Of a DNA stretch of 64,000 nucleotides, positions 1-64,000 are shown piece after piece. The notes beneath the pieces were generated by a model that had not been told where the DNA came from, made no database searches, and saw only the letters and a program-made list of their open reading frames with translations. The stretch's first letter is position 1. Each line of letters begins with the position of its first letter. The translations under genes were made by a program, and so were the position numbers. Origin of the DNA: Minisyncoccota bacterium (GTDB lineage: Bacteria > Patescibacteriota > Minisyncoccia > 2-02-FULL-40-12 > GWA2-44-9); NCBI GenBank assembly GCA_030583765.1, contig CP129474.1:521348-585347 (forward strand), given 5' to 3'.

Positions 1-1
1 T

Positions 2-133
2 CGGGCGCAGGTCTTGGCATCTCGTTTTGAGGCTTCACAGGGCGCCCTCAAGCAGAATAGTAAATTGCGTACACTGCGCGTGCAGATTGCCCAGGCGCTC
101 ACGGCATTGAATGCAAAGCAACACACTGCCTAA
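2..133 (+). CDS. rpmC: 50S ribosomal protein L29, 3' portion (5' end outside window)
   Basis: Frame 2 translates to ...LKQNSKLRTLRVQIAQALTALNAKQHTA*. The position directly upstream of S17 fits the conserved L29-S17 order. Confidence 0.65.
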   Translation, partial: RAQVLASRFEASQGALKQNSKLRTLRVQIAQALTALNAKQHTA

Positions 134-145
134 TTATTTTTTTCT

Positions 146-400
146 ATGACATCTTCTCAACCAACAAAAGGACGTCGCCTCACGGGAACTATCGTTTCCG
201 ATAAAATGGACAAGACAGTTGTCGTGGAGATCACGCGCTTGCGCAAGCATGCGGTGTATAAGAAGTATCAAAAAGTTTCGCAGCGCTTTCAGGCGCATGA
301 TGAGCAAGAGCAGTATAACGTTGGAGACCGCGTTATCATTCGCGAGACTCGTCCACTGTCCAAAAATAAGCGCTGGATTGTTGAGGGTAAGGCTGCGTAA
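146..400 (+). CDS. rpsQ: 30S ribosomal protein S17
   Basis: 84 aa with the typical S17 sequence [19 protein letters not shown]...YKKYQK...[15 protein letters not shown]. It sits in conserved operon context. Confidence 0.9.
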
Positions 401-409
401 TACACACAT

Positions 410-775
410 ATGCTTCAACTTCGCTCTATTGTTTCAGTAGCAGATAATACAGGCGCAAAACGCGTCGGTGTTTTCAAGGTGCTTGGCGGTTCTCGCCGTG
501 CCTTTGCGCAGATCGGGGATATTGTAGTTGTATCCGTGAAGGTTGCCGAGCCACGCAAGTTGGTAAAGAAGAAGGACGTACTTCGTGCGGTTGTGGTGCG
601 CCAGCGCAAGCCGTTTCGTCGCAAGGACGGCTCATACATTCGGTTTGATGACAACGCAGTGGTGATCCTTGATGGCGTAGAACCAAAAGGCGGTCGTATT
701 TTTGGTCCTATCCCGCGAGAAATTAAAGAGCGTGGTTTTGCAACTATTGCATCTCTTGCGCAAGAGCTCGTCTAA
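410..775 (+). CDS. rplN: 50S ribosomal protein L14
   Basis: 121 aa with MLQLRSIVSVADNTGAKRV...IFGPIPRE; canonical L14. Confidence 0.95.
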   Translation: MLQLRSIVSVADNTGAKRVGVFKVLGGSRRAFAQIGDIVVVSVKVAEPRKLVKKKDVLRAVVVRQRKPFRRKDGSYIRFDDNAVVILDGVEPKGGRIFGPIPREIKERGFATIASLAQELV

Positions 776-785
776 TTCTATTCAT

Positions 786-1118
786 ATGGCAACACACATG
801 AAAATTCGAGTAGGCGATACGGTAACCATGCTGTCCGGAAAGGATCGCATGAAGACCGGCAAGGTGATACACGCATCTCCTGTTGATGGGAAGGTGCGCA
901 TTGAGGGCTTGAACACCGTTACGCGTTCTTTGCGCTCTCGCAAGCAGGGCCAAAAGGGGCAGAAGGTTTCGAGCGAGCGCTTTGTGTCCGTTTCAAGCGT
1001 CGCGCTTGTATGCCCATCGTGCAAGAAGCAGACGCGCGTTGGATACGAAATCACTGAAGTTTCTGGCAAAAAGCAGAAGCAGCGCGTCTGCAAAAAGTGT
1101 GGAAAGGCGCTTGCATAA
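786..1118 (+). CDS. rplX: 50S ribosomal protein L24 with C-terminal CxxC...CxxC zinc-ribbon tail
   Basis: ATG at 786 lies in frame with the 702 ORF. The KIRVGDTV...GKDRMKTGKV KOW motif is present. The C-terminus reads CPSC...CKKC. Confidence 0.85.
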   Translation: MATHMKIRVGDTVTMLSGKDRMKTGKVIHASPVDGKVRIEGLNTVTRSLRSRKQGQKGQKVSSERFVSVSSVALVCPSCKKQTRVGYEITEVSGKKQKQRVCKKCGKALA

Positions 1119-1151
1119 AAGGTATTTCTCACGTATACTCCACCCGCTTCT

Positions 1152-1691
1152 ATGACCCAACCATTACAGCAACACTATCAAAAGACAATTCTTCCTGCTC
1201 TGCAGAAAGAGTTTGGTATTGCAAATGTGATGGCGGTGCCGCGTATTCAAAAAGTAGTTATCAATACGGGCATCGGGCGCATGGTCAAAGATGGAGGCGC
1301 TATTGAGCGAGTCCAGCGTGACCTTACCGCTCTCTCCGGTCAGAAGCCGGTGATTCGCAAGGCAAAGAAGTCAATCGCTAGTTTCAAGTTGCGTGAGGGG
1401 ATGCCCGTCGGCGTTTCGGTGACGCTTCGCGGCAAGCGTATGTATGACTTTCTGCACCGCCTCATTACATTGGCGCTTCCGATGTCGAAGGATTTTCGTG
1501 GCATCGACCCCAAAAACGTTGATGGCGCAGGCAATCTTAATCTTGGCATTAAGGAGCATACCATTTTCCCCGAAGTATCATATGAATCGGTAAAAGATAT
1601 TTTTAGCCTACAGGTAACTGTTGTAACCACTGCACAAAATCGCGAGCGTGGTATCGCGCTTCTCAAGCAGATTGGAATTCCATTTAAATAA
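1152..1691 (+). CDS. rplE: 50S ribosomal protein L5
   Basis: 179 aa; the sequence and position match L5. Confidence 0.95.
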
Positions 1692-1696
1692 ACGAT

Positions 1697-1885
1697 ATGC
1701 CAAAGAAATCAACCATTGCACGTACCGCAAAGCATACGCCTAAGTTCTCAACTCGGCGCGTGAATCGTTGCGTACTGTGTGGTCGCAAGCATGGATATTT
1801 GCGCGCATTTGGTCTGTGCCGCATTCACTTCCGTGAACTTGCACTCCAAGGATTTCTTCCGGGCGTTCGTAAATCGAGCTGGTAA
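1697..1885 (+). CDS. rpsZ: 30S ribosomal protein S14 (short, zinc-type)
   Basis: 62 aa with CVLCGR...[10 protein letters not shown]...GVRKSSW, which is the type-Z S14 signature. Confidence 0.9.
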
Positions 1886-1897
1886 TACTTCATTATT

Positions 1898-2311
1898 ATG
1901 GCAATGATCCACGATCCAATCTCAGACATGATCACACGCATTCGCAATGCGCTCGCTGTGCGTGCGACCCATGTACTTGTACCGGCATCTCGCATGAAGA
2001 TGGGCATTGCGCGCGTTCTCCAAGAGGCGGGATACCTTACATCAGTTGAGCGACGTACGAAAAAAGTGCGTGCTACTGAGCACGAATTTATCGATATGGT
2101 ATTTGCGCGCGATACTGATGGTAAGCCTATGATCAATGATATGCGCTTGGTGAGTAAGCCGTCGCGTCACCTGTATGCAAAGGCGCGCGAACTGCGCCCT
2201 GTGCAATCTGGGTTTGGCATCGCGGTACTTTCAACGCCAAAGGGCATCGTGTCATCGCGCACTGCTCGCAAAGAAGGTGTTGGTGGCGAAGTCTTGTTCG
2301 AAATTTGGTAA
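1898..2311 (+). CDS. rpsH: 30S ribosomal protein S8
   Basis: 137 aa beginning DPISDMITRIRNA...; canonical S8. Confidence 0.95.
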   Translation: MAMIHDPISDMITRIRNALAVRATHVLVPASRMKMGIARVLQEAGYLTSVERRTKKVRATEHEFIDMVFARDTDGKPMINDMRLVSKPSRHLYAKARELRPVQSGFGIAVLSTPKGIVSSRTARKEGVGGEVLFEIW

Positions 2312-2320
2312 TTTCCTCCT

Positions 2321-2875
2321 ATGTCTAAAATCGGCAAACGACCAATTCACATTCCTCAAGGGGCATCCGTCACACTCGACGGCACTCTTTTGACCGTGAA
2401 AGGTCCAAAGGGGACAGCAACTCGCACTTTGTCGGGTATTATTGATGTTGCCGTTGATGGCGCGCTGATCCAACTGACGCCTCGCATTGATGCTCCTGTA
2501 GACGCAAAAACTCGCACTATTACTTGGGGTCTCGAGCGCGCCACCATCCAAAATATGTTGACTGGCGTGACCGCAGGTTTCACAAAGGCGCTTGAATTTA
2601 ATGGGGTCGGCTACAAGGCAGTTCTTCAAGGAAAGAATCTTGAACTTAGTCTCGGATTCTCGCATACTATCCCATTTATAGCTCCCGAAGGCATTCAATT
2701 TTCAGTAGAAAAGAACGTGCTCACTATTAGCGGGACTGATAAGGAGACCGTGGGCCAAGTCGCTGCAGAAATCCGCTCACTAAAGAAGCCAGAACCGTAT
2801 AAGGGTAGTGGCATTCGTTACCAGGGCGAAGTTATTAAGCAAAAGGCTGGTAAGAAGGCTATCGCATCAAGTTAA
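2321..2875 (+). CDS. rplF: 50S ribosomal protein L6
   Basis: 184 aa with MSKIGKRPIHIPQG...GYKA...GSGIRY; canonical L6. Confidence 0.95.
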   Translation: MSKIGKRPIHIPQGASVTLDGTLLTVKGPKGTATRTLSGIIDVAVDGALIQLTPRIDAPVDAKTRTITWGLERATIQNMLTGVTAGFTKALEFNGVGYKAVLQGKNLELSLGFSHTIPFIAPEGIQFSVEKNVLTISGTDKETVGQVAAEIRSLKKPEPYKGSGIRYQGEVIKQKAGKKAIASS

Positions 2876-3258
2876 TGCATTCTATGACACACGCCATTTC
2901 TAAAAACGCAGGTCGTATCCGTCGTCACGCACGTATCCGTGCGACGATTTCTGGCACCGCGGCTCGTCCTCGCGTGTGCGTCTTTAAGAGTAACTCATAC
3001 ACCTATGCGCAAGTGATTGATGACACAACGCGCAAGACGCTTTTCTCAGTGCACGATCATGAGCTAAAACCCGCTTCCGACGCTCCTGAAGGATCAGGCG
3101 CAAAGGTTGCAAAAGCATTTGCGATTGGTAAGGCGCTTGGCGAGAAGCTTAAGGCCGCAAAGATTTCAACGGTAGTATTCGACCGTGGTGGTTTCGCATA
3201 TCATGGCCGCGTGCGCGCCGTGGCCGAAGGCTTGCGCAGCGCTGGAATCTCCGTATAA
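2875..3258 (+). CDS. rplR: 50S ribosomal protein L18
   Basis: 127 aa containing RPRVCVFKSN..YAQVIDD...VFDRGGFAYHGRV. The exact start is uncertain. Confidence 0.9.
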   Translation: MHSMTHAISKNAGRIRRHARIRATISGTAARPRVCVFKSNSYTYAQVIDDTTRKTLFSVHDHELKPASDAPEGSGAKVAKAFAIGKALGEKLKAAKISTVVFDRGGFAYHGRVRAVAEGLRSAGISV

Positions 3259-3277
3259 TCACTAGACATTCTTAACT

Positions 3278-3901
3278 ATGGACGAACAGACACCAGTACA
3301 ACCAACTCCAGAGGTAACGCCAACGGCTCCGGCGGCTTCTGAGCCACAGCGCCACGGTCGTGGTGGTGGTCAGCGTTTTGGAAATCGTCGTCCAGGAGGT
3401 CGCCAAGGTCGTCGTCCTGCGCGTCCAATGGAGAAGCCAGAATATGAGCAAAAGACAATTGATCTTGCTCGTGTTGCTCGTGTCACAAAAGGTGGTAAGC
3501 GCTTCTCTTTCCGTGCAACGGTGGTTATCGGCGACGGCAAATCTCGTGTCGGTATCGGCATGGGCAAGGGCAAGGACGTCGCTCAATCGGTGCAGAAAGC
3601 ATACAATCAGGCGAAGAAGCGCCTGGTGACGATTCTGACCGTTAATGGCACTATTCCTAACACCGTACAGGCAAACTTTCACGGCGCAACGGTTATTCTG
3701 AAGCCTGCGAAAGGTGGTGTGAAAGCGGGTGGCCCTGTGCGTGTTGTTGCAAAGCTCGCTGGTATTACGAGTTTGACCGGCAAGTTGATCGAGCGCACCA
3801 ACAACAAAATCAATATTGCTATGGCGACAATCAAGGCACTTGGCATGTTGCGTGATCGCGCGCGTGACCGATTCGCGCGCGTGGCTCCGCCGTCTGCTTA
3901 A
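3278..3901 (+). CDS. rpsE: 30S ribosomal protein S5 with R/G-rich N-terminal extension
   Basis: 207 aa. The S5 core is ...RVTKGGKRFSFRATVVIGDG...GIGMGKGKDV... An about 50-aa extension precedes it. Confidence 0.9.
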   Translation: MDEQTPVQPTPEVTPTAPAASEPQRHGRGGGQRFGNRRPGGRQGRRPARPMEKPEYEQKTIDLARVARVTKGGKRFSFRATVVIGDGKSRVGIGMGKGKDVAQSVQKAYNQAKKRLVTILTVNGTIPNTVQANFHGATVILKPAKGGVKAGGPVRVVAKLAGITSLTGKLIERTNNKINIAMATIKALGMLRDRARDRFARVAPPSA

Positions 3902-3909
3902 TATTTTCT

Positions 3910-4380
3910 ATGCAACGTCAATCTATCAAATCAGCATCTCGTAGCATCGGTAAGCGCGTTGGCCGTGGTGGCAAGCGTGGAACGACATCCGGTGGTGGCA
4001 CTAAGGGACAAAAGGGTCGCGCTGGCGCAAGTGTGCGCCCGGGTTTCCGCGGCGGTGATAACCGCATCTGGCAATTGTTCCCAAAGCAACGTGGTGCAAC
4101 AAAGAAGCATGGCAGTAAGCGTGTACACCGCAAGCATCGTCGCTATCAGATCATTGCGGGCAAGCCTGCAGTTATTAATGTCGCCGCGCTTAACGCATTC
4201 TCTGCAGGAGATTCGGTGACACTCGCAACATTAAAAGAGCGTCGTCTTGTAAGTGGCGCCGCAAAAGCAGCGAAGATTTTGGGCACTGGTGAGGTAAAGG
4301 TAAAAGTAACAGTTGAAGGCGTTGACGTGTCTGCGTCCGCGCGGGAGAAGATCACTGCCGCCGGCGGGACCGTTGCGTAA
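3910..4380 (+). CDS. rplO: 50S ribosomal protein L15
   Basis: 156 aa with the G/K/R-rich L15 N-terminus. It follows S5 directly, so there is no rpmD/L30 between them. Confidence 0.9.
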   Translation: MQRQSIKSASRSIGKRVGRGGKRGTTSGGGTKGQKGRAGASVRPGFRGGDNRIWQLFPKQRGATKKHGSKRVHRKHRRYQIIAGKPAVINVAALNAFSAGDSVTLATLKERRLVSGAAKAAKILGTGEVKVKVTVEGVDVSASAREKITAAGGTVA

Positions 4381-4390
4381 CCTATTTGTT

Positions 4391-5650
4391 ATGGATCGTA
4401 TTCTGACCGCACTGAAGCGTCCGGAGCTCCGGAGCAAGATACTCTTTATTCTGGGTATCCTTGCATTGTCGCGCGTCCTCTCAACGATCCCTGTGCCTGC
4501 AATCGACGGCAGTCAGTTGAAGGAATTTTTTGCAAACAACCAATTCTTTGGTCTTATTAGCGCGTTCACGGGTGGTGGCCTCTCCAATCTTTCCATTGCC
4601 ATGATCGGCTTGGGTGCATACATCACCGCGTCGATCATTATGCAGTTGATGACTATGATCTTTCCTTCGATGGAGCAGTTGTACAAACATGAAGGAGAGG
4701 CGGGTCGCGCAAAGTTCAATCAATATTCCCGCATGCTTGCAGTGCCACTCGGCGCTATCCAGGCATACGGATTTCTAACGCTCTTGGTGCGTCAGAGTGT
4801 TATCCCTGCGATGTCCGGGTTCGAATGGTTTAATGCCATCACTGTTGTGGTTGCGGGAAGTATGCTTCTTATGTGGCTTGGTGAGCTGATGACCGAAAAG
4901 AATCTCGGCAACGGTGTCTCGCTCTTGATTCTTGCGGGTATCGCTGCGAGCATTCCCACAACGCTCCGACAGGCAATTTTTACCTACACACCCGATCAAC
5001 TCGTCACCTACATTGTCTTTGCAGTAATCTCGCTGGTTGTTATCGCCGGGGTCGTCTTTATCTCAGAGGCGCAGCGTAATATTCCAGTAACCTACGCGCG
5101 TCGCGTGCGCGGTTCCCGTGTATTCGGTGGGGTTTCCACGTATCTTCCTATGCGTGTGAATAACGCTGGTGTTATCCCGATTATCTTCGCACTCTCAATT
5201 CTTCTCTTCCCGGGCACGATCGCCACCTTCTTTGCGGGCTCGAGCATTACATTCCTTGCGAACGCGGCGCAATTCGTGCAGAACATTCTTGCGAGCAACC
5301 TGTGGTACAGCATATTCTACTTTGTGCTCGTGGTGCTCTTCACCTTCTTCTACACGGCAGTGACGTTTGATCCGAAGTCTATCTCTGAAAACATCCAGAA
5401 GCAGGGCGGCTACATTCCCGGCTTGCGTCCAGGTCCTATGACCGCGCAATTCCTCTCGTATCTGGTAAACCGCATCACGTTGGTCGGCGCACTCTTCCTT
5501 GGCGCAGTTGCTGTGCTCCCTAATGTGGTACAGGGCTTCACCGGCTTGACCGCCTTCTCCATTGGTGGAACAACTGTACTTATCGTGGTGTCAGTTGCGC
5601 TTGAGCTCATGAAACAGCTCGACGCTCAAGTCAGCATGTACGAATACTAG
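4391..5650 (+). CDS. secY: Preprotein translocase subunit SecY
   Basis: ATG at 4391 is in frame with the 4313 ORF. The protein is multi-TM, has SecY motifs and sits after L15. Confidence 0.9.
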   Translation: MDRILTALKRPELRSKILFILGILALSRVLSTIPVPAIDGSQLKEFFANNQFFGLISAFTGGGLSNLSIAMIGLGAYITASIIMQLMTMIFPSMEQLYKHEGEAGRAKFNQYSRMLAVPLGAIQAYGFLTLLVRQSVIPAMSGFEWFNAITVVVAGSMLLMWLGELMTEKNLGNGVSLLILAGIAASIPTTLRQAIFTYTPDQLVTYIVFAVISLVVIAGVVFISEAQRNIPVTYARRVRGSRVFGGVSTYLPMRVNNAGVIPIIFALSILLFPGTIATFFAGSSITFLANAAQFVQNILASNLWYSIFYFVLVVLFTFFYTAVTFDPKSISENIQKQGGYIPGLRPGPMTAQFLSYLVNRITLVGALFLGAVAVLPNVVQGFTGLTAFSIGGTTVLIVVSVALELMKQLDAQVSMYEY

Positions 5651-5697
5651 TAAAAACGAAGTAGAAAATTTCTCCCAAGGGCGCCCAAGCGGCGCTC

Positions 5698-5726
5698 TTG
5701 ACTTTTACATAAATAAACTGGATAAT
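5698..5726 (+). promoter_or_regulatory. Cassette 1 promoter: TTGACT-17bp-GATAAT
   Basis: -35 is TTGACT at 5698-5703. The spacer is 17 nt. -10 is GATAAT at 5721-5726. The RBS GAGGAGGTGGGC ends 1 nt before ATG 5750. Confidence 0.6.
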
Positions 5727-5749
5727 GTATGCACCACGAGGAGGTGGGC

Positions 5750-6151
5750 ATGGAGAGCTTTTTCACTGACATGGGCGAGGGCGATCGCGTGGTCGCGCAC
5801 GTCGGGATGCACTCGATCGACATGAGCCCCGAAGGGCGACCGGATGTGGCCTTGTCGTTGCCGATCAACGACATCGGGTACGGGGAGAGCGCTGATGTGT
5901 TGGAGGAGTATATCCTCGCCATCAACGCTGCGCTGAAGCTGGCTCATCGTCGGCTTCGTCTCGAAAGGGTTTTCGACCACCATGGCGAAGAGGTCGTGTT
6001 CGAGGGCGAGGTTTCTTTCGAGGGGCTGGTCGAAGAGGAGGGTCGTCGGGAAGAGGAGAACCCGGAAGATCCTCTGTACGCGAAGAGATTCGTTTTCATC
6101 TTCGAGGCGCTCCCCAACCCGACGTTGCGGGATCGCCACATGATGCCCTAG
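5750..6151 (+). CDS. Hypothetical acidic protein (cassette 1); GC-rich foreign-looking ORF inserted between secY and adk
   Basis: 133 aa. The start is set by the strong RBS: MESFFTDMGEGDRV... The codons are G/C3-saturated, unlike the flanking ribosomal genes. No motif was recognised. Confidence 0.6.
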   Translation: MESFFTDMGEGDRVVAHVGMHSIDMSPEGRPDVALSLPINDIGYGESADVLEEYILAINAALKLAHRRLRLERVFDHHGEEVVFEGEVSFEGLVEEEGRREEENPEDPLYAKRFVFIFEALPNPTLRDRHMMP

Positions 6152-6164
6152 TTGTGGGCTCGCC

Positions 6165-6215
6165 TACGCGCGTCGTTTCCTTCGGGAACCGGCGCGCTGT
6201 TCTTTTTTTATTTGG
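6165..6215 (+). terminator. Intrinsic terminator of cassette 1
   Basis: GC stem flanking a TTCC-TTCG-GGAA hairpin, followed by TGTTCTTTTTTTATTT. Confidence 0.55.
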
Positions 6216-6231
6216 CGTGTACAATACGACT

Positions 6232-6921
6232 ATGGAAAAACAGGCAATCATTCTCATTGGGCCACCGGGCGCAGGGAAGGGAACACAAGCTGAATTACTC
6301 GCCGATGATTTCGGTTTTTTTCACTTTGACACCTCGCAAATCATCGAAGAACGTTTTCGTACTGCGCCCGCCGATGATCCCGTGATCGCGCAAGCGAAGG
6401 CGAACTATGATGCGGGAAAACTCGTAGAGCCAGCACTCGTGGCAAGTTGGGTGATTGATAAAATCCGGGCGCTCGGCATTGGCGGCACCAGCATTGTATT
6501 TAGTGGTTCGTTCCGTACAAACACCGAAGCAGCTGAAGAGCTCCCCGTATTGCAAGAAGTGTATGGCGCCAAAAATGTGCACATTGTGAACATTGAAGTG
6601 GGAGAAGAAGAGTCGGTGAAGCGCAACTCGGGTCGTCGGGTGTGTAAGGTAAACCGTCACCCCATTCCCAACTTCCCGGAATTTGCGAATATCACTGCGT
6701 GCCCCAAAGATGGTAGTGAGATCGTGACGCGGAGTCTCGACGTTCCCGAAACTATTCGCGTGCGCTACGCAACATATCAAGAGCAAACGAAGCCCGTTGT
6801 CGCCTACTTTGAGGGGCAAGGGTATACGGTCATCCGCATCGATGGCGAACAACCCATTCGCAAGGTGCATGAAGATATCATGGAGCGTATTCACGAATTT
6901 TCACATCCGCAAAATATATGA
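6232..6921 (+). CDS. adk: Adenylate kinase
   Basis: MEKQAIILIGPPGAGKGTQ P-loop at the N-terminus. ATG 6232 is in frame within the 6154 ORF. Confidence 0.9.
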   Translation: MEKQAIILIGPPGAGKGTQAELLADDFGFFHFDTSQIIEERFRTAPADDPVIAQAKANYDAGKLVEPALVASWVIDKIRALGIGGTSIVFSGSFRTNTEAAEELPVLQEVYGAKNVHIVNIEVGEEESVKRNSGRRVCKVNRHPIPNFPEFANITACPKDGSEIVTRSLDVPETIRVRYATYQEQTKPVVAYFEGQGYTVIRIDGEQPIRKVHEDIMERIHEFSHPQNI

Positions 6922-7673
6922 TCCTCAAAGAGCAAGATATTCAATTCATGCGTGAAGGTGGAAAAATACTCGCAACAATATTGCGAGAGCTTGCCGCGTC
7001 AGTGAAGCCCGGCATGCCCACGCAGGCATTAGAAGACATCGCCCGTGAGCGTATCGCAGCGCATGGGGTTACTTCATCTTTTTTGGGATATAACGGGTAT
7101 CCCGCAACGCTCTGTGTGAGTGTGAATGAGGAAGCGGTGCATGCAGTGCCGGGAGGATACATCATCCAAGAGGGAGATCTGGTAAAGCTTGATTTCGGCG
7201 TGGTGCACCATGGCCTGCACACTGATAGCGCCGTGACCGTGATTGCCGGACTCACCGACGCACGAAAAAAAGAGTGGCAAGACCGCATCACGCTTTCGCG
7301 CGTAACGCGTGAGGCGCTCTATGCGGGCATTGCGCAAGCGCGTGCCGGAAACACGGTGGGGCACATCGGTGCTGCAATCCAAGCGCATGCAGAAAAAAAT
7401 GGATTCACGGTTTTAAAAGATCTGGGTGGACACGGGATCGGTATGCGGTTGCATGAGGATCCTTTTGTGCCAAACCACGGCTCTGCGGGGGAGGGGGACA
7501 CACTCGTAGCCGGCATGGCGCTTGCGATCGAACCTATTTTAACGACGGGCACACACAAGACAAAAGACGGAACCGATGGCTTTGCATACGTCACCAAAAA
7601 CGGAGCGCTCTCTGCACATTTTGAACATACTATTATCGTCACGGAGGGGGCTCCTATCATCGTAACTGAGTAG
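6918..7673 (+). CDS. map: Methionine aminopeptidase type I
   Basis: 251 aa with a typical MetAP pita-bread fold sequence. It follows adk. Confidence 0.9.
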   Translation: MILKEQDIQFMREGGKILATILRELAASVKPGMPTQALEDIARERIAAHGVTSSFLGYNGYPATLCVSVNEEAVHAVPGGYIIQEGDLVKLDFGVVHHGLHTDSAVTVIAGLTDARKKEWQDRITLSRVTREALYAGIAQARAGNTVGHIGAAIQAHAEKNGFTVLKDLGGHGIGMRLHEDPFVPNHGSAGEGDTLVAGMALAIEPILTTGTHKTKDGTDGFAYVTKNGALSAHFEHTIIVTEGAPIIVTE

Positions 7674-7685
7674 TCCTAAGGGGTA

Positions 7686-7713
7686 TTGACTTTATATACA
7701 AAGGTAGTATAAT
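7686..7713 (+). promoter_or_regulatory. Cassette 2 promoter: TTGACT-16bp-TATAAT
   Basis: -35 at 7686-7691 and -10 at 7708-7713. The RBS CAGGAGGTGGCAC is followed by ATG 7735. Confidence 0.6.
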
Positions 7714-7734
7714 ATACGCTCAGGAGGTGGCACT

Positions 7735-8328
7735 ATGGCCACGATGATGCAGGTCGGTCTGGCGGAGTTCGGCGCGAACGTCCGCCCCATCGCGGAGCGC
7801 ACCTTTCGGTGCCTCGTGCACAAGCGCGAGGTGACGTCTCGGGACGGTTTCGTCCTGAGCATCGGCAACATCCAGAAGGAGCTCGGACTGCCGGCGAAGC
7901 AGCTGCCGGCGATTCACCAGCTCAGCGGGTTCGTCGCCTGCTACGAGTGTCTCCCGAGTGTGAGGTCCTTCTACGGGGTGTCGTTCATGCCCCGCCTCGG
8001 GGACCAGCTCGCGCTGCTCGATCGGCACTTCAAGCTGGCGGCCCAGCAGGTGAGGGCGCGGCCGATCGCTCCGGCGACGGTCGTGCAGGGCACGACGACG
8101 GGGCGCACGGGGACGGCCATGCCCACGCTCCCTGCCGGCTACTTCGAGCGCCGGGGCCAGGCCCACAAGGGCCGGAAGTCCCGGGCCCAGAGGCGCGCGG
8201 AGGCGATGGCCAAGCGCGCGCGGCCGGCGGCCACCGCGGCCGTCGACAAGAAGGCCGCGAAGAAGGCCGCCAAGCAGGCGGCCAAGGCCAAGAACCAGAA
8301 GGGCAACGGTGGCAAGAAGCGCCACTAG
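7735..8328 (+). CDS. Hypothetical protein with histone H1/AlgP-like KAAK-repeat basic tail (cassette 2), likely nucleic-acid binding
   Basis: 197 aa. The N-terminal domain is about 110 aa. The tail reads ...KRARPAATAAVDKKAAKKAAKQAAKAKNQKGNGGKKRH. The sequence is very GC-rich. Overlapping alternative-frame ORFs are GC artefacts. Confidence 0.6.
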   Translation: MATMMQVGLAEFGANVRPIAERTFRCLVHKREVTSRDGFVLSIGNIQKELGLPAKQLPAIHQLSGFVACYECLPSVRSFYGVSFMPRLGDQLALLDRHFKLAAQQVRARPIAPATVVQGTTTGRTGTAMPTLPAGYFERRGQAHKGRKSRAQRRAEAMAKRARPAATAAVDKKAAKKAAKQAAKAKNQKGNGGKKRH

Positions 8329-8338
8329 CGGCCCACTT

Positions 8339-8388
8339 GCGGGGGTGTGTGCATACGGTGCACATACCCCCGCTTTTTCTTTGTTTTT
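8339..8388 (+). terminator. Intrinsic terminator of cassette 2
   Basis: GCGGGGGTGTGTGCA...TGCACATACCCCCGC hairpin followed by TTTTTCTTTGTTTTT. Confidence 0.6.
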
Positions 8389-8406
8389 CCATATAGGCAT
8401 ACACTA

Positions 8407-8436
8407 TTGACCTCTGGAAGGCTCTTCTGATATACT
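8407..8436 (+). promoter_or_regulatory. Putative 23S-5S rRNA operon promoter (TTGACC-18-TATACT) with leader hairpins downstream
   Basis: A near-consensus promoter lies about 290 bp upstream of the 23S 5' end. Leader stem-loops at about 8505-8535 and 8680-8720 look like processing stems. Confidence 0.4.
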
Positions 8437-8722
8437 CCCTAGTACCCAAAGATGATTACCTACCAGACAAGCGAAACCCTCAGCGGCTGACAGACCGTGT
8501 TCGCACGTCTGAAAAAGCCGCCTCAAGGCGGTTTCTGTGTCTCTAGGAGCATCACGCGGGTCGCTTCGCCCTAAGGGGCGAGACGAACCTCGCTCCATGA
8601 TCCTTTGGTATCATGAGCGGGCAGTACGTTGACAACGTGGAACGGGAGCTGAACGAAAGTTCAGCTTTGTATTGTTCGCTTTATAAGAGACCTAGGACCT
8701 CGAGTCCTAGGTGGTACTTTGT

Positions 8723-11815
<3,093 letters not shown>

Positions 11816-11873
11816 GGTCTCTTATAAAACAAACAACACAAAACCGTTCCACGTAGCGTAAAAACGCTAGAAA

Positions 11874-11985
11874 CTTGGCAGCTATACTGTAGGTGTCCCA
11901 CCTGATCCCATTCCGAACTCAGAAGTGAAATCCTGCAAGGCCCATGATAGTCGGACTCTTCCGGCGAAAGTAGGTAGCTGCCAGA
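11874..11985 (+). rRNA. rrf: 5S ribosomal RNA
   Basis: CTTGGCAGC...CCCACCTGATCCCATTCCGAACTCAGAAGTGAAA...GCTGCCAG; canonical 5S helices. Confidence 0.8.
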
Positions 11986-12024
11986 TTTCTGGCGTTTTTA
12001 TGTTGGTGAGGTATACTTGCAGAT

Positions 12025-12843
12025 ATGTCTCGCCATCTCAAGCGGGCCCTTATTCTTGGTGTGTATGCTCTCTTATTCGGGGGCATAGGTTTTGGTATTC
12101 GTGCCCTCAATACTGAAAATCCAACATGCACGGACGGTATTCGTAATGGCGCTGAAGACGGCGTTGATTGCGGGGTTGTTTGTGGCAAGTTGTGCGATCC
12201 AGTGATTCAACCGATCGTCGCTGAGCCGGCGACGCTTATTCCTGCAGATGGCGGATATGATGTGCTTATTTCGTTTGAAAATGCGAACGACGTGTACGGT
12301 GCTGAGCGCATTGAATATGATGTCGCGCTCACATCCGCCGATGGAAGTCTCGTGGACACCATTTCTGGCGTAGCCTATGGCTTGCCGCGTCAGACGTTTT
12401 TAGTGGCGCACCATATCGACGGCGCTCTCACTGATCGTCCCGTTGCATCCGTGACTATTCGAGAAGTGACATGGCGTAAGGTGCGACCTCAAGAGGTAGG
12501 AATTGATGTGCAGGTGCGAGATGAATCGCTTGCCATCGATCCTCGTCCGGGAGCGGCGGTGGAGGCGCGGGGCGTGGTGCGCAATGCGTCGCCTTATCAG
12601 CTTGACCGTGTTGATGTTGTCGTGCTGCTCTATGATGCTACGGAAACCTTAGTAGGCGCCGGTAGCACTAATATCCGTACCTTAGGCAGTGGATCAGAGC
12701 GTCTTTTCACGGTGACTTGGCGCGAATCACTTTCGCGTATGCCCGTGCGCATGCGCACATTCCTTGCCACGAATGCTCTCGCGAACGATGCTTTTCTCCA
12801 AACGTATGACACCTCGCCTGAACGTTTCCAAATTCCTTACTAG
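12025..12843 (+). CDS. Hypothetical membrane-anchored protein (N-terminal TM, Cys-rich stalk)
   Basis: 272 aa with one N-terminal TM helix and native-like composition. No domain was recognised. Confidence 0.5.
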   Translation: MSRHLKRALILGVYALLFGGIGFGIRALNTENPTCTDGIRNGAEDGVDCGVVCGKLCDPVIQPIVAEPATLIPADGGYDVLISFENANDVYGAERIEYDVALTSADGSLVDTISGVAYGLPRQTFLVAHHIDGALTDRPVASVTIREVTWRKVRPQEVGIDVQVRDESLAIDPRPGAAVEARGVVRNASPYQLDRVDVVVLLYDATETLVGAGSTNIRTLGSGSERLFTVTWRESLSRMPVRMRTFLATNALANDAFLQTYDTSPERFQIPY

Positions 12844-12886
12844 CATTGTTCGTTCTTGGATAAGCCCTCTTGATGCGCCACTTACT

Positions 12887-13924
12887 ATGGCATTGCTTGC
12901 GATTGGGGTCTTAAGTATTGTTTCTATGGCGGGGATTGTAGGTACTGAGAGCGCGTTTTTTACACGCCACGTTTTATTTTGGGGCCTTGGTATGAGCGTC
13001 ATGGTACTGCTGTCCTGGATCAATTGGCGCTATTTAAAAAACCACTCAGCTCCTGTGCTGATGGTGTATGGGGCGTGCGTCGTTTTACTACTGCTCGCCT
13101 TGTTGTTCCCAGCTGTTCGTGGTTCGAGTGCCTGGATTGCGCTCGGGCCGCTTACATTTGAGCCATCGGAGCTTATGAAAGTTGCACTCGTAGTGCTTAT
13201 GGCAAAATATCTTTCTCAGCGCCATATCTATCTCCATGACGTACGATATATTATTGGTGCGGGTGTGTATATCGCGATTCCGTTGGGATTGATATTACTC
13301 CAACCGGACTTGGGGTCGGGCGTCATTCTTGCGTCGGCGTGGTTTATTATGCTATTGGCGGCAGGGATTCGAAAAGACCACCTCTTTTTATTCAGTGCGC
13401 TCATGGCGATCGGGGCATATGCCGCGTGGCTTTTTGTACTCGCGCCTTATCAGAAGGAGCGCATTTTGGCATTCGTGAACCCATACGCCGATCCTCAAGG
13501 ATACGGGTATAATATTATTCAGTCTAAGATCGCGTTGGGCTCTGGCGGGCTTCTGGGGAAAGGATGGGGCGAGGGGACTCAAGCAACGCTCGGGTTCCTT
13601 CCCGAAGCGTACAATGACTTTGTTTTCTCTGCTATTGGAGAGCAATTTGGTCTTATTGGCCTCCTGATACTATTAGCGCTTATCAGTATTGTATTGTTGC
13701 GCATTCTAAACATCGGTGAGCGAGCGCAGCATAATTTTGTGCGCCTCTTTACCGTTGGTTTTGTTGCTGTTATAGGTATGCATGTTTTCATCGGCGCAGG
13801 AGTGAATGTCGGTCTTCTGCCGGTGACGGGCATTCCCCTTACATTCCTCAGTTACGGAGGGAGTCACATGCTCTCCATGATGATTGGCCTTGGCCTTGTA
13901 CAGAGCATGAAGCGCTATTCATAG
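12887..13924 (+). CDS. SEDS-family peptidoglycan glycosyltransferase (RodA/FtsW)
   Basis: Multi-TM protein with the ...LGPLTFEPSELMKVALVVLMAKYL... motif typical of FtsW/RodA. The start (ATG 12887) is uncertain. Confidence 0.8.
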   Translation: MALLAIGVLSIVSMAGIVGTESAFFTRHVLFWGLGMSVMVLLSWINWRYLKNHSAPVLMVYGACVVLLLLALLFPAVRGSSAWIALGPLTFEPSELMKVALVVLMAKYLSQRHIYLHDVRYIIGAGVYIAIPLGLILLQPDLGSGVILASAWFIMLLAAGIRKDHLFLFSALMAIGAYAAWLFVLAPYQKERILAFVNPYADPQGYGYNIIQSKIALGSGGLLGKGWGEGTQATLGFLPEAYNDFVFSAIGEQFGLIGLLILLALISIVLLRILNIGERAQHNFVRLFTVGFVAVIGMHVFIGAGVNVGLLPVTGIPLTFLSYGGSHMLSMMIGLGLVQSMKRYS

Positions 13925-13928
13925 CATT

Positions 13929-14222
13929 ATGACCCATATTCTTTCCCTCACATTTACCATCGAGCGTGCGCTCCACGTAGTATTGACCCAACAGGGTAGT
14001 GATTCTATCGTCGCCGAAGTCTTCATCCCTGTGACACGAACGTTTGATTCCGATCTTGTACAAGAGATGCGGACATTTTTTGAGCTCCATGCCGTGGATG
14101 TGCAATCCCTTGACATCCAGCTCAAGGAGGGGGCGCTTGACAAAAATACACTACCGTATAGAATGGCATATACCTGGAAGTCAGCGATAGAGTCGCTCAA
14201 GGCCAGGGAGGCAGCGACGTAA
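13929..14222 (+). CDS. Hypothetical small protein
   Basis: 97-aa ORF tightly following the SEDS gene and followed by a terminator. No homology was recognised. Confidence 0.3.
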   Translation: MTHILSLTFTIERALHVVLTQQGSDSIVAEVFIPVTRTFDSDLVQEMRTFFELHAVDVQSLDIQLKEGALDKNTLPYRMAYTWKSAIESLKAREAAT

Positions 14223-14232
14223 AAGAATGCGG

Positions 14233-14266
14233 CGCGGGGGTTCTGCGTCCCCGTATGCGTTTTTGC
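14233..14266 (+). terminator. Intrinsic terminator
   Basis: CGGGGG-TTCTGCGT-CCCCG hairpin followed by TATGCGTTTTTG. Confidence 0.5.
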
Positions 14267-14451
14267 AGAGGTTGTGTTGTCCATCGTCCCCAACACTTCT
14301 GAGCAAACAAGTCGTTTGGATGATCAAAACTCAATAATTATTAGATACCCTTGCACGACCATATCTCTGGCCGTGTCTATTTCGTTTTATAGGGACTCTG
14401 CAGTGCGCTGCGCACCACCGCATGCACGGGTTCCGCACCATTTCCCTCTGT

Positions 14452-17400
14452 ATGGCAGCACGAAAAGTATTCTCAAAATATCCTCTCCATCAGTATGATC
14501 CCCCACACTTGGTGCAGGTCCAATTGGACTCGTACCAATGGTTTCTCCAGACAGGGTTGAAGGAGCTTTTGCACGACGTCTCTCCTATTGAAGACTGGAC
14601 GGGTAAAGAGCTCGAGCTTTCCTTTTTAGATTTTCGCATTGACGAGCCGAAGTACGATGAGCGTACATCAATCGCAAAAAACATTTCCTACGAGGCGCCG
14701 TTAAAGATGAAGATCAGCGTGCGCAACAAGCGCACCGGTGAGGAGCGTGATCAGGAGCTCTTTATTGCCGACATTCCGCTCATGACTCCGCGAGGCACGT
14801 TCATTATTAATGGCGTGGAGCGCGTGGTTATCTCACAGCTCATTCGTAGCCCTGGCGTTTTCTTCTCCCTTTCGCGCACGAGTCGGTATAAGCGCTTTTT
14901 TGGTGCAAAACTTATTCCATCGCGTGGTGCATGGTTGGAATTCGAAACCGGCTTTGATGGCGTCATCTCAGTCCGCATCGATCGTAAGCGCAAAGTTCCT
15001 GTCACCGCATTGTTGCGTGCGTGCGGCATTGCAAAAGACGACGAGATCAAAAAGCTTTTTGCTGATGTAGATACTGATGAGCACATGAAGTATATCTTGG
15101 CGACTATTCTCCAAGATCCTTCATCGAATGAAGAAGAGGGTCTTATTGAGCTCTACAAGCGCATCCGTCCCGGTGACCCTGCAACTGCAGACACAGCCCG
15201 CCAGATGGTGCAGAACATGTTCTTCAATACGGCGCGGTACGACCTTTCAAAGGTTGGTCGTTTCCGCATGAATGCTCGTTTTGATGAAAAGCTGGACGTT
15301 GATGTCCGTGAAAATCGTATTCTTCGCACGGAAGACGTTGTAGCAATTGTCCGCGAGATTATTCGTCTCAATAACGATCCGCATGCGCGTCCGGACAACA
15401 TCGATCACCTTGGTAACCGCCGCGTAAAGACGCTCGGAGAACTCCTCCAAGATCGTTTGCGCATCGCGTTTGCTCGCATGGAGCGCAATATTAAGGATCG
15501 CATGAGCACGTTGGAAACAACCGACGGTGTTTTGCCATCGCAAATCATCAACGCGCGCCCATTTGTGGCCGCATTAAAGGAATTCTTCTCATCAGGCCAG
15601 CTTTCGCAGTTTATGGATCAGCACAACCCGTTGTCTGAGCTTGAGCACAAGCGCCGTCTTTCGGCGATGGGTCCTGGTGGCTTAACTCGAGAGCGCGCAA
15701 GTTTCGAGGTCCGCGACGTCCACCCATCTCACTATGGTCGCATTTGTCCGATCGCAACTCCGGAAGGTCCGAACATCGGTCTCGTAGGTCACCTTGCATT
15801 GTATGGAAAGATTTCTCCGCTCGGCTTCATTTTGACGCCTTATGTGAAAGTGGTGAAAGGCAAGATCACGGAAGAGGTTGAGTACATGGACGCAGTGCAG
15901 GAGGAGCGCCACATCATTGCCCAAGCAGGTTCTGCTATTGATAAAACTGGCAAGCTTGTGGGTGTGAATGGAAAAATCATGGCGCGCATGCATGGCGAGC
16001 CGACCACCGTTGCTATTGAGGATGTCGATTATATCGACATCTCACCGCGTCAGCAGTTCTCGGTTGCTACCGCCCTCATTCCATTTTTGGAACACGATGA
16101 CGCAAATCGTGCATTGATGGGTTCAAACATGCAACGCCAAGCAGTGCCACTGATCACGACTGAATCGCCATATGTAGGGACGGGTCTTGAAGGTCGCGTT
16201 GCTGTCGATTCCGGGCTCGTAGTTGTCGCACCGGAGAGTGGTACCATTACCGAAGTTGATTCTCGTCACATTGTACTTACGACGGACAAGGGCAAGGAAC
16301 ACGTATTTGATCTTCTCAAATTTGTTCGCTCAAATGCAGTAACCTGCATTAACCAGCGAGCTATTGTGGAGAAGGGACAGAAAGTGAAGAAGGGCGACGT
16401 GCTTGCTGACGGTCCTTCCACTGAAAGCGGCGAACTGGCTCTTGGAAAGAACCTCGTTGTGGCATATATGTCATTTTTGGGTGCGAACTATGAGGATGCC
16501 ATCGTTCTCTCGCAGCGCTTGGTGAAAGAAGATGTTCTTTCTTCCATTCACATCGATGAATACGCATCTGACGTGCGCGAAACAAAACTGGGCCCTGAAG
16601 TAACCACATATGACATCCCGAACGTTGCCATGGAGCGTCTGGCAGACCTTGATGCGGACGGTGTCGTACGTATCGGCGCCGAAGTTCGCTCGCAGGATAT
16701 CTTGGTAGGAAAGATTTCGCCAAAGGGTGAAAATGATCTCACTGCCGAAGAGCGCCTCTTGCGCGCAATTTTTGGAGAAAAGAGTCGCGACGTGAAGGAT
16801 TCTTCTTTGCGCATTGACTACGGCAAAGAAGGCCGCGTTGTCGCGGTAAAAACGTTCTCGCGTGATGAGGGTGACAAGCTCGACGCGGGCGTGATTAAGC
16901 GCATCCAGGTTTCTGTAGCACAGCTTCGTAAGATTCAAGTAGGTGACAAGCTTGCTGGTCGCCACGGCAACAAGGGTGTGATCGCTATTATCTTGCCAGA
17001 AGAAGACATGCCATTTTTGGCCGACGGTACACCAGTAGACATCGTCCTCTCTCCTCTTGGTATTATCTCTCGTATGAACATCGGTCAGGTGCTGGAGTCG
17101 CACATGGCAATTGCCGCAAAGACGCAGGGATACAAAGCGGCGATCCCCGCGATGGCTGGCCCTACAGAAGACATCATCAAAGAAGAGCTGGAAAAAGCAG
17201 GCCTTCCTGTTGATGGCAAGATGCAGCTCTTTGATGGTAAAACCGGCCTTCCATTCGATCAGAAGAGCCACGTCGGCGTGACATACTTCATGAAGCTCAT
17301 CCACATGGTGGAAGATAAGCTCCATATGCGCTCGATTGGTCCATACTCGCTCATTACTCAACAGCCGTTGGGTGGTAAGGCGCAGTTTGGTGGCCAGCGC

Positions 17401-17622
17401 TTTGGTGAAATGGAAGTGTGGGCGCTTGAAGGATATGGTGCCGCGCACACGTTGCAAGAAATGCTCACCATTAAATCGGACGACATTCTCGGCCGTGCCA
17501 AGACGTATGAGTCGATCGTCAATGGCGAAGATATTGTAGCTCCACACCTGCCCGAATCCTTTAAAGTGTTGGTCTCAGAAATTAAAGGTCTCGGTCTTAA
17601 CGTGGAACTTATTGAGCAGTAA
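14452..17622 (+). CDS. rpoB: DNA-directed RNA polymerase subunit beta
   Basis: About 1056-1066 aa. Conserved RpoB blocks are present (e.g. ...GPNIGL..., NMQRQAVPL, ...GGQRFGEMEVWALE...). The start is ATG 14452 or 14422. Confidence 0.9.
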   Translation: MAARKVFSKYPLHQYDPPHLVQVQLDSYQWFLQTGLKELLHDVSPIEDWTGKELELSFLDFRIDEPKYDERTSIAKNISYEAPLKMKISVRNKRTGEERDQELFIADIPLMTPRGTFIINGVERVVISQLIRSPGVFFSLSRTSRYKRFFGAKLIPSRGAWLEFETGFDGVISVRIDRKRKVPVTALLRACGIAKDDEIKKLFADVDTDEHMKYILATILQDPSSNEEEGLIELYKRIRPGDPATADTARQMVQNMFFNTARYDLSKVGRFRMNARFDEKLDVDVRENRILRTEDVVAIVREIIRLNNDPHARPDNIDHLGNRRVKTLGELLQDRLRIAFARMERNIKDRMSTLETTDGVLPSQIINARPFVAALKEFFSSGQLSQFMDQHNPLSELEHKRRLSAMGPGGLTRERASFEVRDVHPSHYGRICPIATPEGPNIGLVGHLALYGKISPLGFILTPYVKVVKGKITEEVEYMDAVQEERHIIAQAGSAIDKTGKLVGVNGKIMARMHGEPTTVAIEDVDYIDISPRQQFSVATALIPFLEHDDANRALMGSNMQRQAVPLITTESPYVGTGLEGRVAVDSGLVVVAPESGTITEVDSRHIVLTTDKGKEHVFDLLKFVRSNAVTCINQRAIVEKGQKVKKGDVLADGPSTESGELALGKNLVVAYMSFLGANYEDAIVLSQRLVKEDVLSSIHIDEYASDVRETKLGPEVTTYDIPNVAMERLADLDADGVVRIGAEVRSQDILVGKISPKGENDLTAEERLLRAIFGEKSRDVKDSSLRIDYGKEGRVVAVKTFSRDEGDKLDAGVIKRIQVSVAQLRKIQVGDKLAGRHGNKGVIAIILPEEDMPFLADGTPVDIVLSPLGIISRMNIGQVLESHMAIAAKTQGYKAAIPAMAGPTEDIIKEELEKAGLPVDGKMQLFDGKTGLPFDQKSHVGVTYFMKLIHMVEDKLHMRSIGPYSLITQQPLGGKAQFGGQRFGEMEVWALEGYGAAHTLQEMLTIKSDDILGRAKTYESIVNGEDIVAPHLPESFKVLVSEIKGLGLNVELIEQ

Positions 17623-17644
17623 TTAACTCCCTTACACTACACTT

Positions 17645-20600
17645 ATGGATCTCTCATACATTCGCCTCACCCTCGCATCACCAGAAGATATTCTGTCGTG
17701 GTCCTATGGAGAGGTTACCAAACCAGAAACCATTAACTACCGTACCCAAAAAGCGGAGCGCGAAGGATTGTTCTCGGAATCAATCTTCGGCCCCACAAAA
17801 GACTGGGAGTGTTACTGTGGTAAATATAAGCGCATTCGTTACAAAGGCATCATTTGTGATCGCTGTGGTGTTGAAGTGACGCGCGCGGTTGTGCGTCGTG
17901 AACGCATGGGCCACATTAAGCTGGCAACACCTGTGGCACATATTTGGTTCCTGCGCGGTTTGCCATCAAAGGTCGCCGGCATCTTGGGCGTTTCTTTGCC
18001 AGAACTTGAGAAGGTTATCTATTTTGCGTCCTATATCGTTACGCGCGTAAATGACGACCTCAAGACTGAAGCTATGAAGCGCGTGGAGCAGGAGTTCAAG
18101 TCCAAGCTCAAAGACACCGACAATACCGAAGAGCAGCTGCGACTGAAAGAGCTCAAGGAACGCGAGCGTATTAATCTCAAAAACTTGCGCGTGCACCAGA
18201 TTCTCTCAGAGCTGGAATATCGCGACCTCTCCATGAAGTACGGAGAAGTATTTGAGGCAGGCATTGGCGCGGAAGGCGTTCGCCGCCTCTTAGAAACTCT
18301 CGACCTCTCTCAGCTTGCTACGGAAGTCGAGCATGAATACAAGGAGGAGATCAACCCGGTTGAGCTGAAAAAGATCGCTCGCCGTCTGAAGCTGATTCGC
18401 GGCATGATAAAGGCGAACATCCGTCCTGAATGGATGATCATGACTATTCTGCCCGTGATCCCACCATCGCTTCGTCCTATGGTCCCGTTGGACGGTGGTC
18501 GTTTCGCAACGTCCGATTTGAACGATCTCTATCGTCGCGTTATCAATCGCAACAACCGTCTCAAGCATCTTCTTGAGCTCAAGGCCCCGGACGTCATTAC
18601 AAAGAATGAGAAGCGCATGTTGCAAGAAGCCGTTGATGCGCTCATCGATAACGCAATGCGCCGCGGTACTGCGACAACTGCAGCAACTACTGGCCAGAAG
18701 CGTGCGCTCAAGTCCCTTGCTGACATGTTGAAGGGAAAGCAGGGTCGTTTCCGTCAAAACTTGCTTGGTAAGCGCGTCGACTACTCCGGTCGCTCGGTGA
18801 TTGTGGTCGGTCCAAAGCTCTCTATGAGCGAATGTGGTTTGCCAAAGCGCATGGCATTGGAATTGTTCAAGCCATTTGTGATTGGCATTCTCATTCGCAA
18901 CGGCTTGGCGCACAACATTAAATCCGCGAGCCGTCTCATTGAACAAGAAACTCCCGACGTCTGGTCTGCGTTGGAAGAGGCGATTCAAGACAAGCTCGTC
19001 TTGCTCAACCGCGCTCCAACATTGCACCGTCTTGGCGTGCAGGCATTCCGCCCAACGCTCATTGAAGGAAAGGCGATCCAGCTGCCGGCTGTCCCCGTGC
19101 ATGCGTTTAACGCAGACTTCGACGGTGACCAGATGGCAGTCCACCTCCCATTAACCAAGGAAGCCCAGCAAGAAGCGCGCGAGCTCATGCTTTCAACGCA
19201 TGGCATTCTCAAGCCGGCAACAGGTGAACCAGTTGCTGTGGCAAGTCACGACATTTCATTCGGATGCTACTACCTCACGAGTGTTGACGCTGGTGCGCAC
19301 GGCTCGGGCAAGCTGTTCTCTTCTTTCGAAGAGGCGCTTCTTGCATATGAAAATGGAGTCGTTGGCCTACGCGCGCAGATTAAGGCAGAATATGCGCCAA
19401 CGGCATCAACATGGCGGCACGAATGGGCAGAGAAGCCAGGCGTTATCGAAACCACTCCGGGACGCATTATCTTCAATAATGTGCTCCCTCAAGACTTTGG
19501 CTTTATCAACCGCACGCTGACCAAGCCAGACCTCAAATCTATCGAGGGCTTTATTTGGGAAGAGTATGGAGAAGAGGTAACCGTTCGTTTCTTGGACGGT
19601 ATCAAGGATCTTGGCTTCCACTATGCGACCATCTCCGGTGTCTCGTGGGGCATGGACGATCTCCGCGTTCCAAAGGAAAAGCCAGAGATTATCGCAGAGG
19701 CTGACACGCTCATTGAGCAAAACCGTCGCTTGTATGAAGAAGGCCTCCTCACGGAATATGAACGCCGCTCAAAGGCTATTGAGATTTGGAGCAACACGAA
19801 GGCGAAGCTCTCTACGCTTGTAAAGAAGCAGCTTGGTCCACAGGACGCAGCATTTATTATGGTGGACTCTAAGTCTCGCGGAAACTGGAGTACGCTCGAC
19901 CAGATGATGGGCATGCGTGGTATTTTCGCAAACCCTTCTGGTGAACTCATTGAATTGCCCGCTAAAAACTCTCTGAAGGAAGGCCTCGAGCCATTGGAGT
20001 ACTTCATCTCTACGCACGGTGCTCGTAAAGGTTTGGTAGATACCGCATTGAAGACTGCATCGGCAGGATACCTGACGCGTCGCTTGGTAGATGTGGCGCA
20101 GGACGTCGTTATCACTGAGGATGATTGTAAGGAAAAAGAAGGCTACATCATGCACGCAGAGGATAGTAAATTTAGCGGAGAATCACTCGGTAAGCGCGTG
20201 AAGGGTCGCACGGTTGCTGAGAACGTAGTCTCTGGCGACGGCACGTTGATTGCGAAGAAGGGAACGGTCATCGATCGTGCGCTTGCACGCCTTATTGACG
20301 AGCACAAGATACCGTCGGTGAGCATTCGCTCGCTTGTGAAGTGTGCATCGCGCCAAGGCGTATGTCGTGCATGCTACGGCTACGACCTCTCGAAGAACGC
20401 AATGGTTGAAATTGGCGAAGCGGTAGGTATTGTCACCGCTCAAGCTATCGGTGAGCCGGGTACTCAGCTGACCATGCGCACCTTCCACAGCGGTGGTGTC
20501 GCAGGAGGTGCTGACATTACCATGGGTCTCCCGCGCGTTGAAGAAATCTTTGAAGCGCGCCCACCTCAATTCAAGGCACTCATTTGCGAAGTGGATGGAC

Positions 20601-21274
20601 GCGTGCTTGCTGTTGAAGATCGCGGCAAGCAGCGCGCCATTGTCATTGAGACCGCAGGAAGCGGTGAAAAGCGTGAATACTTCGTTGCGCCAAACATTGC
20701 CGTTGCAGTTTCGGCTGGCGATCTTGTTGCGATCGGTCAGCAGCTGTCTGAGGGCCACGTAGATCTTCGTGAGCTGTACCACACCACGAAGGATATCGAT
20801 GCAGTCGCTCGCTATATCGTGCGCGAAGTGCAGAGTATTTACTTCCCAACTGGCGACACGATCAACGACAAGCACGTTGAGTTGATTGTCCGTCAAATGT
20901 TCTCTCGTGTCCGCATTATGAATCCGGGCGACACTGACTTGCTGCCGGGTGATGTTGTAGAGCGCCGCCGCCTTCTCGAAGAGAATGACCGTGTTCTTGC
21001 GGAAGGAAAGCAGGAGGCAACCTATGAACAGCTCATCATGGGTATCACGAAGACTTCGCTTACCACTGAAAGCTTCTTGTCCGCATCGTCATTCCAACAA
21101 ACTGCCGGCGTCCTTATTGATGCTGCGGTTGCGGGTAAAGAAGACCACATGCGAGGCCTTAAGGAAAACGTCATTATCGGCCGCCTTATCCCTGCGGGCA
21201 CTGGTCTGCGGGCCCGTCAAGAAGGTAAGCCGCTGGCTCAGCTCGATGACGCAGCGCAAGATGTCGCCGCATAG
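17645..21274 (+). CDS. rpoC: DNA-directed RNA polymerase subunit beta'
   Basis: 1209 aa with a zinc finger (CYCGKYKRIRYKGIICDRCGVEV) and the NADFDGD catalytic motif. Confidence 0.95.
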   Translation: MDLSYIRLTLASPEDILSWSYGEVTKPETINYRTQKAEREGLFSESIFGPTKDWECYCGKYKRIRYKGIICDRCGVEVTRAVVRRERMGHIKLATPVAHIWFLRGLPSKVAGILGVSLPELEKVIYFASYIVTRVNDDLKTEAMKRVEQEFKSKLKDTDNTEEQLRLKELKERERINLKNLRVHQILSELEYRDLSMKYGEVFEAGIGAEGVRRLLETLDLSQLATEVEHEYKEEINPVELKKIARRLKLIRGMIKANIRPEWMIMTILPVIPPSLRPMVPLDGGRFATSDLNDLYRRVINRNNRLKHLLELKAPDVITKNEKRMLQEAVDALIDNAMRRGTATTAATTGQKRALKSLADMLKGKQGRFRQNLLGKRVDYSGRSVIVVGPKLSMSECGLPKRMALELFKPFVIGILIRNGLAHNIKSASRLIEQETPDVWSALEEAIQDKLVLLNRAPTLHRLGVQAFRPTLIEGKAIQLPAVPVHAFNADFDGDQMAVHLPLTKEAQQEARELMLSTHGILKPATGEPVAVASHDISFGCYYLTSVDAGAHGSGKLFSSFEEALLAYENGVVGLRAQIKAEYAPTASTWRHEWAEKPGVIETTPGRIIFNNVLPQDFGFINRTLTKPDLKSIEGFIWEEYGEEVTVRFLDGIKDLGFHYATISGVSWGMDDLRVPKEKPEIIAEADTLIEQNRRLYEEGLLTEYERRSKAIEIWSNTKAKLSTLVKKQLGPQDAAFIMVDSKSRGNWSTLDQMMGMRGIFANPSGELIELPAKNSLKEGLEPLEYFISTHGARKGLVDTALKTASAGYLTRRLVDVAQDVVITEDDCKEKEGYIMHAEDSKFSGESLGKRVKGRTVAENVVSGDGTLIAKKGTVIDRALARLIDEHKIPSVSIRSLVKCASRQGVCRACYGYDLSKNAMVEIGEAVGIVTAQAIGEPGTQLTMRTFHSGGVAGGADITMGLPRVEEIFEARPPQFKALICEVDGRVLAVEDRGKQRAIVIETAGSGEKREYFVAPNIAVAVSAGDLVAIGQQLSEGHVDLRELYHTTKDIDAVARYIVREVQSIYFPTGDTINDKHVELIVRQMFSRVRIMNPGDTDLLPGDVVERRRLLEENDRVLAEGKQEATYEQLIMGITKTSLTTESFLSASSFQQTAGVLIDAAVAGKEDHMRGLKENVIIGRLIPAGTGLRARQEGKPLAQLDDAAQDVAA

Positions 21275-21283
21275 GCAACACGT

Positions 21284-21331
21284 GACAGTAACAGAAACCC
21301 CTCTCATGCCGAGAGGGGTTTCTGTTACTGT
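21284..21331 (+). terminator. Long perfect hairpin after rpoC (terminator-like, weak U tract)
   Basis: GACAGTAACAGAAACCCCTCTC-ATGCC-GAGAGGGGTTTCTGTTACTGT. Confidence 0.4.
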
Positions 21332-21393
21332 GGGAAAACGTTGATAATTTGCCTTGCATTCTGCTGTTTTAGAACGGTATACTGAGGACACTC

Positions 21394-23607
21394 ATGGCTC
21401 GCCAAAGCAACGGGAAAAAGCGTGAAAAACCATCCGATGAGGGCGGGTCTTCGCTTTTCGATATATCGCAAGAAACGCGAAATAGCATCTGGGGCATTTT
21501 AAGCTTCATTACTGCTATCGTGGTCACCTTAAGCTTTTTGGGACGAGCGGGTTCCGCGGGTGAGCTCATTGATTCCGTTTCGCGACTCTTGTTCGGATGG
21601 GGATATATCCTTGTGCCCATTTCTTTTGCGCTTCTTGGCATTTCCTTCATTAAATCTCTCTCGCGACACATCGCCACGAGCGCTGTAGTGGGCACCATAA
21701 CGTTCGTACTCTCGACACTGGCGATCTTGCACATTCTTGGCGATGGAACCTTCGATGACCGCATTATACAGGGCGGATATTTAGGCGTGGTACTTGGATT
21801 CCCCCTCCTCTCTTCAGTCGGCTTTGTTGCGTCTCTTATTGTGCTGCTCTCGTTCTTGAGCATTTCCATCCTCCTCGCTCTCAACGTACCGTTGTCAGCA
21901 CTCTTCATGCGCGCTCCTGAAGAAGAGGCGGCGCCTCAGGAAGATGAGATTGTCATCCGTAACGCGCAAAAAGAATTAGCCCAAAAGCCCGCTCCAGCAC
22001 TTGCAGAAGTAAAACAAGCGGCGCCGCCAAAGGAAAAGGCTTCGAAAGTCGACGATGCTCCGGAAAAAGGTTTTGTTATTAAGAATTTGAAGCTTGGTAA
22101 ATGGAATCTTCCGCCGCTTAAACTCCTTTCGGAAGACCAAGACCAGGCATTGACGGGTGATATTCAAGCAAACGCAAACATTATTAAGCGCACGCTCGCG
22201 AATTTTGGCATTGAGGTAGAAATGGGCGAAGTGTCTATCGGGCCAACAGTTACCCAATTCACCATGCGCCCTGCGGTGGGCGTGCGCTTGTCGAAGATCT
22301 CGGCGCTCGGGCCAGATCTCGCCCTTGCGCTTGCCGCGCACCCCATTCGTATCGAGGCTCCTATTCCTGGAAAATCGCTCGTCGGCATCGAAGTTCCCAA
22401 CAAAAAGACAGCTATTGTTGGTCTCCGCAATCTCCTTGAGGCCGATGAGTATGCTCGTGGGAAAGCGTTCCTACCCCTTGCGATTGGACGTGATGTGGGT
22501 GGTCTTTCAGTCTATGGCAGTTTGGAGCGCATGCCACACCTGCTCGTTGCTGGTGCCACGGGCACGGGCAAATCAGTTATGGTGAATGGCATCCTCCTTT
22601 CGCTTTTGTATAAACACTCGCCAGAAACACTGAAACTCATTCTTGTTGATCCAAAGCGCGTTGAGCTGTCCATCTATAACGACATCCCACACCTCATTAC
22701 GCCAGTGATCACGGATACTAAGAAAGTGATGGGGGCGTTGAAGTGGGCGGTGAGTGAAATGGATCGCCGCTACGATCAGCTCTCAAAGGTTGGTTCGCGA
22801 GATCTCTTTTCATACAACACGAAGATGGTTGCAGAGGGAAAGGACATCATGCCGTTCATCGTCATTGTGATTGATGAAATGGCAGACCTCATGGCTTCAT
22901 TCGGGCGTGACGTTGAAGCGGCAATCGTGCGCCTTGCGCAGATGTCGCGCGCCGTCGGCATCCACCTCATTCTTTCAACGCAGCGTCCTTCCGTTGAAGT
23001 TATTACTGGGCTCATTAAGGCGAACATTACCTCGCGCATTGCGCTACAGGTGGCAAGCCAAATTGACTCGCGCACCATCATCGATATGGCGGGCGCAGAA
23101 AAACTGCTCGGCCGCGGCGACCTCCTCTTCATGTCGGGTGACGCGGCGAAGCTCCGTCGCGTACAGGCGCCGTTAGTTACTGAAAAAGAAGTGCACGATG
23201 TTGTGGCGTTCTTGCGTGAACAGGCAGAAGAGCTGAATCTTTCACAGAATGAGTCTCTGAGTTCTGAGCTTACCAACTCACTTGCAAACGGTGGTCCACA
23301 AGGACAGGGTGGCGACAACGGCTCTGATGAAGATGATCTCTACGACGAGGCAAAGCGCATCGTCATAGACTCAGGCAAAGCCTCAGCATCTTTGTTGCAG
23401 CGTCGTCTGCGCGTGGGATATGCGCGTGCTGCGCGCCTCCTGGACATCCTCGAAGATAAAGGCATCATCGGTCCAGGTGAGGGGGCAAAGCCGCGAGAGG
23501 TCTACGTGCAAGCAGATGGTGCGCCGAGTGCGCCTCCTATGGGGTATGCACCCGTGGCGACGGCAGTATCTGCTGACACGCTAGAAGCAGAGCGAGATGA
23601 GCAGTAA
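21394..23607 (+). CDS. ftsK: DNA translocase FtsK/SpoIIIE
   Basis: 737 aa with N-terminal TM helices, Walker A (GATGTGKSV) and a C-terminal gamma domain. Confidence 0.9.
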
Positions 23608-23639
23608 TGAATAATCCACTGCGCTTGAGGGAGCGTAGT

Positions 23640-24713
23640 ATGCGTATGGTAAAAAAAGATCACAAAAAGGAAGCAAAGCCCAACATGACGAGCAAAGATA
23701 ACCGCCATATTGATATTGCCGTCAAAGAAATTCAAGAAAAATACGGTGACGGCGCTATTATGAAATTGGGCGAAGCGCGAAAGGTTGATGTTGATGTTAT
23801 CCCTTCCGGATCTATTTCACTCGATCTTGCTCTTGGGGTTGGAGGCATGCCGCGCGGCCGTGTTATTGAAGTGTATGGTCCTGAAAGCTCGGGCAAAACA
23901 ACGCTCGCGCTCCATCTCGTGTCCGAAGTGCAAAAGCAGGGTGGTGTTGCTGCGTATGTTGACGCGGAACACGCACTTGATCCCGAATATGCGAAGCGTA
24001 TTGGGGTAAAAACGCAGGACTTGCTCATTTCTCAACCAGATCACGGTGAACAAGCACTCGAAATTGTGGAAACGCTGGTTCGCTCCGGCGCCGTTTCGTT
24101 GGTGGTCGTAGACTCTGTCGCAGCACTTACGCCTCGCGCAGAAATTGAAGGTGAGATGGACCAGCAGCATGTCGGCCTTCAAGCGCGCCTCATGAGCCAT
24201 GCGCTGCGCAAGCTCGCAGGTGTTGCAGCAAAAACAAACACCACCATTTTATTCATTAACCAGATTCGTCAGAAGATTGGAGTCATGTTTGGGAACCCAG
24301 AGACAACCACCGGCGGCTTAGCGCTAAAGTTCTATGCATCGGTGCGTGTTGAGATTCGTCGTTCAGCGCAAATTCAAAGCGGCGAGCGTATCATTGGAAA
24401 TCGTGTGAAGGTGAAGATTGTAAAGAATAAGGTAGCTGCACCATTCCGTACGTGTGAGTTCGACATCTTCTACAACGAAGGCATCTCTGCAGAGTCTGAT
24501 TTGATTAACACGGGGGTACTCTATGGGGTGGTCGGCAAGGCGGGTAGCTGGTATACGCGTGGCGCAGACAAGCTCGGACAAGGCATGGAAGGTGCGCGCG
24601 CATTCTTGAAAGAGAATCCAAAAATCCGAAAGGAAATCTTCGATGCAATTAAAAAAGCTGCTGCCCTCGGTGAGGCACCAGCGAAACAAGCGCCCCTTGC
24701 ATCCGAAGAGTAG
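23640..24713 (+). CDS. recA: Recombinase RecA
   Basis: Walker [10 protein letters not shown] and L1/L2 loops. The start may instead be 23607, where TAATG overlaps the ftsK stop. Confidence 0.9.
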
Positions 24714-24716
24714 CGC

Positions 24717-25619
24717 TTATACTTTTGCTTCCGAATAGATCTCATCAAGCCACGGATAGCCTGATGAGACTTCACGTTGCATAAAATTAATCTCTTCTTG
24801 AGGAAGGCTAAGTGAGTCAAGGAGTGCAAAAAATCCTTCGCGTAGCTGCTCGGGCGTCGTGGGTACTGTTTGCGTCCACAACATTTCTGCAAGACGCCAG
24901 AAGCGTAGCATGGCTCCTTCGCGCGTTGCGCATACCGCCATAAGGTTTTCTTCTGGCAGGCTGTCTAATTCGGAGCGATACGTGAGCCATGAGCCGGCGG
25001 GCCCTATTTCTTTAGGGCAAAAGAGGTCGACAAAATAGAGCGTCCCATCAGTGTCTGGGACAACGTTTGCGAGCTTTAAATCAATGCCATGAGGGAGAGC
25101 GGTTACCTCTCGTCCGGAGATTGTTTTTCGATGGAGAGCGCCACGTGGATAGTGCGCGAGCTGGGCGAATGTTTGCCGTACAATGCTCCATCGAAGGAAA
25201 TTCGGTTGCTCTGGGTTGGTAAATATTTTTTCGCCATCAGCGCGTCCGATGCGTTGCTCGTATGAAAATATCTGCCCCTCATTTCCTTGCTGGAGTGTTT
25301 TTGTGTAATACGTATGTGGTATATTCCATCCAAAGCGCACTAGTTCTCTGCGATATGGCTCGAGGCGGGATTCTAAGTGCCGCGCTACATTAAAAGGTAA
25401 GCCTTTTCCGGCTCCCATTCGTTTAAATAACACTTGTTGTGGAGTGCCGTGCTCTCGGTACTCTAGAATAGAAACTCGAGATTGGCGACCTTGGCTGATA
25501 CCATCGGGAGGAAGTACTGAAAAAATGATATGTGGTTCATCAGCGCGAAGAATGTGCAATTCTGACGGAGTTGGTTCAAAGAGCTTGGCGTGGTGGGCGA
25601 GTACATCTTTCTTTTCCAT
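24717..25619 (-). CDS. Hypothetical protein, possible kinase-like (APH/ChoK-like) fold
   Basis: 300 aa. The HGIDLKLANVV...FVDLF segment resembles the catalytic and DFG-like loops of aminoglycoside/choline kinase-like phosphotransferases. This is weak. Confidence 0.4.
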   Translation of the reverse strand: MEKKDVLAHHAKLFEPTPSELHILRADEPHIIFSVLPPDGISQGRQSRVSILEYREHGTPQQVLFKRMGAGKGLPFNVARHLESRLEPYRRELVRFGWNIPHTYYTKTLQQGNEGQIFSYEQRIGRADGEKIFTNPEQPNFLRWSIVRQTFAQLAHYPRGALHRKTISGREVTALPHGIDLKLANVVPDTDGTLYFVDLFCPKEIGPAGSWLTYRSELDSLPEENLMAVCATREGAMLRFWRLAEMLWTQTVPTTPEQLREGFFALLDSLSLPQEEINFMQREVSSGYPWLDEIYSEAKV

Positions 25620-25700
25620 TACGATCAGTATACTAAAGCGTTATATAAAGCACAAAACGCCCCACATGGGGCGTTTTGTGTGCACTTGGGGGAAGAGGCC

Positions 25701-25913
25701 TTACTTCTGAACTGTCTGGTTGCGCGTGTAGGGCATAAGGGCCATGAAGCGTGCGAGCTTAATCGCCTGTGCGATACGGCGCTGGTGTATCTTGCAGAGC
25801 TTGTTGCGGCGTGAAGAGCCGATTTTAAACTCTGACGTTGTGTAGGCGCGGAGCGCCTTCACATCTTTATAGTTAATAGTTGGGGTTGCGTTTTTGCAGT
25901 GTGTGCAGTCCAT
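25701..25913 (-). CDS. rpsR: 30S ribosomal protein S18
   Basis: 70 aa with ...YKDVKALRAYTTSEFKI...RRIAQAIKLARFMALMPY. It lies in rpsF-ssb-rpsR order. Confidence 0.85.
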   Translation of the reverse strand: MDCTHCKNATPTINYKDVKALRAYTTSEFKIGSSRRNKLCKIHQRRIAQAIKLARFMALMPYTRNQTVQK

Positions 25914-25918
25914 AGTCG

Positions 25919-26422
25919 TTAGAATGGTAAATCTTCTGGTTTAATCTTTACATCTTCTTCTTCGATACCTTGGTGTGGCAACTCGCTTTCGTCAATGATT
26001 GGGATCTCTGGTTCCATGGCCGGCGTATCGCTTATTGCTGCTGCCGGTGCTCGTGATGGAGACGGTGCCCCCATCGGTTCACCTCCTGCGGAACGTGGGC
26101 CAAGTTGGAGATTCTCTGCGATGATTTCTGTGGCGTATCGCTTTACGTTATCTTGAGTGCCAGTCCATGAGCGAGTCTGAATGCGTCCTTCGATGAGCGC
26201 GAGAGATCCGCGGCGGAGATATTGGCTCGCGATTTCTCCGAGTCGTCCCCATGCAATGACTGTGTGAAATTCGGTGGCTTCGCGCTTTTGGTTTGTCTGC
26301 TTGTCATACCAGACGCGATTTGTCGCCATGCGAATAGTGGCCACATTTTGTCCTCCGGGAGTTGCGCGGACTTCGGGATCTTGGGTAAGCCGTCCGATCA
26401 AATAGACCTTATTCAGGTTCAT
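25919..26422 (-). CDS. ssb: Single-stranded DNA-binding protein
   Basis: OB-fold N-terminus (VYLIGRLTQDPEVR...), a G/P-rich linker and an acidic C-terminal tip ...EDLPF. Confidence 0.9.
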   Translation of the reverse strand: MNLNKVYLIGRLTQDPEVRATPGGQNVATIRMATNRVWYDKQTNQKREATEFHTVIAWGRLGEIASQYLRRGSLALIEGRIQTRSWTGTQDNVKRYATEIIAENLQLGPRSAGGEPMGAPSPSRAPAAAISDTPAMEPEIPIIDESELPHQGIEEEDVKIKPEDLPF

Positions 26423-26426
26423 AGCA

Positions 26427-26828
26427 TTACGCGACGTCGTTCATTGCGCTGTCCAGCTGCGCATCCATATCTGGCTGTGCGGCGCGGGGCGTGCGAGAAC
26501 GGGCGCGGGATTGTTCCTTTCCTGCGGACTCATCAAGCGCAAGCACGATGTGGCGCAAAACCTCTTTGTGGAGGCGGAGCGTTTCATCAATGAGCGCGAG
26601 CTGATCAGTATCTTCCAGCGTAAAGTGGCACCAGCCAAAAAAGCTAGAGCGTTGATGCTGGATAGGATAGGACAGGCGCGTTGCCTCGGGTGCTTTTGAC
26701 TCTACAATCGTACCTCCGTGGGAGGTAACGACCTGCTCAATACTTGCGTGGAGAGCGGGGATTTCTTCAGGAGCCTTGGTACCGTCTAGGTGGTACGCCA
26801 ACTCGTAGCGGCGATTCATGTCAGTCAT
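26427..26828 (-). CDS. rpsF: 30S ribosomal protein S6
   Basis: The MNRRYELAYHLDG... core matches S6. Start choice is ambiguous (26819, 26828 or 26885). Confidence 0.75.
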   Translation of the reverse strand: MTDMNRRYELAYHLDGTKAPEEIPALHASIEQVVTSHGGTIVESKAPEATRLSYPIQHQRSSFFGWCHFTLEDTDQLALIDETLRLHKEVLRHIVLALDESAGKEQSRARSRTPRAAQPDMDAQLDSAMNDVA

Positions 26829-26954
26829 ATCAATACTTTTGGGTTTCCGCACGCCCGAGAGGCGCAGATGTGGGCCTCTCGTCATGCAGTTATTGCATTA
26901 CCAGTGCCTAGATTACCAAGGAAATATGGGCATGTCAACGTTGTTGAGGGTATA

Positions 26955-26983
26955 TTGACTATATCGTATTTATTTTGTACTAT
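26955..26983 (+). promoter_or_regulatory. Cassette 3 promoter: TTGACT-17bp-TACTAT
   Basis: -35 at 26955-60 and -10 at 26978-83. RBS AGGAGGTGGCA is at 26993-27003 and the GTG start is at 27004. The native rpsF promoter is divergent just upstream. Confidence 0.55.
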
Positions 26984-27003
26984 ATGCGTCCAAGGAGGTG
27001 GCA

Positions 27004-27315
27004 GTGAATCAGAAAAAGCGAGCGACCGCGTCGCTAGCGGAGCTCGTTGCCGAAGTATCAGGGTGGCGGTTTGTGGTGGGGATGGCGGCCGTCATCGGGA
27101 GCCTCTTCATCTTCGTCTGTATGTTCCGAGCGGGCGTTGCGTGGGAACAAGGGCGTCTCGTTGCCGCAGTTGCTCTTGCGGCAGCTTCACTGGTTGCCGT
27201 CATCCTGTTTCTCGTGATCCTCACCATCGCTACGCGCAACTTGCGGGGCGACGTGCGGGAGTTTGCGAGACGCATGGGTGCTGGCATGGGCGATGACGCT
27301 GGGCTTAAGATCTAG
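27004..27315 (+). CDS. Small 2-TM membrane protein (cassette 3, gene a)
   Basis: 103 aa with two hydrophobic helices (VVGMAAVIGSLFIFV..., LVAAVALAAASLVAVILFLVIL). It is GC-rich and starts at a GTG placed by the RBS. Confidence 0.55.
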   Translation: MNQKKRATASLAELVAEVSGWRFVVGMAAVIGSLFIFVCMFRAGVAWEQGRLVAAVALAAASLVAVILFLVILTIATRNLRGDVREFARRMGAGMGDDAGLKI

Positions 27316-27330
27316 TGGGGGGGGTGAATC

Positions 27331-27936
27331 GTGAAGGTTCTCGTCGTTGCCGGGTACGGGGTGACGCCCGTACGAAACTACGCCATGGAGACAGAGCGCT
27401 ATCTGCTCCGTGCCGCAGAGTTGCTCAGGGAGGCATACGAGGGCGGCGATCCGTTCTCCAATCTCATCCTGTGCGGCGGCATGACCCAGCAGAAGACATC
27501 GCCACATGTCACAGAGGCGTACGCGATGCACGAACGTCTTCGCACGTTGACCATGTGGACTGATGGGAAGCTCGTACCCTCCTTCTGGGACGCTGTGCTG
27601 GTCTCGCACGAAGAGCGTTCATTCACTTCGCTGGAGAACGTACGAAACGCGAGTGAGCGCATTTATCAGCTGTGGGAGCAATTCGATGAGGAGCTCCACA
27701 TCACCGTGCTGTGCGAAGGCATGCGCCTCCTGAAGTGGCAGATCTTGTGTCGCCACTTCATGCCGAAGACGACCACGCCCATCCAGTACGAGATCGTCAA
27801 CTGGGAGCTGATGTCACCCCACAAGGAGTTGATGGCGACCATCTGGGACGCGTGTTCGGTCTCGATTCCCATTATCGGGCCAGCGATGGCGTGGTGGTGG
27901 GGATGGCGTCGCCGTCGGCGCGCCAAGCACATCTAG
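27331..27936 (+). CDS. DUF218 (YdcF/SanA/ElyC)-like protein with W/R-rich C-terminal tail (cassette 3, gene b)
   Basis: 201 aa. VLVVAGYG...R...LILCGGMTQQKTSPHVTEAYAMHERL resembles the DUF218 GG/SEA core. The tail reads AMAWWWGWRRRRRAKHI. Start is GTG. Confidence 0.55.
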   Translation: MKVLVVAGYGVTPVRNYAMETERYLLRAAELLREAYEGGDPFSNLILCGGMTQQKTSPHVTEAYAMHERLRTLTMWTDGKLVPSFWDAVLVSHEERSFTSLENVRNASERIYQLWEQFDEELHITVLCEGMRLLKWQILCRHFMPKTTTPIQYEIVNWELMSPHKELMATIWDACSVSIPIIGPAMAWWWGWRRRRRAKHI

Positions 27937-27945
27937 CCCCTACCG

Positions 27946-27985
27946 CCGGTCGCACACGTTGTGCGGTCGGCGGGCTTTTATTTTC
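27946..27985 (+). terminator. Intrinsic terminator of cassette 3
   Basis: CCGCCGGTCGCACACGTTGTGCGGTCGGCGG hairpin followed by GCTTTTATTTT. The ychF stop codon (complement of 27978-80) lies inside the T tract. Confidence 0.6.
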
Positions 27986-29060
27986 CGATCAAAATCTCTA
28001 CCACGTCTCCATCCTGAATGATGTAATCTCGCCCTACTGTTTTTACGAGACCTTTAGCGCGCGCAGGGCCATAACCACCAACCTCAAGGAGTTGTTGCGC
28101 AGGGATGACTTCAGCGCGAATAAAAAGGCGTTCAAAGTCGGTGTGAATGGCGCGCGATGCAACGGGGATAGGGTCACCTTCATGTGCGGTCCACGCGCGG
28201 CTTTCCGTTTCTCCCGTTGTGAGAAAGGTGAGGAGCCCAAGGCGGCGATAGCCCAGGGTGATCAGTTCATCAAGGCCGCTCTGCTCTTTGCCCACAGAGG
28301 CGAGGAGCTCTTTTTTATCCTCTGCAGACATCGTAGAGAGCGCGAGCTCCATAGCGTTGCACATCACCACGAATGGTGCGCCGTGAAGCGATTCACGTAG
28401 ATCGCTACTGGGTTGCCAGCCTTCAGTGAGCTGTTGTTCGGACACATTCAATACATATAAAAAGGGTTTTGCGGAAAGGAGGTTCAATTCGCGTGCCAGC
28501 GCCTTTTCGTCATCAGAAAGATCTGCGCCAGAAAGCACGGTCCCCGCATTATTGAGAGCGATGAGGTGTTCCAGTAAAGGAAGCTGTGCGGCGGCTTTTT
28601 TATCCGCCCGCCCTTCCTTTTGTGTTTTTTCAAGACGCTTAGCGAGCGTCTCCGCATCTGCCATAACAAGCTCTGTATTGATGATCGCAATGTCATCGAT
28701 CGGGTCAATGCGGCTGTGCACATGCAGTACGTTGTCATCATGGAACGCGCGCACAACGTGCACAATGGCATCTACTTCACGAATATTCGCAAGAAATTTA
28801 TTTCCCAACCCTTCGCCTTGGCTTGCGCCCTTCACGAGGCCGGCGATGTCGGTGAACTGCACCGTGGCATAGATAGAGCGTGCGGAGTGGGAGAGCTGGG
28901 TGAGCGCATCAACGCGAGGATCGGGGACTTCCACAACCCCTACGTTTGGTTCAATAGTGGTAAATGGGTAGTTTTGAATATCGACGTGCTTATTCGTCAC
29001 CGCCTGAAACAGCGTTGATTTACCGACATTAGGAAGCCCTACAATTCCGAGTGAAAGCAT
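27978..29060 (-). CDS. ychF: Ribosome-binding ATPase YchF
   Basis: 360 aa with G1 GLPNVGKST, a TGS-like C-terminus and the YchF signature FTTIEPN. Confidence 0.9.
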   Translation of the reverse strand: MLSLGIVGLPNVGKSTLFQAVTNKHVDIQNYPFTTIEPNVGVVEVPDPRVDALTQLSHSARSIYATVQFTDIAGLVKGASQGEGLGNKFLANIREVDAIVHVVRAFHDDNVLHVHSRIDPIDDIAIINTELVMADAETLAKRLEKTQKEGRADKKAAAQLPLLEHLIALNNAGTVLSGADLSDDEKALARELNLLSAKPFLYVLNVSEQQLTEGWQPSSDLRESLHGAPFVVMCNAMELALSTMSAEDKKELLASVGKEQSGLDELITLGYRRLGLLTFLTTGETESRAWTAHEGDPIPVASRAIHTDFERLFIRAEVIPAQQLLEVGGYGPARAKGLVKTVGRDYIIQDGDVVEILIGK

Positions 29061-29106
29061 TCGAGAATCCTAGCAAAAAAGCCCTTTGTGGGCCAGATGG
29101 CGCATA

Positions 29107-29135
29107 TTGACTTTATCGCTTTAAACTGGTATAAT
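29107..29135 (+). promoter_or_regulatory. Cassette 4 promoter: TTGACT-17bp-TGGTATAAT (extended -10) plus about 100-nt structured leader
   Basis: -35 at 29107-12 and -10 at 29130-35. The leader has hairpins CCATCCTCTAGGAGGGGATGG and TCGGCTAACAGCCGA before RBS GGAGAGAAGCA and ATG 29242. Confidence 0.55.
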
Positions 29136-29241
29136 TATAGAGTACAGTGTAGTACCTTTACATGCAGAACTGCCGCATTTCGCGGCCCATCCTCTAGGAG
29201 GGGATGGAAGAATCTCGGCTAACAGCCGAAGGAGAGAAGCA

Positions 29242-29835
29242 ATGAAGTATGACGAGATGACGTGGGGCACGATGGAGGCCGTGGTCAACAAGCTTGGCGG
29301 CATGGATGGCGTTCAGCGCTTCCTGCGCGGCGCGCTCAAGGTCGTCGAGGCGGAGGCCAATGCCGCCTTCTCGACGTTCCAGAAGATCACGCTCAGCGTG
29401 TACGACAACGTCGCGACGCTTCGCAAGGCGATCGCGGACAGCGGCAACAACATCAGCGACTACGGGGAAGACCTGCTCGCCAAGATGTCGCTGGTGAAGG
29501 AGCCCGTCGAGCTCGAGCTGGTGTGCGTGTCGGTCAAGGATCTGGGCCTGAAGTCCGGAGCCACGATCAAGCAGATCTACGATCGCGCTCGCAAGCTTGG
29601 CTTGGACCTCTGCCCGGCCCAGGTCGGACCCGAGCTCCGCCTGGCCTACCAGGATCAGCCCATCGGCGAGTGGCTGCTGGTGGCGATGGAGCAGATCACG
29701 GATCGCAACGGTCACCCGAGCGTGTTCATCGTCGGGTGTGACGTCCACGGCGTCCGCTGGTTGGACGGCGATTACGCCTACCCGAGCAACACCTGGAGCG
29801 GCCTCAGCCGTTGGGTGTTCGTCCGTCGCGCGTAA
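29242..29835 (+). CDS. Hypothetical protein (cassette 4)
   Basis: 197 aa beginning MKYDEMTWGTMEAVVNKLGG... It is GC-rich with G/C3 codons. No motif was recognised. Confidence 0.55.
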   Translation: MKYDEMTWGTMEAVVNKLGGMDGVQRFLRGALKVVEAEANAAFSTFQKITLSVYDNVATLRKAIADSGNNISDYGEDLLAKMSLVKEPVELELVCVSVKDLGLKSGATIKQIYDRARKLGLDLCPAQVGPELRLAYQDQPIGEWLLVAMEQITDRNGHPSVFIVGCDVHGVRWLDGDYAYPSNTWSGLSRWVFVRRA

Positions 29836-29886
29836 GCCCTTAGCGCTTGGCAGCTTAGTTCTCTGAACTTGGAAGCTGAGCCCTGC

Positions 29887-29920
29887 GCCCGCACAGAAAT
29901 GTGCGGGCTCTTTATTTTTA
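29887..29920 (+). terminator. Intrinsic terminator of cassette 4
   Basis: GCCCGCAC-AGAAAT-GTGCGGGC followed by TCTTTATTTTTA. The terminal TTA is the stop codon (complement) of the convergent nucleotidyltransferase gene. Confidence 0.6.
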
Positions 29921-30610
29921 TAATTTGGTGTCCGCTATTTTCTCCACGGCTCGCAGATCTTCTGGAGTGTTTACACTGCGCCATGATGGCATAGCCACCA
30001 CGTGCACGGGGTTATGCGCGCTCCATACCAAGAGGGTGCGCGGGAGACTCAACTCACCAGAGGGAAGATGGTACGGTTCTTCTGAAAAAATACTTGGCTC
30101 TAACATATATGCTCCCGTTGCAATGCAGTGCGTGCCCTCCTGTGGTGTCGGGCCAAACGCGGTAAGGAGGCTGTGTGCGTCCTGTGCGATATTGAGGAAC
30201 GGTGGCACTGGGCGTGGCGATTCCCATACACCTATAGCTCGAGTGTGTTGGGAGAGGGTGAGTATATCATGTGATGCAAACATGTCGTCAGACTGGAGGA
30301 CAAGGAATGGTTGCGTAGACGTTGCGCATAGCGATTGCGCACTCCAGAGCGCCCCAGCCGTTCCGGGGAGTGCATCTTCTTGCATGATAAAACGGATTGG
30401 TGCGTGGGGGTGCTCCCGCATGACGTGCTCTCTGATTTGCTCGTGGCGATATTTTACTACAATACCAATCTGGTTAACGGCAGGTGGGAGTGCGCGCAGC
30501 AGATGATCCAAGAGCGTTGTGCCACGAACTGTAATGAGTGGCTTTGGTATGGTGTCGGTGAGCGGCGCAAGGCGTGTGCCGCGTCCAGCGGCGAGTATGA
30601 TGGCGAGCAT
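29918..30610 (-). CDS. Sugar-phosphate nucleotidyltransferase-like protein (NTP_transferase/MobA-like fold)
   Basis: The real start MLAIILAAGRGTRLAPLTDTIPKPL... (G-x-G-x-R nucleotide-binding loop) lies inside a longer ORF. Composition is native-like. Confidence 0.65.
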   Translation of the reverse strand: MLAIILAAGRGTRLAPLTDTIPKPLITVRGTTLLDHLLRALPPAVNQIGIVVKYRHEQIREHVMREHPHAPIRFIMQEDALPGTAGALWSAQSLCATSTQPFLVLQSDDMFASHDILTLSQHTRAIGVWESPRPVPPFLNIAQDAHSLLTAFGPTPQEGTHCIATGAYMLEPSIFSEEPYHLPSGELSLPRTLLVWSAHNPVHVVAMPSWRSVNTPEDLRAVEKIADTKL

Positions 30611-30620
30611 ATTCGTAGTG

Positions 30621-30654
30621 TATAAAAAGTAAGGGGGCTTGTACAAAGCCCCCT
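30621..30654 (-). terminator. Intrinsic terminator of cassette 5 (minus strand)
   Basis: On the minus strand, GGGGGCTTTGTACAAGCCCCC followed by TTACTTTTTATA lies downstream of the NUDIX stop. Confidence 0.55.
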
Positions 30655-30662
30655 CTCGAGCG

Positions 30663-31181
30663 CTAGAGCTCGTACGGCGGTGCGGCAGGCGGCTCGGCGG
30701 GGAAAACGCTCTGCGGGTACGGCCTTTGCGGCCGGATGTAGGGCTCCCAGATGAGCGTTCTCTGCGCGCGATAGACGTGTTCCCACACGCCTTCGAGTTC
30801 CGGTGCCGTGAACCAGCGCACATCGCTGATCTCGTCCGTGGGAAGCTGGGCATGCACCGGAGATGTTTCGGAGAACTGTTGACGGGGGAACTCCCACATG
30901 AGGACGATCCCCGGCGATTTGGCGAGCGTGAAGGCGTGTGGGCACCACATGGAGGGGGCGGTCAACCAGTATCCAGTCTCCTCCCTCAATTCGCGTGCCA
31001 GTGCATCCCAGAGCCGCTCTCCGATCATGGGCGCTCCGCCAGGGAGTGACCACTGTCGAGAAGGGTATCCCGGCACCTCGTAGTTGTGCTGAACGAGGAG
31101 GATTTTCGGCTCCTTCCCTGGTGTGCGGTTGACGATGTGGGCGAAGACGCCCACCTGCGTAATGTCTCGTTTATCTCTCAC
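30663..31181 (-). CDS. NUDIX hydrolase (cassette 5, minus strand)
   Basis: 172 aa with Nudix box GGAPMIGERLWDALARELREETG. It is GC-rich with G/C3 codons. The GTG start follows RBS AAGGAGGT. Confidence 0.8.
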   Translation of the reverse strand: MRDKRDITQVGVFAHIVNRTPGKEPKILLVQHNYEVPGYPSRQWSLPGGAPMIGERLWDALARELREETGYWLTAPSMWCPHAFTLAKSPGIVLMWEFPRQQFSETSPVHAQLPTDEISDVRWFTAPELEGVWEHVYRAQRTLIWEPYIRPQRPYPQSVFPAEPPAAPPYEL

Positions 31182-31204
31182 TCAAACCTCCTTGTGAGTT
31201 TCTG

Positions 31205-31233
31205 ATAATACAATTACTTGCGCTAACTGTCAA
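31205..31233 (-). promoter_or_regulatory. Cassette 5 promoter (minus strand): TTGACA-17bp-TATTAT
   Basis: The reverse complement of 31228-33 is TTGACA, overlapping the trpS stop. The reverse complement of 31205-10 is TATTAT. RBS AAGGAGGT is the reverse complement of 31186-93. Confidence 0.55.
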
Positions 31234-32249
31234 AGCCCCATGGCGGTGCGCACTTTACGCATCGTTTCTTCTGCAATGACTCGGGCTTTTTCTTCGGATG
31301 CTTCCAATATAGCCGTTACCTGTGCGGGATCTGCGGTGAGTTCGGCGTGCTTTTGCTGAAATGGCGCAAGTGCCGTGATGATCGCCTCTGCGAGATCGTG
31401 TTTGAAATCCGCGTAGCCACTGGACGCATAGCGAGCTTCGAGCTCTGGGATCGGTGTGCCGCTCACAACACTGAAAATAGTGAGTAAGTTAGCGATGGCT
31501 GGCCGTTCGGTGGGTTGGTAGGTAATGCCGGTGCCTGAATCAGTGACGGCACGCTTTATCTTTGCGCGAATGGTGTCTGGTGCGTCAGTGAGGGCAATGC
31601 CATCGTCGCCCGTCTTTGACATCTTTTTCGTAGGATCTTGCAGAGACATGATGCGAGCGCCCTGCTCTTCTGCCATGTGCGCTTTTACGGTGGTAAATGT
31701 TTCGCCACCTGCCCGGCCAGGGAATAAATGGTTGAACTTACGTGCTATTTCATTGGTGACATCAATGTGCACGAGCTGATCTTCGCCCACTGGAACGAGG
31801 GTTGTGTTGTAAAGCAGAATGTCTGCCGCCATGAGTACGGGATAGGAAAGAATGGCGAGGTTGTTGCCATAGCTTCCTGCGCGAGGAGAAAGTGATGCTT
31901 CGATCTGCTCACCCTTCTCTCGGTAGTTGGGGAGGCGGTCTAGCCAACTGATGGGCGTAATGGAAGATAAGAGCCACATGAGCTCGGCATGCTGGGGAAC
32001 GCGAGACTGGCGGATGATAAGCGCACGCGAAGGATCTACGCCCGCGGCAATGTAGTTAATGGCCGCATCGCGCACGCGCTCTGGCATGTCGGCTGGTTCG
32101 TAGGGCGTAGTGATGCCGTGAAGGTCTACGACGGCGTACACTGCTTGTTCTGCGTCGCGCTGAAGGGCAACCCACTGTTTGAGTGCGCCCACATAGTTGC
32201 CAAGATGGAGCTTGCCACTGGGGCGCATGCCAGAAAAAACTCGTTGCAT
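31230..32249 (-). CDS. trpS: Tryptophan--tRNA ligase
   Basis: 339 aa with a HIGH-type region (..GKLHLGNYVGAL..) and KMSKT. Confidence 0.9.
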   Translation of the reverse strand: MQRVFSGMRPSGKLHLGNYVGALKQWVALQRDAEQAVYAVVDLHGITTPYEPADMPERVRDAAINYIAAGVDPSRALIIRQSRVPQHAELMWLLSSITPISWLDRLPNYREKGEQIEASLSPRAGSYGNNLAILSYPVLMAADILLYNTTLVPVGEDQLVHIDVTNEIARKFNHLFPGRAGGETFTTVKAHMAEEQGARIMSLQDPTKKMSKTGDDGIALTDAPDTIRAKIKRAVTDSGTGITYQPTERPAIANLLTIFSVVSGTPIPELEARYASSGYADFKHDLAEAIITALAPFQQKHAELTADPAQVTAILEASEEKARVIAEETMRKVRTAMGL

Positions 32250-32298
32250 AGTGCTTCAAGAATAGAGGAATTAAGGTCTTTTCGCAATACGGAGAATA

Positions 32299-32327
32299 TT
32301 GACCGTTGTGATATTTATTGGTATAAC
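32299..32327 (+). promoter_or_regulatory. Cassette 6 promoter: TTGACC-17bp-TATAAC
   Basis: -35 at 32299-304 and -10 at 32322-27. RBS AAGGAGG is at 32336-42 and the ATG at 32349. Confidence 0.55.
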
Positions 32328-32348
32328 TATGCACGAAGGAGGCGCACC

Positions 32349-32786
32349 ATGAGATCTTGTTTGACATTGGCACACGAGCCGTACGAGCCCTTGCGCATCG
32401 CGCGCGACGAGCTCGTCGTCGTTTCGGAAACGGATCCGGGGAGCATCCCCGCGTTCGTGGATCGGTTTCGGGACGTTTCTGCTCCGATTCCGATCGAGTG
32501 CGTGGACCACCTTCGCAAGCTGGTGACAGCGATCATCCAGAAGATGGAGTTCGCGTCTGCGAACGGGTGGCCGTCACGTAGGCCGATGTACTTCCATGTC
32601 TGTCGCCTGAACGACCTGTCAGCGAAGGAGTGCGAGCTCTGGGAGGACGCCGCGCAGCTCATCTACAAGGAGTTGCACGCTTGCGGCTGGACGCAGGCCA
32701 TCGTGGACGAGGTGGAGTGGCAGAACGTGGAGGACGAGGGGACGGAGCGTTACGAGCGCTCGCTCGTCATCAACCTGTTCATGTAG
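32349..32786 (+). CDS. Hypothetical protein (cassette 6)
   Basis: 146 aa beginning MRSCLTLAHEPYEPLRIARDELVVV... It is GC-rich. The RBS-placed ATG is in frame inside the 31989 ORF. No motif was recognised. Confidence 0.55.
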   Translation: MRSCLTLAHEPYEPLRIARDELVVVSETDPGSIPAFVDRFRDVSAPIPIECVDHLRKLVTAIIQKMEFASANGWPSRRPMYFHVCRLNDLSAKECELWEDAAQLIYKELHACGWTQAIVDEVEWQNVEDEGTERYERSLVINLFM

Positions 32787-32791
32787 CAAAC

Positions 32792-32830
32792 GCCCGAGGG
32801 GGTATCCCTCGGGCGTGCTTTCTTTTTATA
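32792..32830 (+). terminator. Intrinsic terminator of cassette 6
   Basis: CGCCCGAGGGGGTATCCCTCGGGCG followed by TGCTTTCTTTTTATA. The RNase J stop codon (complement of 32826-28) is in the T tract. Confidence 0.6.
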
Positions 32831-34907
32831 CTTCGATAATGACTGGCAAGACCATGGGCCGCCGTTCTGTTTTTTGGAACAAGAATCGTCCCACATCGTC
32901 ACGAATATTATCTTTCAGGTACTGCAAGTTCATGGGGCGCTGACGCTCGGATTCGATGATGGTGCGCACCTTTTTACGTACTTGCGAGAGAAGTTCACGT
33001 TGTTCTTTGAGGTACACGAAGCCGCGGGAGATAATATCTGGGCTACGGTTGATTTGTCCGGTGCGAGCATCAATGAGCGTGATGATGACAAACATGCCAT
33101 CTTCTGCGAGCACTTGGCGGTCGCGCAACACAACATTGCCGATGTCGCCGATACCCAAGCCGTCTACCATGACGTAGTGTGCGGGGTGAGTCTTTTTATC
33201 AAACCACCACTGATCTGGGGCGTAGTGCACAATTTGTCCATTATCCGCGATAATGACGTTGCCGTCGGGGATGCCGAGCGACTTACCTAATTCACCGAGG
33301 GTGACCATCATGGAGTATTGACCATGGTGTGGCATGAGGAACTTTGGTCGCACGAGCTGGATGATCTTTTTGAGATCTTCTTGTTTTGCGTGACCACCTG
33401 CATGGATGTCCATCATCTGGTTGTGGTACACCTTTACGCCAGCGCGGTAGAGCATGTCTTTGAGGTACTGAATGGCGCGCTCGTTACCCGGAATGACCGA
33501 CGAGGAGAACACCACGCTATCATGAGGCTTCAGTTGAATGAAGCGGTGCTCTTGGTTCACGATGCGCATGAGCGATGCAGATTCTTGACCTTGTGCGCCA
33601 GTGGCGATCACCGTGATGAGCTCGCGAGGGTAGTCATCAATTTGTTCCATCGAGATTTGCGTGCCCTTTCCGATCTTGATATAGCCCATTTCTTTCGCAA
33701 TATCGACGTTGGATTTCAAGCTGTAGCCGTCGAATGCTACTTTGCGGCCATAGTGTTCAGAGAGGGTGATGAGCTGCTGGATGCGATTGATCATCGAGGA
33801 GAACGTTCCTACAAGGATCATACCCTTTGCCTCCCTGAAGATAATGTCCATGTTCTCATAGATGGTGCTTTCCGAGACGGAGTGCCCCTCTTCTTCTGCA
33901 TCTGTTGAGTCGCACATCATCATGAGGACGCCCTTGTCGCCGAAGCGCTGGAGCTTGTCATAGTCTGCAGGCTCGCCGTTCAATGGCGCTGGATCGAATT
34001 TGAAGTCTGCAGTGTGGATGACATTTCCTACTGGCGTCGTGATGAACAATCCCAAGTCGTCGGGAATGTTGTGGTTCATGTTGAAGAATTCAACTGTGAA
34101 ATATTCCCCAACTTTTTCAACGTCGCCGTTCTTCATGACGTTGATGTTCAGCGGCGCGAGGTGTGGGAACTCAAGGTGCCGCTTCATAAGGATTTTTTCC
34201 GTCAGCTGTGCAGTATAAATTTCTGGGTTTCCGAGCTTTTCTTGGAGATAGGGCACTGCACCAATGTGATCCATGTGTCCGTGCGTAAGAATAAGCGCGC
34301 GGATATTTTCCTTTTTCGTTTCCAAATACGCCGTGTTAGGGATGATGAAGTCGATGCCCGGCATGTTTTCTTGCGGGAACATGATGCCTGCATCGATGAC
34401 GATGATCTCATCCTTGTATTCCATGCAGTACATGTTTTTCCCAACCTCGCCCAAGCCTCCGAGCGCGTATACTTTCAACGTATTGTCGGCGTTTGGATCT
34501 GTGCCTTCGGGTGCGCCAACCTTGCCCGCATGAATCTGGGTGGGTGGAAGGCGTCGCTCGCTGGCGAGCTTTGGACGACGTGCACCGTAGCGTGCGCGGC
34601 TGCGACTCGCGGCGCGGCGCGGTTTGTCATATGAAGTTTCTGCAGGTTGGGCGCTGGTAGTTTCGCCTGATGTCGGCGCGCTTGGCGCATCCGTTCGTTG
34701 TTGTGGGCGATGCTGAAAGCCGCCACCAGAGCGGGGGCGATGGAAACGCCGTCGGCCAAATCCGCCGCGTCGTTGCTGTTGAGGCACGTCTCCTGATGCT
34801 GGTGCATCGGAAGAAGGTGCGCGTGTATCTGAATCGGTCACACAGAAAGAAGAGCGTAGGGCGCAACGTGCATGCAACAGCGTTGCCGTGCACGAGCGCA
34901 CGCTCAT
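32826..34907 (-). CDS. rnj: Ribonuclease J (metallo-beta-lactamase/beta-CASP) with RG-rich N-terminal extension
   Basis: HGHMDHIGAVPYL motif and beta-CASP/RMMBL regions. The first about 130 aa form a low-complexity R/G/S-rich region. The true start is uncertain. Confidence 0.85.
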   Translation of the reverse strand: MSVRSCTATLLHARCALRSSFCVTDSDTRAPSSDAPASGDVPQQQRRGGFGRRRFHRPRSGGGFQHRPQQRTDAPSAPTSGETTSAQPAETSYDKPRRAASRSRARYGARRPKLASERRLPPTQIHAGKVGAPEGTDPNADNTLKVYALGGLGEVGKNMYCMEYKDEIIVIDAGIMFPQENMPGIDFIIPNTAYLETKKENIRALILTHGHMDHIGAVPYLQEKLGNPEIYTAQLTEKILMKRHLEFPHLAPLNINVMKNGDVEKVGEYFTVEFFNMNHNIPDDLGLFITTPVGNVIHTADFKFDPAPLNGEPADYDKLQRFGDKGVLMMMCDSTDAEEEGHSVSESTIYENMDIIFREAKGMILVGTFSSMINRIQQLITLSEHYGRKVAFDGYSLKSNVDIAKEMGYIKIGKGTQISMEQIDDYPRELITVIATGAQGQESASLMRIVNQEHRFIQLKPHDSVVFSSSVIPGNERAIQYLKDMLYRAGVKVYHNQMMDIHAGGHAKQEDLKKIIQLVRPKFLMPHHGQYSMMVTLGELGKSLGIPDGNVIIADNGQIVHYAPDQWWFDKKTHPAHYVMVDGLGIGDIGNVVLRDRQVLAEDGMFVIITLIDARTGQINRSPDIISRGFVYLKEQRELLSQVRKKVRTIIESERQRPMNLQYLKDNIRDDVGRFLFQKTERRPMVLPVIIEV

Positions 34908-34958
34908 TCATGAAATTCGTGTCGAGATAGAAGCGCAACTGCGCCTCATACAAATCTC

Positions 34959-35045
34959 TGGTGCCCTCGACAGGACTTGAACCTGTACGATCGTGAGATC
35001 ACTAGCTCCTGAAGCTAGCGCGTCTGCCAATTCCGCCACGAGGGC
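34959..35045 (-). tRNA. tRNA-Leu (anticodon CAG)
   Basis: The reverse complement is GCCCTCGTGGCGGAATTGGCAGACGCGCTAGCTTCAGGAGCTAG...CAGGTTCAAGTCCTGTCGAGGGCACCA. It has a long variable arm. The loop TTCAGGA gives anticodon CAG. CCA is encoded. Confidence 0.85.
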
Positions 35046-35175
35046 AAAGAACGAGAGAAGAACGGTTTGACCAGTCTAGCTGATGTCCGCCGTTTCTGCC
35101 AATGGGATAACCCCAAAGCACAAGAGTACACGAATAGTACCTAGTATTATAGCAAAACTACGGGAAAAAGCAAGA

Positions 35176-36954
35176 CTATTTCAAGCTGCGCGTTGTGTGA
35201 ATATACCACTCACGAATGCCAGCGAATCGTTCAGCTGGGGTGCCGATAACGTTCAGTGAGGCTCCTAAAATGCGACTATCCATGGCATAGGTATACTTCG
35301 CATTGTATAGGAAGATAGCCGGCAAATCCTGCACTACAATTTGTTGGAAATCGTGATAGAGGCTCGCGCGCTCAAGAGGATTAAGCGTGGTGCGGGCTCG
35401 CTCCAAAATGGCGTCCGCAGTCTGGTTGTCATACAGAGCAATATTTGCTCCCGGTTCGCGCTTCTGTGAAGAGTGCCACACGGGGAATGGATCTGGATCG
35501 AGGCTCATCACTACGCCAAACAGGAGCATGTCATACGCTCGATCCTTTATAGCCTGCTGGAGCTGCACAAACGATAACGAAGAGACCGTGAGCTCAATAC
35601 CAGCGTTGCGCCACTGTGTTGCGATGCGCTGTGCTACCTCAGAAAGCTCTGGTTGTGTGCTTGTGGTAAGAGTGAGCGCAAGGCGTGTGCCGCGCTTGGT
35701 AAATATACCGTCGTTGCCTTGAGCCCAGCCGTCAGCAACCAGCACTGCCTTTGCCTTTTCAGGATCAAATGTTGGGCTGGCGACGTCATCGGCGATTGAG
35801 AGCACGCTTTCTACGAACGGTCGATCTACAGGAGATCCCTTGCCATGGAGCACGTCACGGATGAGCGCATCGCGATCGGTTGCGTGCGAGAGAGCAAGTC
35901 GCACATTTCTGTCCGCGATGAGCGCGTTGCGGCTCTGGTTGAAGAATACGGCGAAGTAGCGAGGGATGTTGGCATCCGTATATGCTATACGGCGAGGTGT
36001 GCCAATCTCTTTTTGAGCTTTTGGAGAAATGCCCGCGATGCTATCGATGTGGCGTCGCTTGAAGGCATCGATGAGCGCATCCTCACTTTGGAAAAATTTC
36101 AGCGTGATACGATCTATAAAAGGACGGCCTGCATGAAAATCTTCAAAGGCGCGAACGGTATACGAAGTGATGCGTCCCACGCTATCTTTTTCAAGCTTCT
36201 CAAAGCGATACGGCCCAGCGCCAACGGGACGCGTATTGAGATCGTGTAATGCAAATGAAGCGGGGCGTATATCCTGCCATATGTGCTTTGGCAAAATACC
36301 AACGGTCAGCGTATTAGGGAACTGCGCGTATGCAGTCTTAAGTTTAAACATCACCGCAAATTCATTCACCTTCTCTACGGTGACGCCTTGCCATGCGATG
36401 CGGAGCGGGCTTCCAAAATCAGGATTTTGGATGGTTTCAATGGTAAAAATGACGTCATCTGCGGTAACGGGCTTGCCGTCATGCCAGAGAGTATCTTCTT
36501 TCAAGTACACGGTATAACTCAAGCCATCGCTGGAAATTTCCGGGAATGTTTTTGCGAGGTCAGGGACGAGGTTGCCTTGGGCGTCGTAGGACAGTAGCCC
36601 AGCGAACAAGAGCGTTTCTAAATCGCGATCTACCTCATTCGCATATGAGAGCACGGGGTTGATGAATCGCGGGTCCCCAAGCACTCCTTCAGTAAAGGAG
36701 CCGCCCGTGTCTGGGGTAACGATGGTTGCAGAGCGCCACAGCGCGACGGGAATGAGGGCAATGCTCGCGATCGCTATGAGTGCCAGAGCGGCGATGCCAT
36801 AGCGCTCACGAAAGGAGAGCACCTTGGGGAGGAGGCGCATTCTTTGTCGCCAGAATAAACGAGCCGTTACCGGATCCTCCTCGCGTTCCGCGGGAGCCCC
36901 AGGAGCAGGCGACGCAGAAAAGAAATCGTCGAGCTGGTGTTCGTTATGTGGCAT
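35176..36954 (-). CDS. ABC transporter substrate-binding protein, family 5 (Opp/Dpp-like)
   Basis: 592 aa with an N-terminal TM/signal anchor and an SBP_bac_5-like sequence. Confidence 0.75.
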   Translation of the reverse strand: MPHNEHQLDDFFSASPAPGAPAEREEDPVTARLFWRQRMRLLPKVLSFRERYGIAALALIAIASIALIPVALWRSATIVTPDTGGSFTEGVLGDPRFINPVLSYANEVDRDLETLLFAGLLSYDAQGNLVPDLAKTFPEISSDGLSYTVYLKEDTLWHDGKPVTADDVIFTIETIQNPDFGSPLRIAWQGVTVEKVNEFAVMFKLKTAYAQFPNTLTVGILPKHIWQDIRPASFALHDLNTRPVGAGPYRFEKLEKDSVGRITSYTVRAFEDFHAGRPFIDRITLKFFQSEDALIDAFKRRHIDSIAGISPKAQKEIGTPRRIAYTDANIPRYFAVFFNQSRNALIADRNVRLALSHATDRDALIRDVLHGKGSPVDRPFVESVLSIADDVASPTFDPEKAKAVLVADGWAQGNDGIFTKRGTRLALTLTTSTQPELSEVAQRIATQWRNAGIELTVSSLSFVQLQQAIKDRAYDMLLFGVVMSLDPDPFPVWHSSQKREPGANIALYDNQTADAILERARTTLNPLERASLYHDFQQIVVQDLPAIFLYNAKYTYAMDSRILGASLNVIGTPAERFAGIREWYIHTTRSLK

Positions 36955-36972
36955 GCGAAAAGCAAAACGCGC

Positions 36973-37191
36973 TTAGCTGAGCGCGATGCGTGCAACCGAA
37001 ATACCTACAAAGAGTACTGCAAGTACGATGGTGGCGATGTAGATTGAACGTTCCGCACCGCGCTTGGTGGCATATTCCATAGCCCCCGCTCCCATAACTG
37101 ATGAGAGTCCGCCTCCACGCTGTTGCATAAGAATGCCTACGACGAGGAGTACAGAAACTGCGATGTGTGCGTAAGAGAGAATGGTTTCCAT
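36973..37191 (-). CDS. secG: Preprotein translocase subunit SecG
   Basis: 72 aa and 2-TM, with HIAVSVLLVVGILMQQRGGGL typical of SecG. Confidence 0.7.
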   Translation of the reverse strand: METILSYAHIAVSVLLVVGILMQQRGGGLSSVMGAGAMEYATKRGAERSIYIATIVLAVLFVGISVARIALS

Positions 37192-37203
37192 AAAGAAAGA
37201 TTA

Positions 37204-37554
37204 TTAGACGGTTCGATCCATGCGGGCAAGTGCCAGATTAACGAGCGAGACCACGAGGGTCGCGCCGATGAGCGACCAGGCTCCTGCGCTTTCGATAGCG
37301 GCAAATTTCCAGTCAACAATACCAAGCAAAAGGGCGTTGATGACGATGCTGAAGAGCCCAAATGTGACAATGATGAGCGGGAATGAAATGAACGTCATGA
37401 TCGGCTTGATAGTTCCGTGTAACACGGCAAGTACTGCGCCTGCGAGGAGGTAAACCTGCGCGCTTGCTACTATAGAAAAGCCCGGAATAAAGAGGGCTGC
37501 CACATAGAGGCCAAGCGCATTTGCTATAACTCGCGCCGCAAAGCGAATGATCAT
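37204..37554 (-). CDS. DUF360-like small membrane protein
   Basis: 116 aa with 4 predicted TM segments. This is a weak family-level guess. Confidence 0.4.
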   Translation of the reverse strand: MIIRFAARVIANALGLYVAALFIPGFSIVASAQVYLLAGAVLAVLHGTIKPIMTFISFPLIIVTFGLFSIVINALLLGIVDWKFAAIESAGAWSLIGATLVVSLVNLALARMDRTV

Positions 37555-37590
37555 AAGCAGTGGCTATCCTAGCATATACCACAGCGTGCT

Positions 37591-38868
37591 TCAACCACGC
37601 TGACCTTTAAGATGGAGACTGCGATAGTACTGGATAGCAAAGCGGTGGGCTTCAGCATCAATGCGGCTTACGAGCGTTTGCACGCTACGTGGGAGTGTCG
37701 GGAGAGGGAGGACGCCCCGTGACGTAGTGAGGTGGCTCCCTATGTGCCGTTCATCTTTTGTAAAAGCGATGACGGGGATGGTAAGCCCGTGTTGTTCGAG
37801 TACGGCTCGTACCGCGTTGTATTGAGCTTTCCCGCCGTCGACAATAATGCAATCGGGGAGTTCCCATACGCTCGTGCCACGTGCGACTCCAGGGCGATGT
37901 GCGAGGCGTCGGGAGAGTACTTCGGTGAGCATCGCGGTGTCATCCGGTTTGCCGCTCGCGTGGATGCGAAACTTACGATAAGCCCCCTTGTGCGGAGAGC
38001 CCTCTTGAAATACAACCATAGACCCCGTTGCATATAACCCTTGCATGTGGGCGATGTCATATCCTTCAATGCGGAGCGGCGCGTGCGGGAGCTTCAGTGT
38101 TTGTTGGAGTTCTGCTACCGCTTCACTATGGACGATTGGTTGTAGGCGTGCGTTGATGTGCGCGTTGGTGAAGACGCGAGCCATGTGGTCAATTGTCTTT
38201 TGGAGCGTGAGCGCTTCCTCGAGCGCGCCACGCTGCGCCGCTTGTTTCATAGTGCGTGTGAGCGAAGATAATACGGACGCGCGCTTTCCGCTCAGGATGC
38301 CTATAATCGCTTGAATGTTGCGACGGTATGGTTTTGTATCAACTCCATCTGTTTCTTTTAAGCAGCATACGCCGAGACATTTTCCGATGTGTGCATTGAG
38401 GCACCGGACATAGTGCTTTTGGGTGCATGTGCAGTAGGGGAACAGAGTGCGCAGAGTGCGCAGAGTGCTTTTGAGTGCCCCTGAATCGGTGAACGGTCCG
38501 AGTGCACCTGCGCTCGTTGGTTGATGAGTGACAATAATGCGAGGGAACGCTTCTTCAGTAGTTTCTACAAAAAGGTACTGCTTGTCATCGCGCATGACGA
38601 TGTTGTAGTGCGGTTTGAGTTTTTTGATAAGGCGCGCCTCTTCAATGAGCGCTTCAATGGGAGACTCGAGCACTTCCCACGTGAGTTTCGTGGCTTGGGC
38701 AACCATGTGTGCAATGCGAGGATCGCCTGCGCGACCATATGCGGAGAGGCGGGATCGCAATTGAGAGGCTTTTCCTATATAGAGCGGTTTTGTGCCGCGC
38801 GAAAAGCGATACACGCCGGGAGATCGTGGGGCGGTGCGGATGATTTGGGTGAGCTGGACAGGGGTCAT
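37591..38868 (-). CDS. uvrC: Excinuclease ABC subunit C (short form lacking C-terminal HhH2)
   Basis: GIY-YIG N-terminus (PGVYRF...LYIGKA), a UVR domain and an RNase-H-like endonuclease domain (EGYDIAHMQG). It is only 425 aa. Confidence 0.8.
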   Translation of the reverse strand: MTPVQLTQIIRTAPRSPGVYRFSRGTKPLYIGKASQLRSRLSAYGRAGDPRIAHMVAQATKLTWEVLESPIEALIEEARLIKKLKPHYNIVMRDDKQYLFVETTEEAFPRIIVTHQPTSAGALGPFTDSGALKSTLRTLRTLFPYCTCTQKHYVRCLNAHIGKCLGVCCLKETDGVDTKPYRRNIQAIIGILSGKRASVLSSLTRTMKQAAQRGALEEALTLQKTIDHMARVFTNAHINARLQPIVHSEAVAELQQTLKLPHAPLRIEGYDIAHMQGLYATGSMVVFQEGSPHKGAYRKFRIHASGKPDDTAMLTEVLSRRLAHRPGVARGTSVWELPDCIIVDGGKAQYNAVRAVLEQHGLTIPVIAFTKDERHIGSHLTTSRGVLPLPTLPRSVQTLVSRIDAEAHRFAIQYYRSLHLKGQRG

Positions 38869-38953
38869 AGGAAGGTGCTTATTATACCGTCTTTTTGGAG
38901 AAAATCAATCAGCGCGATATGGCGGAAATGAGCGAGTGCGGTATGCTGGTGGC

Positions 38954-39925
38954 ATGGCATTTTCGCTCCTCGAAGAAGACATCATCCGTACCGTTGCGTA
39001 TGGGCAAAGCGTTGGATTCCCACTCACGAACATTGGGATTGTGGAGAGAATGCCGCATGGGGTACCTATGGGTGACGTCATGGTAAGTCTCGAGTGTCTC
39101 GTAAGTGTTGGGGCGCTGGTGCGTACTAACGGGCGCTATGGTATCGGCAACGATGCGCGCGCGTGTATTGAGGCATACGCAAACCGTGCTGCGCTTACGC
39201 GCGTGAAATGGTTGCGAGCGCTTCGTACGGTACGCGTGCTCACGTGGGTGCCATGGGTGCGCGCAGTATGGGTGAGCGGTTCGCTTGCGTATGATGCAAG
39301 CGATGTCGATGGCGATACTGATGTGGTATGTCTCGTTGCGCCCGGTCACATATTCTCTGCGCGCCTGTTCGCGCTCGCACTCTCTTCATTATTTGGCGTG
39401 CGCCGCGCCGCGCACGAAGCGCACGCACCTGATAAGCTATGCATGAACCACTGGATAGCAGATGATGGGCGACAGCTTGCCCACCGCAGTGTCTATACCG
39501 CATGGGTCTATGCGCATATGGTTCCCGTATACGGCATGGCGGCGGCGCGAGCGTGGCGAGAGTGTCAGACTTGGATACAAGATTATACAAGGTATCGAGC
39601 CGAGCCCTCATCTTTGCGAGCTCTACGCCCCAGCTCACCTATTATTTTCGGGAAGATGCTGTGCGAGCGCCTCCTTTCTTTTATTGAACCATTCGCAAAA
39701 CGTGTACAGCTCGGGCGCATTCAGCGAGGCGTTGCGGTTGTGGGGCGGGGGAGAATCCAGGCGAACAACCATGCGCTTGAGTTCCACCCACGCTCACAAG
39801 AGCCACTCGTACTTTCTACATATACAGCATTATGCGCATCGGTTGGTGTGATGGCGGCAGCTCAGGATTCGGGGCTTGGGAAGGGGGCGTGTGATGTTCT
39901 TGACATGCCCGCGGCTTCTGCCTAG
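38954..39925 (+). CDS. Hypothetical protein with minimal nucleotidyltransferase (Pol-beta-like) motif
   Basis: GSLAYDASDVDGDTDVV resembles the GS-x9-13-D-x-D motif. The start was trimmed to ATG 38954 to avoid overlap with uvrC. Confidence 0.4.
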   Translation: MAFSLLEEDIIRTVAYGQSVGFPLTNIGIVERMPHGVPMGDVMVSLECLVSVGALVRTNGRYGIGNDARACIEAYANRAALTRVKWLRALRTVRVLTWVPWVRAVWVSGSLAYDASDVDGDTDVVCLVAPGHIFSARLFALALSSLFGVRRAAHEAHAPDKLCMNHWIADDGRQLAHRSVYTAWVYAHMVPVYGMAAARAWRECQTWIQDYTRYRAEPSSLRALRPSSPIIFGKMLCERLLSFIEPFAKRVQLGRIQRGVAVVGRGRIQANNHALEFHPRSQEPLVLSTYTALCASVGVMAAAQDSGLGKGACDVLDMPAASA

Positions 39926-39962
39926 AATGCTCTCGTTAGCACTCTCGTAGTGCAACTGCTAA
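39900..39962 (+). promoter_or_regulatory. groESL promoter (TTGACA-17-TAGAAT) plus CIRCE-like inverted repeat (HrcA operator)
   Basis: TTAGCACTC-N9-AACTGCTAA at 39936-39962, against the consensus TTAGCACTC-N9-GAGTGCTAA. It lies directly downstream of the -10 and upstream of groES. Confidence 0.5.
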
Positions 39963-40029
39963 TTCGGCGGCTGGCGGCATCGTGCGGGGATATCCGCGCA
40001 CCGTACCGCCCGCCGTCGTTTCTGCGGCA

Positions 40030-40320
40030 ATGCTAAAACCATTATCTGATCATGTTGTGATTGAGCCGCTTAAAGAAGAAATAAAGAAGGGCGGCATCAT
40101 TCTGCCGGACACACTGAAAAAGGAGCGCCCCGAGCGCGGCAAGGTGGTTGCCGTGGGGCCGGGCAAGATGACTGAATCAGGGACGCGTCTTCCCATGGAT
40201 GTAAAGAAAGGTGATATCGTGATTTTCACGAAATATGGTCCCAACGAAATGAAGGTCGACGAAAAAGAGTATCTTATCGCTCGCGCAGACGACATTCTCG
40301 CGATCGTGGAGAGTAAGTAA
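40030..40320 (+). CDS. groES: Co-chaperonin GroES
   Basis: 96 aa from ATG 40030, beginning MLKPLSDHVVIEP... Confidence 0.9.
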   Translation: MLKPLSDHVVIEPLKEEIKKGGIILPDTLKKERPERGKVVAVGPGKMTESGTRLPMDVKKGDIVIFTKYGPNEMKVDEKEYLIARADDILAIVESK

Positions 40321-40325
40321 TTTAG

Positions 40326-41960
<1,635 letters not shown>

Positions 41961-42080
41961 GCTGCACGATACATGTACACACAGCGGGCCATACGGCCCG
42001 CTGTGTGTTTACTTGCGTTGTGGCGTGCGGTTGCTATACTTTGAGCGCATAACGCGCTTGGTGACAGAGCGTATATATTC

Positions 42081-42626
42081 ATGATGTGGCTTATTATTAT
42101 CCTTGCGGTTGTCGCGCTGTGGTTTGCGCTTTCGTATAACGGGTTTGTGACGCTTCGTAACCGTGTGAAAGAGGCGTGGTCAGATATCGATGTGCAGCTC
42201 AAGCGTCGCTACGACCTCATTCCTAATCTCGTAGAGACGGTGAAGGGTTACGCGGCGCACGAGCAGGAGACATTCAATCGCGTCATTCAGGCTCGCTCGC
42301 AAGCGATGCAAGCGCAGAGCGTTGCGGAACATGGTGCCGCAGAGAACCAGCTCACGGGCGCCCTGAAGTCATTGTTTGCGCTTTCTGAAGCATATCCGCA
42401 ACTACGCGCGGTTGAGTCGTTTACCAAGCTGCAAGACGAGCTCACTGATACCGAGGATAAAATCCAAGCCGCTCGCCGCTTCTATAACTCAACGGTCATG
42501 TCGCTAAATACGAAGGTTGAACAATTCCCTTCAAATATTATTGCGAACCTCTTTAGCTTCAAGAAAGAAGAGTTCTTCGAGATCGAGGACGCAGCACAGC
42601 GCGAAACCGTGAAGGTGCAGTTCTAA
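42081..42626 (+). CDS. LemA family protein
   Basis: 181 aa with an N-terminal TM helix and a conserved LemA core (...RRYDLIPNLVETVKGYAAHE...). Confidence 0.85.
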   Translation: MMWLIIILAVVALWFALSYNGFVTLRNRVKEAWSDIDVQLKRRYDLIPNLVETVKGYAAHEQETFNRVIQARSQAMQAQSVAEHGAAENQLTGALKSLFALSEAYPQLRAVESFTKLQDELTDTEDKIQAARRFYNSTVMSLNTKVEQFPSNIIANLFSFKKEEFFEIEDAAQRETVKVQF

Positions 42627-42644
42627 CATTGTTTCCTCTGCCAT

Positions 42645-43562
42645 ATGACGCAGACACTCTACGAGCATCGTGATGCAAATATTCGCACGACATGGGCGCT
42701 CATGACCGGCTTTCTTGTGTTTGTTATTGGAATCGGCTTTTTGTTTAGCCAGGCGTTCCAAGCACCCGAAATTCTCTACATCGCCGTGCTCTTTAGCATG
42801 GTGAGCAACATCGTTGCGTTCTGGTTTTCAGATCGTATCGCACTGAGCATGTCAGGGGCTCGCCCAGTTTCGCGCGAAGAAAATGTGCGCTTGCACCGTA
42901 TGGTGGAGAACATTGCCATCACGGCTGGGTTGCCGATGCCGCGGCTCTACATTATCCCTGGAGCGCAGATCAACGCTTTTGCTACGGGGCGAAACCCACA
43001 AAAGGCTGCAGTCGCGGTGACGCGAGGTGCGTTGGAAAAGCTTGACGATAACGAACTTGAAGGGGTCCTTGCGCACGAACTCTCTCACATTGGGAATCGA
43101 GACATGCTTGTGGGGACGGTTGCCGTGGTGCTCGCGGGAGTCATTTCGATCCTCGCGGACATTGGCCTTCGCGCAGGACTCCACGGCCGTTCTTCTGATA
43201 GCAATAGCAAACAAGGTGGTGCGGCGCTCCTCATCATTGCGCTCATTGCTGCCATTCTTGCGCCGATTGCCGCAACACTCATCCGCTTAGCTGTTTCACG
43301 CAAGCGAGAGTATCTCGCTGATGCATCGGGCGCGCTTCTTACGCGCTACCCGGAAGGACTTGCAAGCGCATTAGAAAAAATTGGCGCTGACAGTGCGCCA
43401 ATGCCGAACGCCCATAACGCAACGGCACATCTTTTTCTCGCAAACCCATTTAAAGGCAAGGATGCGCTTTCGTGGTTTACAAAACTCTTTATGACACATC
43501 CTCCTGTCGCTGACCGCGTTCGCGCACTGAGAGGAATGGAGCAGGGCCGCGATGCTCCTTGA
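42645..43562 (+). CDS. htpX: Zinc metalloprotease HtpX (M48)
   Basis: HELSHIGNRD zinc motif and 4 TM helices. Confidence 0.85.
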   Translation: MTQTLYEHRDANIRTTWALMTGFLVFVIGIGFLFSQAFQAPEILYIAVLFSMVSNIVAFWFSDRIALSMSGARPVSREENVRLHRMVENIAITAGLPMPRLYIIPGAQINAFATGRNPQKAAVAVTRGALEKLDDNELEGVLAHELSHIGNRDMLVGTVAVVLAGVISILADIGLRAGLHGRSSDSNSKQGGAALLIIALIAAILAPIAATLIRLAVSRKREYLADASGALLTRYPEGLASALEKIGADSAPMPNAHNATAHLFLANPFKGKDALSWFTKLFMTHPPVADRVRALRGMEQGRDAP

Positions 43563-43587
43563 AGATTGGCATTTTCACTGGTAGAAT
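43559..43587 (+). promoter_or_regulatory. Cassette 7 promoter: TTGAAG-17bp-TAGAAT
   Basis: The -35 overlaps the htpX stop (43560-62). RBS AGGAGG is at 43608-13 and ATG at 43620. Confidence 0.5.
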
Positions 43588-43619
43588 CCGCGTAGCTCTT
43601 GTGGGGCAGGAGGCTTGCC

Positions 43620-43880
43620 ATGATGGGACGCAGATCGCTCCTGCGGATTGCATATCATCTCGTGCATCCGCATGTGAGTGAAGAGGAAATGCCCCACGAA
43701 GAGTGGGACATGGCAGTAGCCATCGCGCAAGATCGGCGTGATCGTCGGTGGCCGCTCAACGAACGCACTGACGCGCTCTGGGCTCCGGTGCGGGATGCGA
43801 TTCTCAACGTTCCGCGTCCCGACCACGTTTCCGAAATGACGTACCGCCTCTTCCATGAAGTGGTTCGTGACATCGAGTAG
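43620..43880 (+). CDS. Hypothetical small protein (cassette 7)
   Basis: 86 aa beginning MMGRRSLLRIAYHLVHPHVSEEEMPHEEWDM... It is GC-rich. No motif was recognised. Confidence 0.45.
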   Translation: MMGRRSLLRIAYHLVHPHVSEEEMPHEEWDMAVAIAQDRRDRRWPLNERTDALWAPVRDAILNVPRPDHVSEMTYRLFHEVVRDIE

Positions 43881-43924
43881 TTCTCCTGCGCGCTGACAGA
43901 CTTATTCTGCGAGCGCGCTTCCTT

Positions 43925-44008
43925 GGAGGGTTGGCCGAGTGGTTTAAGGCGCACGCTTGGAAAGCGTGTGGGCGCAAGCCCTCACAGGTTCGAATCCTGT
44001 ACCCTCCG
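43925..44008 (+). tRNA. tRNA-Ser (anticodon GGA)
   Basis: GGAGGGTTGGCCGAGTGGTTTAAGGCGCACGCTTGGAAAGCGTG...GGTTCGAATCCTGTACCCTCCG. It has a long variable arm. The loop TTGGAAA gives anticodon GGA. CCA is not encoded. Confidence 0.85.
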
Positions 44009-44180
44009 CATATGTACATCAGTATGCCGTTTGGCGTACTGATGTACATGGGTATATGTATGGTGCGGGATTCGAATGCCGGAGCGATGTGTTGCCAGCT
44101 GGCAACACCGCGAGGCGGTGCCTAGCCCGAGTCGAGCGACGGCGAGACGAAAGGCGAAGGAGAATCCTGTACCCTCCGCA
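43992..44180 (+). repeat. 19-bp direct repeat (GAATCCTGTACCCTCCGCA) = tRNA-Ser 3' end, copies at 43992-44010 and 44162-44180, flanking 151 bp of palindromic DNA
   Basis: Exact duplication seen in sequence. The intervening segment contains TGTACATCAGTA-N12-TACTGATGTACA and a TTGCCAGCTGGCAA palindrome. Confidence 0.8.
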
Positions 44181-44183
44181 CAT

Positions 44184-44741
44184 ATGGCAGATTCTTTTTT
44201 CGATAAACCATTTGCGATCACTGACGTTGAAACAACGGGCCTTGATGTGCGTCGTCATGAAATCATCGAAATCGGTCTTGTAGTCGTCGACCAGAAAACA
44301 TTTAAAGTGCTCGACGAACTTGATCTCAAGGTCCAGCCAGCGCATATTGAAACCGCAGAGGCGGGTGCGCTAAAGGTAAACGGTTATGTGCCAGAGCAGT
44401 GGACGAATGCCGTGCCCCTTGCCGATGCTATGAAACAATATAGCGCGAAAACGCGCGATGCAATTTTTTGCGCATGGAATATCACTTTTGACTGGCAGTT
44501 TATTGAAGAAGCCTTCCGTTCTACTGGAGTGCGTGATCTACTCGATTATCATCGCATTGATATTCCAAGTATCGCATGGGAAAAAATGCGCCATAAAAAC
44601 AGTGTAAAATTTCGACTGAGTAGCCTTGCGGAAGAGCTTGGTATCCCGCCAGAGCCAGAAGTTCACCGCGCTATTAATGGCGCACGCCTCGCCGCGGACG
44701 TGTTCCGCAAGCTTCTGATCCCGCAGGACTCTCTGCTTTGA
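44184..44741 (+). CDS. DEDD-family 3'-5' exonuclease (DnaQ/epsilon-like)
   Basis: Exo I motif FAITDVETTGLD. ATG 44184 lies immediately after the second copy of the tRNA-derived repeat. Confidence 0.8.
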   Translation: MADSFFDKPFAITDVETTGLDVRRHEIIEIGLVVVDQKTFKVLDELDLKVQPAHIETAEAGALKVNGYVPEQWTNAVPLADAMKQYSAKTRDAIFCAWNITFDWQFIEEAFRSTGVRDLLDYHRIDIPSIAWEKMRHKNSVKFRLSSLAEELGIPPEPEVHRAINGARLAADVFRKLLIPQDSLL

Positions 44742-44775
44742 CGCGCTTGAAGGGATCATTCATACTATACACACT

Positions 44776-45423
44776 ATGGCTGACTCAGATATCAAAAAAG
44801 ATGATGCGGGCGAACAGACTGAGCGCGTACTTCCCGAAGCCGAACTTACCAATCCAGTTGTGCCCGAAGCTGTTGAAGAGGATAAGACACAAGAATATCA
44901 GGTTGGCGGATTTGAGCATGATTCCGAGAGCACTATCAACGTTCCCAGTGTTGAGAAATTTCATGACGGAGAGATCGTAGAAATTACGGATCCAGAGATT
45001 CTCGCTACAGGTGACAACGATGGTCAGTGGCGTGTCATTGGGTATGAGCGTGACGCTCGCGGTATTCCCGTGCTTTCTGAAGATCCAAGCGAAAGTGATG
45101 CTGAAAAAAAGAAAAAGTTCGTTGTACTTATCGAAGAAGTGGTCGGGGGAAGAACGACAAAAGTATTTGAAACCGACATTAAGCGCATCGGCGAAGGCTC
45201 TGTTTTTGAGGACATTGTTTCTTTGCCAGAAAAGATGGAGGGTAGAGAAGTTATCATCAAAAATATTCCTTGGCGTATTGTGAAAGTTGCGGGAGAGGCA
45301 CAAGGAGGAAAGATAGGAGAGGGGGTTTATATCGTCTTACGCAACGATCAGCTCGGCGTTGAAATGCAGCCCATCTCACTTGAAAAACTTGCCGCGATTA
45401 CCGAAGAAGTTGTGCCCAAGTAA
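44776..45423 (+). CDS. Hypothetical acidic protein
   Basis: 215 aa, E/D-rich, with lower GC than neighbours. No motif was recognised. Confidence 0.5.
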   Translation: MADSDIKKDDAGEQTERVLPEAELTNPVVPEAVEEDKTQEYQVGGFEHDSESTINVPSVEKFHDGEIVEITDPEILATGDNDGQWRVIGYERDARGIPVLSEDPSESDAEKKKKFVVLIEEVVGGRTTKVFETDIKRIGEGSVFEDIVSLPEKMEGREVIIKNIPWRIVKVAGEAQGGKIGEGVYIVLRNDQLGVEMQPISLEKLAAITEEVVPK

Positions 45424-45476
45424 TGAGATTGCTTTTGCTTTATTTCGTGGTACACTATATCTAACCCAGTGTCACC

Positions 45477-45516
45477 AAGGAGGCGAAGCCGTTCGCACTC
45501 CTTTTCTGCGTCTTTG
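45477..45516 (+). terminator. Intrinsic terminator
   Basis: AAGGAG-GCGAAGCCGTTCGC-A-CTCCTT compound hairpin followed by TTCTGCGTCTTTGG. Confidence 0.45.
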
Positions 45517-45542
45517 GCGCTCTGGGTGGGAGGGAATGCCCA

Positions 45543-47324
45543 ATGCCAGACCATGTTGCCGAAATTAAATCACGACTCGACATTGTCGACGTGATTACTG
45601 GATATATCCAGATTCAGCGCTCTGGCGTCAATTTCAAAGCGCGTTGTCCGTTTCACAACGAAAAGACCCCATCATTTTATATTTCTCCCGAGCGCCAATC
45701 ATGGCACTGCTTCGGGTGTTCAAAAGGGGGCGACATGTTTTCGTTTGTGCAGGATATCGAGGGAGTGGAATTTCCCGAAGCGCTCCGCATGCTTGCGCAG
45801 AAGGCGGGCGTTACGCTCGAGTATACACAGCATAAATTACATTCCGAGAAGACGCGCCTCTTAGATATTCACGAGCGCGCCACAAAGTTCTTTGAAGCAC
45901 AACTCTGGAATGGAAATGCGGGCGCTCGTGCGCTTGCATATCTCCGTGACCGCGGGCTTACTGACGATACCATCCGTACGTTTCGCATCGGGTACGCGCC
46001 AAACGACTGGCATGCACTCTCGACCTATCTCACTTCATGTGGGTATACGCGTCAGGAGATTATCGCAAGTGGCGTGGCCGTACCAAAAGACGGTCGCTCC
46101 TATGATCGTTTTCGGGGGCGTATTATGTTCCCGATTGCTGATGTGAATGGTCGAGTTATTGCATTTACTGCACGCGTGCTCCCAGGCACTGATGACGTCG
46201 GTGCAAAATACATCAATACGCCGCAGACGGCTCTCTATGACAAGGGCTCCGTGCTCTTTGGCCTTGATAAGGCGCGCCTGGCTATCCGTCACGAAGGTTC
46301 ATGTGTGCTGGTAGAGGGGAACATGGACGTGATCATGTCGCACCAAGCTGGTGCTATGAACACGGTTGCAACTTCCGGCACTGCGCTGACTCCACAGCAA
46401 CTCAAGCTCATTCACCGCTACACGCAGACTATCGATTTCTGCTTCGATGCAGATCAGGCGGGCGAGCAGGCTTTACGTCGTGGTATTGGACTTGCTCTCG
46501 CGCAAGAGTTCACTGTCCGCGCCCTTCGTTTGAGTGGCGAGCACATGAAAGACCCCGCGGATTACGTGCGGGAACATGGCAATGAAGCGTGGCTGGCTAT
46601 CGCAAAGGATGCGCAGCCGATCATGGATTTCTACATTGCCCGTGCAGAGGCGACGTTACCGCTCGGAAGCGCTGACGGTAAAAAACAAGCACTCTCTTTG
46701 CTCGGCCCGATGATTCGTCGTATGACGAGTCGCGTGGAGCAAGATCACTGGACGAAGCGCGTTGCGCAACTGGTTCGTAGTGATGAAGCTGCGGTGCGCG
46801 CTGACCTTGCCACTATTCGAGATGATCTTGAAGAGTATGCGCGCCCTGAGGTCCCCACTGTTCCTGCGGCAGCTCCGGCAACGCTTCGCGGCAGTGCGCT
46901 TGATGATGCACTACTCACGTTTGCCTTTGTGCATCCTGCGGTGGTGGCGGCCGAGGAACCGATGCTTACGAAAGCAACCATTGATCCTGTACTGCGCGAC
47001 GCGCTCCTTGCTATCGCGCGTAGTACACCGGAATCACTGCGTGCGCCGGAAGCATTTACGCTCATTGATCCAGAGTCTCGTTTCTCTCTCGATGCGCTGT
47101 ACATGCGCGCGCATGAGGTGTGGAGTGGCGTGAGTGAACGGGAGCTCTCATTCTTCTTCCGCACTATGCTTGCTCGTGCACATACCGAACTTGTCCGATC
47201 TCAGCTTCGCGATCTTGAATCCGCAATCCGTGATGCCGAGGCGCGCAAGGACGTCCAGGAGGTAACACTTCTCGCCGGCCGTGCCGCAACGCTCACGCAG
47301 CAACTTGCTTTGTTTTCCGTTTAA
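45543..47324 (+). CDS. dnaG: DNA primase
   Basis: CHC2 zinc finger ([11 protein letters not shown]...WHCFGC) and a Toprim domain. Confidence 0.9.
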
Positions 47325-47332
47325 TTTTTTGT

Positions 47333-48559
47333 ATGCCAACACCAAAAAAGAAAAAGAAGGTTACCGTGTCGCGCCGTGCGTCCGCGAAGTCTCGCGCACG
47401 AAAACCCGCGCGTGGAGTATCTGCTCGTCGCGTGGTGAAGAAAAAGAAGAGCGTCGCACGCACTCCTCGTAAGAAGCCAGAGGTCATGAGCGAGAGCGCA
47501 ACACTTGCGCTCATTGAGCGCGGCAAGACGCGTGGCTTTGTCACGCAAGCAGAGATTTTGAGCGCCTTCCCCACTATTGAACAAGACATTATTGGACTTG
47601 AAGCGCTCTATGAGCGACTTGAGGGAGAAAATATCACCGTCATTGAATCGGTAAGTGTCTTTGAAGAAACGGCAGCAAAAGAATACGAACAGAAAAAGAA
47701 GATTGAAGATGAGTTTAGTGAAGGCTCATCTTCTGATTCAGTGCAGATGTATCTACGCGAGATTGGCAAATACCCACTTCTTAAGGGCGAGGAAGAGATA
47801 GAGCTTGCCAAGCGCATTGAACGTAACGATGAATCGGCACGCCAGAAGCTCGCACTCTCAAACCTTCGTCTCGTCGTTTCTATCGCAAAGAAATACGTGG
47901 GCCGCTCCGCAAACCTCTCACTTCTAGACCTCATTCAAGAAGGGAACATCGGCCTCTTTAAAGCGGTGGAGAAATTTGATTTCCGCAAAGGGTTTAAATT
48001 CTCTACGTATGCGACATGGTGGATCCGCCAAGCGATCACCCGCGCGCTTGCAGATCAGGCGCGTACTATTCGTATCCCTGTGCACATGGTGGAAACCATC
48101 AACAAATATCAGCAGGTGGTGCGCCGACTGGTGCAAGAACTTGGCCGTGATCCACTGCCAGAAGAAGTTGCTGCAGAAATGGACATGGACGTAGATAAAG
48201 TGCGTCACATTATCAAAATCTCCCAAGACACCATCTCACTGGAAACGCCTGTGGGTGATGGTAAAGATGAAGATAGCCACTTAGAGGACTTCATCCCAGA
48301 TGAGAATGCGCTCGGGCCAGATGTATCTGCGGGGCGTAAGATCCTCAAGAAGTATATTGATGAGATTATCGGGGATCTCTCACAGCGTGAGCAAAAGATT
48401 CTCGACATGCGTTTTGGTCTCACGGACGGCGTCACCCACACCTTGGAAGAGGTGGGGAAGGTGTTTAATGTGACGCGTGAACGCATTCGTCAGATTGAAG
48501 CAAAGGCACTGGAAAAGATCCGTCAGCATGAGAATGTTGAGCGTCTGAAGGGGTACTAG
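47333..48559 (+). CDS. rpoD: RNA polymerase sigma factor RpoD with K/R-rich N-terminal extension
   Basis: Regions 1.2-4 are present (e.g. ...[13 protein letters not shown]...). The first about 60 aa are a lysine/arginine-rich low-complexity stretch. Confidence 0.9.
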
Positions 48560-48641
48560 GTTGCTTTTTGGGGCTATCCTCAATATACTTGGTTGCGATA
48601 GGGTTCTCGGGCATAGGGTTTTGTGGTATACTACAGTGTAT

Positions 48642-48974
48642 ATGCCAGATGTGAGAACCTATCGCGATCGAGCTGAATATCTCAAAAAAGCCGTTGCCGC
48701 TCGAAGGCGCAAGCTTCGAGCGCTCATCGTGGCATATAGGGGTGGCAAGTGCGTGTTTTGTGGGTATAAGCGATCGATCTGGGCGCTTGATCTTCATCAC
48801 GTAGTCGCGCACCAGAAAGAGTTCGGGCTTTCAGCTCGAGGGCTCACGCGATCTTTGGAAAAGATCAAGGCGGAAGCCGATAAATGTATTCTGGTGTGTG
48901 CAAATTGTCACCGAGAAATACACGCAAAGGTAAGGAAACTTCCAAGCACTTATACAAAAAATATTCCGCGGTAG
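48642..48974 (+). CDS. HNH endonuclease family protein
   Basis: 110 aa with CVFCGY...LDLHHV...CANCHREIH (Cys/His zinc and HNH motif). An extended -10 TGGTATACT lies upstream. The stop overlaps the tRNA-Asn 5' end. Confidence 0.6.
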   Translation: MPDVRTYRDRAEYLKKAVAARRRKLRALIVAYRGGKCVFCGYKRSIWALDLHHVVAHQKEFGLSARGLTRSLEKIKAEADKCILVCANCHREIHAKVRKLPSTYTKNIPR

Positions 48975-49244
48975 CTCAATGGTAGAGCGTCTCGCTGTGA
49001 GATAAACGCAGCTTTGCGTCGAAAGGCGCACTGAAACTTTCTGGGATAACGGTGAAGCCCCTTCGTTTTTTTACGAGAGGTAATACCGTGGGAACCCCGC
49101 CTTGGCGGGGGCGCCGTAGAGACTAGATACCAGAACGCCTGTGTCGCATGCGCGATATGGCGAAGATATAGTCCACGCCGGTATGAAAATACCGGAATTC
49201 GTGTAACGAGAGGGTTGTAGGTTCGAGTCCTACCCGCGGAGCCA
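48965..49244 (+). tRNA. tRNA-Asn (anticodon GUU) interrupted by a 205-nt group I intron (exons 48965-48998 and 49204-49244)
   Basis: Exon 1 is TCCGCGG-TA-GCTC-AATGGTA-GAGC-G-TCTCG-CTGT. Exon 2 is TAA-CGAGA-GGGTT-GTAGG-TTCGAGT-CCTAC-CCGCGGA-G-CCA. The spliced loop is CTGTTAA, giving anticodon GUU. Confidence 0.7.
48999..49203 (+). ncRNA. Group I self-splicing intron within tRNA-Asn anticodon loop
   Basis: P1 forms between exon GCUGU and intron GCAGC (49008-12), with a U.G pair at the splice site. The intron ends in G. P7 elements AGACTAG (about 49118-24) and AAGATATAGTCC (49163-74) are conserved. Confidence 0.7.
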
Positions 49245-49248
49245 AATC

Positions 49249-49283
49249 AAAACACCGCATCTTCTGCGGTGTTTTGATTTAAT
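49249..49283 (+). terminator. Intrinsic terminator after tRNA-Asn
   Basis: AAAACACCGCA-TCTTC-TGCGGTGTTTT followed by GATTTAAT. Confidence 0.5.
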
Positions 49284-49341
49284 CCCCTGGTGGACGTTAG
49301 AACTTAAAAATGATTAAATTGAATAAATAGTAAGTAGTCTC

Positions 49342-50082
49342 ATGGCGTACAATATGAGTTTAGAGCAAATACCAAATCAAGCACCTAAGCAGGAAATAAA
49401 AGTTCAACCTAAAATAGAAGTTGAACCAAATTTTGATGGTTTCGTTCCAGATGAATTTAAAAACGACCCCCTAAAATATTTTGAAGAGAAGGGCACTAAC
49501 ATAAAGCCTGGAGAAACAAAATATGATGAAACTGGTCGGGTCCGCGAAGATCCAACCGCTGTAAAAGATTTACCAGTTTGGAAGAATAAAGAAGGAGTTG
49601 AGCTACATACAGTTGGAAAAAGAGTGAACAAAGAGAAGGGCAAGATTGGTGAGATTAGGGATCCGTTTTATGAATATAAAGTTATGGAAATTATTCAAGA
49701 ATTAGGTTTGCCATGTCCTAGGCCAGTTGCAAGGGTAGAACAAGGAGGCAATAACCTTATCGTGATGGAACGAGTTCATGGTATCCGTTGGCCAGATAAA
49801 GATAGTCTACATCTTAATGAGAAAGGATATTCTGCTGAAGATATTCAGGGCTTGATCAGCCAGGCAGAGGTCATGGTAAGGGAATTGCATAGAAAATTCG
49901 AAGACGCTGGTATTTCAAGAGATTGGAAATTAAAAGATATGCTTTTTGATATTGACATAGAAAATAAGAAAATTAATTCCATTGTTCCTACAGATTGGGA
50001 AAGAACCACAATAAACCAAGAAAAATTGGCACAGGCCAGAGCATTGAAGCGACAAACTAAATTAGATACCGAAGGACCCTAA
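49342..50082 (+). CDS. Hypothetical protein in AT-rich islet, possible atypical (RIO/Kdo-like) kinase fold
   Basis: 246 aa, K/E-rich. LIVMERVHG...RDWKLKDMLFDID loosely resembles the hinge and catalytic-loop regions of small atypical kinases. This is weak. Confidence 0.35.
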   Translation: MAYNMSLEQIPNQAPKQEIKVQPKIEVEPNFDGFVPDEFKNDPLKYFEEKGTNIKPGETKYDETGRVREDPTAVKDLPVWKNKEGVELHTVGKRVNKEKGKIGEIRDPFYEYKVMEIIQELGLPCPRPVARVEQGGNNLIVMERVHGIRWPDKDSLHLNEKGYSAEDIQGLISQAEVMVRELHRKFEDAGISRDWKLKDMLFDIDIENKKINSIVPTDWERTTINQEKLAQARALKRQTKLDTEGP

Positions 50083-50186
50083 ATCCGGGACATGGATATA
50101 TCCATTATGCTTTTGCAAAATAGTTCTAACGTTGTTCACGGTTCGGAGCAAGGAATAGAAAAATAAGCTATTATAAACGATAGCCT

Positions 50187-50531
50187 ATGCTGTCCCCCAG
50201 AATCCAATTCGTTGTTCGATTTATTATCGCTGGGTTTTTGTTTCTTGCTATAACAACTTCACTGCTAGGGTCTACCGGTGTGCGAGGGTTTCCAAAGTAT
50301 CCAGACTCTCTGTTAAGAACTGGCGTCGATTCACCATTTGCCTGGAAGCGCACGGTAGCTACGGTGATTCTGCCAATCAAAATTGTTCTTATAGGCCCGC
50401 TCTCTCTGGAGTCTGTCGATCTTTTAAAAGATGATCCGCCACCTCCCTTTATTGCGATATATCTTATCTGCTACTGGACGATTCTTGCCTCAGGCATTTA
50501 TGCTGTGTCTCATAGCATAAAACAGAGCTAG
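50187..50531 (+). CDS. Hypothetical membrane protein in AT-rich islet
   Basis: 114 aa with 3 hydrophobic segments. Confidence 0.35.
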   Translation: MLSPRIQFVVRFIIAGFLFLAITTSLLGSTGVRGFPKYPDSLLRTGVDSPFAWKRTVATVILPIKIVLIGPLSLESVDLLKDDPPPPFIAIYLICYWTILASGIYAVSHSIKQS

Positions 50532-50541
50532 CATAATCGCA

Positions 50542-50799
50542 TTGGAAATTACGAGAAAAAATATCGCAACCGGCGTGGCGCATAAGGTGCCCGAAGATCT
50601 CCGGGCCGCTCTCTTAGTGTCTGAAGCTGTGCAGGCTGCTTGGAATAGCATTACTCCACTTGCTCGCAACGAGTGGATTTGCTGGGTTATTTCAGTAAAA
50701 AAATCGGAGACGCGACGTGACCACATCAGGCGCACATGTGAGGACCTTGCGAAGGGAAAGCGGCGGCCATGCTGTTGGGCAGGGTGCCCACATCGATAA
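50542..50799 (+). CDS. YdeI/OmpD-associated family-like small protein
   Basis: 85 aa. ...NEWICWVISVKKSETRRDHIRRTCEDLAKGKRRPC resembles the YdeI_OmpD C-terminal motif. Confidence 0.45.
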   Translation: MEITRKNIATGVAHKVPEDLRAALLVSEAVQAAWNSITPLARNEWICWVISVKKSETRRDHIRRTCEDLAKGKRRPCCWAGCPHR

Positions 50800-50856
50800 G
50801 CCCCCCCACGGCATTTCTCTAGGCATTTTTATAAAAATACGGTATTCTTGATTTCT

Positions 50857-50976
50857 ATGCCAAAACGACATGGAGGATTGGGTAAGAGCCGCGTGAAAAA
50901 CAAGCCACGCTCGCGCAAAACTGCAAAGCGCTTGGCGAAGAAGCACGCACTTCTTGCCGCACGAAAGGCGAAGTAA
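50857..50976 (+). CDS. Small basic ORF (39 aa) with its own terminator
   Basis: MPKRHGGLGKSRVKNKPRSRKTAKRLAKKHALLAARKAK. It is followed by the CCGCGCACCGCGCGG hairpin and CTTTTGTGTG. It is absent from the ORF track because it is under 60 aa. Confidence 0.3.
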   Translation: MPKRHGGLGKSRVKNKPRSRKTAKRLAKKHALLAARKAK

Positions 50977-51056
50977 GATTTTGAGTCCGCACACTGGCCG
51001 CGCACCGCGCGGCTTTTGTGTGCGCATGAGTTGTTTGATGGTATACTAAAATCATC

Positions 51057-51548
51057 ATGTTACGCTCACACTCTTTTCTAAGACTTGTTATCGCTATCGG
51101 TGCTTCGCAGCTCGCGGGTATCCTGGGCTCGTTCTTTACTATGAGCGCCATACCGGAATGGTACCGGTATCTTCTCAAGCCCGCCATTGCCCCGCCAAAT
51201 TGGGTGTTCGGTCTCGTGTGGACCACCCTATTCATTTTGATGGGTGTTGCGGCATGGCTTGTGTGGGAACGGGGAGCGCGTCGTCGTGACGTGCGTATAG
51301 CCCTCGGCCTTTTTCTTATCCAGCTTGGCCTGAATACGCTCTGGTCGGTTGTATTCTTTGGGCTTCAAAATCCCGGGGCTGCTTTCGTGGAAATCCTCAT
51401 ACTCATCATTGCTATTCTCGCAACAATGCGGGCTTTTTATCCCATTTCCCGTCTTGCTGCGCTGTTGCTGGCGCCCTATATCGCATGGGTGAGCTTTGCC
51501 GCCTATATTACTTGGAGCATTTATCAACTGAACACCCCGTTGACATAA
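51057..51548 (+). CDS. tspO: TspO/MBR family tryptophan-rich sensory protein
   Basis: 163 aa with 5 TM helices and W/P-rich conserved motifs (...PNWVFGLVWTTLF...). Confidence 0.85.
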   Translation: MLRSHSFLRLVIAIGASQLAGILGSFFTMSAIPEWYRYLLKPAIAPPNWVFGLVWTTLFILMGVAAWLVWERGARRRDVRIALGLFLIQLGLNTLWSVVFFGLQNPGAAFVEILILIIAILATMRAFYPISRLAALLLAPYIAWVSFAAYITWSIYQLNTPLT

Positions 51549-51566
51549 ATACCCCCCGGGGGGTAT
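51549..51566 (+). promoter_or_regulatory. Perfect 18-bp palindrome ATACCCCCC|GGGGGGTAT immediately upstream of csoR (putative CsoR operator)
   Basis: It is seen directly after the tspO stop and 10 bp before the csoR ATG. GGGGTATG is repeated again at 51567-51576. Confidence 0.5.
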
Positions 51567-51575
51567 GCTTGGGGT

Positions 51576-51851
51576 ATGAAATACATGGACGAAAGTGCTA
51601 AGGCTCGCGTAGTGCGGCGCCTTAAGCTTTTGGAAGGGCAGGTGCGAGGGTTGCAAAAAATGATCGTGCAGGACACTTACTGCATCGATGTTATTACTCA
51701 GACCTCTGCAGTAAAGCAGGGGCTTTCGAATGTTGAAGATCTGCTACTTGAGAACCATCTTGACCATTGCGTACATCATCAGATGCAATCAGGCCAGGCA
51801 AAGAAGGCAAAAGAGGAAATTATAAAAGTATATAAACTGAAAAGAAAATAA
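51576..51851 (+). CDS. csoR: CsoR/RcnR-family metal-sensing transcriptional repressor
   Basis: 91 aa with ...[37 protein letters not shown]...HLDHCV... (the W-X-Y-Z Cys/His ligands). It precedes copA. Confidence 0.8.
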
Positions 51852-51852
51852 T

Positions 51853-54150
51853 ATGACGCATACACAAACCTATAATGTGAAAGGAATGCACTGCGCCTCG
51901 TGCTCATCGGTGATTGAGAAAGCGGTCCGCAAGGTTCCCGGCGTTGAGTCGGTTGCAGTAAATTTTGGCACCGAGAAGGCAAAGATTTCTTTTGATCCAT
52001 CAAAAACAAACCCGCACGATGTTTCGAAGCATATTGAGCCACTCGGCTATTCTTTAGAAGTTCCTTCTTCTGCAGAAGAAATGGGCATGTCTGAGAGCGA
52101 GCATGCCGCACACACAGGTATCAATCAGTCAAAAAAAGAAAAACTTGCGGAAGTCGCCGATATGCGGACGAAGGTACTCTCTGCTGGCCCAATAGCGCTT
52201 TTTGCGGCATTTGTTATGGGTTGGGATATATTAGCCCAATACGGTCGCGTTAGCGCTATGGGTGATGTGCTGGGGGAGTTCGTTCATCATCTTCTCCCCG
52301 TGATGGCGACGTACATTCTCTTTGTAGTGGGGAAACCATATCTCCTTGGCGTTTATCGGTTCGTTCGCTTTGGTAAAGCGAACATGGACACGCTTATTGG
52401 CATTGGGACAGTGACCGCATTTTTATATAGCTTTGCGGTCAGCGCCTTTGAAGATGTGCTGCGGCCGTTCGTGAACGTTGAGCATCAATACTATGATGTG
52501 ACTATTGTCGTTATTACATTTATTGCTCTTGGGAAATATTTAGAAGCGAGGTCAAAAATAAAGACGGGTGATGCTATTGAAAAGCTCCTCAATCTACAGG
52601 CAAAAACTGCACTCGTTATGAGGGATGGTAAAGAGGTCGAAGTCTCTGTCAACGATGTTCGTCACGGCGATTTTATTATCGTGAAACCCGGAGCGAAGAT
52701 TCCAGTAGACGGAGTCGTCACAGAAGGCAGCTCATTTGTCGACGAGTCCATGGTCACCGGTGAACCGATGCCCGTTCAAAAGCAGGGCGGTGATAGTGTG
52801 GTTTCCGGGACTCTCAATACGAGCGGCTCATTCGTATTTCGAGCAACAAAAGTTGGATCCGAGACGCTCTTGGCTCAAATTATCAAAATGGTGGAAGATG
52901 CCCAAGGTAGTCGAGCTCCTATCCAGGCGCTTGCCGACAAGATTTCCGCGGTGTTTGTTCCCATTGTTCTCCTGATAGCATTCCTGACTTTGGCGATTTG
53001 GCTTATGGTCGGGTCTCAATATATGGGATTTTCGCAGGCGCTTTCATTTGGACTCGTCTCTTTCGTTGGTATTCTAGTTATTGCCTGCCCATGTGCTCTT
53101 GGGCTTGCTACCCCAACGGCGATTATTGTTGGCGTTGGTAAGGGGGCGAAGGAGGGAATTCTTGTTAAGGACGCGGCGACCCTTGAGAAATTGCATCAAG
53201 TGAATACGGTGGTTGTCGATAAAACAGGCACCATCACCAAGGGAAAGCCTACACTTGTTGATGTTATTAATCTTTCCCGTATGTCAGATGATGAGCTTGT
53301 TGCTGTCGTTGCTTCGCTAGAAAAGAAGTCCGAACATCCCATCGCCCATGCAATTACTCAGTATGCCCATGAGAATGCTCTAAACATGCTGGAAGTGGGC
53401 GGATTTTCGATCGTGGAAGGAAAGGGGCTTCGCGGGACCATAAATGCCGTTGAATATTTTGTTGGGAATACGAAGCTTGTAGGCGACCTAGGACTCACAT
53501 TTGACGCTACGGCGCTGGATCGCTTTACCTCTCAAGGAAAGACACCGGTTATTCTTGCGACGCGCGACGCAGTACTCGGTTTCGTGATGGTTGCTGATGA
53601 AATAAAGCCTGAGGCTCAACGGGCGATCGCCGATCTTCACCAACTCGGTATCGATGTTGTGATGCTCACGGGAGACGATGAAAAGACGGCGCAATATATC
53701 GCCTCTCTTGTTGGCATCGATGATGTGATCGCACAAGTACTTCCCCATGATAAGCTGGAAAAAATCCGTACACTGCAATCACGGGGTCGCATCGTGGCCA
53801 TGGCTGGCGATGGCGTCAACGATGCTCCGGCGCTGGCACAGGCAGATGTTGGTATCGCGATGGGCACGGGAACCGATGTCGCTATAGAGTCAGCCGGTAT
53901 TACGTTATTGGGTGGAGACATCTCCAAACTTGTGAAGGCGGTGAAGCTTTCTAAAATCACGATGCGAGGCATTAAACAGAATCTTTTCTGGGCTTTCATT
54001 TACAACGTGGTTGGCATACCTTTGGCAGCTGGCGTGTTCTATCCATTTTTTGGGTGGATGTTAAACCCCGCATTTGCTGGATTCGCGATGGCGATGTCTT
54101 CAGTGTCTGTTGTGTCAAATTCGTTGCGTATAAAATCTAAAAATATATAA
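51853..54150 (+). CDS. copA: Copper-translocating P1B-type ATPase
   Basis: N-terminal HMA (GMHCASCSS), CPC in TM6, DKTGT phosphorylation site and GDGVNDAP. Confidence 0.9.
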
Positions 54151-54152
54151 CC

Positions 54153-55160
54153 ATGCATACGTATACATTTCATGTTTCTGGTACGCACTGTGCTTCGTGT
54201 AAAATCTTCATTGAGGATACATTAAGCGAACTAGACTTTGTGTCTCGAGTTCATGTGGATCTTGGGAAAGAAACGGTACTCGTTGAAGCATCTACCACTT
54301 TGGGCCCCGATGGCCTTGCGAACCTCCTTACTCAAAAGGTCGCATCACATGGATACGCACTCTCTGTGGAGCGCGCGGTGAGGGTAACGCAGAGCGGTGA
54401 TCCTCTGTGGAAGGCTTTGGGAGTCGGTTTTTCCTTCCTATTCCTTTTTGTTCTTCTTCAAAAATCGGGGATATTGAACTTTGGCTTTGGTGGGGCGATA
54501 ACGCCAACGACCAGTTTTCTCATCGGGCTTATTGCGTCTGTTTCAAGCTGCTTGGCGGTGGTCGGGGGCCTCGTTTTGTCATTGTCTGCAAAGATATCCC
54601 AAGATAACGTAAGCGATACAAAAACTTTCACCCTATTTCATATCGGTCGAGTCATAGGCTTTGCCATGCTCGGCGGCGTCCTTGGGGCAGTCGGCGGCGT
54701 CCTTGGTGTTAATTTTACGGTAACCGCGATATTGGGCATCGTCGCGTCACTCGTTATGATTTCGCTGGGGCTCAATCTTCTCGGAGTGCTCTCCAAGAAC
54801 AAGCTTACACTGTCGCCGGGCATTTTTAGTTTTTTCAAAAATATAGAGCACACAACGCTTGCCCCATTAGCCCTTGGTCTTGCGACGTTCTTTCTGCCGT
54901 GTGGGTTTACTCAGGCGATGCAAATTTCTGCGCTGAGTAGTGGATCATTCACATCCGGCATGTCGATTATGTTTATGTTTGCTCTCGGTACGCTTCCAGT
55001 GCTTGCGCTTCTCTCATTCGGATCAGCATCATTAGCGCATGGGAAATACTCATCCTTGTTCTTTAAATCAGCGGGAGTTGTTGTTGTTGGCCTTGGCCTC
55101 CTCTCTCTCCTTGCTGGACTTGCGGCGCTTGGTATTATTAATCCTCTCTTCACTATATAA
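54153..55160 (+). CDS. HMA-domain protein fused to a DsbD/CcdA-like (or TauE-like) polytopic membrane domain
   Basis: N-terminal HMA (GTHCASCK). Cysteines are conserved in TM segments (SSCLAVVGG, FFLPCGF). It lies in the copper cluster. Confidence 0.55.
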   Translation: MHTYTFHVSGTHCASCKIFIEDTLSELDFVSRVHVDLGKETVLVEASTTLGPDGLANLLTQKVASHGYALSVERAVRVTQSGDPLWKALGVGFSFLFLFVLLQKSGILNFGFGGAITPTTSFLIGLIASVSSCLAVVGGLVLSLSAKISQDNVSDTKTFTLFHIGRVIGFAMLGGVLGAVGGVLGVNFTVTAILGIVASLVMISLGLNLLGVLSKNKLTLSPGIFSFFKNIEHTTLAPLALGLATFFLPCGFTQAMQISALSSGSFTSGMSIMFMFALGTLPVLALLSFGSASLAHGKYSSLFFKSAGVVVVGLGLLSLLAGLAALGIINPLFTI

Positions 55161-55162
55161 CC

Positions 55163-55564
55163 ATGCGCATACCCACGACACTCTCGATTGTTTTAGGAAC
55201 CGTACTCGTCGTCGCCGCTGGCGTCGGATCGCTTGTGCTCCTGAAAAATATTCTCGAACCCAAAGAGGCGGTATCTGAGCAAAATGTGGAAATACGAGAC
55301 GGTATCCAGTACGTCACCATCAAAGCACGTGGCGGGTATTCTCCGAGACAGTCGCGCGCGCAAGCAAACATACCCACGCGGCTCATCGTCAAGACTAACG
55401 GCACATATGATTGCTCTCTCGCGCTCGTGATTCGCTCAATCGGTTATCAGAAGATTTTATCCCAGACTGGTGAAGAGGTGATTGATCTGGGCAATCCATC
55501 CCCGGGAACGCTTCAAGGGCTCTGTAGTATGGGCATGTATAGTTTCGCTATTGCCTTCGAGTGA
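55163..55564 (+). CDS. Membrane-anchored cupredoxin-like protein
   Basis: The C-terminal ...GTYDCS...GTLQGLCSMGMYSFAIAF resembles the C...H/M...GM copper-site pattern of small blue-copper folds. There is an N-terminal TM anchor. Confidence 0.45.
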   Translation: MRIPTTLSIVLGTVLVVAAGVGSLVLLKNILEPKEAVSEQNVEIRDGIQYVTIKARGGYSPRQSRAQANIPTRLIVKTNGTYDCSLALVIRSIGYQKILSQTGEEVIDLGNPSPGTLQGLCSMGMYSFAIAFE

Positions 55565-55610
55565 CGCGCTGCGTTTCTATGGCGATTGCAAAATGTGGTA
55601 AGGTGGTGGC

Positions 55611-56114
55611 ATGCGTACCGTTGTGGTGCACGACAAAATGCAGGATGGCTATACCTATGAGTGTACAGCGCCCATGGGTAAGAATTTTGACCCAGAGTTT
55701 ACTCCAGATCTTACTCCGAAAGAAATGCTCGCGCTGGGAGTTTTTGGAGGGAAATACATGACCGATTGTCGTGATGAGTTCCCGGCAGATTGGTTTACGC
55801 ATGCCAAGCTCTCTCCACCGGGGCATAACGCCGCACTCAATTTTTTTGGCGCGCGTGCGAGCCAATCGCTCTCAGTGTGGGTGAAGAAGGGCTGGATCTA
55901 TCCTGAAGATCCGCGCGGATGGTTTCAGTGGTACTGTCGCTACTATATGGGCAGGCGCATCCCCGAAGAAGATGCGCGACAAATTAAGCGCTGGAAGGCA
56001 ATTCGGCGTCACGTTGCACAAGTACGCAAGAACTGCAAGGCGGGAGATGTCACGTGTCGTCCTAAGCAACGCCAGGCACTGCTACATTGGGCATACGATA
56101 GTCGCACGTTATAA
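55611..56114 (+). CDS. Hypothetical protein
   Basis: 167 aa, W/Y/C-rich. No motif was recognised. Confidence 0.4.
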   Translation: MRTVVVHDKMQDGYTYECTAPMGKNFDPEFTPDLTPKEMLALGVFGGKYMTDCRDEFPADWFTHAKLSPPGHNAALNFFGARASQSLSVWVKKGWIYPEDPRGWFQWYCRYYMGRRIPEEDARQIKRWKAIRRHVAQVRKNCKAGDVTCRPKQRQALLHWAYDSRTL

Positions 56115-56123
56115 TAATGCAGC

Positions 56124-56726
56124 ATGCGGAAAAGACTTATCATCGCTGGTGGCATATGTATTGCCGTGGCCGCGCTTATCTGGGCCGCGCTTTTTGTACT
56201 GCGTTTTCCGGAAACGCACCCTGACGCCACATTACGCATTGCAGAGCGCATAGATGCTTTTTTATTTCGCATCACATTTCCTCTGAAGCTTGCGCGTTTA
56301 AGCATGGAAGAGCCTGATGCGGTGTTAGTAATGCCCGTGTACGGCGTTTCAGTGCGGCAGGTGAGCGACACATGGGGCGCTCCTCGGGGCGAAGACCGCG
56401 GGCATGAGGGACAAGATATCTTTGCTCCTCGTGGAACGCCTGTTTTTTCTGCAACGAATGGATACATTGTTCGCATACAAGAGGACAGAGAGTTGGGCGG
56501 CAATACGGTGTGGATTGCTGGTGCAGGCGGGATTCGTTATTACTATGCGCACCTTGATCGGTTCGCAGAGGGCATCGCCGTGGGGCAGTGGGTGACTACC
56601 GATTCTGTGATTGGATTTGTGGGGAATACAGGCAACGCGGTGACTACGCCCCCACACCTTCATTTGGGGATGTATCTGCGCCGTGAAGCGCTGAACCCCT
56701 TTTCTTTACTTGTAAACCGCCCGTAA
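56124..56726 (+). CDS. M23 family metallopeptidase (LytM-like)
   Basis: HEGQDIFAP...GNTVWIAG...YYYAHL...GNTGNAVTTPPHLHLGMY (the HxxxD and HxH zinc ligands). Confidence 0.8.
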   Translation: MRKRLIIAGGICIAVAALIWAALFVLRFPETHPDATLRIAERIDAFLFRITFPLKLARLSMEEPDAVLVMPVYGVSVRQVSDTWGAPRGEDRGHEGQDIFAPRGTPVFSATNGYIVRIQEDRELGGNTVWIAGAGGIRYYYAHLDRFAEGIAVGQWVTTDSVIGFVGNTGNAVTTPPHLHLGMYLRREALNPFSLLVNRP

Positions 56727-56733
56727 CGGGTGC

Positions 56734-56762
56734 TTGACTTTACTATTATTACGTGCTATAAT
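56734..56762 (+). promoter_or_regulatory. Cassette 8 promoter: TTGACT-17bp-TATAAT (perfect consensus)
   Basis: -35 at 56734-39 and -10 at 56757-62. RBS AGGAGGTGGCA is at 56770-80 and ATG at 56782. Confidence 0.6.
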
Positions 56763-56781
56763 TAAGGACAGGAGGTGGCAT

Positions 56782-56925
56782 ATGGTCCACAAGCCGACCC
56801 GCCGTACCCCCGCGTGCATCACGCGGGGCACGCACCGGGAGGTCCCCGCGGCCCCCTGGCTCCGCCCCAGCGAGAAGCTGGGCGCCTGGAGCCCCGAACA
56901 CGGGTTGCCCAAGGAGTACCGCTAG
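56782..56925 (+). CDS. Hypothetical small basic protein (cassette 8)
   Basis: 47 aa, MVHKPTRRTPACITRGTHREVPAAPWLRPSEKLGAWSPEHGLPKEYR. It is extremely GC-rich. Confidence 0.4.
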   Translation: MVHKPTRRTPACITRGTHREVPAAPWLRPSEKLGAWSPEHGLPKEYR

Positions 56926-56948
56926 CGCGGTACCCGAGGACAACCCCA

Positions 56949-56995
56949 GCCCCCGCAAGCGATTGCGGGGGCGCTCTTTTTTCATTGCTTTTTTA
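56949..56995 (+). terminator. Intrinsic terminator of cassette 8
   Basis: GCCCCCGCAA-GCGAT-TGCGGGGGC followed by GCTCTTTTTTCATTGCTTTTTT. Confidence 0.6.
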
Positions 56996-57020
56996 GGGCG
57001 CCATGCTAGAGTAAAATCTC

Positions 57021-58697
57021 ATGCGGTACTTGCCTTCCGTTAAGGTGCAGGTTGCTGTACTTCTTGTTTTTGTCTGCGCACTCTACGCGCAGACGCTTCG
57101 TTTTGATTTTGTCCATTTTGATGAAGATGAGCTGATTATTGATCGTCAAAGCTTCTTGCAAAGCATTGAAAATGTGCCAAAGGCATTTACTACTGATACG
57201 GCCTATCCGTTTGGTCGCTCGGTGTTCTATCGTCCCGTGCAAACACTTTCATTCATGGTGGATGCGCATATTGCGGGTGATCGCCCTCTGTGGTACCACG
57301 GCATGAATATTGCTCTCCATGCAGCCGGTACCCTTTTAGTGTTAGCCGTGTTGCGTGCGCTGAGCTTTGGTCCATGGGCAGCACTTGGGGGCGCACTTGC
57401 TTTTGCAGCACACCCCGCGCTGGTACCTGCGGTTGCATGGGTCCCTGGGCGCAATGACATTCTTGCGGCGATCCCTCTTCTCGCCAGTTTTTGGTTTTTC
57501 ATCCGTTATGCGCACACCCAAAAGCGTAGCTATCTGGTAGCGCATGCACTGTTTTGGCTCTTGGCACTGGGGGCGAAAGAATTCGCCGTAGTCTTGCCGG
57601 TCGTTGCGTACGCATATGCGGTGCTGGTGCGACGCTGGCACTGGCGTACATCATTTACGCTCTCTGAGGCGGCTGTGTGGCTTGGAGGCTGGGTGCTCTA
57701 TGCTGTCGCGCGCACGATAGCTCTTGCCAACGTCCAGACGCTTTCGTTCACTGAGGCATTTCTGTCAGTCGTACGTTCGAGTGGAGCATTTCTAGAATAC
57801 ATCACCAAAGCGGTGGTGCCTGTTCGGTTGGCGCTTATGCCGACGGGCGATCTGACAAACATGATTATTGGTGGGGTACTTGCGCTAGGCGCCCTGATTA
57901 CCATTATCGCATTTCGAAAAAAGACTCAGCTCGCTCAATTCGGTTTTGTGTGGTTCGTGCTTTTCCTCCTTCCATCGCTTGTTACCAACGAGCCGACGGC
58001 GCGCCAGGTTTTCTTCGAGAATCGTCTCTACATGCCGATGGTGGGCATTATTATCGCGGCATTGAGCTTAGTGCGCCTTCTCCCGCGCAAGCCGCTTCTG
58101 ATCGCACGCGGGGCATTAGTGGTTATTGCTATCTTTTTTGCATTCCACACGTTCCAACGTATTCCTGCATTTCAAAACAGTGAGACGTATTGGACGCTTG
58201 CTGCTGCCCAGTCGCCCAACCTTGCACGTGCGCAGGATGGGCTGGGGACAGAATTTTTCCGCAAGCGCAATGTAGGACAGGCGCTCTTCCTGCACCAGCG
58301 TGCACTTGCGCTCCATCCTGAAGCAAAGCGAGTGTGGAATAATATTGGTTCCGCATACCTTTTCATGCATAACATTCCTGCGGCACAAGATGCGTTCGCG
58401 AAAGAAATAGAGAGGAACCCTGGGTTTCCTCCCGCATATCACAACCTAGCAATCACGCTGCTATTCCAAGGGAAGGAAATCGAAGCGGAGCAACTGTGGC
58501 GCCAGGCATTAGCTATCAATCCATGGTATTCATTCGCACACCAAGGACTCGCGCTCCTCACCGCGCAGACGGGACGAATTGATGAAGCAAAAGAGCATAT
58601 CCTCTTTTTAGAGCGAGCAGGCGTCCCTCTTCTTCCAGAGCTGATTCCAATTCGTGATGCGCTCTTTCCATCGCCTACGCCGTCCCCTTCACTCTAG
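57021..58697 (+). CDS. Polytopic membrane protein with C-terminal TPR repeats (PMT/ArnT-like glycosyltransferase family candidate)
   Basis: 558 aa with about 10 TM helices in the N-terminal two-thirds. A TPR-like C-terminus follows (...LHPEAKRVWNNIGSAYLF..., ...AINPWYSFAHQGLALL...). Confidence 0.55.
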   Translation: MRYLPSVKVQVAVLLVFVCALYAQTLRFDFVHFDEDELIIDRQSFLQSIENVPKAFTTDTAYPFGRSVFYRPVQTLSFMVDAHIAGDRPLWYHGMNIALHAAGTLLVLAVLRALSFGPWAALGGALAFAAHPALVPAVAWVPGRNDILAAIPLLASFWFFIRYAHTQKRSYLVAHALFWLLALGAKEFAVVLPVVAYAYAVLVRRWHWRTSFTLSEAAVWLGGWVLYAVARTIALANVQTLSFTEAFLSVVRSSGAFLEYITKAVVPVRLALMPTGDLTNMIIGGVLALGALITIIAFRKKTQLAQFGFVWFVLFLLPSLVTNEPTARQVFFENRLYMPMVGIIIAALSLVRLLPRKPLLIARGALVVIAIFFAFHTFQRIPAFQNSETYWTLAAAQSPNLARAQDGLGTEFFRKRNVGQALFLHQRALALHPEAKRVWNNIGSAYLFMHNIPAAQDAFAKEIERNPGFPPAYHNLAITLLFQGKEIEAEQLWRQALAINPWYSFAHQGLALLTAQTGRIDEAKEHILFLERAGVPLLPELIPIRDALFPSPTPSPSL

Positions 58698-59719
58698 GGG
58701 AGGATGAGCATTGCGTCTCCGAACGAGTAAAAGCGATAGCGTCGCGTGATCGCGTGCGCATAGAGGCGCATAAGCTCGTCGCGGCCTATTATTGATGCGA
58801 TCAGCATCATGAGGCTCGATCGTGGTACATGAAAATTAGTGATGCATCCCGTAATGATTTGTGGCCGCTGTGGGGGGCGGAGAAAGAGGGTTGTGGTTCC
58901 TGTATGCGCGTCCCATTGTTCATTGCGCGCAATAGTCTCTAGTACGCGAATAACCGTAGTCCCAACAGCGATGATGGGGCGACCGGCATCGCGAGCTCTG
59001 CGGATGGCGTCTACTGTCGGTTGTGTTACGCGATACCACTCGCTATGGAGTGCGTTGCGTGCAATGTGTGCCTCAGTGACTGGCGCAAATGTTCCACGAT
59101 TCACGTGGAGTGTCACTGAAACGACCTCATATTTTTTTCGAACTCGCTCGAGAAGCTCCGGCGTGAAGTGAAGCGAAGCAGTTGGTGCGGCTACCGAACC
59201 TCGCTCACGAGCGAACACGGTTTGGTATTCTATGCGCGCTTGGGCTTCTGAAAGGGGTGAATGCTTTATATAGGGAGGTAGCGGCGTTGTGCCGTGTGTT
59301 TCTAAAAATGAAAAAAAATCTTCAGCTGGAACAGGGAGAGAGCATATATACCCATCGGACGTTCGTTCCAAGACAGATAGAGTATGTCCGCCGCAGGAGA
59401 GGACGTCTCCAGTACTGAGCGGCTTTGGAGCCCACCACAGCGATGTTGTATCAGTGTGTGCTATATAGAGCATCGACACTGTACCACCTGTACGTTTTGT
59501 GAAGGCAACACGTGCTGGGAGCACCCGGGTATCGTTGAGTACTAGGAGAGTGTTTGCGGGGAGAGCATCAATAACATGCGCAAAGGTTGTGTCTTGTATC
59601 TCTCCCGTTTGTTTATGGTAAATAAGTAAACGCGCGGCGTCGCGTGGTGTTGTCGGCTGCTTTGCTATGAGCTCGTCTGGGAGAGTGTAGTCGTATTGCG
59701 CGAGGATATCATCAGGCAT
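58694..59719 (-). CDS. queA: S-adenosylmethionine:tRNA ribosyltransferase-isomerase
   Basis: 341 aa with MPDDILAQYDYTLPDELIAKQP... and ...LPPYI... motifs typical of QueA. Confidence 0.85.
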   Translation of the reverse strand: MPDDILAQYDYTLPDELIAKQPTTPRDAARLLIYHKQTGEIQDTTFAHVIDALPANTLLVLNDTRVLPARVAFTKRTGGTVSMLYIAHTDTTSLWWAPKPLSTGDVLSCGGHTLSVLERTSDGYICSLPVPAEDFFSFLETHGTTPLPPYIKHSPLSEAQARIEYQTVFARERGSVAAPTASLHFTPELLERVRKKYEVVSVTLHVNRGTFAPVTEAHIARNALHSEWYRVTQPTVDAIRRARDAGRPIIAVGTTVIRVLETIARNEQWDAHTGTTTLFLRPPQRPQIITGCITNFHVPRSSLMMLIASIIGRDELMRLYAHAITRRYRFYSFGDAMLILP

Positions 59720-59767
59720 GCTCTAGTGTAGTGGTATACTGTTAAGAAGAGCAAGGCCCCTTTTAAC

Positions 59768-60649
59768 ATGCGTGTTACTATTATTGGTACTGGAGAATTG
59801 GGAAGCGCAATCGCTCATGCAGTGCGCGTGGGCGGCCATACGCTTTCACTTTGGGATGCGGCCCCAACAAAGCCGCGCACTCATGCAACGTGCGAAGAAG
59901 CGCTTGCTGCAGCTGAGCTTGTCTACGTGTGTGTTCCTTCGGGAGGACTCCGTAGCGCGCTTGAAACGATCGAATCGTGCATACCAGAGGCGGCTTCTGT
60001 ATGTGTTGCTACAAAAGGCATCGATGGTGGGCGCCGACCTGATGAGTGGGCAGCGCACGTGTTAGGTGATCGGCGTGCGTGGGGGATCTTAGGTGGTGCG
60101 TGCATCGCCGAAGAAGTGCGCGCGAGCATGCCAACGATGCTCGTGGTGGGGAGTGATGAAGAGCGCGTGGCGCACGCCGTTGGCGCATCTCTCTCTCATG
60201 CGGGTATTACTGTTTCGTGGACGGCGCATAGTGACATCGTGGCCCGTCGCAACGCGCTCAAAAATGTGTACGCGATTGGCATTAGCGCCGTGCGCGCGTG
60301 TGCGGGATGGAATGCTGCTGGGCTCGCCAGCGCGTGCGCTATTGATGAGATGGAAGTCTATGCTCCGGCGCGCGCTGATCATGCGCTGTTTCGTGCAAGT
60401 GTTGCTGATTTGATCGCTACTGCGTTTAGCGGCGATACGGCGCATGCGCGCATTGGTCGTGCATTGGCGGACGGGGAAATTGTCTCGGGAGATAGCGAGG
60501 GGATCCGAGCGCTTTTGCATATGCGCGAAGATGCGCGCCGTGCACATATACGTGTGCCATTTCTTGACTGTATTGCCTCGGTATATGAAGGCGAACAGGC
60601 TGCATCGGCGCTGGTTTCTGTTGTGATTCAGGCTCACGCGTCGCGTTGA
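59768..60649 (+). CDS. NAD(P)-dependent glycerol-3-phosphate dehydrogenase-like oxidoreductase (Rossmann N-terminus)
   Basis: N-terminus MRVTIIGTGELGSAIA. It is alanine-rich with native codon style. This is a family-level guess. Confidence 0.5.
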   Translation: MRVTIIGTGELGSAIAHAVRVGGHTLSLWDAAPTKPRTHATCEEALAAAELVYVCVPSGGLRSALETIESCIPEAASVCVATKGIDGGRRPDEWAAHVLGDRRAWGILGGACIAEEVRASMPTMLVVGSDEERVAHAVGASLSHAGITVSWTAHSDIVARRNALKNVYAIGISAVRACAGWNAAGLASACAIDEMEVYAPARADHALFRASVADLIATAFSGDTAHARIGRALADGEIVSGDSEGIRALLHMREDARRAHIRVPFLDCIASVYEGEQAASALVSVVIQAHASR

Positions 60650-60665
60650 CGCGAGCCCGTTTTTT

Positions 60666-62330
60666 TTGTACATTTTGTCTCTTATGTTCCACACTTTTCT
60701 CTCCAGAATTCGCGACTTTTTGCGCGCCGTATGGCCATGGATGAAGCTCCACCCATGGCGCTCTCTCGCTGGTGGGCTCTTTTTCCTCATCGTGCTTTCC
60801 ATGCTCAGTGGGGGGAATGAAGAGAGTAATGAAGGTCTTTTAGTAGTGCAGCGCGGCGATATTGTACAAGAGGTTAGCGTGACGGGTCGTGTTGAGGCTG
60901 CCGAAGCGGTAGATCTTGCTTTTGAACGATCAGGACGCGTCGTGAGTATTCCTGTCTCTGTGGGAGACTCGGTGCGCGCTGGCCAAGTGCTGGTGCGCAT
61001 GGACGGAGGCGAGCTTATTGCTCAGCGTCAGCGGGAGGTGGCAACAGTGAAAGCATCACAGGCGAAGCTCGATCAGTTGCTTGCAGGTAAGCGCACTGAA
61101 GATATCGATGTGCTCAAGACTGCGCTTGCGAACGCAGAGCGCACGCTTGCCGAAACGAAAGGATCGGGAACGTATAGCATTCTTTCCACTGCGATTCAGT
61201 CGGCATTAAATTCTTTTGAAACGTTCACTGATATTCAATATACCTACTTTGCCGGTTCGAGTGTCGACGCGGGTCCACTCGCGGATGCCAAGTCTACTGC
61301 ACTGCAGATGCTGGTTGGTGAGGGAAACCTTGGACGCACGCAGGCCTGGTACTTCCTTTCTCTTACCGGTGGCTTGCGAGGTCAGATTGTCGCCGCACAG
61401 CAGAGTAGTGATGTGACAATGTATCTTGAGCCAGTGCAACGTGCTGTGGAGGCGACGCAGCGCGCCCTGCAGCTTATGCAAGGGCGCCTCTCAAGCGCGC
61501 CAGATGTGACTTCAACGGATCGCGCACTCATTACGACCGAGCTCGAAGCAATCGCTGCGCAACTGAAGCTTGTGACAACCCAGCGCCAGTCCGTTGTTGC
61601 CGCAGAGAATGCTGTGCGCGATGCGCGTACACGCCTTACCCAAGGCGAGGCTCCCGCAGAATCTTTTGATGTGCAAGTGGCGCGCGCTCAATTGGAGCAG
61701 GCACAAGCCAACTTGGCACTCGTTGAAGCCCAGCTGAGCAAGTTCACGCTCGTTGCCCCATTTTCAGGCACCATCACATCTGTTGATGTTGAGCGTGGTC
61801 AGATTGTACAACCTCAAACGTCCGCAGTTTCACTCATTAGCGATGCACGCCTTGAAATCGAGGCTGCAATTTCCGAGGCTGATATCACGAAGGTGCAGAT
61901 TGGAGATGTGGCGCGCGTGGTTCTCGATGCATATGGCCAAGAGCGGCAGATCACTGCTCGTGTCGTGCATATTGATCCAGCCGCACAAGTTTTGGAAGGT
62001 GTCGCAACCTATCGCGTTACCCTGCAGTTCGACGAACAACATGACGATATCCTGCCGGGCCTTACTGCAGATCTTGATATCCAGACAGATGCACGTTCTG
62101 GTGTTCTTTTTGTGCCAACGCGCGATATTATTACGAAAGACGGCGTAAAGATGGTGCGCGTGCGCGTATCCGGTGACGTTTCGGAACGGTTCGCAGCGCT
62201 CACGCTTTCTGAAGAGCGCGGTGATGCGCGCATATTTGAAGTCCCGATCACTACTGGGCTCCGCGGCTCTGATGGCCGCACCGAAGTGCTGTCGGGTCTT
62301 GAAGAGGGAGACGTTATGCTCACTGATTAA
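60666..62330 (+). CDS. Efflux transporter periplasmic adaptor (HlyD/MacA-like membrane fusion protein) with long coiled-coil
   Basis: N-terminal TM helix, a biotinyl-lipoyl-like hairpin, an extended alpha-helical segment and a beta-barrel C-terminus. It precedes the ABC ATPase and permease. Confidence 0.8.
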   Translation: MYILSLMFHTFLSRIRDFLRAVWPWMKLHPWRSLAGGLFFLIVLSMLSGGNEESNEGLLVVQRGDIVQEVSVTGRVEAAEAVDLAFERSGRVVSIPVSVGDSVRAGQVLVRMDGGELIAQRQREVATVKASQAKLDQLLAGKRTEDIDVLKTALANAERTLAETKGSGTYSILSTAIQSALNSFETFTDIQYTYFAGSSVDAGPLADAKSTALQMLVGEGNLGRTQAWYFLSLTGGLRGQIVAAQQSSDVTMYLEPVQRAVEATQRALQLMQGRLSSAPDVTSTDRALITTELEAIAAQLKLVTTQRQSVVAAENAVRDARTRLTQGEAPAESFDVQVARAQLEQAQANLALVEAQLSKFTLVAPFSGTITSVDVERGQIVQPQTSAVSLISDARLEIEAAISEADITKVQIGDVARVVLDAYGQERQITARVVHIDPAAQVLEGVATYRVTLQFDEQHDDILPGLTADLDIQTDARSGVLFVPTRDIITKDGVKMVRVRVSGDVSERFAALTLSEERGDARIFEVPITTGLRGSDGRTEVLSGLEEGDVMLTD

Positions 62331-62336
62331 ACCACT

Positions 62337-63062
62337 ATGGCGGCACCCATCATTGAAGTTCGTGGTCTTGGAAAAGAGTATCGCGAACAAGATGTAACAA
62401 CGGTCGGTTTGGAGAGTGTTGACCTTGCTATCAAAGAAGGGGAGTTTGTGGCAATTGTTGGGCCCTCTGGCTCTGGAAAGTCGACACTCCTCCAGATACT
62501 TGGGTGCCTTGATCGTCCCACGAAGGGCACGTACCGCTTAGCGGGGAAGAATATTACTTCTTTTTCTGATGCGGAGCTGGCGCAAGTCCGCAACGAGATG
62601 CTCGGGTTTGTATTCCAGGCTTTCAACCTCATGCCCCGGCAATCAGTACTTGAAAACGTGAAGATGCCCCTTATCTACGCGGGCGTTCCTGAGCCTGTGC
62701 GTACACAGCGCGCTCAGGCGATGGTTGACCTTGTTGGTCTCACTAACCGTTCTGAATTTGCCGCCGCGAAGCTTTCGGGTGGGCAGAAGCAGCGTGTTGC
62801 TATCGCTCGCGCTTTAGTGAATGATCCGCGTGTTATTTTTGCGGATGAGCCAACGGGGAGCTTAGACTCTCGTTCTGGCGAGGTGATCATGCGATTCCTC
62901 CAAGACCTGAACGATCAGGGCAATACCATTGTGCTGGTGACGCATGAGTCATATGTGGCGATGGCGGCAAAACGAATGGTAACCATTCGTGACGGAGTCA
63001 TTGAGTCGGATGCCATTATTGATAAGCGGCGTATTATTGCCGAGCAGGGTTTTGAAAAATAA
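62337..63062 (+). CDS. ABC transporter ATP-binding protein (MacB/LolD-like)
   Basis: Walker [13 protein letters not shown] signature LSGGQKQR and Walker B VIFADEPT. Confidence 0.9.
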
Positions 63063-63066
63063 CTCC

Positions 63067-63999
63067 ATGTTATTCCGCGATACACTATCCATGGCGCTTC
63101 GGGGGCTCTCGACACATAAGTCGCGCTCTTTCCTCACGATTTTAGGAATCGTTATTGGCATCTCATCGATTACGCTCGTTACCTCTATTGGGCAGAGCGC
63201 TGAGGGACTCATCTTGGGTGAGGTGCAGGGGCTTGGGGCGCAAAATGTATTTATTATTCCAGGCCGTGAGCCAAGTGGGCCGAATGGATTTGGTTTCACT
63301 ATTCTTGGTGACTCATTGAAGGAGCGCGATCTTGAAGCTCTGCGGAAGAAATCAAATGTACCCGATGCGACGCGCGTTGTGCCATTTGTATTTGGTCCCG
63401 CAGTTGCATCATATGGATCAGAAGCATTTACTGCGACAATTCTTGGCGGGACGGAAGACCTTGTGCCGCTCTACAATCTCGATCTCTCCGCGGGCATGAT
63501 GTTTGATGATTACGATGTGCGTGAGCGTTCGCAGGTTGCGGTCATCGGCAAAGACGTCGCAAAGGAATTATTCGGCTCATCTACGGCTATCGGAGAAAAG
63601 ATAAAGCTAAAAGATTCTTCGGTGCGCGTCATCGGCGTACTGGGCGACAAGGGGCAATCTCCTTTTGTTGATTTTGATGATGCAATTGTTATGCCGTACA
63701 CCACGGCGCAGACATATGTGCTTGGTTTTTCATACATTCAGCGTATCGCGGTCACTGCTTCAAGTCCGGAAACTATGGATGCAGTGGTTAAGGACATTGA
63801 GGCAACGCTTCGTGATATGCACAACATTACGGATCCAGAAAAGGATGACTTTTTTGTACAAACGCCAACTGAAATCGCTGATACGTTTAGCACTATCACG
63901 AGCGTTCTTACCCTGTTGCTCGCATCCGTCGCAGGCATCTCTCTTGTCGTGGGCGGTGTTGGTATTATGAATATCATGTTGGTGTCGGTGACGGAGCGT
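63067..63999 (+). CDS. ABC transporter permease, MacB/FtsX-like (3' end outside window)
   Basis: An open frame runs from ATG 63067 to the window end. It has an N-terminal TM helix, a large periplasmic domain and a start of the FtsX domain (...LVVGGVGIMNIMLVSVTER). Confidence 0.8.
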   Translation, partial: MLFRDTLSMALRGLSTHKSRSFLTILGIVIGISSITLVTSIGQSAEGLILGEVQGLGAQNVFIIPGREPSGPNGFGFTILGDSLKERDLEALRKKSNVPDATRVVPFVFGPAVASYGSEAFTATILGGTEDLVPLYNLDLSAGMMFDDYDVRERSQVAVIGKDVAKELFGSSTAIGEKIKLKDSSVRVIGVLGDKGQSPFVDFDDAIVMPYTTAQTYVLGFSYIQRIAVTASSPETMDAVVKDIEATLRDMHNITDPEKDDFFVQTPTEIADTFSTITSVLTLLLASVAGISLVVGGVGIMNIMLVSVTER

Positions 64000-64000
64000 A

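Follow-up and report, generated by a model that had tools for sequence, protein, structure and literature searches.

A 260-base micro-ORF cassette with conserved 3′ RNA structure and G/C-rich third codon positions in a Patescibacteria chromosome

Anatomy of the unit and its sibling cassettes

The stretch of DNA analysed here, 64,000 nt in total (the window), comes from the chromosome of a Patescibacteria (Paceibacterota) bacterium from groundwater. In the region 56734–56982 it carries a stand-alone unit of approximately 260 bases, which is of natural origin and consists of a promoter, a 47-codon ORF and two conserved 3′ hairpins (Table 1). The flanking genes, which encode an M23 peptidase and a PMT_2/TPR protein, are conserved. 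As described in an earlier note on this DNA, a promoter, a Shine-Dalgarno (SD) sequence, a 47-codon ORF, a strong terminator and a GC-rich coding region are all present. The same note called the promoter a perfect consensus, which holds for the 17-nt spacer and the TATAAT hexamer (56757–56762) but is slightly generous for the whole, since the −35 hexamer is TTGACT rather than TTGACA. The promoter thus scores 11/12 against the consensus and has a TGn extended −10. Exact matches to TTGACW-N16–18-TATAAT occur three times in the window, compared with 0.02 expected. Transcription is predicted to start at about 56768–56770, approximately 13 nt upstream of the ATG, and CAGGAGGTGGCA at 56769–56780 includes the 8-nt SD. 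The terminator is unidirectional and adjoins the −35 hexamer (56985–56990) of the downstream gene's own promoter. On the minus strand in or next to the element, the only promoter-like site is a weak 9/12 match at 57162, and no antitoxin RNA is evident there. Additionally, the ORF has a GC content of 74%, while that of the window is 52%. Judged by these signals, the promoter is likely to be active and strong, and the element is probably an autonomous, strongly expressed transcription unit. Automatic gene callers never call the plus-strand ORF.

Table 1. Predicted features of the element and of its sibling cassettes in the window
Feature	Coordinates	Strand	Description
Sigma-70-type promoter	56734..56762	+	−35 TTGACT 56734–39, 17-nt spacer, extended −10 TGcTATAAT 56754–62
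Short leader and start hairpin	56769..56790	+	SD AGGAGGTG 56770–77; GUGG 56775–78 / CCAC 56787–90; AUG 56782–84 in loop
47-codon ORF	56782..56925	+	ATG 56782, TAG 56923–56925; encodes MVHKPTRRTPACITRGTHREVPAAPWLRPSEKLGAWSPEHGLPKEYR
Hairpin A, in ORF	56808..56828	+	CCCCGCGUG-CAU-CACGCGGGG, 9 bp, invariant across the two orthologues
Hairpins B′ and B, in ORF	B′ 56835–56859, B ~56858–56893	+	One-sided, pair-keeping changes
Hairpin C	56902..56946	+	Spans ORF end; UAG 56923–25 in apical loop, 3′ arm in 3′ UTR
Intrinsic terminator	56949..56982	+	10-bp stem (8 GC) with GCGA loop, together 56949–72; T6 56977–82
Closest sibling cassette	7686..8378	+	Promoter start TTGACTTTA, CAGGAGGTGGCA SD, start hairpin, 197-aa orphan ORF 7735–8328 (GC3 0.94), terminator
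Sibling cassette	5698..6151	+	TTGACT-17-GATAAT, GAGGAGGTGGGC, ORF 5750–6151 (GC3 0.77)
Sibling cassette	26955..27315	+	TTGACT-17-TACTAT, AAGGAGGTGGCA-GTG, 103-aa hydrophobic ORF (GC3 0.68)
Sibling cassette	29107..29835	+	TTGACTTTA...TATAAT, 105-nt structured 5′ UTR, 197-aa ORF 29242–29835 (GC3 0.89)
Sibling cassette	30663..31233	−	TTGACA-17-TATTAT, AAGGAGGT, NUDIX hydrolase ORF (GC3 0.75)

The element is the smallest of at least six cassettes in the window that have a common expression module and third codon positions held at G/C. Membership of the set required a TTGAC(T/A)-17-(−10) promoter, (A/G)AGGAGGT within a leader some 20 nt long, just one ORF, whose GC3 lies far above that of the host, and a terminator; six units of the window, the target included, fit this definition. 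The promoter/SD/start-hairpin module of the target drives conserved real ORFs in at least five siblings, including that of the NUDIX hydrolase, and the sibling 197-aa family is kept in four lineages. A 16-nt block from SD to start is identical to that of the sister cassette L012, and a GUGGC/GCCAC hairpin equivalent to the start hairpin is present in 4/4 sister-cassette orthologues. Moreover, the cassettes vary in number. The unit at 5698–6151 forms tandem arrays of three paralogues in related genomes, and in the secY-adk gap a single cassette copy in the window stands against three copies in every related genome. A mosaic sister ORF indicates that cassettes recombine between lineages. For the target itself, self-similarity searches of the window and the related loci did not turn up the payload a second time; what recurs is confined to the promoter and SD blocks.

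Occurrence and divergence of the element

Six independent public assemblies carry the element without a single difference. Another species, MAG H51 (L008/L009), has an orthologue at this position, which differs by 32 substitutions over 262 nt and shows no indels. Together, the six identical assemblies and the diverged orthologue rule out an assembly artefact as well as a synthetic insert. A scan of the JGI metagenomes returned solely the already known H51 contig and hence no third orthologue. In the sister species MAG H41 (L007), the site is empty: in place of the element, 44 nt that include a terminator separate the M23 peptidase gene from the PMT_2/TPR gene. The cassette is therefore dispensable. 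The three genomes are equidistant in the phylogeny, so the insertion is not datable by this means.

The divergence between the element and its orthologue is roughly uniform (11–15%) over the promoter, the ORF and the 3′ region. The promoter hexamers, SD, ATG, stop codon, ORF length and terminator are all kept in the orthologue, and the promoter spacer carries three changes. A recombination tract was considered and rejected. The silent divergence of the immediate flanks is normal, reaching approximately 0.4 again within 100 nt of the element at either end, which argues against a recent tract. A small dip in silent divergence is seen at the start of the downstream gene, and it is also present in the comparison with the element-less genome.

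Coding signals and RNA structure

The ORF exhibits coding periodicity. Its GC1, GC2 and GC3 are 0.65, 0.60 and 0.96, respectively, and a GC3 of this level was reached by 5 of 200,000 shuffles. The third-position G/C periodicity begins at the ATG and stops at the stop codon, and the GC3 of the orthologue is 0.94. Between the two sequences, five codons show synonymous and six show non-synonymous changes; five of the eight third-position changes are C↔G exchanges, although this sample is very small. The dN/dS of the flanking genes is 0.02–0.13; that of the ORF is 0.48, which is not significantly different from 1 with about 6 synonymous and 9 non-synonymous steps between two orthologues. The target evolves like its sibling cassettes, with C↔G third-position changes and a dN/dS well above that of the flanks. 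Furthermore, the silent sites of the element differ at 5/41 positions, whereas those of the adjacent genes differ at approximately 0.38–0.5 (p = 0.0002), so that the element is about fourfold less diverged. Where the cassette is present, it is under purifying selection.

The predicted 47-aa peptide is basic (pI 10.4, net charge +5), rich in proline and arginine, and hydrophilic (GRAVY −0.99), with seven prolines, no hydrophobic stretch and no membrane segment. The GRAVY of the orthologous peptide is −0.73, and the pI values of the two range from 10.4 to 11.0. Single-sequence AlphaFold yielded a featureless, low-confidence model (pLDDT 61) with no secondary structure, and the peptide is predicted to be disordered. 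Its expected tryptic peptides are EVPAAPWLRPSEK and LGAWSPEHGLPK. The composition might, as a conjecture, hint at nucleic-acid or ribosome binding. An R/P/A/G-rich composition is what the translation of GC-rich non-coding sequence would give.

The peptide is an orphan. A word-indexed search of 5.8 billion clustered proteins gave no match, and phmmer against 1.84 billion representative proteins gave no true homologue; two phmmer matches, one to a protein with immunoglobulin-like repeats and one to a short tandem-repeat protein, were rejected as internal-repeat artefacts. No family match was obtained in Pfam, PHROGs or PADLOC, tblastn against phages found nothing, and a look-up by exact sequence found no place where the peptide has been called as a gene. 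The suggestion in the earlier note of a toxin-like peptide finds no support. Similar to the toxins of type I toxin-antitoxin systems, the element has an ORF of less than 60 aa, a strong predicted promoter, a structured mRNA and a hairpin around the start. However, its peptide is hydrophilic and basic without a membrane helix, and no defence, toxin or other library match was found, PADLOC and Pfam included. A type I toxin is disfavoured by the GRAVY and pI values of both orthologues and the lack of a hydrophobic stretch.

The whole transcript (approximately 214 nt) folds with z = −5.7 into a string of independent hairpins, and this structure is conserved. Of 67 consensus pairs in the two orthologues, three carry compensatory changes, four carry one-sided changes and none is broken. 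The degree to which the real substitutions preserve the fold was equalled in 0/2000 and 1/1000 randomisations, and 8 of the 27 transcript substitutions belong to compensatory pairs or to the matched pair in the start hairpin. The signal comes mainly from hairpin C, which lies over the stop codon, and from the terminator (17/2000 and 2/2000 randomisations, respectively). For hairpin C, the codon-45 change G56916C has its compensatory partner in C56933G, beyond the stop codon, and K44A and E45G in the orthologue lengthen the helix; pairing is thus kept at the cost of amino acids. For the terminator, the compensatory pairs are 56955/56966 and 56957/56964. Hairpins A, B′ and B alone show no significant conservation (169/2000), and the ORF alone gave 76/1500, no better than a real sibling CDS; the changes in B′ and B are G·U to A-U, U·G to C-G and G-C to G·U. 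The start hairpin becomes GUGAAC/GUUCAC in the orthologue, with G56778A matched by C56787T, and its conservation taken alone is also not significant (365/2000). The structure test on the ORF body gave z = −1.7, inside the range of the sibling CDS controls (−1.9 to +1.1). Similarly, the ORF-only fold has z = −2.4, and sibling CDS segments range from −4.4 to +0.15.

Rfam 15 gave no match in the element at gathering thresholds and no credible one under permissive settings, where the best scores were 11.7–14.3 bits (E 0.2 to 8) against thresholds of 35–100. Neither a tRNA nor a tmRNA was found in the element. 6S RNA, a single long closed helix of approximately 185 nt with a large central bubble, is disfavoured by the string of hairpins, the absence of the element from the sister species and the lack of an Rfam 6S match. 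The earlier note had proposed a structure and covariation search and had named an ORF that is not conserved or translated, together with no stable RNA structure, as the outcome that would count against it. The ORF is conserved, and the structure is stable.

Interpretation and alternative explanations

The best explanation, which we hold with moderate confidence, is that the element is a translated orphan micro-protein gene with a structured mRNA, forming an autonomous single-gene accessory cassette. The near-consensus sigma-70 promoter with its extended −10 would start transcription approximately 13 nt before the ATG, and the 8-nt SD of the very short leader would direct translation of the 47-codon ORF. 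The product, which would be the effector, is expected to be a basic, proline/arginine-rich and probably disordered micro-protein. Transcription would end at the strong intrinsic terminator, with hairpin C and the stop codon in its loop located just 5′ of it. Most likely, hairpin C and the terminator jointly set the 3′ boundary of the mRNA and protect it.

Alternatively, the element may be a structured sRNA of approximately 214 nt in which the ORF is a relic or incidental and the G/C periodicity was inherited from an ancestral coding sequence, a reading that we consider less likely. The stable fold of the whole transcript, the consensus pairs kept without a break and the randomisation results all favour it, as do silent sites about four times more conserved than those of the neighbours. 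The same applies to the C-terminal pairing kept while amino acids change, to an orphan peptide without predicted structure and to a dN/dS not clearly below 1. However, no Rfam family is found even at E ≤ 10, the hairpins inside the ORF are conserved no better than those of a real sibling CDS, and the z-score of the ORF-only fold lies within the sibling range. Moreover, both orthologues keep the frame with its ATG and stop codon as well as a complete, optimally spaced SD, the periodicity matches the ORF exactly in extent and is held in both lineages, and other loci of the genome use the identical module to express proteins. The earlier note had left the choice between a small peptide and an sRNA with an incidental ORF. 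Constraint of both the coding type and the RNA type is in fact found, and on two orthologues the balance tips slightly towards coding: in its behaviour the ORF body resembles the real CDS of a sibling, and the strongly conserved structure is the 3′ hairpin pair.

Some sRNAs, such as SgrS/SgrT, RNAIII/delta-haemolysin and SR1/SR1P, also encode a small protein. Similar to these, the element is structured, predicted to be independently transcribed and about 200 nt long, with a small ORF, a strong terminator, and both coding and structural constraint; its structure is conserved by covariation, with the signal concentrated in the 3′ hairpins. Unlike them, it has no Rfam match, its ORF occupies two thirds of the transcript, and its ORF-internal structure is conserved no more than that of a normal CDS. 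That the element is such a dual-function RNA, coding for a peptide and acting as an independent structured RNA under two separate constraints, is in our view rather improbable. The evidence for the micro-protein and for the sRNA would both count towards it. Changes are found at 6/15 unpaired third positions, 2/31 paired third positions, 5/38 unpaired first and second positions and 2/54 paired first and second positions, as expected from two superimposed constraints. However, the difference between unpaired third and unpaired first and second positions, which also speaks for coding, is significant (p = 0.04) only with the alifold consensus structure, which is derived from the same two sequences, and not when pairing is set by single-sequence structures (p = 0.17–0.34). 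Furthermore, the structure of the ORF body is no better conserved than that of ordinary sibling CDSs, and the 3′ hairpin and terminator require no separate RNA function.

With low probability, the element could be a non-functional or selfish remnant, that is, a laterally acquired G/C-rich fragment with a fortuitous promoter, conserved through recent exchange. The roughly uniform divergence, the recombination of cassettes between lineages, the sister species without the element and the orphan peptide fit this view. In contrast, the paired substitutions, with no broken consensus pair, are incompatible with neutral drift; the promoter hexamers, SD, ATG, stop codon and terminator are intact in both lineages; and the flanking silent divergence leaves no room for a recent recombination tract.

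It is very unlikely that the ORF serves as a leader peptide in an attenuator for the downstream PMT_2/TPR membrane protein gene (57021–58697), even though a promoter, a short ORF, a stop-codon hairpin, a terminator and a gene 38 nt further on follow the classical order, and even though trpL/hisL-type attenuators likewise place a short ORF, hairpins and a terminator, in this order, 5′ of a gene. Unlike those, the element has no alternative antiterminator and its predicted termination is constitutive. The terminator stem forms with P of approximately 0.99 whether the ORF is covered by ribosomes (masked) or free, and the best competitor for its 5′ arm reaches −14.8 kcal/mol, compared with −23.0 kcal/mol for the terminator. 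In each of the three species, the element-less one among them, a TTGCTT...TAGAGT promoter of its own precedes the downstream gene, and the ORF contains no run of regulatory codons. Finally, an antisense 78-aa ORF (56749–56985, minus strand), which is called in all Logan assemblies of the locus and stands in the protein database as P0001, is hardly credible as the true gene. Its ATG is replaced in the orthologue, it crosses the terminator and promoter of the plus-strand unit, it has its G/C-locked position at codon position 1 instead of 3, it lacks an upstream promoter or SD, and it matched only itself in the word-indexed protein search.

As an accessory cassette, the micro-protein gene resembles two known kinds of unit. 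The morons of lambdoid prophages are autonomous promoter-gene-terminator units located between conserved genes. Similar to them, the element combines one ORF with a strong predicted promoter and a terminator of its own, lies between conserved genes and is absent in a relative, and its base composition is sharply unlike that of its surroundings (74–79% GC vs. 52%, GC3 0.96 vs. approximately 0.5). In contrast to morons, it is located outside a prophage, among core chromosomal genes, with core or accessory cellular genes as neighbours, and the composition of its payload is actively maintained rather than ameliorating. No phage genes lie near the element, and neither phage and plasmid collections (searched with the DNA and the peptide) nor IMG/VR nor PHROGs gave a match. 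We therefore rejected its identity as a prophage moron on the phage location, while the other three moron traits are present. Integron cassettes are likewise accessory units of one gene each, which form variable tandem arrays at set positions in the chromosome; such a cassette is a promoterless ORF with an attC site, adjacent to an integrase and a Pc promoter. However, each unit of the present kind has its own promoter and terminator, and no integrase turned up in a scan of 20 ORFs, both of which disfavour an integron gene cassette.

The most unusual feature of the cassettes is their G/C-locked third positions. C↔G exchanges make up 28–77% of the silent changes in sister cassettes, compared with 8–15% in host genes. 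A recent import from a high-GC donor was rejected as the cause of the high GC3, because sister cassettes keep a GC3 above 0.9 across four diverged lineages. Tentatively, and at a low probability, the cassettes might constitute an undescribed class of Paceibacteria accessory genes, each a single-gene unit with a near-consensus promoter and a full-length SD, with fast-evolving proteins and G/C-locked third positions older than the species split against a core GC3 of approximately 0.5, in which the target would be a bifunctional structured RNA and basic micro-protein. In such a class, the G/C lock would stem either from recombination hot spots subject to GC-biased gene conversion or from mRNA selection (stability or structure); most speculatively, it might reflect codon matching to a high-GC partner organism.

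The small proteins and small RNAs of CPR bacteria are essentially uncharted, and at this locus automatic annotation errs, with an antisense ORF. If the element is an ordinary lineage-specific hypothetical gene, its lesson is confined to annotation. Beyond that, its strong signals, natural presence/absence polymorphism and measurable selection make it a compact test case of whether ultra-small bacterial episymbionts translate orphan micro-ORFs of this kind. The wider pattern of cassettes that are, by their predicted signals, strongly expressed, fast-evolving, G/C-locked and arranged in variable arrays at fixed sites may mark genes of the host or phage interface, and the cassettes offer a natural system in which to separate biased gene conversion from mRNA selection in bacteria.

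Anatomy of the element and its natural setting

Every feature that an earlier note had listed for the element was found in its place (table). The promoter, described there as a perfect consensus, is near consensus; "perfect" is slightly generous, since the −35 hexamer matches five of six positions. In the window, 0.02 exact matches to TTGACW-N16-18-TATAAT are expected and three are present. The GC content is 74% in the ORF, with a local peak of 79%, versus 52% in the window. In the predicted transcript of the element, the AUG lies in the loop of a small, conserved start hairpin.

Coordinates (window positions) of the element, its paired positions, and related cassettes
Feature	Position	Strand	Remark
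−35 TTGACT	56734–39	+	5/6 to consensus
Spacer			17 nt, ending TGc; extended −10
−10 TATAAT	56757–62	+	
CAGGAGGTGGCA	56769–80	+	includes 8-nt Shine-Dalgarno AGGAGGTG
ORF	ATG 56782, TAG 56923–25	+	47 codons
Terminator stem	56949–72	+	10 bp, 8 GC; T6 next
Compensatory pairs	56916/56933; 56955/56966; 56957/56964		
Cassette (element)	56734–56982	+	
Cassette	5698–6151		
Cassette	7686–8378		closest sibling; ORF 7735–8328
Cassette	26955–27315		
Cassette	29107–29835		
Cassette	31233–30663	−	
Cassette regions, related loci	L010 6950–10650; L012 6950–10650		
secY-adk array	window 5650–6153; L010 6880–8498; L012 6862–8485		

The window comes from a bacterial chromosome and contains ribosomal-protein genes, rpoB/C, groES/EL, and an unlinked 23S-5S rRNA pair. 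The exact product of the upstream gene is present in six independent public assemblies, whose loci are 99.3–100% identical to the window and carry an identical element; related species are represented by two MAGs of Patescibacteria from Hainich groundwater. These assemblies and relatives indicate that the sequence is natural and not an artefact. In CPR bacteria, rRNA genes are typically unlinked and expanded. Here, the 23S rRNA (8718–11986) has 3092 nt versus 2925 nt in the model, with an insertion near 9030–9090, a 5S gene downstream, and no 16S gene upstream, where a cassette and a structured leader of ~340 nt (8380–8717) are located.

The three species are equidistant (amino-acid distances of 0.160–0.165 over five genes). 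The element separates an M23 peptidase gene from a PMT_2/TPR membrane-protein gene. MAG H51 (L008/L009) carries an orthologue in precisely this position, differing by 32 substitutions over 262 nt without indels; in MAG H41 (L007), the position is taken by a 44-nt spacer that contains a small terminator of its own. The downstream gene keeps its own promoter in all three species. The orthologue, the empty site, and the conserved promoter together indicate that the element is an autonomous, dispensable insertion. The observation made earlier is confirmed, and the transcription unit is real, autonomous, dispensable, and under selection. No integrase, transposase, or phage genes were found among the 20 ORFs scanned.

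The conserved PMT_2/TPR promoter (TTGCTT, 16 nt, TGcTAGAGT; 56985–57023) has a −10 ending 8 nt before the ATG, a distance that suggests a leaderless mRNA. Compared with both relatives, silent divergence is also lowered over the first 40 codons of this gene. In the window, the stop codon of the M23 peptidase gene is covered by just a weak hairpin (56718–56732), which is destroyed in L008; in L007 (5890–5954), the gene has a proper terminator. In genomes with the element, M23 transcripts probably run on into it and stop at its terminator. In addition, a copper-handling cluster at 51576–55564 (a CsoR-type repressor, a CopA P-type ATPase, an HMA-DsbD membrane protein, and a cupredoxin-like protein) aligns to the two related MAGs at its edges only and appears to be an accessory island adjoining the element.

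Coding signal and conserved RNA structure

The GC contents of the ORF at codon positions 1, 2, and 3 are 0.65, 0.60, and 0.96, and any codon position is as extreme in only 5 of 200,000 shuffles. This periodicity starts with the ATG and weakens at the stop codon, and third-position G/C is 0.94 in the L008 orthologue. Between L008 and the window, the Shine-Dalgarno sequence, spacing, ATG, stop, and length are all unchanged, with five synonymous and six non-synonymous codon changes. Furthermore, five other cassettes of the same architecture encode proteins of 103–197 aa, one being a NUDIX hydrolase. The closest sibling shares TTGACTTTA, CAGGAGGTGGCA, and the small AUG-in-loop hairpin with the element. 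It encodes a 197-aa orphan protein, which both related MAGs and a fourth lineage have retained at the corresponding site.

In the flanking genes, silent sites have reached saturation (dS 1.2–4.7, third-position differences 0.38–0.6, dN/dS 0.02–0.13), versus dS 0.19, dN 0.09, and dN/dS 0.48 in the ORF; silent sites differ at 5 of 41 in the ORF versus ~34 of 76 in the adjacent gene (p = 0.0002). A recombination tract was rejected as the cause, as silent divergence is again ~0.4 within 100 nt on both sides. A small dip where the downstream gene begins is no sign of such a tract, being present also in the comparison with the element-free genome.

The silent sites and the folding together point to selection acting on the RNA. 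The transcript folds with z = −5.7, and the 67 pairs of the two-sequence consensus comprise 60 invariant, 3 compensatory, 4 one-sided, and no broken pairs. Placing the L008 substitutions at random positions with their type kept gave −101.6 ± 5.7 kcal/mol versus the real −126.4 kcal/mol (0/2000); keeping codon position as well gave 1/1000. By region, this randomisation yielded 2/2000 for the terminator, 17/2000 for hairpin C (56902–56946, with the stop codon in its loop), 21/1000 for the ORF plus hairpin C, 76/1500 for the ORF alone, and 169/2000 for the upstream hairpins A, B′, and B alone. Four segments from the bona fide coding sequence of the closest sibling served as a control; for these, the test gave z = −1.9 to +1.1, and their fold z-scores were −4.4 to +0.15 versus −2.4 for the ORF. 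The ORF lies within this range, and its body therefore resembles ordinary cassette coding sequence. The specifically conserved structure is the 3′ hairpin pair, hairpin C and the terminator. In hairpin C, K44A and E45G are accompanied by a compensating change past the stop codon; here, pairing prevails over amino acids.

In the consensus structure, changes fall at 6 of 15 unpaired third positions, near the silent-site level of the flanks, versus 2 of 31 paired third positions, 5 of 38 unpaired first or second positions, and 2 of 54 paired ones (codon position, p = 0.04; pairing, p = 0.01). Single-sequence structures give the same trends without significance (p = 0.1–0.34), so codon and pairing constraints acting together on the ORF are suggestive only.

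Readings of the element

Judged from sequence, the element would most likely be a micro-protein gene that is translated from an mRNA with two conserved features, a start hairpin and a 3′ hairpin plus terminator; we give this reading about an even chance. In this comparison of two orthologues, a small RNA containing a relic ORF is a less likely alternative, and a truly dual-function RNA is slightly less likely again. We found no work on CPR small RNAs in the literature, and Rfam contains no family matching the element, even at permissive thresholds. An attenuator was rejected: the probability of terminator formation is 0.99 with the ORF masked or free, there is no competitive antiterminator, and a separate promoter serves the downstream gene.

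For the micro-protein, no match was found in Pfam, PHROG, or PADLOC, and no relatives among 5.8 billion clustered proteins or 1.84 billion representatives, two matches among the latter being rejected as repeat artefacts. In phages, plasmids, IMG/VR, and JGI metagenomes, the H51 contig was the sole match. The toxin-like peptide envisaged earlier does not fit a product that is hydrophilic (GRAVY −0.99) and basic (pI 10.4) with seven prolines. AlphaFold, run on the single sequence, predicts no secondary structure (pLDDT 61), and our guess from composition is that the peptide binds nucleic acid or the ribosome. Gene callers in all public assemblies instead place an antisense 78-aa ORF (P0001, 56749–56985, −) over the element. 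This ORF lacks its ATG in L008, runs across both promoter and terminator, and has the wrong codon-position composition; its annotation is very likely an artefact.

A class of cassettes with G/C-held third positions

At least six single-gene units in the window are built alike: a near-consensus promoter (TTGAC(T/A), 17 nt, a −10) is followed by a ~20-nt leader, in which (A/G)AGGAGGT forms a long Shine-Dalgarno sequence, and then by a start codon, an ORF enriched in G/C, and a terminator. Payload GC3 across the six is 0.68–0.96. The cassette proteins evolve fast (36–77% identity between species), the third codon positions remain G or C across species, and C↔G changes make up 28–77% of silent changes in cassettes versus 8–15% in adjacent host genes. 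In particular, the closest sibling keeps a GC3 of 0.91–0.96 in four lineages at a protein identity of just 62–77%, which argues against high GC3 as a mark of fresh import. Its silent third positions differ by 0.10–0.30 versus 0.53 in a host gene, and C↔G transversions account for 45–77% of its silent changes versus 8% in that gene. Similarly, the secY-adk gap of the ribosomal-protein cluster holds a variable array of MESFFTDMG... paralogues, one in the window and three per relative, each with its own TTGACTT.TA promoter and CCACGAGGAGGTGGG Shine-Dalgarno sequence; this family shows 28–40% C↔G versus 9–15% in secY, adk, and map.

The sibling ORF is a mosaic between the window and the related locus L013 (33–632), with 90 substitutions over the first 294 nt against 12 over the last 294 nt and with identical terminators; this pattern implies recent recombination inside the ORF. 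The cassette at 29107 has a 105-nt 5′ UTR (29136–29241) with three hairpins between promoter and Shine-Dalgarno sequence, which has no Rfam match at gathering thresholds.

In the element, 5 of 8 third-position changes are C↔G, and by this comparison it appears to be under the same evolutionary regime as its siblings. GC-biased gene conversion, which has been proposed in bacteria (PMC4450053), and mRNA selection are candidate causes of the G/C-held third positions. A survey of horizontal gene transfer in aquifer Patescibacteria (PMC12455944) describes no such cassettes. The element is an orphan addition to the familiar category of small accessory genes, and the cassette class around it is a more surprising finding than the element itself.
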